Below are positions 1-64,000 of a stretch of DNA of 64,000 bases, piece after piece (position 1 is the first letter of the stretch; every line of letters starts with the position of its first letter). The notes below the pieces were generated by a model, which saw only the letters and a list, made by a program, of their open reading frames with translations, searched no databases and was not told the DNA's origin. The DNA comes from Eledone cirrhosa (taxonomy: Eukaryota), in NCBI GenBank assembly GCA_964016885.1, contig OZ024754.1, forward strand, positions 25,606,001 through 25,670,000. The letters run 5' to 3'. A program made the translations under genes and the position numbers.

Positions 1-257
1 TTTATAATTAATACTACTACACCAAATGACCAGCCCTGTCCACTGTCCAATTGGTCAAGTATAGATTAAAATTGGCACTCCCAAAAATTCTTATTTAGAT
101 AAAATAAACCATTTACTCATTGTATTCTCATTAGAAACCCTTTATATACTTGTTTAGCAGTAAATTGAATTACCATCTGTCATATACTATCCCCTCTCTT
201 CTTCCTCTATTACTAATATAAATACTTCAATTTTTCTGATTTTATCCAATTTATCCA

Positions 258-378
258 AAATATCTGAAGAAGTGACAACTGTTTATACATTTGCTATCGA
301 ATACTTGCTCACATTATATGATTACGCAAGCAGCGGTACATAGGTATTCCGTCTGTTACAGAAACATATGTCAATATC
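258..378 (+). ncRNA. Putative type I hammerhead ribozyme with long (~90 nt) helix II; helix I weak
   Basis: CTGAAGA(264-270)-A-GTGACA...TGTTAC-A-GAAA(361-364)-CATATG-TC; palindromic helix III ACATATGT; helix I pairing poor. Confidence 0.45.
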
Positions 379-430
379 TAATAGATTCCTTTTTTAAAAA
401 AAGCACTTTCATTTTATATTCATCTTTTCT

Positions 431-1443
<1,013 letters not shown>

Positions 1444-1445
1444 AG

Positions 1446-1490
1446 AACGATGTACTAGTTTCAAGCTTGTTAGCTATCATCAGCACCGTT
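1446..1490 (-). ncRNA. Type I hammerhead ribozyme, family A copy 1
   Basis: Minus strand AACGGTG-CTGATGA-T-AGCT-AACA-AGCT-T-GAAA-CTAG-TA^CATCGTT; 7-bp helix I. Confidence 0.75.
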
Positions 1491-1911
1491 TACCCATCTG
1501 CCAGATAGTTGAACGTTCGAAAGTATATACTTTCCTTATGAAAATTAACGGCTGAGCAGCCTAATTTGCATATTGAGTGAGTTAAATCGGTCAGGCATAC
1601 CGAAAACGATAAATTGAAACAAAATGAAAACGAAATTTCATTTCTCACTCTTAGTATGGCACTTACTTAAATGTAAGTATGCATGTATACGTACATACAT
1701 ATATGTATACAGACGTACAGTAGCATGCACATATATATATATATATACATATATATATACATATGCATACAGGTACACATACATATATGCACGTATCAGT
1801 TTAGCGGCGCTAACGTCGCTTTGTTCGTTTGTAAACAAACTGAACAGCCTGAATTTATGCCATACGGTGTTAAGGCAACAACGTCACCTTTTTGTTCAAC
1901 ACTGACACAGG

Positions 1912-1956
1912 AACGATGTACTAGTTTCAAGCTTGTTAGCTATCATCAGCACCGTT
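1912..1956 (-). ncRNA. Type I hammerhead ribozyme, family A copy 2
   Basis: Identical motif to 1446-1490. Confidence 0.75.
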
Positions 1957-2361
1957 TACCCATCTGCCAGATAGTTGAACGTTCGAAAGTATATACTTTC
2001 CTTATGAAAATTAACGGCTGAGCAGCCTAATTTGCATATTGAGTGAGTTAAATCGGTCAGGCATACCGAAAACGATAAATTGAAACAAAATGAAAACGAA
2101 ATTTCATTTCTCACTCTTAGTATGGCACTTACTTAAATGTAAGTATGCATGTATACGTACATACATATATGTATACAGACGTACAGTAGCATGCACATAT
2201 ATATATATATATACATATGCATACAGGTACACATATATGCACGTATCAGTTTAGCGGCGCTAACGTCGCTTTGTTCGTTTGTAAACAAACTGAACAGCCT
2301 GAATTTATGCCATACGGTGTTAAGGCAACCACGTCACCTTTTTGTTCAACACTGACACAGG

Positions 2362-2406
2362 AACGATGTACTAGTTTCAAGCTTGTTAGCTATCATCAGC
2401 ACCGTT
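2362..2406 (-). ncRNA. Type I hammerhead ribozyme, family A copy 3
   Basis: Identical motif. Confidence 0.75.
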
Positions 2407-2825
2407 TACCCATCTGCCAGATAGTTGAACGTTCGAAAGTATATACTTTCCTTATGAAAATTAACGGCTGAGCAGTCTAATTTGCATATTGAGTGAGTTA
2501 AATCGGTCAGGCATACCGAAAACGATAAATTGAAACAAAATGAAAACGAAATTTCATTTCTCACTCTTAGTATGGCACTTACTTAAATGTAAGTATGCAT
2601 GTATACGTACATACATATATGTATACAGACGTACAGTAGCATGCACATATATATATATATATATACATATATATATACATATGCATACAGGTACACATAT
2701 ATGCACGTATCAGTTTAGCGGCGCTAACGTCGCTTTGTTCGTTTGTAAACAAACTGAACAGCCTGAATTTATGCCATACGGTGTTAAGGCAACCACGTCA
2801 CCTTTTTGTTCAACACTGACACAGG

Positions 2826-2870
2826 AACGATGTACTAGCTTCAAGCTTGTTAGCTATCATCAGCACCGTT
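2826..2870 (-). ncRNA. Hammerhead ribozyme, family A copy 4, core-mutated (GAAA>GAAG)
   Basis: T>C at 2839 alters conserved A15.1. Confidence 0.65.
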
Positions 2871-3291
2871 TACCCATCTGCCAGATAGTTGAACGTTCGA
2901 AAGTATATACTTTCCTTATGAAAATTAACGGCTGAGCAGCCTAATTTGCATATTGAGTGAGTTAAATCGGTCAGGCATACCGAAAACGATAAATTGAAAC
3001 AAAATGAAAACGAAATTTCATTTCTCAAGCTTAGTATGGCACTTACTTAAATGTAAGTATGCATGTATACGTACATACATATATGTATACAGACGTACAG
3101 TAGCATGCACATATATATATATATATACATATATATATACATATGCATACAGGTACACATACATATATGCACGTATCAGTTTAGCGGCGCTAACGTCGCT
3201 TTGTTCGTTTGTAAACAAACTGAACAGCCTGAATTTATGCCATACGGTGTTAAGGCAACCACGTCACCTTTTTGTTCAACACTGACACAGG

Positions 3292-3336
3292 AACGATGTA
3301 CTAGTTTCAAGCTTGTTAGCTATCATCAGCACCGTT
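3292..3336 (-). ncRNA. Type I hammerhead ribozyme, family A copy 5
   Basis: Identical motif. Confidence 0.75.
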
Positions 3337-3753
3337 TACCCATCTGCCAGATAGTTGAACGTTCGAAAGTATATACTTTCCTTATGAAAATTAACGGCTG
3401 AGCAGCCTAATTTGCATATTGAGTGAGTTAAATCGGTCAGGCATACCGAAAACGATAAATTGAAACAAAATGAAAACGAAATTTCATTTCTCACTCTTAG
3501 TATGGCACTTACTTAAATGTAAGTATGCATGTATACGTACATACATATATGTATACAGACGTACAGTAGCATGCACATATATATATATATATACATATAT
3601 ATATACATATGCATACAGGTACACATATATGCACGTATCAGTTTAGCGGCGCTAACGTCGCTTTGTTCGTTTGTAAACAAACTGAACAGCCTGAATTTAT
3701 GCCATACGGTGTTAAGGCAACCACGTCACCTTTTTGTTCAACACTGACACAGG

Positions 3754-3798
3754 AACGATGTACTAGTTTCAAGCTTGTTAGCTATCATCAGCACCGTT
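3754..3798 (-). ncRNA. Type I hammerhead ribozyme, family A copy 6
   Basis: Identical motif. Confidence 0.75.
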
Positions 3799-4251
3799 TA
3801 CCCATCTGCCAGATAGTTGAACGTTCGAAAGTATATACTTTCCTTATGAAAATTAACGGCTGAGCAGCCTAATTTGCATATTGAGTGAGTTAAATCGGTC
3901 AGGCATACCGAAAACGATAAATTGAAACAAAATGAAAACGAAATTTCATTTCTCACTCTTAGTATGGCACTTACTTAAATGTAAGTATGCATGTATACGT
4001 ACATACATATATGTATACAGACGTACAGTAGCATGCACATATATATATATATATACATATATATATACATATGCCATACAGTGCCAGACTAAGAGTGAGA
4101 AATTTCATTTCATTTCATCCTATTCCATTTTATCGTTTTCGGTATGCCTGACCGATTTAACTCACTCAATATGCAAATTAGGCTGCTCAGCCGTTAATTT
4201 TCATAAGGAAAGTATATACTTTCGAACGTTCAACTATCTGGCAGATGGGTA

Positions 4252-4296
4252 AACGGTGCTGATGATAGCTAACAAGCTTGAAACTAGTACATCGTT
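4252..4296 (+). ncRNA. Type I hammerhead ribozyme, family A copy 7 (inverted unit)
   Basis: aacggtg ctgatga t agct aaca agct t gaaa ctag ta catcgtt read directly on +. Confidence 0.75.
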
Positions 4297-4597
4297 CCTG
4301 TGTCAGTGTTGAACAAAAAGGTGACGTGGTTGCCTTAACACCGTATGGCATAAATTCAGGCTGTTCAGTTTGTTTACAAACGAACAAAGCGACGTTAGCG
4401 CCGCTAAACTGATACGTGCATATATGTATGTGTACCTGTATGCATATGTATATATATATGTATATATATATATATATATGTGCATGCTACTGTACGTCTG
4501 TATACATATATGTATGTACGTATACATGCATACTTACACTTAAGTAAGTGCCATACTAAGAGTGAGAAATGAAATTTCGTTTTCATTTTGTTTCAAT

Positions 4598-5834
<1,237 letters not shown>

Positions 5835-6315
5835 TTGGTAAACGGAATAGAAAATGCTGACAAATTGTTCACAGTTGAAAAATGGTTTAATTAGGAATAA
5901 AAGAGTATTAGTGATTGTATGGGTTAGTATTCAGTTGTGGTTTTAAGTTTTTAAGTTTTTACCGGTTGCGCATTTCTAAATGCTTTTCAAAAATAATTTT
6001 GAGATAGAGTGTCCGTGCTGTTTGCTCTGATCTGATTAGTTTTGGGAATTCTACCTGTTTTTATGTAAGAAAAGTGGCTCCAGCGTTATTTTTGTGTTGC
6101 AAAAATGCTTGTGGTCAAAACAATTTTGATTGGTCGGTAGAGGTCATGTGAATGTAAAAAGTTGATTTTGCGCCAAGACTGTTTTTATGTTAAAATGTTA
6201 AAAAAGTAGCTCCAGCAAAAATTCTTGGTCAAAACAATTTTGATTGGTCGGTAGAGGTCATGTGGATAAAAAATTGGTTTTGCGCCAAGATTGAGAAATA
6301 ACTCTTTCAAAACAC

Positions 6316-6399
<84 letters not shown>

Positions 6400-6471
6400 T
6401 AGTAGTAGTAGTAAGGTGTTCGATGCTGCGACAATTGTCAGCAGCGATGTGTGTCAAATGGCTATTAAGAT

Positions 6472-6512
<41 letters not shown>

Positions 6513-6796
6513 GCAGAGTCATTCGAAGGTCAAAAGATATTTTTCAGCTTTTGTCTTATACGGAGAAGTGCGCGTGTGTGTGTGTGTGTGTATAAGTCTC
6601 TTTGTATGTTGATGTACGCGTGTGTATGTGTTTGTGAATATATATATGTGTGTGTGTGTGTGGACCAGTATTTTTTCCCCCTGGTAAAATGGTGTACATT
6701 ATTCCATTTTTTTCAGTAAAATCGGTTCTCTTAATAGAACATCTAAAATCTTAACAATAAAAGGTGTGAAATTATATTCACTATATATATATACAC

Positions 6797-7332
6797 AAAA
6801 GGACCATAGAATGAACCAAATTCTACGAACACACGATATCATAAAGAGCAAAAGACAATCCAAGTCAATGAAAAACATCTTAACACATGCCAAAGTACTG
6901 CCAACCACAACAACGAAACCCACAGTAAAAAAATGCGATAGACCCAACTGTGGAATTTGCATCAACCTAATAGAGGGTTCGGAATTCTATTTCAAAGATG
7001 GACAACGTTTTATAGTAAAACACAATTTCACATGTGCATCGGAAAATCTAATATATGTATTAACTTGTTCAGGTTGTCGAGAACAATACATAGGCCAGAC
7101 CAAAATCAGCCTCCGCCAACGCATGACTGTCCATAGATCCCAAATTAAAATACGGGAATACAGGAAAATACCACTGAGTGAACACATTGATACCTGTGCC
7201 GCCCAAAATCATCCCAACTTCAGAATCTTTCCCCTCTACAAATTTAAAGATAATGCCACCCACACCCAGCGCATCAGCAAGGAATCTTACTTCATTAACA
7301 AATACGGACCCCGTCTAAACACTTCTCCCTAA
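6797..7332 (+). pseudogene. Duplicated GIY-YIG endonuclease 3' fragment in the partial tandem copy
   Basis: Same peptide as 11673-12208 (CDRPNCGIC...NLIYVLTCSGCREQYIGQT). Confidence 0.9.
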
Positions 7333-7651
7333 GACGAACCCACAACATACACACGTCAACATACATACCTACATCAGCACACATCTCTACCCACATATAA
7401 ACACAATGACACACGTAAACACACATGCTCTATGGTGCAATACAAAAAAATATATGTGCATATATATGTATGTATATATGTATATGTATATATATATGTA
7501 GTGAATATATGTATGTGTGTGTATATATATATAGTGAATATCATTTCACACCTTTTATTGTTAAGATTTTTGATGTTCTATTAAGAGAACCGATTTTACT
7601 GAAAAAATCGAATAATGTACACCATTTTACCAGGGGGGAAAAAATACTGGT

Positions 7652-7694
<43 letters not shown>

Positions 7695-7852
7695 CACAAA
7701 CACATACACACGCGTACATCAACATACAAAGAGACTTATACACACACACACACACACACACACACGCACTTCTCCGTATAAGACAAAAGCTGAAAAATAT
7801 CTTTTGACCTTCGAATGACTCTGCTATATACACACACACACACACACACACA

Positions 7853-7917
<65 letters not shown>

Positions 7918-8618
7918 CTTAATAGCCATTTGACACACATCGCTGCTGGCCATTGTCGCAGCATCGAACACCTTACTACTAATACTCCACACACACACAC
8001 ACACACGTATACACACACCCACACACACACATACACACACACACACACATACACACACACACACACATATTTGTTGTGAAAGAGTCATTTCTCAATCTCG
8101 GCGCAAAACCAATTTTTTATCCACATGACCTCTACCGACCAATCAAAATTGTTTTGACCAAGAATTTTTGCTGGAGCCACTTTTTTAACATTTTAACATA
8201 AAAACAGTCTTGGCGCAAAATCAACTTTTTACATTCACATGACCTCTACCGACCAATCAAAATTGTTTTGACCACAAGCATTTTTGCAACACAAAAATAA
8301 CGCTGGAGCCACTTTTTTAACATAAAAACAGGTAGAATTCCCAAAACAAATCAGATCAGAGCAAACAGCACGGACACTCTATCTCAAAATTATTTTTGAA
8401 AAGCATTTAGAAATGCGCAACCGGTAAAAACTTAAAAACTTAAAACCACAACTGAATACTAACCCATACAATCACTAATACTCTTTTATTCCTAATTAAC
8501 CCATTTTTCAACTGTGAACAATTTGTCAGCATTTTCTATTCCGTTTACCAATATATAATAACTTGTGTGTTACACCTCTATTCTTTTAACTATCATATCC
8601 TCACACGAGATACAGAAA

Positions 8619-9923
8619 ATGCCAACAAAAACGGATACAACCCTCATCAACTCAAATGAAGAGATCCTACAGGAACTCAAGAAAATCAACACCAACCTAT
8701 CTTTGCTGGTCGACAAACTTGACTCCACAAATAAGGAAACCGCCACCGGATACAAACCCTCCGAAATCGGCGACAAACTCCAAAACCTTTGCGATGCTAT
8801 CCAAACTATGTTCACTACTACCAACCCAGGAAAAACCAACGAAGAACCATGTGAGATTGATTCACACAAAATGAAAATTCGAACAATTCCAAAATGGAAC
8901 AAATCCCTCAGAGACAGAAAGTTCTCATTCTGGAAGATGATACAAAATCACAACAAAGCAGAGATATATGAAAAATGGCTTAACTCAACCCCTCTAACTC
9001 TCCCCCGTAAACTACAAATAAAGTCCATTCCAAATGAACCCGAACCTCAAAGACACCTTAGGGAAAAAATGGCATTGGAAAAAATGAAGACAGAAATTGA
9101 ACTTCTTAAACTGAGGGCCCAGACAAATGAGGAAAAAATCAAAACCATCGATGAAGAGATCCTCCTGGAAATCAACAACAAAACTGAAGGCCCCAAGGTA
9201 GAGAAGATCTCCAAATTATGGAAAGGGGACTGCAACAGAGAAGAACTGAAATCCCTTCAACGCTGGGAAAAAAGTGCCGCTTGGTTCCTACACTATGAAT
9301 CGACTTTTCAAACGGATTACACCTCCAATAACCCGTTCATAAAAATAGGAAAACCCATAACTGAACCGCACAACTTCTCAAACCCCCAAGCCTCTAACAA
9401 ACGAAGAAGGAAGCACCACACCGAAGATGAACTTCCCAACCTCGCTACCATAAGAAGGAACAAAAACCCAAGAAATCATCTCCCCCAGAATGACATTTAC
9501 AACTTTCCCCCTTCAAGGAGACACCATACCAAATCACTCAACTACTACGCGGATTCCTCATCGTCAAACATAGGGAAAAGATACCACCGCCATGATAGAT
9601 GCAACAACTTCCCCGCTTCAAGGGGACAGCAAGGTAATTACCATTTTCTCAACTCTCACTTCCACAATACACAACAAACCCACACCACACGATACAACCA
9701 ACAACGTAGGCCACTTATAACACCACAATACATGGCACATAGAAACACACACCCATACTCGCAGTACAGGAACACCCCATTCAATCTACAACCACCAACC
9801 CGAACCACATTTTACAACAACAAGGAATATAACAAACACAGGAGACCACTTAACATCAGCAGACAACCCCTCTACCCCAACCATTTTTTAGACACAGCAC
9901 ACAGATACAGGCAAACAAAATAA
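8619..9923 (+). CDS. Penelope-like element ORF1 (coiled-coil-like N-terminus, basic/polar low-complexity C-terminus)
   Basis: Open frame from ATG 8619 (MPTKTDT...); heptad-like segments ILQELKKINTNLSLLVDKL and LEKMKTEIELLKLRAQTNEEKIKTID. Confidence 0.75.
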   Translation: MPTKTDTTLINSNEEILQELKKINTNLSLLVDKLDSTNKETATGYKPSEIGDKLQNLCDAIQTMFTTTNPGKTNEEPCEIDSHKMKIRTIPKWNKSLRDRKFSFWKMIQNHNKAEIYEKWLNSTPLTLPRKLQIKSIPNEPEPQRHLREKMALEKMKTEIELLKLRAQTNEEKIKTIDEEILLEINNKTEGPKVEKISKLWKGDCNREELKSLQRWEKSAAWFLHYESTFQTDYTSNNPFIKIGKPITEPHNFSNPQASNKRRRKHHTEDELPNLATIRRNKNPRNHLPQNDIYNFPPSRRHHTKSLNYYADSSSSNIGKRYHRHDRCNNFPASRGQQGNYHFLNSHFHNTQQTHTTRYNQQRRPLITPQYMAHRNTHPYSQYRNTPFNLQPPTRTTFYNNKEYNKHRRPLNISRQPLYPNHFLDTAHRYRQTK

Positions 9924-12208
9924 CACAAGACAGGGAGGAGAAACCGATAGTAATAAAAATTATCAATCTTACTAGTGCAGAACCAACACCCAACCTTATC
10001 AACTTACTCTCCAAAGGTCTTAAATTCACACCGACCCCACTACGTCCTAACTACTATGAAATGAAGGAAGACATCACAGACTTCTGTAGAAAGTTACGAC
10101 TTAGTGAACAACTATTCGACCAGTACAATGAGGATGAATCATTAGCCAGAAATAGAAGCAATTACACCCCTTCAAAAGGTAGAAATAAAATCCTGGACGA
10201 ATTCTGTGAATACATCACAAACTTCCCTTACCAACACTTGCACAGACAAAAACACAAGCCAAACCTCAACAAGAAAGAATGGGAAGAATTAAATAGATTA
10301 AAAACCAACAGAACCATTACAATTAAAGAGGCTGATAAAGGGAGTACAGTAGTCCTAATGGAGACAGAATTCTATATCAACTTAGCGCTCTCCACTTTGG
10401 AAAACGAAACATACTACGAAAAGGCTGAACACTACAATCAACAGAAAATTATGAGAAACCTAAAAACTCTAATCAACCAATACAAAGAAGGACTCACTAA
10501 CAAGGAATTCAGCTTCATCACAGACTTCACAAGTAAATCCAGCCTTTTCTACGGTATCCCTGAAGTACATAAAAGCGAATCAATCAGTAAGGCATGCAAG
10601 GAAGCCACAGACATAGTCATCAATGTCCCCTCACCCAATGATCTCAAATTAAGACCTATAAAAGCAGGCCCCGCTTGTGAAACGCACCGTCTTAGCAACT
10701 TCATTGATACCCTTCTCAAACCCTTCCTCAAGCACATCAAAAGCTATATAAGGGACGACCTAGATATGCTCAATCACCTCCCTAATATGCCACTTTCTGA
10801 ACAAATCCTACTAGTGACGTTCGATGTAGTCAACCTATACTCCAACATCCCCCACAACCTAGGAATAGAAGCTATCCAATTCTGGCTGGATAATTTCCAC
10901 AATGAACTCCCACAACGCATCAAAAAAGAATTCGTGATAGAGGGACTCAAATTTATCTTGGAGAACAATTACTTCGTTTTCAATAACAAACCCTACAGAC
11001 AGAAATCTGGGACCGCTATGGGAACGAAAACAGCTCCTACTTATGCCAACCTAGTCATGGGATACCTGGAAATCACCCTCTACACTAAAGTCCTAAACAA
11101 ATTTGGAAACACCCTCCACTTACACATTGAAAGGAACTGGAAGCGATATCTAGATGACTGCTTCATCCTTTGGCACGAAAACATCGAAAAACTTAAAGAA
11201 TTTCACACCCTTATAAATGGGCTCAACACAAATATTAACTTCACGATGGAATACAGCCATCAACAACTCCCCTTCCTCGACATCCTCATTAAGATCCATA
11301 ACAAAAAAATAGAAACAGACATATACTACAAGCCCACAGACTCCAAGCAATACCTCCCCTTCAACTCTTGCCACCCTAGACACGTTAAAATTAATATTCC
11401 CTACAACTTAGCCAAGAGAATCTGTACTATAGTCTCCAATAAAAACATCTGCTACTTACGGCTACAAGAACTAAAGGACACACTCATAGGCAGGGACTAA
11501 CCTGCATCACTAATTGACAATGGAATCCAACGTGCCCTAAAACTCAGTACCCAGGACCTTAGACACCCTAAAGTAAATCAACCAAAACTAAAAGCTCTTC
11601 CATACATCTCCACACACAACCCCCTCAACAATGAGGCCTTTGACACCATCCTCCAGAACATCCCTGTATTGAAAAAGGACCATAGAATGAACCAAATTCT
11701 ACGAACACACGATATCATAAAGAGCAAAAGACAATCCAAGTCAATGAAAAACATCTTAACACATGCCAAAGTACTGCCAACCACAACAACGAAACCCACA
11801 GTAAAAAAATGCGATAGACCCAACTGTGGAATTTGCATCAACCTAATAGAGGGTTCGGAATTCTATTTCAAAGATGGACAACGTTTTATAGTAAAACACA
11901 ATTTCACATGTGCATCGGAAAATCTAATATATGTATTAACTTGTTCAGGTTGTCGAGAACAATACATAGGCCAGACCAAAATCAGCCTCCGCCAACGCAT
12001 GACTGTCCATAGATCCCAAATTAAAATACGGGAATACAGGAAAATACCACTGAGTGAACACATTGATACCTGTGCCGCCCAAAATCATCCCAACTTCAGA
12101 ATCTTTCCCCTCTACAAATTTAAAGATAATGCCACCCACACCCAGCGCATCAGCAAGGAATCTTACTTCATTAACAAATACGGACCCCGTCTAAACACTT
12201 CTCCCTAA
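9890..12208 (+). pseudogene. Penelope-like reverse transcriptase + GIY-YIG endonuclease (one in-frame TAA at 11498-11500)
   Basis: IINL..LLSKGLKFTP, ADKG, FDVVNLYSNIP, GTAMG, RYLDD, LPFLD, SCHP; after the stop the same frame gives CxxxxCxxC linker and IY..YIG. Confidence 0.92.
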
Positions 12209-12673
12209 GACGAACCCACAACATACACACGTCAACATACATACCTACATCAGCACACATCTCTACCCACATATAAACACAATGACACACGTAAACACAC
12301 ATGCTCTATGGTGCAATACAAAAAAATATATGTGCATATATATGTATGTATATATGTATATGTATATATATATGTAGTGAATATATGTATGTGTGTATAT
12401 ATATATAGTGAATATCATTTCACACCTTTTATTGTTAAGATTTTTGATGTTCTATTAAGAGAACCGATTTTACTGAAAAAATCGAATAATGTACACCATT
12501 TTACCAGGGGGAAAAAATACTGAACCACCCACACACACACACACACATATATACACAAATACATACACACGCGTACATCAACATACAAAGAGACTTATAC
12601 ACACACACACACGCGCACTTCTCCGTATAAGACAAAAGCTGAAAAATATCTTTTGACCTTCGAATGACTCTGC

Positions 12674-12746
<73 letters not shown>

Positions 12747-12843
12747 ATCTTAATAGCCATTTGACACACATCGCTGCTGGCCATTGTCGCAGCATCGAAC
12801 ACCTTACTACTACTACTACACACACACACACACACTACACACA

Positions 12844-12924
<81 letters not shown>

Positions 12925-13461
12925 ACACACACACACATATTTGTTGTGAAAGAGTCATTTCTCAATCTTGGCGCAAAACCAATTTTTTATCCACATGACC
13001 TCTACCGACCAATCAAAATTGTTTTGACCAAGAATTTTTGCTGGAGCCACTTTTTTAACATTTTAACATAAAAACAGTCTTGGCGCAAAATCAACTTTTT
13101 ACATTCACATGACCTCTACCGACCAATCAAAATTGTTTTGACCACAAGCATTTTTGCAATACAAAAATAACGCTGGAGCCACTTTTTTAACATAAAAACA
13201 GGTAGAATTCCCAAAACTAATCAGATCAGAGCAAACAGCACGGACACTCTATCTCAAAATTATTTTTGAAAAGCATTTAGAAATGCGCAACCGGTAAAAA
13301 CTTAAAAACTTAAAACCACAACTGAATACTAACCCATACAATCACTAATACTCTTTTATTCCTAATTAAACCATTTTTCAACTGTGAACAATTTGTCAGC
13401 ATTTTCTATTCCGTTTACCAATATATAATAACTTGTGTGTTACACCTCTATTCTTTTAACT

Positions 13462-13462
13462 A

Positions 13463-13494
<32 letters not shown>

Positions 13495-13501
13495 CATATA
13501 C

Positions 13502-13564
<63 letters not shown>

Positions 13565-13631
13565 CATATATATATACATATATATATATATATACATATA
13601 TATATAAATATATATACATATATATATATAC

Positions 13632-13680
<49 letters not shown>

Positions 13681-13712
13681 CATATATATATATATTCATA
13701 TATATATATACA
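13462..13712. repeat. (TA)n/(TACA) microsatellite
   Basis: Direct sequence. Confidence 0.95.
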
Positions 13713-13823
13713 CACTGTAACCATCGCGTAAAATCTACATTTTCATATTATAAATACTACCAGGAATGAACGCCTGTCTCTATCTCCGTTTGATTGTCAA
13801 AATAGATATTAACATTCTCTATT

Positions 13824-14703
13824 CTCCCCTTCTCACTTCACCCCGTTCGCGACGAAAACATTTTCTCTCTTTCTCACATTTGGATTCATCTCGAAAGGTC
13901 GTTTTTCTAAGCGCTCATATACTCACCTAGCTTATGCCAACAGAATAACTATGTAGCTTGTTCCCTTCCTCTCTACGGTTAGCTCTCCTCTTCGTTGTTT
14001 ACTTGTCTCACTCGCTTTACGCGTTTTAATTGTCCTAATAACTTAATTTAGTTATTATTGCACCGACGTGAGGTATATGATTTTTAATGCAATGAAATAT
14101 ATATGATCGTCGGCAAATCACTGATGAGGGACTCATTTTATTACATGTTATCCATGTGCAACCTGCAGTATTCTTCTCCCCATTTTTTCACATATATTTA
14201 CCTAAACTGCGATTCTGTCTCTTTCTCTCTCTCTCTCTTACTGCTCCCTCGTTCTCTCTGTTTCTCCTACTTTCTTTCGCCCCCTCTGTCATGTCAGTTA
14301 ACTCTTCCTCACACTTCCACTCACTCACTCACTGTTTCTCCCCTTCTCACTTCACCCCGTTTGCGACGAAAACATTTTCCCTCTTTCTCACATTTGGATT
14401 CATCTCGAAAGGTCTTTTTTCTAAGCGCTCATATATTCACCTAGCTTATGCTAACAGAATAACTATGTAGCTTGTTCCCTTCCTCTCTATGGTTAACTCT
14501 CCTCTTCGTTGTTTACTTGTCTCACTCGCTTTACGCGTTTTAATTGTCCTAATAACTTAATTTAGTTATTATTGCACCGACGTGAGGTATATGATTTTTA
14601 ATGCAATGAAATATCTATGATCGTCGGCAAATCACTGACGAGGGACTCATTTTATTACATGTTATCCATGTGCAACCTGCAGTATTCTTCTCCCCATGTT
14701 TTC
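13824..14703. repeat. Partial tandem duplication, 514-bp unit (~1.7 copies), non-coding
   Basis: ctccccttctcacttcaccccgtt at ~13824 and ~14338; downstream sequence colinear to 14703. Confidence 0.9.
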
Positions 14704-15090
<387 letters not shown>

Positions 15091-15091
15091 A

Positions 15092-16993
15092 CTCTTTTAC
15101 TCTTTTACTCTTTTACCTGTTTCAGCCATCCGGCTGAGGCCATGCTGGGGCACCGCCCTTGTTGCTACACATTTTATCTCCAGCCTGTATAGGTTGGCCA
15201 CTGGTGTAGGAGGGAGTTTGTTGCTGCTGCCCTTAGGTTTCCCTCGTGTCTTGCTGTGGGCTCATCCGGGATCCTGGATAACAAGGTGTCGAGATGTTTC
15301 TTAAAGACATCCACCTCCACGTCATGCAAGTCTCGCAGATGCCTCGGCAGCCTGTTGAAGAGTTGAGGGCCCTTGAATCCCAGGCTATTGCAATACCTGC
15401 TCCTTATTCTAGATGTGGAAGACGGGGACCTTTGGCACCACACAGTGACGTCCTGTTCGACGGTTGGTCCAGCTCCCAATGCCAAAGTTTGGTGCTAGTC
15501 CCTCCAGGATTTTCCACATGTAGATCACTGCGTATCTCTCCCGTCTTCACTCCAAGGAGTAGAGGTTCAGTTCCTTCAGCCTCTCCCAGTAGCTTGTCTC
15601 CCTCATCTTGGCAATCCTCTTGGTGTAGCTTCGCTGGATTGCCTCAGCTCCGTGGTTAGTTTGACACTATGGGGTGACCATAGCTGGGAGCAGTAGTCCA
15701 GGCGGCTTAGGACAAAAGTCCTCCACAGTGTCAACATGGTGTCTCGATCTCTTGTAAGGAAAGTCCTCAAGATCCAGCCAGCGAATCGTCTACATGCTGT
15801 CGCCACCTTCATGATGTGTGAAGAAAAAGATGCATCATCGCTCATGTCTATGCCCAGGTCTCGTATCGATTTTGACACGGGGATATCGGTCCCTCCTGGT
15901 CCTGTGTAGCTGTGTTCCGCTATATTTGTGTTTGTGTTTGCAGGTTTGTATTGTAGGGCTTGGAATTTGCCACTATTAAACTGCATGTTGTTTTCTTCCG
16001 CCCATCTGTATATGGCATCCAGATCCTGCTGTAAGAGGGCAGCGTCAGCCGGGTTTTTGATTGCCTGTGCTACCTTAGTGTCATCAGCATAGCTAGTGAG
16101 GGATGTTGTTGCATGCACCACAGAGGGCATGTCCGAGAGAGCCACCAAAAACAGTAGTGGTCCCAGGACTGTCCCCTGAGGCACCCCACTTGTTATCGGT
16201 GTTTCCCTCGAGAGGGCCCCATTTGCTGCGACTGCCTGGCTTCTGTCCCTTAGAAAGCCATGCAGCCACTCACCTACTTTTCCAGTTATGCCGAGTCTGT
16301 GTAGTTTGTGACATATCATTCCGTGGTCGACCTTGTCAAAGGCCTTCGCAAAGTCAAGATATATCACGTCTACATGTGAGCTGTCTAGTTGTCTCAGAAC
16401 CCAGTCGTAGTGATGTAGCAGCTGTGTAAGGCAGCTTCTTCCTGGGCGGAAGCCATGTTGCGTGCTAGTCAGGCGGTCATTTTCTTCGAGGAAAGTGATT
16501 AGTTTCTTTCTGACGACTCGCTCCATGACCTTACTGATATGCGACGTCAGGGAGACTGGCCTATAGTTCTTGGCCTCCGCTCTACTACCTCCTTTATGGA
16601 TAGGGCATATTGTGCCTTCTTTCAGCTCCCTGGGTAGTACACCGCTAGCCAAGGAGATTCTGAAGAGCATCTTCAGTGGAGTTGCTAAGGCCCGCTTACA
16701 TATTTTTAGGAGAACTGCTGGGAATCCATCAGGTCCAGCAGCCGAGTCTGTTCTAATTTCATCAATGGCGTACACTACATCCTCCTCCGTTATGTCTATG
16801 TGGTTGATGGTTGCCATTTCTTGATGTAGTGTTGTGGCATCAAAGAACTCCTCTGGCTTCGTTATTTGCATGTGCCTCAGTGGACATGTGAAGACACTTT
16901 TGTACTGTTCGTTCAGTATTTCACATATCTCTTGGGGATTTTCGGTTAATGAACCGTCCGTGTGGAAGAGTAGTCCAATCTTGCAGTGTACTG
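15092..16993 (-). mobile_element. CR1-clade LINE, 3' part (RT), frameshifted, cut by assembly gap; 3' tail (GTAAAAGA)n
   Basis: YRPVSLTS, QHGFRPGRSCLTQL, YLDFAKAFDKV, GVPQGTVLGP, YADD in ORF 15603-16871; continues in ORF 15174-15485. Confidence 0.88.
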
Positions 16994-17193
16994 NNNNNNN
17001 NNNNNNNNNNNNNNNNNNNNNNNNNNNNNNNNNNNNNNNNNNNNNNNNNNNNNNNNNNNNNNNNNNNNNNNNNNNNNNNNNNNNNNNNNNNNNNNNNNNN
17101 NNNNNNNNNNNNNNNNNNNNNNNNNNNNNNNNNNNNNNNNNNNNNNNNNNNNNNNNNNNNNNNNNNNNNNNNNNNNNNNNNNNNNNNNNNNNN
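16994..17193. other. Assembly gap (200 N)
   Basis: Run of N. Confidence 1.
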
Positions 17194-17259
17194 CTACTTC
17201 AAGTATTGAGTACTTTGGTGCGTTATGGTCCACCTGGTTCCTTACCACATTTCCTTCGT

Positions 17260-19826
<2,567 letters not shown>

Positions 19827-19925
19827 TGATGGCTGCCCCCTCGTTATCGAGTATAGCCATTGCACGAGGAGAAAGAAAAAAAAAATAATAATAATAAATA
19901 AATAAAAAGAAAATAAAAATTAAAA

Positions 19926-19956
<31 letters not shown>

Positions 19957-19999
19957 CATACATATATACACACACATACTCACACACACACATACAGAT

Positions 20000-20340
20000 G
20001 GAGGCACATGGCTTAGTGGTTAGAGCATTGGCCTTGCAATGGAAAGGTTGTGAGTTCAATTCTCAGACCAGGTGATGTGTTGTTTCCTTGAGCAAGACAC
20101 TTTATTTCACATTGCTCCAGTTTACTCAGCTGTAGAAATGAGATGATAGGGACTGAGGTCATATCATTCCACTGCAAAGTGGTCGTGGAGGTGCCATGGC
20201 AAAAAAGCACCCAGCACTCACTGTAAATGAGGTTGGTGTTAGGAAGGGCATCCAGCTGTAGAAATCAAGCCAGAATCAGTTCCCGTCCCACCCTTGCAAG
20301 CAGGGAAAAAAACGGACGTAAAATGAAATGATGATGATGA
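20000..20340 (+). mobile_element. tRNA-derived SINE with RTE-type 3' tail ending in (GAT)n
   Basis: A box TGGCTTAGTGG, B box GAGTTCAATTC, central CCTTGAGCAAGACACTTT, tail shared with the RTE 3' UTR at 35060-35257. Confidence 0.85.
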
Positions 20341-20469
20341 CATACATTAATAACAATAATAATAATAATAACAATAATAACGACAACAACAATAATAATA
20401 TACATATACATATATATATACACACACACGCACACACATAAGCATATCTACACACACACACGATAGCAA

Positions 20470-20788
20470 CTAACAGCGCTACGATCGAATGTGGCTTTTT
20501 AGCCCAGCCAATGATCTAAAATGTCTTGCACAGAGTCGGCAACCAAAACATTTACTGGGAATAGTCGGCTGTGGTTGGAGTTTGTGTACTTTTGCATGTC
20601 GCTTGAGCCCTCCTGCTGATTTACATTCTCTACCACATGCTTGGCAAGCATGATGAGTAGCATCTCCAACAGCAGCCTGGTAGTCAACCACTGGTCTTAC
20701 TTTACGACTGCGAAGATGACTTTCGAGTCCAGCTTTGCTTAGGCAGAGTCTCGCACATACGCTGCATGTCAGCACCATAGGAGGACCC
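20470..20788 (-). pseudogene. RTE-type LINE C-terminal fragment with three C2H2-like zinc fingers
   Basis: [55 protein letters not shown]; matching 3' terminus at 19826-19870. Confidence 0.65.
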
Positions 20789-20889
20789 TATATATATATA
20801 CACACATATATATATATACACACATATATATATACATATATATATATATATACACATATATATATATACATATATATACATATATACAC

Positions 20890-20920
<31 letters not shown>

Positions 20921-21121
20921 CATATATATATATATACATATATATATACACATATATATATACACATATATATATATATACATATATATATACATATATA
21001 TATACATATATATATACATATATATATACATATATATATATATACATATATATATATACATATATATATATATACATATATATATACACACATATATATA
21101 TATACACACATATATATATAC

Positions 21122-21152
<31 letters not shown>

Positions 21153-21250
21153 CATATATATATATACAAATATATATATACATATATATACATATATATA
21201 TATATATACATATCTATATATATACATTATATATATATATACATATATAT

Positions 21251-21600
21251 GGAGGCACATGGCTTAGTGGTTAGAGCATTGGCCTTGCAATCGAAAGGTT
21301 GTGAGTTCAATTCTCAGACCGGGTGGTGTGTTGTTTCCTTGAGCAAGACACTTTATTTCAAATTGCTCCAGTTTACTCAGCTGTAGAAATGAGATGATAG
21401 GGACTGAGGTCCTTATCATTCCACTGCAAAGTGGTCGTGTAGGTGCCACGGCAAAAAAGCACCCAGCACTCACTGTAAATGAGGTTGGTGTTAGGAAGGG
21501 CATCCAGCTGTAGAAATCAAGCCAGAATCAGTTCCCGTCCCACCCTTGCAAGCAGGGAAAAGCGGACGTAAAATGAAATGATGATGAAATGATGATGATG
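21251..21600 (+). mobile_element. tRNA-derived SINE, second copy
   Basis: Near-identical to 20000-20340. Confidence 0.85.
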
Positions 21601-22009
21601 ATACATATATACATATACATATATATATATACATATATATATACACATATATATATATATATACACATATATATACATACATATATATATACATATATAT
21701 ATACATATATATATACATATATATATACACACATATATATATATACATATATACATACATATATATATACATATATATATACATATATATATACATATAT
21801 ATATACATATATATATACATATATATATACATATATATATACATATATATATATACATATATATATACATATATATATACATATATATACATATACATAT
21901 ACATATATACATATCTACATATATATAGAGTTATATATATATATATATAGTTATATATATATAGTTATATATATATAGTTATATGTAATATATAAGATCA
22001 AAAGATCTA

Positions 22010-22073
22010 TTTTATTATGCGCATTTCAAAAACAAACATCATCATATAATATTTGTGTTTTCATCAGATAAAA
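22010..22073 (-). ncRNA. Type I hammerhead ribozyme (isolated pLTR-like fragment)
   Basis: Minus: TTTTAT-CTGATGA-AAACACAAATAT..ATGTTTGTTTTT-GAAA-TGCGCA-TA^ATAAAA; palindromic helix III. Confidence 0.75.
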
Positions 22074-22761
22074 CAGGAGGACATGATATGAAGGCTAAAA
22101 AACACTTGTGGATAGTGCAGTTTTAAATCAACATATGAGAAGTAGTTTTAGATTGATGTGTGATATTGGGAAACATATTTTATTTAGAGAGGGGGGGTGG
22201 AAAGGATGAAAAAAAGGGGGAGGAGATGAGAGTGAAGGTGGAGAGGGAGAGATGGGTGATAGAGAGAGAGAGATAGTTTTTATAACTGAGAAAGATATAT
22301 TGTTTTACATAGAGAGGTTGAAAACCGTTGGAAGATAATGTATGAATTAAAAGAATTTGAAAATTAACGAAGGGAAAAATATGTACGAAGAAGGAGAGGG
22401 AGTTAATATGTATTGAGATTAAAAAGTTTGATGATAGAGAGAATAGAATAATGAATTGGAATATTCTAACGTCAAAAAAGTGTGTGTGTTTACAAGTATT
22501 ATGGAAATTTGAAAATTAACGAAGAGAAAAAAATTATTAAGGTTTGTGTATTGAAGGATTTGAGAAAAATAATGTGAAGTTAAGGTTTGTATATTGAAGG
22601 AAATGATAATATGTGCGAAGAAAGAGTTAATATGTATTAAGAATGAGTTAGATGATGGGGAGAAAAAAATAATGAATTAAGGATGAATTATACATATATA
22701 TATATACATATATATATATACATATATATATATACATACATATATATATATACATATATAC

Positions 22762-22794
<33 letters not shown>

Positions 22795-22911
22795 CATATA
22801 TATATACATATATACATATATATATATATACATATATATATACATATATACATATATATATATATACATATATATATACATATATATATACATATATACA
22901 TATATATATAT

Positions 22912-22944
<33 letters not shown>

Positions 22945-23019
22945 TATATACATATATATATATATACATATATATATATACATATATACATATATATACA
23001 TATATATATACATATATAC

Positions 23020-23058
<39 letters not shown>

Positions 23059-23123
23059 CATATATACATATATATATATACATATATATATACATATATA
23101 CATATATATATATACATATACAC

Positions 23124-23192
<69 letters not shown>

Positions 23193-23440
23193 CATATATA
23201 TATATACATATATATATACATATAGTATTTACGTATCGAGAAAGAGAGAAAAATGGAGGGATAGGTGATACATATAGTTATTTGCCAAGTAGCGTATGCC
23301 AAAGGTGCTCGATACTAGTGCCGGCAGTATTAAATATTCGAAGTGTTAATATTTAGTGGGCTAGAGAGTTAGCAGAGCGTAAGCACGTGGGAAAGTGAAA
23401 AATCGGACAATAGACCGTTAAAACATGTTTATTGAAAATA

Positions 23441-23480
23441 TCAACTACGTACGTTTCGCCCAGTTGGGCTTCTCAAGGGC
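23441..23480 (-). ncRNA. U3-A8 variant hammerhead motif, helix I disrupted
   Basis: Minus: TTGAGAA-GCCC-AACT-GGGC-GAAA-CGTACG-TA. Confidence 0.45.
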
Positions 23481-23647
23481 ATAAACAGTCACAAGTGTTC
23501 CTTATATAGTTTGGAAAGAGATTTGGGGGTTAAATCGACATCAAGATTCATCGCTCGCAAAAATATCTTGTTTTGATTATGCAGCAGGTCAAGCTCCCTT
23601 GACCTGCTGCATAATCGGTCTATTCTCCGATTTTTCACTTTCCCACG

Positions 23648-27887
<4,240 letters not shown>

Positions 27888-28024
27888 GACACGTCAAAAC
27901 AGAAACTGACCACACAAAATTCAAGAAGTCTTTGGACAAATTCCCTCGGACTAATGAAACATCTGTTAATACTTTGAATAAACCCTATTGTACAACCGAT
28001 CCGCGTTATTTTCCCTTCAGTTAC

Positions 28025-28055
<31 letters not shown>

Positions 28056-28348
28056 CCGCATGTATCTGTGTGTTTCTAAATATATTAATAACTCCCTCTG
28101 GTCGAGCAATCTTTGAAGTGTGGGGACAACTGGAAAGCTTCCATTACTCATACTTCTCGCCTTCTTCACTACCTCTTCTACGGCCTCGATATGAATACCC
28201 CCTCCGCCTCCGTGGTATTTTTTTCGTGGTTATAAGAGGCTTAGCTCTGTTTCTCGACCGTTATATCGCGTGACTATCTCCCCCACCGCCTTTTGGGATT
28301 CTTTCTCACGTCGTGTAGACGCGTTCTTGAGACTAGTAAAATGAGGTA

Positions 28349-28436
28349 TCCTCTTGATAAGTCGGCAGACCTCGCAGGGACTCTATATCTTTGATATATC
28401 GTTTTTGTTTATGCCACGAGACTACGTAGTCGAGGA
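28349..28436 (+). ncRNA. U3-A8 hammerhead, mutated copy (GAAA>GAGA)
   Basis: TCCTC-TTGATAA-GTCGGCA...TGCCAC-GAGA-CTACGTAG-TC-GAGGA. Confidence 0.55.
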
Positions 28437-28939
28437 ATTTAGGAACAGTTTAGGTATGATACATTTTATTACTAATTATATCTAAATGTTTCTTCTCTCT
28501 TCATAATGTATTTTTAACTCTGATACTGGTTCAGTCTGGTTCAAACTGAATTGGTCTGTCCCAGTCATTCATTGAGCAACATCGGTGAAGTTGGCACCCT
28601 TAACTCACAGTTGGGTGTGGATGCATTCATGTATATATGTGTGTGTCCGCATGTATCTGTGTGTTTCTAAATGTATTAATAACTCCCTCTGGTCGAGCAA
28701 TCTTTGAAGTGTGGGGACAACTGGAAAGCTTCCATTACTCATACTTCTCGCCTTCTTCACTACCTCTTCTACGGCCTCGATATGAATACCCACTCCGCCT
28801 CCGTGGTATTTTTTTCGTGGTTATAAGAGGCTTAGCTCTGTTTCTCGACCGTTATATCGCGTGACTATCTCCCCCACCGCCTTTTGGGATTCTTTCTCAC
28901 GTCGTGTAGACGCGTTCTTGAGACTAGTAAAATGAGGTA

Positions 28940-29027
28940 TCCTCTTGATAAGTCGGCAGACCTCGCAGGGACTCTATATCTTTGATATATTGTTTTTGTT
29001 TATGCCACGAAACTACGTAGTCGAGGA
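28940..29027 (+). ncRNA. U3-A8 variant type I hammerhead ribozyme, intact
   Basis: TCCTC-TTGATAA-GT(C)GGCA...TGCCAC-GAAA-CTACGTAG-TC^GAGGA; helix I TCCTC/GAGGA; palindromic helix III. Confidence 0.7.
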
Positions 29028-29289
29028 ATTTAGGAACAGTTTAGGTATGATACATTTTATTACTAATTATATCTAAATGTTTCTTCTCTCTTCATAATGT
29101 ATTTTTAACTCTGATACTGGTTCAGTCTGGTTCAAACTGAATTGGTCTGTCCCAGTCATTCATTGAGCAACATCGGTGAAGTTGGCACCCTTAACTCACA
29201 GTTGGGTGTGGATGCATTCATGTATATATGTGTGTGTCCGCATGTATCTGTGTGTTTCTAAATGTATATATACATATATATATATATAC

Positions 29290-29320
<31 letters not shown>

Positions 29321-29495
29321 CATATATATATACATATATATATACATATATATACATATATATATACATATATATACATATATATATACATATATATACA
29401 CATATATATACATATATATATACATATATATACATATATATATACATATATATACACATATATATACACATATATATACACATATATATACACAT

Positions 29496-29526
<31 letters not shown>

Positions 29527-29553
29527 CATATATATACACATATATATACACAT

Positions 29554-29587
<34 letters not shown>

Positions 29588-29594
29588 ATACATA

Positions 29595-30200
29595 TGGTGG
29601 CTGCCAACTCGTTTTCGAGTACGGCCACTACTTTATATCCATGTAGGAGAACTCCTACCAATGCGCTGAACGAGTGACATTTTAGTCCAGCCAGCAACTT
29701 GAAAACTCTGGTACAAACACTACACTTGCGACAATCATTGACACATAGTGCTGGGCCCAGGGTACCATGTGACGACAAGTGCAGAGAGATCTCCAGATAT
29801 AAAGCAATGCCTGTGCCGTGAAGCTTTTATAGTGAGCAAAGGCACTGCACAAAGCCAGTCCCACTCTCTTAACCAAGATGATATTTACCAAAAAGAAGAA
29901 CAAGTCAACATCATTGGATACCATCAGGGTTGCAGATGTTATATCAGAGTTTTCCTTCTCCTAGAATTCTGCCTTGACAAAGGCTAAGGGGTCATCTCTC
30001 CCGGTGATTTTGGATGGCCATTGACTCTTAAGAGCTCCTTTGCCCTTTGACAGGTTTTGTTTTTAGTCCTGCAGGATGTCCAAAATCACCCTCCTCACCA
30101 AGAAACCTTGGTGGGGTTGCCAGTTTAGTCGCCAACGACCCGACCATGGGACAGGTTGTACTGGGATACATGTTACCAGTAGCACCAAGTGGTGACCTGA
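29595..30200 (-). mobile_element. Non-autonomous RTE-derived element (5' segment + zinc-finger remnant + 3' tail)
   Basis: GGTCGTTGGCGACTAAACTGGCAACCCCA head, [12 protein letters not shown] remnant, GGCCGTACTCGAAAACGAG..GCAGCCACCAT end; relatives at 45113-45421, 56441-56922, 25945-26075. Confidence 0.65.
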
Positions 30201-30351
30201 CATATATACATATACATATATATATACATACATATATATATACATACATACATATATATATACATATATATATACATATATATACATATATATATACATA
30301 TATATACATATATATATACATATATATACATATATATATACATATATATAC

Positions 30352-30400
<49 letters not shown>

Positions 30401-30475
30401 CATATATACATATATATATATATATACATATATACATATATACATATATATATATATACATATATACATATATAC

Positions 30476-30571
<96 letters not shown>

Positions 30572-30701
30572 GTACATATATATATATATGTATATATATA
30601 TATGTATATGTATATATATACATATATATATATATATATGTATATGTATATATATACATATATATATACATATATACATACATATATACATATATATATA
30701 C

Positions 30702-30746
<45 letters not shown>

Positions 30747-30887
30747 CATATATACATATATATATATACATATACATATATATATATACATATATATATA
30801 TATACATATATATATACATATATATATATATACATATATATATACATATATATATATATACATATATATATACATATATATATACAT

Positions 30888-32305
30888 ATCATCATCATCA
30901 TCATCATCATCAGGTTTAGCGTCCGTGTTCCACGCTTGCATGGGTTTGGACGGGGGTTTTCCCACTTGAGGCAAGAGTGGTTGTCTTGCTCGCATAGGAC
31001 TGTCTGGCGGGTTTTCTACAGTTGGATGCCCTTCCTAACACCAACCACATTTACAGTGTGGGGCTGGGAGGTTTTTACCGTGTTGCCTACACGGCCACAT
31101 TACAGCGTGGACTGTCTGGCGGGTTTTCTACAGCTGGATGCCCTTCCTAACACCAACCACATTTACAGTGTGGGGCTGGGAGGTTTTTACCGTGTTGCCT
31201 ACACGGCCACATTTACAGCGTGGACTGTGTGTTTTTTGTCGTGACACCTACACGATCTCATTTGTTTCGGCCTGGATGTTGTGGGACCAACATAACTTTA
31301 CTTTGAAAGGGGCGGTGTGGGTGGGGTGGAGGTGGTGGGACGGGGGTGTGTTTTGATAGAGGTGCCTACTGACTGTAGTAGGTTTTTACTTTGTATTTAG
31401 GTAAGGCGGGTCTTCTCTATTACTGAGTACCGCCAAAGGTCTCGGTCCAGTGACATTGTCTTGGAGAGGTGTAAGCGTGTGAGGTCGGAATTTATCAGCT
31501 CGTCCCATGTTTTTCTGGGTCTGCCTACTCCGTGGCTACCGTCTATCTTTATTGCCCTGCACTTTGTTATACAGCTGTCGTCTTTCATGCGCATCACGTG
31601 ACCGTACCAACGTAGCCTTCTCTCGAGTAAACAACATCTGATCCCTCTTATTTCTAATTTTTTCCTTAGTTCGTTTATGCTTTGCCGTTCACGTATATTA
31701 CTATTGCACATCCAGCGGAGCATGCAAGCTTCGTTCCTCTCTAGTCTGCGTATATCCTCTGCACACAATGCCCAGGTCTCACTGCCATGCAGCATTGCTG
31801 TTCGTATGCAGGCATCGTATAACCTGCCTTTCATTTTTAGGGAGAACCCTCTAGCGGCTAATAGTGGTATAAGCTCTCTGAACTTTTTCCATCCAGTTCT
31901 GACTCTAGCTACTGTACTTTCAGAGCACCCTCCCCCACTGCTGATTTTGTCACCCAGATAACGGAAGCTGTCCACTATTTCTATAGAACCCTCTGCGCAG
32001 TTGAAGGAGCTAGTATTTTGTGGGCACTTGCTGCTACTTATTGCACCAGAGCACCGGCCACATGTAAAATCTATGTTCTTAGTTAGCTTACCTGTGATCC
32101 CACTACATCTTTTATGCACCCATACTTTGCATTTGGGACATAAAATGGAGTTTCTGCCTTTTGATTCTAGGCCGTGCTTCCACGTTTGGAATTTCTTCTC
32201 TAGTTCGGTCATTGATTCAGCTATGAGCGTTAGATCATCTGCGTATAGGAGTTCCCATGGGCAGCCGGTCTTGAACTCCTCTGTTATAGCCTGAAGGGCA
32301 ATAAT
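30888..32305 (-). mobile_element. 5'-truncated RTE LINE (RT 3' part + 3' UTR ending in (GAT)n)
   Basis: [29 protein letters not shown] in ORF 31397-32305. Confidence 0.9.
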
Positions 32306-32511
32306 AAATAGTATACATATATATATACATATATATATACATATATATATACATATATATATACATATATATATATACATATATATATATACATATATAT
32401 ATATACATATATATTTCTACATATATATATATACATATATATTTCTACATATATATATATACATATATATATATACATATATATTTCTACATATATATAC
32501 ATATATATATA

Positions 32512-35257
32512 GTCAGTTAGATTTTATCCTCATCAGAGGACGTGACAGATGGACGGTCGTAAACACAAAAGCCTTCCCTAGTGAGGAATGTACATCCCAA
32601 CATAGCTTAGTTGTCAGCGACCTCACGGTCAGAACTAGACGAGCCCTGAAACAGAGGCCAACCTGGAGAAGAAAGATCTGGAAGCTGAAAGTCCCCTCAA
32701 CCAGTAACAGATTTAAAGATATTTTACTCAACGCCTACGACAGTAAAGAAGAACAGATAGAGACATTTAACGTAGAAGAGAACTGGGAGTTCCTAAAAAA
32801 TAACTTACTAGAGGCGACGGATGAGGTTTGTGGCTGGAGTAAGACCTCAAGCAGGAGGAGAGTGACTTGGTGGTGGAACAATAAGGTAGATGAAGCAGTC
32901 AAGGCCAAGAGACAGGCATGGAAAGAATGGAAGAACGGGGGGAGCAGGGTACATTACATAGAGACCAAGAGGGAAGCTAGGCGACAAGTATACTTAGCTA
33001 GGAGTGAAGCAGAGGATAGAAAATTCAAGCATGTTTTACAACGTGAGGACCAGAAACAGGAGGTATTCAAGATTGCGAGGCAGTGTGTCAAAGATAGTTG
33101 TGATGTCATTGGAGAGAAGTGTATCCGGAATGATAAAGGTGAGCTTGCCCTCACAAGTGCTGAGAAGAAAGATGCATGGAAGAGTCATTATGATAGATTA
33201 CTAAATGAGGAGAGTCATTATGATAGATTACTAAATGAGGAGAATGCATGGGAAGAAGAGACCCTACCCCACGTAGACCCTATAGAGGGACCAGCAGTAC
33301 AAGTCAGCGGCAGCGTAGTAAGTAAGGCAATCAGAGATATGAAGATAGGGAAGGCAACCGGTCCATCGGGTATAGCTGCCGAGATGCTGAAGGCATCTGG
33401 GTCTGTAGGTCACACTATAACCACACGTATCGTTAACCAGGTAATACTAGAGGGGGCCATACCAAAAGATTGGTGCAGTAGCATCATTGTCAACTGCTAC
33501 AAAGGTAAAGGCGATGCACTAGATAGAGGAAACTATAGAGGTATAAAGTTGATGGACCAGGTCATGAAAGTAACAGAAAGAGTTATAGCACAGCTGATTA
33601 GGGACCGGGTGAATATAGACGAGATGCAATTTGGGTTTGTACCAGGGAAAGGCACCACTGATGCGCTCTTCCTTGTGAGGCAATTACAGGAAAAGTACCT
33701 AGCTAAAAGTAAGCCACTCTACTTGGCATTTGTCGACCTTGAGAAAGCCTTTGACAGAGTTCCACGTGCAGTAATCTGGTGGGCTCTTAGAAAACTAGGA
33801 GTAGATGAATGGCTTGTGAAAGCGGTACAAGCCATGTATAGGGGAGCAGTCAGCAAAGTTAGGATTGGCAATGAGTATAGCGAGGAATTTAGCGTACAGG
33901 TTGGGGTCCACCAGGGCTCTGTTCTTAGCCCTCTCCTGTTCATCATAGTCCTGCAGGCAATAACGGAGGAGTTTAAGACCGGATGCCCATGGGAACTCCT
34001 GTATGCTGATGACCTCGCACTCATAGCTGAATCTATGGTAGAACTAGAGAATAAATTCCAAACCTGGAAGCAGGGACTAGAGAGAAAGGGCCTCAAAGTC
34101 AACATGACAAAGACTAAGGTCCTTATAAGTAGACGAGAAAACAGAACCCAGATCCCCTCAGGGAAATGGCCTTGCTCAGTATGTAGGAAAGGTGTAGGTA
34201 GGAACTCCATTCTTTGCCCCAAATGCAAACAATGGGTACACAAGAGATGTAGCGGGATCTCAGGAAGCTTAATTAAGAATGTAGGATTCACATGCAGCAG
34301 CTGTGCTGAAACAGCAAGCAAACAGCCACAGGAAACAAGTACCACCAATCTCTGGGAGGGCCCTGTAGAAACAGTAGACAGCTTCTGCTACCTAGGTGAC
34401 CGAATTAGCAACGGAGGTGGGTGCTCAGAAAGTACAATAACTAGGGTAAGAACGGGATGGAAGAAGTTTAGGGAACTACTACCACTGCTAGCTGCAAAAG
34501 GCTTCTCCCTCAGAATGAAAGGCAGACTGTATGATGCGTGTATCCGAACAGCGATGTTGCATGGTAGTGAGACCTGGGCGCTGAAGGTGGAAGACTTACG
34601 TAGATTAGAGAGAAACGAAGCCTGCATGCTCCGATGGATGTGTAACAGTAATATACGTGAACGACAAAGCATAAATGAATTGAGAGAGAGACTGAGCATA
34701 AGAGGAATCAAATGCTGTGTGCAGGAGAGGCGGTTACGCTGGTATGGACATGTGATGCGTATGAAGGATGACAGCTGCATAAAAAGGTGCAGAGCACTAG
34801 AAGTTGATGGAAACCGCGGAGTGGGGAGACCCAAGATGACTTGGGATGAGGTGATAAAAGCCGACCTTACCCAACTACACCTCTCAAAGTCAATGACACA
34901 CGACCGTGACTTCTGGCGTCACGCAGTAATACAGGGTACCCGACCTCCCATGGGTACATGCTGAAGCATATAAACAATATGCCCCCCCCCCCCCCCACCG
35001 CAAGGTGGTCGTGGAGGTGCCACGGCAAAAAAGCACCCAGCCCACACTGTAAAGTGGACGTGTAGGCGCCACGAAAAAGCACCCAGCACTCACTGTAAAT
35101 GAGGTTGGTGTTAGGAAGGGCATCCAGCTGTAGAAATCAAGCCAGATCAGTTCCTGTATGAGCAAGACATGGTCAGCCGACCAGACACTGCCCACAACAG
35201 GACAACCCGTCTAACCCATGCTAGCGTGGAAGAACGGACGTAAAACGGTGATGATGA
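32512..35257 (+). mobile_element. 5'-truncated RTE LINE with uninterrupted frame 32514-34964 (end of endonuclease, RT, Cys-rich insert) and 3' UTR
   Basis: [65 protein letters not shown]. Confidence 0.93.
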
Positions 35258-35321
35258 TATACATATATATTTCTACATATACATACATATATATATACAT
35301 ATATATTTCTACATATACATA

Positions 35322-35481
<160 letters not shown>

Positions 35482-35496
35482 CATATATATATATAA

Positions 35497-36000
35497 TCAT
35501 CATCAACGTTTAACGTCCGTGTTCCACGCTTGCATGGGTTTGGACGGGGCTAGTCCCACTTGAGGCAAGAGTGATTGTCTTGCTCGCATAGGACTGTCTG
35601 GCAGGTTTTCTACAGTTGGATGCCCTTCCTAACAGCAACCACATTTACAGTGTGGGTCATTTACACGGCCACATTACAGCGTGGACTGTGTGTTTTTTTG
35701 TTGTGACACCTACACGATCTCATTTGTTTCGGCCTGGATGGCGCGGCACCAACATAACTTTACATAGAACGGGGTGGTGTGGATGGGGTCGGGTGGGGGT
35801 GGTGTATATATATATGTATATATGTATATATATATATATGTATATATATATACATATATATGTATATGTATATATATATATATGTATATATATATACATG
35901 TATATATATATATACATGTATATATATATACGTATATATATATATATGTATATATATATACATGTATATATATATATACATGTATATATATATACATATG

Positions 36001-36048
<48 letters not shown>

Positions 36049-36049
36049 C

Positions 36050-36116
<67 letters not shown>

Positions 36117-36460
36117 CATATATATATACATATATATATACATATATATATACATATATATATATATACATATACATATATATATATACATATACATATA
36201 CATACATATATATATACATATATATATACATATATATATATATACATATATATATATACATATATATATATACATATATATATATACATATATACATATC
36301 TGTAAATGTGGTTGGTGTTAGGAAGGGCATCCAACTGTAGAAAACCTGCCAGACAGTCCTATGCGAGCAAGACAATCACTCTTGCCTCAAGTGGGACTAC
36401 CCCCGTCCAAACCCATGCAAGCGTGGAACACGGACGTTAAACGTTGATGATGATGATGAT
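35497..36460. repeat. Two RTE 3'-UTR fragments in opposite orientation (35497-35800 minus, 36301-36460 plus) around a TA tract
   Basis: GGATGCCCTTCCTAAC / GTTAGGAAGGGCATCC motifs and (GAT)n tails. Confidence 0.8.
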
Positions 36461-36483
36461 GATATATATATATACATATATAC

Positions 36484-36515
<32 letters not shown>

Positions 36516-36623
36516 ATATATATACATATATATACATATATATATATACATATATATACATATATATATATACATATATATACATATATATATATATATA
36601 CATATATATATACATATATATAC

Positions 36624-36656
<33 letters not shown>

Positions 36657-36667
36657 CATATATATAC

Positions 36668-36700
<33 letters not shown>

Positions 36701-36781
36701 CATATATATACATATATATACATATATATATATATATACATATATACACATATATATATATATATACATATATACATATAC

Positions 36782-36828
<47 letters not shown>

Positions 36829-37016
36829 CATATACATATACATAAATACATATATATATATACATATACATACATACATATATATATATACATATACATA
36901 CATATATATATATACATATACATACATATATATATACATATACATACGTACATATATATATACATATACATACATACATATATATATACATATACATACA
37001 TACATATATATACACA

Positions 37017-37048
<32 letters not shown>

Positions 37049-37385
37049 CATAAACATACATACATACATACATACATATACATACATATATATATATATA
37101 TATACATATACATACATATATGTTTCTTTTATTTGCCACCAGGGCAGCAAAAGTGGGACAAGTACAATGGGGGGAGTTTACAAAACAAGGCGTCCTCAAT
37201 AAGGAGGAGGCAATAACAATATATAAAAATAAAATAAAATATAACAAAAAATAAAATTTATAACAAAGTCCTCAATAGAGAGGAGGCGCCTTGGGGGGTC
37301 GCACACACCCCCGAAAAAAAGTGTGCAACCCTTTTCCTCGTGAGCACAGAGAAGGGGTGCTCCCTTGGTCTTTCATCTTCCTCAC

Positions 37386-40300
37386 CTATAGTCTGATGTA
37401 GAGTGAAGGCCTATTCACACGGGCCATTCTCGCCACTTTCACCCATCTTTCATAAAAACAGCTGGGGTGCAGCACCTCTCTCTCCATCCTGATCCTTCTT
37501 CCGAAATGATATCGGAAGAAACAGACCAGTTGTTGGCCAGAGAGAAAGGTGTCTGACCTCTTTCGCCATGGCTATTACGCACAGAAACACCGCCTCTTCT
37601 TCGTTTTTGAAGAGGGGAGGTGGCTTGATCATTACAATAGACTCGGTGGTCAACCGGATCGGTCCCACCCTTGACAGCAGTTGTTCGACATAGCCCCACA
37701 GATCGGCAATGCCCGAGCAGTGTACCAATGCGTGTGCAACGGTTTCCTCGTCGCACACGCATCTGGGACAGATCTTTTTCGAGGGGTCCCTACCCGGGCG
37801 CCCGTGTCTGTAGAGCCTTTCTCGAACGGGCAGAACCCTTCTGTAGCACTGCCAGGCGAGGGACCTCTGGAAGTTATCCATGGGTCCCGGGCTGAATGTC
37901 CTAACGAACAGGTTGGCCAGTTCGTCTTCCTCCATGCCTAGGGCTTCTCCGAGGGCGTCGTCGCACCTGTTAACCACCAGCCCTCTATAGAATGACGAGG
38001 TGGATTCTCCACTGACAGCCGGGTCCACCTGCCAGAGAGCCGTGAGCGCCTGGGCACACTCAGTGTGCCAGGCGCCCAGTTTTCTCGGTCTTTGCTTGAC
38101 CCAGGATTGCAGCTCGGTGAGTGAGACGAGTCTGGGAAAGGCTCGCCTCACAAACGGGGCCCACACCGGTTGACCGGAGAGGAATACCTGAAGGTGCCGT
38201 AGCCTTAATGCGTGTTTACGTATCATTAGCCACGGCATTCCCAGCCCTCCTTTCGAAGGGTGTTGACAGCAGATGGATCTCCTCAACAAAGGAGCCCGCT
38301 TCTTCCAAAGGAATTGGAAGAGTGCGCGCTCTATTTTGGCGAGCGTTTCCCTTGGGCAAGGCACAACAGTCAGGCGGTCGTAGATGACGGACGCTATATA
38401 AGTGTTCGCCACCTCCGCCCGACCTTTCAGGGACAGTTTGCACTCGGCCCACTTCTGGGTCAGTGCAAACACCCTGTTCGTTACCTCACCCCAGTTCTTC
38501 TCCACCTGGAGGTCTGGTCCGAACAAGACCCCGAGCAACTTCACCGAGCCCTCCGTCCAGCGCCCAACGACGCCATCGGAGGGCATCGATCTGCCCCTCC
38601 ACGTGCCGAGTTGCAGACCGATCGACTTGTCCCGGTTCAGCTTAGCCCCTGTAAACCTTTCGTACTCCTCCAGTAAGGTGCCGATCGCCCCTATTTCCGA
38701 GGCCGTCGACACCATTACTGTTACGTCATCGGCGTAGGCTGATACCGCTTTCCGCAATCCCGGTTCCAACGGGATGCCCTGCAACAACTCCAACTTCCGC
38801 AGCAGTGGCTCTAGAGTCATTACATACAGAAGGAAGGAGGGCACCCCTGTCGGATGGATCTGGACGGGATAGCACATGTCTGCGCATCTCCCACCAGGTT
38901 ACCCACGACAAGCGCCAACCTCTTTGCTAGCACCTTGGCCAAAATCTGTAACTCTGTATTTAGCAGAGTTATGGGCCTAAAATTATTTATATCGTCCCCC
39001 TTGTTCTCGTCCTTCCTCACTAGCGTGACTACGCCCTTGGTCACAGCACAGGGAATTCTCCCGTTCTGTTGCCAGTTGCAGTAGACCGCCTCGAGGAGAT
39101 CGGGGAACAAGTCCGGCATAGCTAGATATAGTTCGTATGGAAGACCATCGAGACCCGGGGATTTGCGTTTGCCACATTGGCTCAGCACGTCCTCTATCTC
39201 AGCGGCTGAAATCGGCTCCTCGCAGGACTTCGCCTCCCTGTCCAAGAGACGCGGCAGGCCGTCGAGGTATCGACCGAAGTCCGCATCCCCATCCGGTGCC
39301 CCGCCCCTTCCGAACAATCCGGCAAAGTGCTTTTGAAAAGCTTCGCACATCTGCTTAGGTTCAAGGATCACCTGTCCATCCTGGTCTCGCAAAGACCGGA
39401 TAGTGGATCTGCTCCCTCTTTTGGCTCCTGTCACGCGGGCCCAGCTAACAGCTTTGGTCCCCTCGTTTCCCAGAGCACGTATTTTGCTTCGGACGATGCA
39501 GCCTTCGTGTTTCGCGTTGAAGAACTGGCCCAGGGCCGTTCTCGACGCTAGCACTCTGGCCACGTCGCCGCTTCTAATTGCCTCTTCTACACTATCTACC
39601 AACTCCCTTTCCTTCCTATTTCTATTTGAGGCTAACTCCTTACTAAATTCTATAGAGACTACTCTAATCTCTCTTTTGAGAGATCCCCACCACCTGCTGT
39701 TGATGATGGCGCCCGTCAACCGCTCCTTAACTAAAGTGCTAATCCGGTCCCTGTAAGCCTTACTTGCCGGTAAGGACAAGTTGAGCTTCCAGTAACCGGG
39801 TCCCTGTCTATGAGTTCTGTCAAGGTTGACCATGCAGGTCACTAATTTGTGGTCTGAATAGCCAACCATGCGCATTTTTGGACAACTTAAAAAGTCCTTA
39901 TCCTTAATTCTAACTAAGAACCTATCTAGGTACGACCTAGATGATCCACTACGATTTGCCCAAGTCCAGGTTGGCGCAGTCGGAAAATCTAGTCAATATC
40001 TATCGGCCAGGTCAAATCGACCGATTAACCCTTTGAGGCTATTACACCCCTCTCTATCGGTACAGGCCCCTACGTAGTCCCAGCGTGCATCTAGGATACC
40101 ATTCCAGTCCCCCACTAATAGCAAGGAGCGGGACGTCCCTAGAAAAGTCTCCAGACGATGGAAGAAGTCCGGCCGCATTGACCCGAAAGGGCCGTAGGCG
40201 GCTACCAACCTAAACGCTCCGCCTTTACCACTGCCAAGGTCCAGAACCACTAGTCGACCCTCCGGGTCCAAATGTACCATCTGTGTTGCGAGACCCAGAT

Positions 40301-40525
40301 GTTTTTGCAGCAGAACGACAACCCCACCCCCACCTCCGGGCTGACAGAGAGATGCATGCATCTCAAAGTCATCAAAGGTGGGGGCCAGCTGTCGCACGTT
40401 GCTGATCCGGGCCTCGCAAATAACCATCACATCTATACGTTGTGACCTGAGGTCATTTAGAAGCATTGCTTCCAAGTTGAGCCCAGGCCACGCACATTTA
40501 AACAGCCTACTCTTAGCATAGCCAT
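37386..40525 (-). pseudogene. Tx1-like ORF2 (AP endonuclease + RT) with frameshifts, stops and an internal deletion
   Basis: LNVRGL, LLVGDWN, SDHKLV, PGYWKLN, SPGLDGLP, FRPITLLN, RQGCP, AYADD, CPRC..ETVAHALVHC. Confidence 0.88.
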
Positions 40526-41021
40526 GTTGGTGGTGAAGAGAAAAGGCACTTACCTCTCTGCGTCCCGGGTATCGGGCTGCACAATTTCCATCAGGGTGGG
40601 GGATGGGTTGTTGGGTGGGGTGGTGGTTTGTGGAAGTGTAGGGGCATCAGTGTGTTGTGTGGTTGGGGAGTTTGGAGTTGTGTGGGTGTTTGGGGAGGGG
40701 GTGGGGTAGTTTTTTAGGAGGACGCGGTTAATGGGCCCGACGCAGGGGGGACCCAGTCCTCTTTAAAGTTGTTTTTTAAAGTTTTATAGGTGTCCTGTGG
40801 GGCCTTAATCATTTTGAGGTGGGGGAAATCCCCTGCCTGGGTGAAGTTAGGCCCTTGGGATTTTATTAGATTGTTGTTGTACACAATGTTTAACAGTTTT
40901 TTGTTTCTTGTGTTTATGTATGTGTATGCATGTTTTTGTTTTTGTGTGCTGTTTTTTGTTTGCTGTTGTTGTGAGCTCTTTTGTGTTGGTGTCAGTGTTA
41001 TGTTTTGGGGAGGGGTTGTTT

Positions 41022-42191
41022 TCATTTGTGTGTCTGAGGTGTGTTTTCTTTTTTTTCTTTTGATTGTGTGGAAGTGCTCCTCCTCGTTTGACGACGAACT
41101 AGGGTCATCTTCCGCGTTGGAGGGGAGCGGTATATTTTCGGGTTGTATTTGCGGTGCGGGTGTTTTGGAAATTGTTTTTGTTTTTTGAGTGTGGGGGGGG
41201 GGGGGATGGGTTGGACATTGTTTTGTTTTGGTTTGAGCTGTGGTGGTTGTTTTTGTAGTGGTAGTTGTGGTGATTGTGTTGGTTGTGCAGTTGTTGGTGG
41301 TGTAGGCAGGATTGGGGTTTTCTTATTAAGTTGGGGACAGACAGCCCTCAGGTGACCTCTGGTTCCGCAGAGGTAACACGAGGGCCGCCTACCCTCAACA
41401 GTAATGTTGATGAAAGTTTGATCATCCAGTATGACGCGTTCAGGGATCTGGGCGATCCTTTCGGGCCTCATTTGAACTACAAGTTCGAGGCTCGTTCCAC
41501 TGAACGCGTCACCCGATGCCTTTCCCATGGACACCAGCGTGTCATCATCCAGGTCCAGGAAACCTGTCAAAACCCACCATATGTCCATAATCGGCAGGAT
41601 GGTGTGGATTTTTATTTTTTGTGTTCTTCTACCCATGTACGTAGGGTAGAAGGTGTATGCGGTGGATGTGATTGGTTTGATGGACAGTTTCACTGCTGTG
41701 TCCCTGTCCTTCATGAGAATGGATAGACTCCCGTAGAGTCTATCCTTCTGAATGAAGGTGATGTCCTTCATGACGTCTTTTAAAACCAGCTCTATCTCAC
41801 TCTGTGATGGTTGAGCTGGTTTTTTGCTTTTATTCGAGATTGTCCTAAACATGACAGTGTTTAGGAGTCTCTGGCTTTTTAGTTCCGGGGGGGAATGGAT
41901 CGTGAATGAACCATTTTCCCCGTACACTATATATTTTTTGGCATCTGCCAGTAGCTCCTTCGCTTTGGTTATATCTACTGGCAGATAGTCGAGGGTTTTC
42001 CTTGCCGTCTCGGCGAAGGAGAAATTTTTTTTGTTTGTGTTGCTGTTGTAGTTGGTGGTGTTGTTGTTATCATTGTTGTTGTTATCACAGTTATTGGTCT
42101 TGTTGTTGTTGTTATTGGTGTTGTTTTCGTCCGTAGCATTGTTCTTGTTGTTGCTGTTGCTGGTGCCGCTGGTTCTTTGGGTTGTTGCCAT
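41022..42191 (-). CDS. Tx1-like ORF1 (zinc knuckle); probable frameshift in the G-run near 41200
   Basis: VEGRRPSCYLCGTRGHLRAVCP. Confidence 0.8.
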   Translation of the reverse strand: MATTQRTSGTSNSNNKNNATDENNTNNNNNKTNNCDNNNNDNNNTTNYNSNTNKKNFSFAETARKTLDYLPVDITKAKELLADAKKYIVYGENGSFTIHSPPELKSQRLLNTVMFRTISNKSKKPAQPSQSEIELVLKDVMKDITFIQKDRLYGSLSILMKDRDTAVKLSIKPITSTAYTFYPTYMGRRTQKIKIHTILPIMDIWWVLTGFLDLDDDTLVSMGKASGDAFSGTSLELVVQMRPERIAQIPERVILDDQTFINITVEGRRPSCYLCGTRGHLRAVCPQLNKKTPILPTPPTTAQPTQSPQLPLQKQPPQLKPKQNNVQPIPPPPTLKKQKQFPKHPHRKYNPKIYRSPPTRKMTLVRRQTRRSTSTQSKEKKENTPQTHK

Positions 42192-42724
42192 GGCAACGTC
42201 AAGTTGTCGGTCAACAGGTGGAGAAAATCCTTCCTCTGGCTGACCTTTCTTTTTGACCTCTGCTACTGTGACAGTGGCAGGGGGAAGCTGTAAGTTTATC
42301 TTCCCCTTTCCTCCTTTGAATTTTGGTGAAGAAGCTTCAGCAATTTTAAAAAATGTTAACTTTTCAACAAGAAAAAAATTTTTTTGTTTAACTATTTCGC
42401 CTAAGGGCGTAGAATATTTTGAGAGACTGACCAGATCAAAGTTTGACCTGGCAGTCCCTCTACAAAATGGTACAAAAATTAAAGTTTACAGACAAGGATT
42501 TCTATAGAAATTTAAACAGAACTTACTCAGCAAGTTATACGCGTGTGTCCATCCCAGAGATAGATAGATAGATTATCTACATCCTTAGTTATTATAATTT
42601 TATTATTTTTATCTTTATTTTCATTTTTATTATCGTATATCTTTGCAAGACATTAGTGTATGTACACTCCATATTCTTCAGAGTTTCTGGCTTGTATCTG
42701 CCGATATTACCTCTTGTTGTTTTG

Positions 42725-42769
42725 ATTGCCCTGATGAGTCCTTAATAGGACGAAACATTGTCGGCTAAT
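42725..42769 (+). ncRNA. Canonical minimal type I hammerhead ribozyme
   Basis: ATTGCC-CTGATGA-GTCC-TTAATA-GGAC-GAAA-C-ATT-G-TC^GGCTAAT. Confidence 0.8.
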
Positions 42770-43299
42770 AAAAACTTTTCATGTATTAAAGGATTCTTTG
42801 TTTTACTCTCTTAATTACATACATATATATATACATATACATACATATATATATCATCATCATCATCATCATCGTTTAACGTCCGTGTTCCATGCTTGCA
42901 TGGGTTTGGACGGGAGTTTTCCCACTTGAGGCAAGAGTGGTTGTCTTGCTCGCATAGGACTGTCTGGCGGGTTTTCTACAGTTGGATGCCCTTCCTAACA
43001 CCAACCACATTTACAGTGTGGGGCTGGGAGGTTTTTACCGTGTTGCCTACACGGCCACATTACAGCGTGGACTGACATATACATATATATTGTTATGCTT
43101 TGTTGAAACCGATATTGTTATGCTTTGGGAGGGTCATGTTGCCAATAAGAAACACATGCACCAGTTACTTTCACTTCAATTTATTATAAATTAAATTTAT
43201 AAATTTAGGAATTTAGACATTTCCGGTTGGTTGGTTGGTTCCACAACCAGATGGTTGTTCATATATTGTCAAAGTATGAAAAACCGGAGACGACTTGAT

Positions 43300-43800
43300 A
43301 AATTACAACCTTGCACACTTGCACCTCTCTAAGACAATGTCACTGGATCCAGATCTTTGTCGCCATGCAGTAATACAGAAGACCCGCCTTCCCTACGTAC
43401 AAAGTTAACCTACAGTCAGTAAGCCCCTCCAAACTAAACATACACCCCAACCCACTACCCCTACTCTATCCTCCCACTCCCGCCAACACCGCCCTTTCTC
43501 TATAAAGTTATGTTGGTACCACAACATCCAGTCCAAACAAATGAGGTCGTATAGGTGTCAAGACGAAAAAAAAATACACAGTCCACGCTGTAATGTGGTC
43601 GTGTAGATAACACAGTAAAAAACTTCCAGTCAACACTGTAAATGTGGTTGGTGTTAGGAAGGGCATCCAGCCATAGAAAACCTGCCAGATAGTCCTATAC
43701 GAGCGAGACACGGTCACCTGACCAATCTTAGCTCAAGTGGAACAACTCCCGTCTAACCCATGCAAGCCTCGGAGATAGACGTTAAACGATGATGATGATG
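43300..43800 (+). mobile_element. RTE LINE 3' end fragment (similar copies at 42855-43075, 44655-45066, 49868-50078)
   Basis: GAAGACCCGCCTT ORF end, GTTAGGAAGGGCATCCAG, (GAT)n tail. Confidence 0.8.
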
Positions 43801-44149
43801 ATATACATGTGTGTGTTTATATATATATATATGTATGTGTGCCTGTATCTATATATGTATGTATATTTTGTGTATGTATGTGCGTATGTATATGTATATA
43901 TATGTGTGGATGTATGTATGTGTATGAGTGTGTATATGTGGTTTATGCACTTATATATATATGTAAGGGTGTTATATGGATGTACGTTTAGATGTGCACA
44001 TGTAATTTTGTGTGTGCATGTATGTATATTTATGTGTGTATATATATATATAAATTTTTTTTTTTCGTTATAAGATGTTATTTTAACTCAGCCTCACTTT
44101 AATTTTTAATAGATATTAATTTCAAATCTCATATCCAAAAGATAGCTGT

Positions 44150-44217
44150 TTCATCTGATGAACGAGCTGGGCGTTACTGTAAGGATTGTCTGGTTTCCCG
44201 AAACCTTTGGTAATGGA
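44150..44217 (+). ncRNA. Putative type I hammerhead ribozyme
   Basis: TTCAT-CTGATGA-...GAGCTGGGCG/TGTCTGGTTT...-GAAA-CC-TTT-GG-TA^ATGGA; helix II is G.U rich. Confidence 0.55.
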
Positions 44218-44402
44218 ATAATTATATTGTGTTGTTTATTATGTAATTAAATAGCTCTGTACTATACATAGAACACTCTTCTTTCCTTTATCTTTGCTAC
44301 GGAAATACTTAGCATGTATATATTTATATGCAGAAATCCATAGGTGTGAAAGGGAAAATGGAAAACAGTGCACAATCGGAGAGAGAGTTGATATTTTATA
44401 GT

Positions 44403-44628
44403 ATTTATTTATGTTCATACATGGAACAAAGGTGATACCTAAGGTTTCATGGCCCAATATTGACCTCCAGAATGTAAGAGGGATCAAAATTGTGACCTAA
44501 TCTTATACATATAAGCACTTGAAGATTAGGTCACAATTTTGATCCCTCTTACATTCTGGAGATATGGTCAATATTGGGCCTTGAAACTTTAGGTACCACT
44601 TTTGTTCCATGTATGAACATAAATAAAT
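44403..44628. repeat. Fold-back inverted repeat (~100-bp arms) carrying a decayed HHR
   Basis: Arms 44403-44504 and 44522-44628; TTGAAGA-T...T-GAAA-C(C/T)TTAGG-TA. Confidence 0.8.
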
Positions 44629-45623
44629 TATATATACATATATATATATCTACACAGTTATACAGAAGACCCGCCTTGCCTAAGTACAAAGCGAAACCTA
44701 CAGTCAGTAGGCACCTCTAACAAAATACACCCCCGTCCCACTACCGCCACCCCATCCACACCACCCTCTTAAATGTGAAGTTATGTTGGTACCACAACAT
44801 CCAGTCCGGAACAAATGAGGTCGTGTAGGTGTCACGACAAAAAAAACACACAGTCCACGCTGTAATGTGGCCGTATAGGTAACACGGTAAAAACCTCCCA
44901 GTACACACTGTAAACGTGGTTGGTGTTGGGAAGGGCACCCAGCCGTAGAAAACCCACCAGACAGTCCTGAGCAAGACAACCAATCTTGCCCCAAGTGGGA
45001 CAATTCCCGTCCAGACTCATGCTAGCGTGGAAAATGGACGTTAAACAACGATGATGATGATGATGATATATATATATATGTATGTATGTATGTATATATA
45101 TGTATGTATGTATGGTCTTCTTTTTGGTAAATATCATCTTGGTTAAGAGAGTCCGACTGGCTTTGTGCAGTGCCTTTGCTCACTATAAAAGCTTCACGGC
45201 ACAGGCATTGCTTTATATCTGGAGATCTCTCTGCACTTGTCATCACATGGTACCATGGGCCCAGCACTATGTGTCAATAATTGTCGCAAGTGTAGTGTTT
45301 GTACCAGAGTTTTCAAGTCGCTGGCTGGACTAAAAATCACACTCGTTCAGCGCATCGGTAGGGTTCTCCTACATGGATATAAAGTAGTGGCCATACTCGA
45401 AAACGAGTTGGGAGCCACCATGTATGTATGTATGTATGTATGTGTGTATGTATGTGTGTGCGTGTGTTGGGTGCAACTGGGGGTAACCACAGTAAGTGAA
45501 GTACTCAATACATTAGTAGAATATACACAAAATCTAATATAGAAATGGCTTCTACAGGACTCACAACTTCTAGTCATGTAGAGGCTATTTCTATATTAAA
45601 TTTTGTGTGTGTGTGTGTGTGTG

Positions 45624-45661
<38 letters not shown>

Positions 45662-46099
45662 CAGATTTCAGACATTAGACTATGGCCATGCTGCAGCATT
45701 AATTTGATTTAGTTGATTGTGCTTATTTTTTCAAGTCTGGTATTTAATCTATCAATCTCTTCTTTTTTTATAGAAACGCTAAGTTACAGGGAATAAACAC
45801 ATATACATCAGAAACTGCAGAAGTCCTTCACAAATATTGGTCATCCAAAGACTTAGAAGAAGAATTTGGAGAGATTTAGTAACATAACTCTTTTTTTTTT
45901 TTTTATTGTTGGAGCATAACTTAAAGAAAATGATGATCGCAGGTTTATTGTTGGAGCATAACTTAAAGAAAATGATGATCGCCGGTTAAAACAAACGTTT
46001 TTGCATTATAAACCAGGCTCTGTTCCAGACAGTTTGGCATCAAAAGGTTAAACAGTTATACAAGAAAATAAATAGGTATCAATACTCTCCAATACTCAC

Positions 46100-46272
46100 T
46101 TTAAAAATTAAGTCTGTTTCTTGAGTTGTATCCAGCTGTTTAATCACACCAGCAGCCATCAAATATGTACAGATTTGGCTGATGGCCAAGCGACGTTCTT
46201 GTTTATAGTTAGCCTGCTCAGAGCTAGTTGAATTGGCAAAACCTGAACTTAGCCATTGCAGTAACATCTGCC
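46100..46272 (-). CDS. Host coding exon, probable formin (FMN/cappuccino-like) N-terminal region
   Basis: ttacag|GG CAG ATG...TTT AAA|gtgagt; GQMLLQWL..QICTYLMAAGVIKQL..FK; phase matches upstream exon; family call from recalled FEGQML.W motif. Confidence 0.75.
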
Positions 46273-46722
46273 CTGTAAGAGATATAAATACAGCAATCAA
46301 TGTATTAGTGAAAGAGGAAACTGTAAGGGGAGAAAACTCTTGGTGTTTTCTGTAGCATTCTTTTCAAAACAAAAAGTAATGGGTCCTTAAATTCTGATGG
46401 TGTCGGTGCTAGGATGGTGTCCCTACGACGACACCATCCTAGCACACAGCACGTCTTCGGTATTTTAAACCTGGTAGAGCCCATCCCTCCCCAGGTCAGA
46501 AGGCAGCTAACTTGAGAGAGAAAGAGAGACAAAGACAAACAGCGAAAGAGACATACACAGACAAAGAGAGAAAATTTGTTAATTTGTTACAAACCCATTT
46601 GTTAACAAATGAGTTTTTTAATTTGTTTATAGTATATTGATTAGGGGACAGATTGTTGTGAAAATTTGTAGTGTTAAAGACTTCAATTTTCAATGTGAGG
46701 CAGAGTGCAGTTTTGTTCTTAA

Positions 46723-46969
46723 CCCTTTCATGACTGCATTTCTAATGAAATACACTTTATTTTAATTAATTAATGAAAAATTTTGAAGGATTTACTAACA
46801 ATCATTTACTAATAATTATTAATTATTTGATTCCTAAGATAGTAACTTAATATAAGGTTCTTATATAAAATTGTGTTGGAAGATTTTTATTTAAATAGGA
46901 ACTCTTTAAAATGGGTGGCTTTATTTCATAGAACCAGATCTGGTTTTGGCTGGGTTGGTAGCTAAAGGG
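46723..46969. mobile_element. Small TTAA-flanked MITE (piggyBac-like ends)
   Basis: TTAA-CCCTTT...AAAGGG-TTAA; right end duplicated in tandem (~79 bp). Confidence 0.55.
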
Positions 46970-47142
46970 TTAAATAGGAACTCTTTAAAATAGGTGGCTT
47001 TATTTTTTAGAACCAGAACTGGTTTTGGCCAGGTTGGTAACTAAAGGCTTAAGAATGCCTTGCTAATGTGGTTTTATGTGATACAAGATGTTAAGAGTTA
47101 AAATATAAATTTGTAAATGTGTTTAAAATTTTAAAAACCTAC

Positions 47143-47706
47143 CTTCAAAAACATCCAAGTGACTGAAGTTCAATTTAGTTGGAACCTCCTTCGGCCAGTG
47201 TAAATTGTTAATTTGAAAGACAGGATAATTGCCACTTACAGAACTTTGTACATTGTTAGTCATTTGTTTCACATAGTCATTGCCAGTCCCTGATTCTGGA
47301 CCATTGTTGGCAGAACTCAAAAGCTTTGCTGAAACTATGGCACTTTTGTTGGTATCTTGCAATGAACTGTTTTTGTAATTTGTTGAGTAATCTGATGAGA
47401 AAGGAAGCACACTTGTTGCTTGTGGGGCATGAACTGCAACATCGGAAGTTTTTTTAGCTCTGATGTTCATCTGAGCAAGTATTTTACTGTCATGGTCTAT
47501 CATTGCTTGATCAATGTCTGTGACAATTATTCCCCGTTTTAAGCAGTGACCATTGTCTGTTTCTGTTTTGTCAGTGATATCCAGAGAAAAACTTGAGCGA
47601 TGACTGGAGCGTTCTCTTGCCGGTTCATTGAGTTGATCAAGAGTCAAACTTCTGTGAGGATGACGTATATCTGCAGCACCTGATGAATCCAATGGTGAAG
47701 GATCCA
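47143..47706 (-). CDS. Host coding exon (probably first coding exon) of the same formin-like gene
   Basis: MDPSPLDSSG...LNFSHLDVFEG|gtagg, phase 1; strong acceptor at 48088 suggests an upstream 5' UTR portion. Confidence 0.7.
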
Positions 47707-48938
47707 TTTTTACCAAAGTTGAAGAAACAAAGAGATTTTTCTCAGATGAACTGTTTTATTTATTTATTAATATTATGTTCTTTCTGAAACTGTTCAAATT
47801 TAAACATAATATAATTAGAAAGTTTTCTTTAATCCATAAAACAAAGCAACACAAGCCTTTTAAATTGAAGTTTTAAGGTTTAAGAGGGGGCTTTCTCAAT
47901 AATGTTCATGTGAATTAGAAAATCATCAGAATGAACCTGATAGTTATTTCAAAGATGAAAGGCAAGAAGTAGCCATTTTAATAGGAGAAATAATAATTGT
48001 ATCTCCACATAAATAATACTTTTGTAATGAATGGTGGTGATTGTCCTGCATGTTGGATCTTCATTTTCTGTTCAACACATTGAGAAATCTGCAATGAGAG
48101 AGAGAGAGTGAGATAAATACAGAAATGATTAAATGGAAAAATGTAATCTGAGAACTTTTACCATTGTAGATAACATCAGGTTATGTTACATAGATAAAAT
48201 AATTATAATTTCATGGTACTTATAGAAAATAATGGTTTCTTATTTAGGCACAAGGCCAACAAATTGTATTCGCGATTGGATTCTTTCGATCGTTACCTAA
48301 GATTCATGACGATAGGTAAGGGTTGGCACAAATACCGAACTGAAGATAGCAAGTTTGGCTTTTACACCTATCTCCTTTCTTCTGATTACCGAATGCTGTT
48401 TATATTTATCGTTTATTTCAAGGTGTCAAACATTGTCACACTGAAACAGTTCCAGTGCATTTGATTTGAAACTTATTAACTGGATAATTTTTATAGACCT
48501 CAGAATTTTAATCTTTTTACTGATAAAAATTAGCAAGTTTCTAAGTTTCAAATAAGTTACGGTGGCTAAAATGACTTTTCTACTGTAATTGCTTTAGTTT
48601 TAACATAGTCTCAGATCAAATCGTTTGCTAGACAAGTACAACTCTGAAATTTTTTCTTCTGATTAGGATGAGCTGAAGTAACACATCTGCCAGGCACTCC
48701 AAGATTTGTCAGCTGCCACCATGAAATGTTCCTGATTCTAAGGTCCCTCAATGAAGTTATTAAAGCTGGAGGGTGTTATATTAAATAATTATGTAGTAAT
48801 TATGTCCTGTAACTTCATGTCTTGAATTTTCAATAAATTTTTAAAAGTAAAGATTTAATCCCTTTTCTCATGAACTCTGTTGACTGCGCCCATTCTACAT
48901 CAGTACCCTGCGTGCATGTGTGTGTATATATATATATT

Positions 48939-48970
<32 letters not shown>

Positions 48971-49569
48971 TATAAATATATATATATATAAGTAAACAAG
49001 ATCGTTATTGCTCCAACCAGTCTATTTACCTTCAATAACTACCCTAAATATACATACACTTACACTACACATATATGCACAATATACATATATAGAACAC
49101 AAGCAATCATCAAATGCCCTATGTGTAAACAATGCACTTGGAAAACAAAGCCAACAATAAACAAAGCATTTAGTGGACATGACCATCGGATTCCAAACTC
49201 ATAAAAACCGAGTCAACGATGAACTAAAGGCATACCCACAAAACTCCTTACTTCAGACATCATCCATATATCCTTGCCTTACTCTGAGTATGGGGGAAGT
49301 GGACTTTTTCAAGTAGCTGGCGTCAAATTACGCAGTTTCTGTATAATAGACATTAAATATCCATTATTACCTGCAACAACTACAATCCCATTAGGTAACA
49401 GGCCTTGTTCCACCCTCTCCAGTATACCCTTTACCTTAAACCCTCAAGCAATTCCCCCAAGATAATGTGATATCACGCATTGGGAAGCCCAGGTTTCAAA
49501 TAAATATAATATACATACTCAAATGCAAAACAGAATTGAAATAAAATAAAATACTAAACTATTAAATAG

Positions 49570-49835
49570 AGAGAGAGAGTCTGCAGTACTAAGACCAGGG
49601 AGACCACAAATCATGGGAGCACTCAATGCATAAGAAGATGCAGAGTGGATATAGAGATATGTATAAATATTCTTCTTAACCCCAATACACCCTTGATAAG
49701 GCTTGCTGGACACAAGTCAAAACAGCTTCTCGCTGTGGTCAGGTTTATACCTTTCTCTATACCTACTCTGCATCTTCCCATGCATTGAGTACTCCCATGA
49801 TTTGTGGTCTCCCTGGTCACAGTACTACAGACTCA

Positions 49836-49845
<10 letters not shown>
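49570..49845. repeat. Inverted repeat (~90-bp arms) whose spacer holds a decayed U3-A8 HHR
   Basis: GACCAGGGAGACCACAAATCATGGGAG / CTCCCATGATTTGTGGTCTCCCTGGTC; spacer TTGATAA-GGCTTG..CAAGTC-AAAA-CAGC..GCTG-T. Confidence 0.75.
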
Positions 49846-49867
<22 letters not shown>

Positions 49868-50075
49868 CATCATCATCATTATAACGTCTATCTTCCATGC
49901 TAGCATGGGTTAGACGGGAATTGTCCCATTTGAGGCAAGATTGGTCGGGTGACCGTGTCTCGCTTGTATAGGACTATGTGGCAGGTTTTCTACGGCTGGA
50001 TGCCCTTCCTAACACCAGTGTGGACTGGGAGCTTTTTACCATGTTACCTACACGACCACATTACAGCGTGAACTG

Positions 50076-50119
<44 letters not shown>

Positions 50120-50677
50120 ATATTTATATATAGAGAGAGAGATATATATAGATATATATCTAACATCTTGTTCAAAAACACAACATGCCACCCCGTTTAA
50201 GAATCGATGTCAACTGGCAAAAGTGAGTTGTACCTGCAAGTTAATGGGCCAGCCTGGTCACACTGAATCTCCATGAGAACTACGTTAAAGTGTGTACGTG
50301 TCTGTGGTATGCTCAACCACTTATACGTTAATTTGACGAGCAGGAAGCTCCGTTGATTGAATTAAAGGGAACACTCACCGTCGGAAACGACGGGGGTCCT
50401 TTTCCAACAACAAATATATAGAGAGATCAGGTATTTACCAGTTTTAAACTAATAAGACCATTGTTCAGCAGAGTACTCGATACTTGGGATAGTAGAGTGT
50501 AACTATATTAGAGAGGGTCGGGGCCCGATGGCTGAGCTCTTGCAATTTTGACAGCTAATTAGAGACTCAAATTAGCAATCTATACGCATCGAACACACTA
50601 ACCGTCTCTCTACCGGCTCGTAGTCTGCATAACTAATCACCTATTTCTCCTCTTGATTGGTTTCCTTGCTTTTTATT

Positions 50678-50708
<31 letters not shown>

Positions 50709-51335
50709 ACAAAGAAGTGATACCAGGTGGACCATAACGAACCAGAGTACTCGATACTTATGGTAGTAGAGTGGGTAATAGGAAAAGAGTCAGGACCCCG
50801 ACGGCTGAGCTCCGGTCGTTTCGACAGCTAGATCCGAACGATATATATATATATATATATATATCGGTCGGGATTTTACAAATCTCTATACACACACATT
50901 ATATATATATATATATATATATATTGCTGTTGCGTAGTAGTATTTTCCTATTTTGCGAAGAATGTTTTCGGTAGCGAAAAAAAAAATTGTTAATTAAATA
51001 TTGCTATTATTTCTAAATGTACGAAGGGAAGAGAAAACAGTTTGTTTCAATGAAAACATACCTTTTCACCACAACCCTCTCTGCTTGACAAGAAAGAGTG
51101 GAACAAATTGATTCAACTGCTGACGAAGTGTCGCTTGATGTAAATAAATGGTAATAAACCAATAAGCAGTCAGCAGCAGCCAGAGATAGTACAGGTATTA
51201 GCTTTTTGAAAAAAAAAATGCAGTGGTGGCTGGTTGTTTTGAAGTAGAATAATTAAAACCAAAATACGGCAGCACTTGGAAATGGTTTCGGAAGAATTCT
51301 ACCATGTTATTATTAATTAATAAAGATTCTGAGAA

Positions 51336-51352
51336 GACGCCACCTATCGACA
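51336..51352 (-). promoter_or_regulatory. CTCF-like motif near the presumed 5' end of the formin-like gene
   Basis: Minus TCGATAGGTGGCGTC resembles the CTCF consensus; candidate donor AAG|gtatg at ~51060. Confidence 0.2.
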
Positions 51353-51992
51353 GGTGTGCGAACAACTGAGCATAACTCTAAAAGTAACACTAAGTATAGT
51401 CACGATAATAAAAAGAAAGAAGAAAATAATGAATTAATGAATATTTAGGAAAGAAAGAGAAAATGGCTTGTTTAAATGAAAACACCTTTTTCACAGCTCA
51501 CACAAGTTACCCTGAGTAACCGTTTAATTCTGTATATAAGACGGTTTATATCATTGAGATAGTGTTGGTATAGGTTGGTGATATTTATACTTACACAGAT
51601 ATAGACAATTTAACATCGATTGTTATTTAAATCAGAAATTGATTATAATTTGAATGTTAATCTATGAGTGTAACTTTATTCCGAAGATTGTTTATATTTT
51701 ATAACAAATATCATAAGACGAAAAAGAGGAGATATAAAAGGAACGTTGTAATGAGTTTCGTATGACAAACAGACGTCTAGTGTATTTTATTTCCATACAA
51801 CAAATTAGAAAAGTTTATTATTCACAGTCGTATTAAAAATATAATAATATAATTCTTACAGAACGAAAACACAAACAAATATAATACGAGCCGCTATCAG
51901 AGCAAAAGATAACAATATCGCGAGGAGCACTGGGAAACCTCTCTAATATATAAGATTAAATATTTAGAGGCGAAGAAAAGAAAGAAAAGAGA

Positions 51993-52880
51993 GGTGGCCT
52001 GGTCGGAGACCATCAACACCTCCGCAGCTGCTAGCTGGGAAGGACCTGATGGCGGACATGATGTCTGCATCAGAAGCCACAAGGAGCAAGTGGGGGTCAG
52101 GTGGGGGTATGCGTCTGAGATCAGTGGGTGGCTCAGGGTGTTTGAGTCGCAGAGCAGCCAGGACCTCCTCGATGGGTTGGAGGACAGTGTCCTCTGAAGC
52201 AACAACTATGACTGCGGCCGAGACATCATCCATGATAATTTTGGCGTTAACCTGGTCACGCTAACGCTTGGCGCTGGCCTCGGGATGGAGGATAGCGGGT
52301 ACCTGAGGGTGGGTGTGTGGCGTCCCTGGGCACGCTTGGAATGGGCGCTCGCCCAAAGGGCGAGACATTAGCCTTGATGAAGGCTGCTGTTGACCAGCCG
52401 TCCCGGTCAGCGCTAGAGCTGCGGAGGCTGAGGGCGAGTGGGGCGAAATAGAACAGTCGCTCCCAGTCACTGGCTCGATTGGAGTCCAGGGTGCTCTCAA
52501 TCGAGGAAGCGAGGGCATCGGCTACCGGCACCCGGGCCGCTCTCGGGATCCTGAGTGGGATCTTCCGGAGCCGCCTGAGCCGAGCGATGTTGACTAGCGA
52601 GGCTCGGGCGTCAGACAAGCTCGCTATCCCATCTGGTGGTGTGCCAGACGGCCGTGGCTGGGAAGACGTGGGGAAGAGGCAGCTCCTGCACCCCCACGCT
52701 GCGAGGGCATTGGAAGCTCGACGAGTCAAGCCAACGCAGGTGAGGTGGTGGAAGCAGCCGCACCCCAAACAGTTCCGGCCCCTCTTCCGTTTGTTAGTGG
52801 TGCTGCAGGTGTCGGTTTGGAGGGATGGGGCGTGGGGCCGGGGACTGGGGCACTGAGCGGCATCAGGGGTGGGTGGAAGG
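51993..52880 (-). mobile_element. CRE-like (RLE-type) non-LTR retrotransposon fragment, N-terminal PHD-like finger to RT start
   Basis: CLGCGCFHHLTCVGL..WGCRSC, RIPRAAR..WERLF, AIRSFPASSCGGVDGLRPGHL; GC-rich island. Confidence 0.65.
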
Positions 52881-52892
52881 GAAAGTGCTGGT

Positions 52893-53170
52893 ATAGAAGG
52901 TACTTGCAGAAACATGACAACAACATACATAGGTGAGACAAATCGAAGCATAAGAGAGAGACTAGACCAACACTGAGGGGAATTAAAAGGACAAATAGAC
53001 GGTTCGGTACTATATGAACATGCCAGACGAAGACATGATGGTAATATAGACAACATAGAAATTAAAATAATATCTAAATATAGAAATGACTCAACAGATA
53101 GACAAATGAGAGAAACAACTGAGATAGAACTAAGAAAACCAAAGTTGAACAGAAACAATGAATGGAATAA
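52893..53170 (+). pseudogene. Penelope-like GIY-YIG endonuclease 3' fragment
   Basis: TCRNMTTTYIGETNRSIRERLDQH*..SVLYEH..H..DRQMRE..I..KPKLNRNNEW (hand translation). Confidence 0.8.
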
Positions 53171-53431
53171 CAACAACAACCATACACAAACACAATACTG
53201 CCCTAAGGTAAATAAATAAATAGGTATACACAAGTACAATAACAACAAACACACATAAACACACACTAGTGGACAAAGATACAATACAAACACACATAGA
53301 CTCAGGCACGAACACACACCAAACAGAAAACACATGCAAACGCATGCGCAAACAGAGACAGACAATAATAAATAAATTAATTAAATCAAAATGGCGTAGA
53401 CATAATAATACAACGGGAGGAAATATAATAG

Positions 53432-53475
53432 TATCACTGATGATGTCACAGCTGTGTGACGAAAGAACTTTGATA
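53432..53475 (+). ncRNA. Minimal type I hammerhead ribozyme in Penelope 3' pLTR
   Basis: TATCA-CTGATGA-T-GTCACA-GCTG-TGTGAC-GAAA-G-AA-C-TT^TGATA, ~260 bp downstream of the GIY-YIG fragment. Confidence 0.75.
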
Positions 53476-53703
53476 GACTATATATATTTATATCCATATT
53501 TTTAACCGTTGGTCTATCAATGATAAACATTGATTGCCAGCTAAATTAACTATCGAGATATAAAAGATACGGAAGCGAAAACCAATCCAAACCAAACAGT
53601 GAGTGTGTTATTACTTATAGCAAGATGTTAACAATATGACCCTCCCCAAACTATATATAACTTCTCAGCTGACCCTCGTGTGTGAATGTGTATATATATA
53701 TGA

Positions 53704-53814
<111 letters not shown>

Positions 53815-53959
53815 CAGCAAGTGGGCTAAGGAACTAGATGGACTATAACGCACCAGAGTACTCAATACTTAGGGTAGTAGAGTGAGTAATAGGAAAATAT
53901 TCAAGACCCCGATGGCAGAGTGCAAGCCGTTTCAACGGCTATTTCTGGACTGAAATGGA

Positions 53960-53974
53960 GTATGTGTGCATATG

Positions 53975-54045
<71 letters not shown>

Positions 54046-54716
54046 GATATATGTGAGTGCGTATATGTATTTGTATATATCTGTATATCTTTTTATATGT
54101 GTGTGTGTGTGTGTATCTATATATATATGCATATGTTTATGTGTATGTCCGTGTACATGTATGTTTGTGTATATATATATATGTGTGTGTGTGTTTGCAT
54201 GTATGTATATATGCATATATGTACATGTATATATACATGTATGTATATATATATGTGTATGGACGCACACACACACATATATATATATATATATGTATGC
54301 ATATACATACATGTATACATGTGTGTATATGTATATGTATATATGTATGTGTGTGTGTATATGTATATGTATGTGTGTATATATGCATATGTGTATACAT
54401 ATATGTATATGTGTATGTATATGTATGTATATATATGTATATATATGTATATATATGTATGTATATATATGTATATGTGAATGTATATGTATGTATATAT
54501 ATATGTGTCTATATATGTGTGTATATATATATGTGTGTGTGTATGTATATGTATATATATATATGTGTGTGTCTGTGTATATATGTGTTTGTGGGTATGT
54601 GTGTGTATATATATATATATGTATGTGTATATGTGTGTGTGTATGTATGTGTATATGTGTGTGTGTATATGTATATATATATGTGTATATATATATGTGT
54701 ATGTGTATATGTATAT
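53960..54716. repeat. Compound (TA)/(TG) microsatellite
   Basis: Direct sequence. Confidence 0.95.
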
Positions 54717-55043
54717 CATCATCATCATCATCATCAAGACCGTTTTACGTCCGTTCTTCCACGCTAGCATGGGTTAGACATGTTGTCCTGTTGTGGACAG
54801 TGTCCGGTCGGCTGACCTTCTCTTGCTCATACGGGAACTGACTCTGGTTTGATTTCTACAGCTGGATGCCCTTCCTAACACCAACCTCATTTACAGTGAG
54901 TGCTGGGTGCTTTTTTCCAGTGCTGGAGCAATGTGAAATAAAGTGTCTTGCTCAAGGAAACAACACATCACCCGGTCCGAGAATTGAACTCACAACCTTT
55001 CGATTGCAAGCCCAATGCTCTAACCACTAAACCATGTGCCTTC
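54716..55043 (-). mobile_element. tRNA-derived SINE with RTE tail, third copy
   Basis: Reverse complement of the 20000/21251 head plus (GAT)n tail. Confidence 0.82.
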
Positions 55044-55064
55044 ATATATGTATATGTATGTGTG

Positions 55065-55563
<499 letters not shown>

Positions 55564-55671
55564 TTTTTCTCCGGATTACTTTTGGAACTACAACTAGAAC
55601 CGTCGAGCAAACTCTACGTGAGCTGTCCATCTACTGTGTGTAATATTTATATTACAACACTACGGAAAATA

Positions 55672-55714
<43 letters not shown>

Positions 55715-55718
<4 letters not shown>

Positions 55719-56412
55719 TATGTACACGTACATACATATATGTATACAGATGTACAGTAGTATGTATATATATACACATACATGCATACATATATATATG
55801 CACGTATGGATTCACCGAACATTTATTATAATACTCGGTGTGTTTGTAAACAAGCATCCCGTATTAAGCCGTAGTGCCCAGCAACCATCGTTGCTCGTTT
55901 GTTCAACACTGACAAAGGAACGCTGTACTAGTTTCAAGCTTATTAGCTATCGTCAGCAACGTATACCTTCCTGCCAGATTGTTGAACGTATATACTTACC
56001 TTATGCATATTAACAGCTGAGTAGCCCAATTTGCATATCGAGTGGGTTGATCGGCCGGGTGCACCGAAAACGATAAACGGAAAAAATGTAACGAAATTTC
56101 ATTTCCCATTCTTAGTACGGCTGTTACTTAAATATAAGTATGTACACGTACATACATATATGTATACAGACGTACAGTAGTATGTATATATATATACATA
56201 CATGCATATATATATATGTGTGCATGTATGTATATATGTGCATATATATATATGTGTGTGCATGTGCATATACGTGCATATATATATGTGTGCATGTATG
56301 TATATATATATACATACTACTGTACGTCTGTATACATATATGTATGTACGTGTACATACTTATATTTAAGTAACAGCCGTGGGAAATGAAATTTCGTTTC
56401 ATTTTTCCGTTT
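55715..56412. mobile_element. Diverged family-A unit with partial tandem and 3' inversion
   Basis: Colinear similarity to the 1445-4601 unit; 56120-56210 inverted at ~56290-56380. Confidence 0.8.
55920..55962 (-). ncRNA. Type I hammerhead ribozyme, diverged family A
   Basis: ACGTTG-CTGACGA-T-AGCT-AATA-AGCT-T-GAAA-CTAG-TA^CAGCGT. Confidence 0.75.
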
Positions 56413-57655
56413 ATATATATATATATATATTTATATTACATGGTTGGGTCGTCGGCGACTAAACTGGCAACCCCACCAAGTTTACTTGGAGGGTGATTTT
56501 GGACACCCTGCAGGATAAAAAAAACTAAACCTAACAAATGGCGGAAGAACTCATAAGAGTCAATGGCCATCTAAAAGTGTGTAAATATGTATATACACAT
56601 GTACCGCGCGGTTAAACCACTGGGAGTGAAGGACCTCTAGTCTTTGTCAGGGCATTCTTCTAGGAGAAGGCAACTCAGGAAACTGGGATAACTCCGATAT
56701 AAAACCTGCGGCTCAATAGTTACCGATGATGTTGATATTTTCTTCTTTTCGGGTTATAGCTACTGTCGTCGTCAGAGAGTGGGATTGGCTCAGTGCACAG
56801 CCTTTCCTCACTTTAAAAAATATCTTCATGCACAGGCATTGCACGATAGAATTAATTAATAATTATTAATAATGGTATATCATACAATGGCCATACTCGA
56901 TAACGAGGGGGCAGCCATCATGTATACATATATATATTTTTTTCCTTTTATCTGAATGTGTGTATGTGTGTGTATATGAATGTACAGATATGTCTTTTTC
57001 TATATTGCTATATATATTTTTTTAATCTTTTTTATCCCGTTATTTTTCCAGCCTCACTTCCAACCCCAATTTTTAACAGTATTTTATATTTCATTTCATT
57101 TCATATCTTTTATCAATAACATCTCTATCTGACGACTGATCCAGACGTATATATTATCGTCTGTGATCCAGAAACCTTCGAAACTGTCATGTAATCTGTT
57201 GTGTGACTTTTCATGTTTATGTCATCTTTTTTATAACCCTTTCCTTACCATGCTTCTAATGCATTATTGGTACTTTATTTTAGCGACCCTGTAAATATTG
57301 AAGACAAAGCTAACCTCGGTAGGGTTTGAACTCAGATCGTATTATATGCCAACGCTCTACCGTTACTGCCAGATAGACACACGCGCACGCGCGCGCGTAC
57401 TATTAAAAAGAGAAGATAACTCTAATAGATAGAATACACTTGGGTTTAGTTACCTCCCTTAGATGCGTCAATTTTTGTGTTATTTTGCTTTTTTTCACTT
57501 TGCTGGTCGCGGCCATGCTGGGACACCACTTTGAAAAGATCACATCGACCCGAGTACATTTGTATTCACGTGTGATACTCATTTTATCGATCTGTCTTTT
57601 GTTGTGAAACAAACTGTAAATATAAAGGAAAACTGGATTAATTACACATACACAT

Positions 57656-57754
<99 letters not shown>

Positions 57755-57790
57755 TACACACACACAGATATACACTTATATATATAAACA

Positions 57791-58162
57791 CAGATAAAGT
57801 CTTCTGCCAGACATGTACAGCACACAGTCTCAGATCAAGTCTTCTGCCAGACATAACACACAGTCTCAGATCAAGTCTTCTGCCAGACATGTACAACATA
57901 CAGTCTCAGATCAAGTCTTCTGCCAGACATGTACAACACACAGTCTCAGATCAAGTCTTCTGCCAGACATGTACAGCACACAGTCTCAGATCAAGTCTTC
58001 TGCCAGACATAACACACAGTCTCAGATCAAGTCTTCTGCCAGACATGTACAACACACAGTCTCAGATCAAGTCTTCTGCCCGACATGTACAACATACAGT
58101 CTCTGATCAAGTCTTCTGCCAGACATGTACAACACACAGTCTCAGATCAAGTCTTCTGCCAG
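57791..58162. repeat. 40-bp minisatellite (~9.5 copies; two 36-bp variants)
   Basis: CAGATCAAGTCTTCTGCCAGACATGTACAACACACAGTCT units without unique spacers. Confidence 0.95.
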
Positions 58163-58198
58163 ATAAGTTCAACTCCGAAATATGTTATTTTCTTTTTA

Positions 58199-58536
58199 TT
58201 AATATTTTATTATTTGCTGATATCTATATTTCTTTATCAGACATTTATAATATAGTAATACACATAAATACACTATGGCCATCTTAACCAAACTATCCGT
58301 TCCATCGGTCTTCATATCAAAAGATGTTGAATATTTTTTTAAACGATCGTCTACAGAAACCAAATACTGAAAATTCAATATATAGTTCACATCATTGTGG
58401 TGTTCGAATTCTGAAACATCAATTTGGCGATTTCTTAATAGCGAATTCATTGGTGGTATTTTGGGTACATTTAGTTGTGGATACAGGAAAAACTGGTATC
58501 GATGGGTACCATGGCCTGGTTTAGGGCCTATATAGG
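58199..58536 (-). CDS. PEBP (phosphatidylethanolamine-binding protein, PEBP4-like), probable terminal exon
   Basis: Pyrimidine tract + cag|CC TAT ATA GGC; [21 protein letters not shown]. Confidence 0.82.
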
Positions 58537-58645
58537 CTGGTGGTGGTGGAGGAATAAAGAAAGAAAGAGAAGAATAAGTGTCGTAGAGTAAACACACATA
58601 TACATATATACATACACACACATGCACACACACACACACACACGC

Positions 58646-59115
<470 letters not shown>

Positions 59116-59142
59116 ATCTGGTGATTCTATAGACATGTTTTA

Positions 59143-59191
<49 letters not shown>

Positions 59192-59360
59192 AAACGGAGA
59201 CAGCAAAGCAAAAAACACAGTGCAATTAAGAAATATATTAGTTTAACGATTCGGATGCCAGTCCTTCATCAAAAGATAGAATGAGAAATAAAGAGTGAGA
59301 ATAGGAACGAACGGGAAAATGTCTTTTAGAAAAAGCACGCGTGCATTCAGTCAACCATTT

Positions 59361-59464
<104 letters not shown>

Positions 59465-59468
59465 TTAC

Positions 59469-59517
59469 GCATTCTGTCAGTTCTTGCAGCTTTTACACCC
59501 GTTTTCAATTCATTGCT
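59469..59517 (-). CDS. PEBP4-like internal 49-bp exon
   Basis: tttcag|AGC AAT GAA...AGA ATG C|gtaagt = SNELKTGVKAARTDRM+P; phases match both neighbours. Confidence 0.8.
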
Positions 59518-59582
59518 CTGAAAGGATTAACCATTTTATTTTGTATATAGATATAAATTTATCTAACAGTCAGTATATATAT

Positions 59583-59718
<136 letters not shown>

Positions 59719-59946
59719 TGGTTAGTTACTTTAGAGTGACGCACACATAAACTTTACAGGGTCTGGAGAAGGTTGTGTAAGTTTAGAAAGCCTTAAAACA
59801 ATTACAGGTTTAGAGACATATTAGAAGCATATATATATATATATATTAAGAGTTATGACCCGACAGCTTAGCTCTTTCCATACTCTACTACCCCATGTAT
59901 CGAATACTCTGTTGAGCAGTTGTCCAACTAGTTTTAAATTGGTTCT

Positions 59947-60002
<56 letters not shown>

Positions 60003-60143
60003 ATATATATGTATATATATATATATAAGTAGTAACACAACAGTTAGTTCACCATACCGAGAACAATTGTGTTACTACGTCTACCAAACTCGTCCCATGG
60101 ACTGAGTGCTCTACCACTACGGATATTACCTTCCAGTATTCTA

Positions 60144-60230
<87 letters not shown>

Positions 60231-60259
60231 ACTATATATCTTTAATCTGTTATTTTAAT

Positions 60260-60290
<31 letters not shown>

Positions 60291-60452
60291 GAAATTGGAA
60301 TAAATGCTCTGAAATAGCGATATATATGTGAATATAGACATAGAATATTCGAAAATATTCTGTATGTTTATAATAAACATTTTGAAGACCTAATCGCTAT
60401 AGAATAGAATACGTCACGTATTACAATTAGATTCTCGATAAAAGCAAGGGAA

Positions 60453-60495
60453 GTAATCTACGCGTTTCATTCTTGTTAGAAATCATCAGGACTAC
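60453..60495 (-). ncRNA. Type I hammerhead ribozyme, family B
   Basis: GTAGTC-CTGATGA-T-TTCT-AACA-AGAA-T-GAAA-CGCG-TA^GATTAC. Confidence 0.75.
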
Positions 60496-60762
60496 ATATC
60501 CAGTGCTTTTATCGAGAATGACACAGCTAGAGACTTATAGAATACTTAGCTGTGTACAGGAACTGGTTTGAAAGAGCGGTTGCCGGTCCGGCAGAAATTA
60601 GAAATTGGAATAAATGCTCTGAAATAGCGATATATATGTGAATATAGACATAGAATATTCGAAAATATTCTGTATGTTTATAATAAACATTTTGAAGACC
60701 TAATCGCTATAGAATAGAATACGTCACGTATTACAATTAGATTCTCGATAAAAGCAAGGGAA

Positions 60763-60805
60763 GTAATCTACGCGTTTCATTCTTGTTAGAAATCATCAGG
60801 ACTAC
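60763..60805 (-). ncRNA. Type I hammerhead ribozyme, family B
   Basis: Identical motif, +310 bp. Confidence 0.75.
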
Positions 60806-61318
60806 ATATCTAGTGCTTTTATCGAGAATGACACAGCTAGAGACTTATAGAATACTTAGCTGTGTACAGGAACTGGTTTGAAAGAGCGGTTGCCGGTCCG
60901 GCAGAAATTAGAAATTGGAATAAATGCTCTGAAATAGCGATATATATGTGAATATAGACATAGAATATTCGAAAATATTCTGTATGTTTATAATAAACAT
61001 TTTGAAGACCTAATCGCTATAGAATAGAATACGTCACGTATTACAATTAGATTCCCTTGCTTTTATCGAGAATCTAATTGTAATACGTGACGTATTCTAT
61101 TCTATAGCGATTAGGTCTTCAAAATGTTTATTATAAACATACAGAATATTTTCGAATATTCTATGTCTATATTCACATATATATCGCTATTTCAGAGCAT
61201 TTATTCCAATTTCTAATTTCTGCCGGACCGGCAACCGCTCTTTCAAACCAGTTCCTGTACACAGCTAAGTATTCTATAAGTCTCTAGCTGTGTCATTCTC
61301 GATAAAAGCACTGGATAT

Positions 61319-61361
61319 GTAGTCCTGATGATTTCTAACAAGAATGAAACGCGTAGATTAC
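61319..61361 (+). ncRNA. Type I hammerhead ribozyme, family B
   Basis: gtagtc ctgatga t ttct aaca agaa t gaaa cgcg ta gattac. Confidence 0.75.
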
Positions 61362-61628
61362 TTCCCTTGCTTTTATCGAGAATCTAATTGTAATACGTGA
61401 CGTATTCTATTCTATAGCGATTAGGTCTTCAAAATGTTTATTATAAACATACAGAATATTTTCGAATATTCTATGTCTATATTCACATATATATCGCTAT
61501 TTCAGAGCATTTATTCCAATTTCTAATTTCTGCCGGACCGGCAACCGCTCTTTCAAACCAGTTCCTGTACACAGCTAAGTATTCTATAAGTCTCTAGCTG
61601 TGTCATTCTCGATAAAAGCACTGGATAT

Positions 61629-61671
61629 GTAGTCCTGATGATTTCTAACAAGAATGAAACGCGTAGATTAC
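61629..61671 (+). ncRNA. Type I hammerhead ribozyme, family B
   Basis: Identical motif, +310 bp. Confidence 0.75.
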
Positions 61672-61791
61672 TTCCCTTGCTTTTATCGAGAATCTAATTG
61701 TAATACGTGACGTATTCTATTCTATAGCGATTAGGTCTTCAAAATGTTTATTATAAACATACAGAATATTTTCGAATATTCTATGTCTATA

Positions 61792-61848
<57 letters not shown>

Positions 61849-62004
61849 GATAACAAATTATGTTATAGGTAATCCAGTTAGAGGTTGTGAGTACTCTGTA
61901 CTATGGATAGTTTTAACGTACCACGTTGTTTGACTCAACAAGAGGTTTCCTTAGTTAGGTGGTGAGTTCTTGGGAATTCCTTTGCAGGTTAACCTTGGAG
62001 AATA

Positions 62005-62320
62005 ATAGTGAAAGATTGGAGAATAACATGATCAACAGTACAAAAAGGGTTTTATTTACAGTATTAACAATTGTTTCATTGATTAGGATGTCTAAAGGTT
62101 GCTAATCACTCGAAGTTGTGCCACTCAACCTTCAATTCAGTGTATACCTAATCAAATTATCGGAATAACTGATGATTTGATTAGGCATACACTGTATTGA
62201 AGGTTGAGTGGCACAACTTCGAGTGATTAGCAGCCTTTAGACATCCTAATCAATGAAACAATTCTTAATACTGTAAATATAACCCTTTTTGTACTGTTGA
62301 CCATGTTATTCTTCATTCTT

Positions 62321-62327
<7 letters not shown>
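62005..62327. repeat. Fold-back inverted repeat (~150-bp arms) made of two divergent long-helix-II HHR copies
   Basis: +: CTGATGA-T-TTGATTAGG..CCTAATCAA-T-GAAA-CAATTC-TT; -: TATT-CCGATAA-T-TTGATTAGG..CCTAATCAA-T-GAAA-CAATTG-TT^AATA. Confidence 0.8.
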
Positions 62328-62369
<42 letters not shown>

Positions 62370-62487
62370 TAACGTTTCTAGTTTAGTTTTGAATGAATCT
62401 GAAACCAAGTGGTTGTGAAGTAAAGATCTTAACCATATGGCAATGCGATTACTACGTTTTAAGACTATGAATATCTATTATACTTAC

Positions 62488-62583
62488 GGCGATGTTTGTT
62501 TTAAGCCAATGAACATAACACAAGTTGACACTGACTATTGCGTCTGGATCTATCATAAGCAGCATATAATTTTCCTTTTCTAG
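62488..62583 (-). CDS. PEBP4-like internal exon (acceptor at 62583 or 62579)
   Basis: ENYMLLMIDPDAIVSVNLCYVHWLKTNIA|gtaagt; DPDA and HW..NI PEBP motifs. Confidence 0.85.
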
Positions 62584-62633
62584 CTTAAAATATGACTGAA
62601 GTAAAATAAAATAAAACTATTCGTATTTTATGT

Positions 62634-62741
<108 letters not shown>

Positions 62742-62935
62742 TGTATGTATAGTATATTTGATAATATACTGTATGTTTATTTTAAAACATTTTGAAGACC
62801 ATTGGCTATGAGTTTTAAAGTAGTGACTATGTCACTTACTTAGTCTCCGCAAAAAGAAAGGGAAGCAAGCGAAGGGATATGCAATCTAGATAACCGCAAT
62901 CATATATACATCGCTATTTCAGAGAACTGATACTA

Positions 62936-63934
<999 letters not shown>

Positions 63935-64000
63935 TAGTTCCACAAGTATAAGTAGTTCCATAAGTAGTTCATGTGTCTGTTTAACAGACACAGGATGAAA

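What the first reader, a model, noticed from the sequence alone, without database searches (positions are those of the whole stretch)
60291..61795. Family B: 1.5-kb near-perfect palindrome of 310-bp hammerhead monomers inside a PEBP intron
There are two HHRs per strand. Each is enclosed by a perfect 16-bp inverted repeat (ATTCTCGATAAAAGCA / TGCTTTTATCGAGAAT) that extends helix I beyond an internal loop, and the unit has further hairpins (ACACAGCTAG/TTAGCTGTGT, TGCCGG/CCGGCA), as expected for a structured 310-nt circular RNA. The inversion point (~61054) falls at the helix I extension. The units are essentially identical (very recent). Transcription from either direction would yield a full monomer. 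A diverged relic lies at ~62765-62925.
Basis: partly seen in the sequence, partly recalled or inferred. Interest (0 to 1): 0.85.

Follow-up and report, generated by a model that had tools for sequence, protein, structure and literature searches.

The report
Twin-primed palindromic hammerhead retrozyme insertion
This is one of many young insertions of a small, protein-free jumping element that carries a predicted self-cutting RNA motif; its copies are mostly back-to-back arrays with two different fixed ends, which likely means that an enzyme borrowed from a Penelope-type retrotransposon copies one RNA circle from both cut ends of the target DNA.

Summary
The palindrome, 310-bp unit, four type I hammerhead cores, 16-bp helix extension and PEBP-intron setting are confirmed. 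It is not a one-off or a read artefact: it is one of roughly 1,400 young insertions of a non-LTR retrozyme family in (TA)n tracts. In 80 of 80 complete two-arm insertions sampled, the arms meet 5'-to-5' and exactly one arm has a ~35-nt longer 3' end, the Penelope-like-element (PLE) 'tail'. An autonomous PLE in this genome follows the same rule (48 of 49 end pairs). Inversion points are scattered, so the inversion at the helix I extension is not a family rule and fold-back fits poorly. Both arms share one haplotype (48 of 50 loci; 8 expected), monomers are uniform within a locus, RT shows no stop or scar at the cleavage site, and inherited ribozyme substitutions are all tolerated (8 of 8) while sporadic ones are damaging (10 of 10). 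Most likely a PLE reverse transcriptase primes both target ends on one ribozyme-made RNA circle. Cleavage, the circle and the partner enzyme are not shown. Known class, new mechanistic evidence.

The parts
60291..61054 (-). Tail-bearing arm, 764 nt (~2.5 units). RNA-sense on the minus strand; outer 3' end at unit position 168, inner end at position 25 (position 1 = first base after the predicted cleavage site)
60291..60328 (-). 38-nt 'tail' (unit positions 131-168), present at the outer end of this arm only
61052..61795 (+). Short-ended arm, 744 nt (~2.4 units). RNA-sense on the plus strand; inner end at position 7, outer 3' end at position 130, just before the unit's internal CATATATAT
61052..61054 (.). 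Inversion junction, 3-nt microhomology shared by both arms
   Evidence: gap -3
61319..61361 (+). Type I hammerhead motif: 6-bp helix I, CUGAUGA, 4-bp helix II on a U.U mismatch, GAAA, palindromic ACGCGU helix III; predicted cleavage after 61355
61629..61671 (+). Second plus-strand hammerhead; predicted cleavage after 61665
60763..60805 (-). Minus-strand hammerhead; predicted cleavage after 60769
60453..60495 (-). Minus-strand hammerhead; predicted cleavage after 60459
61356..61665 (+). Complete cleavage-to-cleavage 310-nt unit (predicted circle); its minus-strand counterpart is 60459-60768
61295..61383 (+). 16-bp helix I extension (61295-61310 pairs with 61368-61383) enclosing the hammerhead; repeated at each motif
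60182..60290 (.). (TA)n target tract, left flank
61796..61846 (.). (TA)n target tract, right flank
62738..62937 (.). Short two-arm copy of an older sister subfamily (~82% identity in two stretches), between (TA)n tracts; no intact hammerhead core found by the scan
62488..62595 (-). Predicted PEBP exon upstream of the host intron (DPDA...HWLKTNI), AG/GTAAGT
59469..59517 (-). Candidate PEBP exon downstream of the host intron, in phase with its neighbours
58330..58536 (-). PEBP exon with YIGP...GTHRY (PF01161); low-end limit not determined

Best explanation
This is a young insertion of a non-coding, hammerhead-bearing 310-bp repeat family whose copies sit in (TA)n tracts as 5'-to-5' inverted arrays with one short and one tailed end; it was likely made when a Penelope-like-element reverse transcriptase/endonuclease, supplied in trans, primed cDNA from both cut ends of the target on one RNA template, most likely a ribozyme-generated 310-nt circle. 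Steps: (1, inferred) a multimeric transcript self-cleaves, probably as a dimer through the palindromic ACGCGU helix III, and the monomer is ligated to a circle. (2, inferred) A staggered cut of about 9-11 bp is made in (TA)n. (3, end positions shown, priming inferred) One target end starts at unit position ~165 with only 2-3 nt of homology; the other anneals to the unit's internal AUAUAUAU (131-139) and starts at 130 or 139. (4, inferred) Each RT rolls round the circle for a variable distance (median ~1 kb, up to more than 8 kb) and stops at no preferred place. (5, junctions shown, mechanism inferred) The two cDNA ends are joined by microhomology or short inserts.
For: Family size: 4,177 exact 43-nt HHR cores, control 0; 685 forward tail-end hits, so ~1,400 on both strands (the reverse count of 1,200 double-counts). 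End rule: 80 of 80 complete two-arm insertions have one short end (118-139; 130 in 46, 139 in 18) and one tail end (157-172; 165 in 58), none with two alike. This holds in each selection class: 58 of 58 picked by tail, 11 of 11 by short end, 10 of 10 by HHR, plus the window. The autonomous RT+GIY-YIG PLE at window 5829-13467 has the same end logic, and 48 of 49 neighbouring end pairs within 12 kb on C1 are one short plus one tail, pointing outward. In 10 of 80 loci an interrupted TA tract is repeated across the insertion, mostly 9-11 bp. Junction microhomology of 2 nt or more in 32 of 51 insert-free junctions against 18% by chance. One template: 106 variant-by-locus cases are fixed in every covered monomer of both arms, against 1 fixed in one arm; 29 haplotypes in 81 loci. 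Arms agree at 12 marker sites in 48 of 50 loci, permuted mean 8.0, maximum 18. No free 5' end or ligation scar: 735 passes through the cleavage site, 2 stops at positions 1-6 (3.1 expected); 3 sporadic variants near it (3.9 expected). Ribozyme under selection: 8 of 8 distinct locus-fixed HHR substitutions keep core and pairing, 10 of 10 sporadic ones break them (Fisher p = 2.3e-5; my own classification on the recalled HHR consensus). All 3 fixed changes in the 16-bp stem are G.U-compatible. In vitro a PLE protein extends both target strands from two adjacent internal RNA sites that bound the tail (PMC11167929).
Against: No cleavage, RNA or circle was observed. Three loci (L076, L100, L120) carry a variant at the same register in both arms but not in all monomers, L070 and L109 change haplotype between or within arms, and L034/35, L036 and L056 repeat variants at intervals. 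A pure monomer circle does not give these patterns; they need linear or multimeric templates, template switches, or later conversion and duplication. Near-symmetric arms are mildly over-represented (5 within 30 nt against 1.9, p = 0.04, one of five widths tried), and this locus is one of them. Nine of 93 parsed elements are single-armed and end in microsatellite (3 more hit an N gap or the fetch limit). A 1-nt insertion in helix I is fixed in 6 loci and was left unclassed. The U.U at the base of helix II is like axolotl HHR_Amex2, a weak cleaver (PMC7229834); 8 of 9 Xenopus retrozyme dimers did not cleave in vitro (10.64898/2026.07.22.740005). For the anole PLE, HHR cleavage is dispensable and start sites did not differ between strands in vitro. 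No autonomous partner with sequence similarity was found. All loci other than the window come from the first 165 Mb of contig C1.
Confidence: 0.62

Rival explanations
1. Twin priming by a PLE enzyme, but on a long linear uncleaved multimeric transcript. Arrays are kept uniform and lengthened by local DNA-level amplification, and the circle is a by-product or absent.
For: In-register or arm-to-arm continuous variant patterns in L076, L100, L120, L070, L109, and periodic duplications in L034/35 and L056. HHR cleavage is not needed for PAc insertion in vitro. Local amplification of PLE ends is proposed in 10.64898/2026.07.22.740005.
Against: Fully fixed variants (106) far outnumber partial ones (17), which is not what gradual homogenisation leaves. 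Sporadic variants do not recur between loci above chance (7 pairs against 5.2). Purifying selection on the ribozyme in transmitted copies is hard to explain if the template is uncleaved. Rare haplotypes fill long arrays (for example 24 of 24 monomers in L106).
Confidence: 0.2
2. One target-primed cDNA; the second arm is copied from DNA, either by fold-back self-priming (the model of PMC3846280) or by the second target end invading the first arm at its ATATATAT, followed by deletion at the palindrome centre.
For: It explains haplotype sharing and the three in-register variants. The window junction can be drawn as a 3-bp fold-back with a 15-nt loop (sequence). Near-symmetric arms are in slight excess. 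The short end always lies at an internal TA homology.
Against: Phase offsets at junctions are random (14 of 80 within 25 nt, 13.2 expected). The short arm is more than 100 nt longer than the tail arm in 32 of 80 loci and the reverse holds in 37. In the window the arm that reaches further in is the tail-less one, and a fold-back copy of it could not gain a tail. Only 3 in-register shared variants stand against 110 unshared ones.
Confidence: 0.14
3. The palindrome is a fold-back read or assembly artefact.
For: Palindromes and (TA)n tracts are error-prone. No record in the four runs laid spans this junction.
Against: The two flanks differ, the arms end at different unit positions and one SNP is private. 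The same two-end rule with different junctions holds at 79 other loci and in a second, autonomous family. Contigs of run X2 leave the unit into (TA)n at positions 139 and ~170 (this run may be the assembly's own sample).
Confidence: 0.02

Closest known systems
Metazoan non-LTR retrozymes (Cervera and de la Pena 2020, PMC7229834; passages read)
   Same: Tandem non-coding units within the 150-450 bp range, low GC, a canonical type I HHR in each unit, thousands of copies, TSDs longer than 4 bp. A circRNA template for a borrowed RT (PLE the favoured candidate) is their stated hypothesis.
   Different: 'Inverted' has 0 occurrences in that paper's main text. Here the two-armed inverted array with one tail is the normal form. 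Expression and circles were shown there and are not shown here.
EN+ Penelope-like elements (Craig et al. 2021, PMC8557442, passages; Arkhipova et al. 2013, PMC3846280, passages; Frangieh et al. 2024, PMC11167929, parts 1-2 of 4)
   Same: Inverted 5'-truncated copy, 30-40-bp tail often on one end only, microsatellite targets, 8-10-bp TSDs, two adjacent internal RT start sites downstream of the HHR.
   Different: No ORF; canonical rather than minimal HHR; multimers of one short unit. Those papers call the tail optional and ascribe it to EN resolution or self-priming. Here it is exactly one per two-arm insertion, and junction statistics argue against self-priming.
Vertebrate retrozymes as PLE derivatives (Li, Clavereau, Pollet 2026, 10.64898/2026.07.22.740005; part 1 of 5 and passages)
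   Same: PLE origin or dependence; copies in introns are common (about 44% in Xenopus tropicalis).
   Different: Their link is phylogenetic and they favour local amplification for the tandems. The link here is the insertion signature, and it favours amplification during reverse transcription.
L1 twin priming
   Same: Both target ends prime on the RNA, giving a 5' inversion joined by microhomology.
   Different: In L1 it is a minority outcome with non-overlapping cDNAs at variable internal sites. Here it is the rule, with two fixed start sites ~35 nt apart and overlapping copies.

Membership tests
Non-LTR retrozyme | Tandem non-coding units of 150-450 bp, GC below 45-50% | tested here: met
   310-bp period; 106 G+C of 310
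Non-LTR retrozyme | Canonical type I HHR in every unit (at least two in tandem) | tested here: met
   Four cores with helix I 6 bp, helix II 4 bp, palindromic helix III; Rfam score below gathering
Non-LTR retrozyme | Dispersed, multi-copy mobile family with TSDs longer than 4 bp | tested here: met
   4,177 cores; duplications of mostly 9-11 bp in 10 of 80 loci, the rest in pure (TA)n and uninformative
Non-LTR retrozyme | Self-cleavage of the transcript | not testable with these tools
   Indirect only: selection on HHR positions
Non-LTR retrozyme | Accumulation as monomeric circular RNA | tested here: inconclusive
   No holder on record as RNA; 340-nt circular contigs in X1, X3, X6 also arise from collapsed tandem DNA
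PLE-mobilised non-autonomous element | Inverted 5'-truncated copy and 30-40-bp tail at one end | tested here: met
   80 of 80 complete two-arm insertions; same rule in an autonomous PLE of this genome, 48 of 49
PLE-mobilised non-autonomous element | AT-rich or microsatellite target | tested here: met
   Both 12-nt flanks TA-rich in 68 of 80 by a strict count; most of the rest are end-calling offsets from nearby variants
PLE-mobilised non-autonomous element | Sequence shared with the pLTR of an autonomous partner | tested here: inconclusive
   No similarity to the window's PLE or 30 of its copies; no attached PLE ORF in 30 of 302 sister-family hits. Other PLE families were not surveyed
Autonomous PLE | RT plus GIY-YIG ORF | tested here: not met
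   The array consists only of the 310-nt unit; no long reading frame was listed for it (the listing was cut)
Viroid-like or satellite RNA with ribozymes in both polarities | A ribozyme on each polarity of the unit | tested here: not met
   One HHR per unit on one polarity; the two strands carry HHRs only because the array is inverted

The most novel reading that the evidence does not exclude
Penelope-type integration is obligately two-ended: a dimeric RT/endonuclease primes both target strands at two distinct sites of one RNA, one by homology and one without, so the 'tail' and the inversion are the footprint of every complete event. This retrozyme is a viroid-like circle amplified into the genome by twin-primed rolling-circle reverse transcription, with ribozyme function selected at each generation.
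Probability: 0.5. Interest if true: 0.82.

Novelty: new variant of a known kind. Interest (0 to 1): 0.64.

Why it matters
How PLEs make their tandem and inverted structures and tails is stated as open (PMC8557442). That retrozyme circles are the template for tandem cDNA is a hypothesis (PMC7229834) which competes with local amplification. This family is large, very young and almost free of mutation, so each insertion records start sites, stop sites and template haplotype. It gives genomic evidence that a ribozyme circle is the transposition intermediate and a precise in vitro substrate (a 310-nt circle, a (TA)n target, starts at 130/139 and 165). Each insertion also puts a perfect hairpin of 1-10 kb into the genome, here in a PEBP intron, which would be a source of dsRNA.

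Tried and rejected
DNA search of the own genome with the unit found nothing, because common words are skipped; pattern searches replaced it. Rfam gave only weak or hairpin-driven hits. No RNA holder was listed. Single 340-nt circular contigs identical to the unit in runs X1, X3 and X6 were rejected as evidence for a circle: run kind is unknown and tandem DNA collapses in the same way. Partner hunt: the window's PLE family and 30 sister-family loci gave no shared sequence; PLE fragments near L188, L197 and L178 did not look attached to the repeat and were not followed up. PF01161 search of the genome did not ring on this gene. The 28-bp repeat at 60240 and 63304 was considered as a TSD and not pursued, since the element's ends lie elsewhere. 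An A-to-I editing signature in fixed variants (8 A>G against 3 T>C among 26 distinct substitutions) is too small to call. The whole-unit test of structure-preserving variants and the circular-fold shuffle control did not run (script stopped) and were not repeated beyond the HHR and 16-bp stem. Look-ups of earlier findings returned nothing. Paper searches for a prior description of twin priming or rolling-circle RT in PLEs or retrozymes listed none by title or abstract. The library lacks most subscription papers, and supplements (such as Fig. S9 of PMC7229834 and Fig. S2 of PMC11167929) were not read and may bear on novelty.

Full report
Observation. The region holds two tandem arrays of a 310-bp unit in opposite orientation: 60291-61054 and 61052-61795, differing by one base at 60811. 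A descriptor scan of both strands of the window found four type I hammerhead cores here: helix I GUAGUC/GAUUAC, CUGAUGA, a 4-bp helix II over a U.U mismatch, GAAA, and the palindromic ACGCGU helix III with cleavage predicted after GUA. This matches the canonical metazoan type I layout that works as a dimer (PMC4209133, passages). The 16-bp helix I extension folds as described (z = -6.98). Rfam scores stay below cut-off. The array lies between predicted minus-strand PEBP exons at 62488-62595 and 59469-59517, followed by a PF01161 exon; the splicing is predicted, not shown. Below, unit position 1 is the first base after the predicted cleavage.

Family. The 43-nt HHR has 4,177 exact copies in G000 (control 0). 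The tail-end pattern has 685 forward hits, about 1,400 on both strands. I fetched 92 stretches of contig C1, picked by HHR, tail end or short end, and parsed them with the window (L041 was replaced by L112, L034 and L035 were read as one). This gave 81 two-arm insertions (1 cut by the fetch) and 12 single arms (2 at N gaps, 1 cut, 9 ending in microsatellite). All two-arm insertions meet 5'-to-5', with RNA 3' ends facing outward into (TA)n.

End rule. In 80 of 80 complete insertions one outer end is short (130 in 46, 139 in 18, 118-134 in 16, mostly where a nearby variant cut the call short) and the other carries a tail (165 in 58, 157-172 overall). Loci picked by tail never had a second tail (58 of 58), and loci picked by short end always had a tail opposite (11 of 11). 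The short end lies at the unit's internal CATATATAT (131-139), which can pair with a (TA)n overhang. Where TA tracts are interrupted, a stretch of mostly 9-11 bp is duplicated (10 of 80 loci; no chance control was run). A 30-40-bp one-sided tail, an inverted 5' copy and microsatellite targets are PLE hallmarks (PMC8557442; PMC3846280), and the tail lies between two internal RT start sites used on both target strands in vitro (PMC11167929). A young autonomous PLE in the same window (5829-13467; RT and GIY-YIG; at least 131 copies at 98-100% protein identity) shows the same layout. It has 4,582 short-end and 3,228 tail-end hits, and among the first 100 and 66 of these on C1, 48 of 49 neighbouring pairs within 12 kb are one short plus one tail end pointing outward. 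It shares no detectable sequence with this family, so it is an analogue, not a proven partner.

Junctions. Inner ends are spread over the unit (160 ends, p = 0.24). Phase offsets between arms are random (14 of 80 within 25 nt; 13.2 expected), arm lengths correlate weakly (rho 0.21, p = 0.06), and insert-free junctions are enriched for microhomology (32 of 51 at 2 nt or more; 18% expected); 29 of 80 carry inserts of 1-272 nt. Either arm can be the longer (32 against 37). Near-symmetric arms are in mild excess (5 against 1.9 within 30 nt, p = 0.04, five widths tried), and the window is one of them. Here, though, the arm that reaches further in is the tail-less one, and a fold-back copy of it could not gain the tail.

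Template. Against the window's unit as yardstick, 106 variant-by-locus cases are fixed in all covered monomers of both arms, 1 in one arm only, 17 are partial, 110 sporadic and 24 uninformative; 81 loci hold 29 haplotypes. Arms agree at 12 markers in 48 of 50 loci with both arms of 640 nt or more (permuted mean 8.0, maximum 18 in 5,000). RT passed the cleavage site 735 times with 2 stops at positions 1-6 (3.1 expected), and sporadic changes are not enriched there. This argues against a cleaved linear template and against end-to-end jumps. Yet the ribozyme is under selection in transmitted copies: 8 of 8 fixed substitutions fall at the variable core position, in loops, or keep or improve pairing, while 10 of 10 sporadic ones hit core or pairs (p = 2.3e-5). 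A 1-nt helix I insertion fixed in 6 loci was not classed. A needed ribozyme, multimeric arms (143 of 160 longer than one unit), uniform monomers and no scar are together best met by a ligated monomer circle (inference). Against a pure circle: three loci mirror a partial variant in register in both arms, two change haplotype along or between arms, and three show repeats at intervals, so linear or multimeric templates, switches, or later conversion also occur.

Consequence for this locus. A transcript entering from either side, including the PEBP pre-mRNA, meets the antisense arm first and is predicted to fold as one long duplex (-1,287 kcal/mol; 682 of 730 pairs long-range). Monomer release by read-through is therefore doubtful. 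Productive loci are more likely those with an internal start or very unequal arms (inference, untested).

Reads. No holder was on record as RNA. Run X2 shows many variants and loose ends into (TA)n at positions 139 and ~170; X1, X3 and X6 give one circular contig each, which is uninformative; no record spans the window junction.

Comparison and verdict. It meets the sequence criteria of a non-LTR retrozyme (PMC7229834) and works like a non-autonomous PLE; cleavage, circle and partner remain untested. The class and the individual PLE hallmarks are known. In six searches and the passages read I did not find the strict one-tail rule, the single-template evidence, or ribozyme selection between generations; supplements and subscription papers were not seen. 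L1 twin priming and the HHR numbering are recalled. Verdict: new variant of a known kind, interest 0.64.

Noticed in passing
window 5829-13467: Young autonomous PLE (RT, Cys-rich linker, GIY-YIG) with an inverted 5' copy, a partial tandem and a ~40-nt one-sided tail; thousands of ends genome-wide; no HHR found near its pLTR by a relaxed scan.
   Followed up: partly
window 1445-4598 and 55926-55956: A second hammerhead repeat family (466-bp unit, ACUAGU helix III), also an inverted array between (TA)n tracts, with outer ends at other unit positions; one more core near 55956.
   Followed up: no
window 62005-62327: Hairpin with 157-nt arms, 94% complementary, 9-nt loop, in the same PEBP intron; possibly another short inverted insertion.
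   Followed up: no
L036:2599-2870: 272-bp insert at an inversion junction that matches, at 96-98%, a repeat clustered on C25 at 19-24 Mb: possibly a template jump to another RNA.
   Followed up: partly
L168-L197: Older sister subfamilies (67-83% identity, ~320-bp period in L177) with similar tail ends in (TA)n; 302 hits of one shared motif.
   Followed up: partly
L052 and L094: Both inversion junctions use the whole 16-bp inverted repeat as microhomology.
   Followed up: no
window 57791-58163: 40-bp minisatellite, 9.5 copies, just beyond the PEBP exon.
   Followed up: no
window 60240-60267 and 63304-63331: 28-bp direct repeat ending in (TA)n, on either side of the array and the relic; unexplained.
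   Followed up: no
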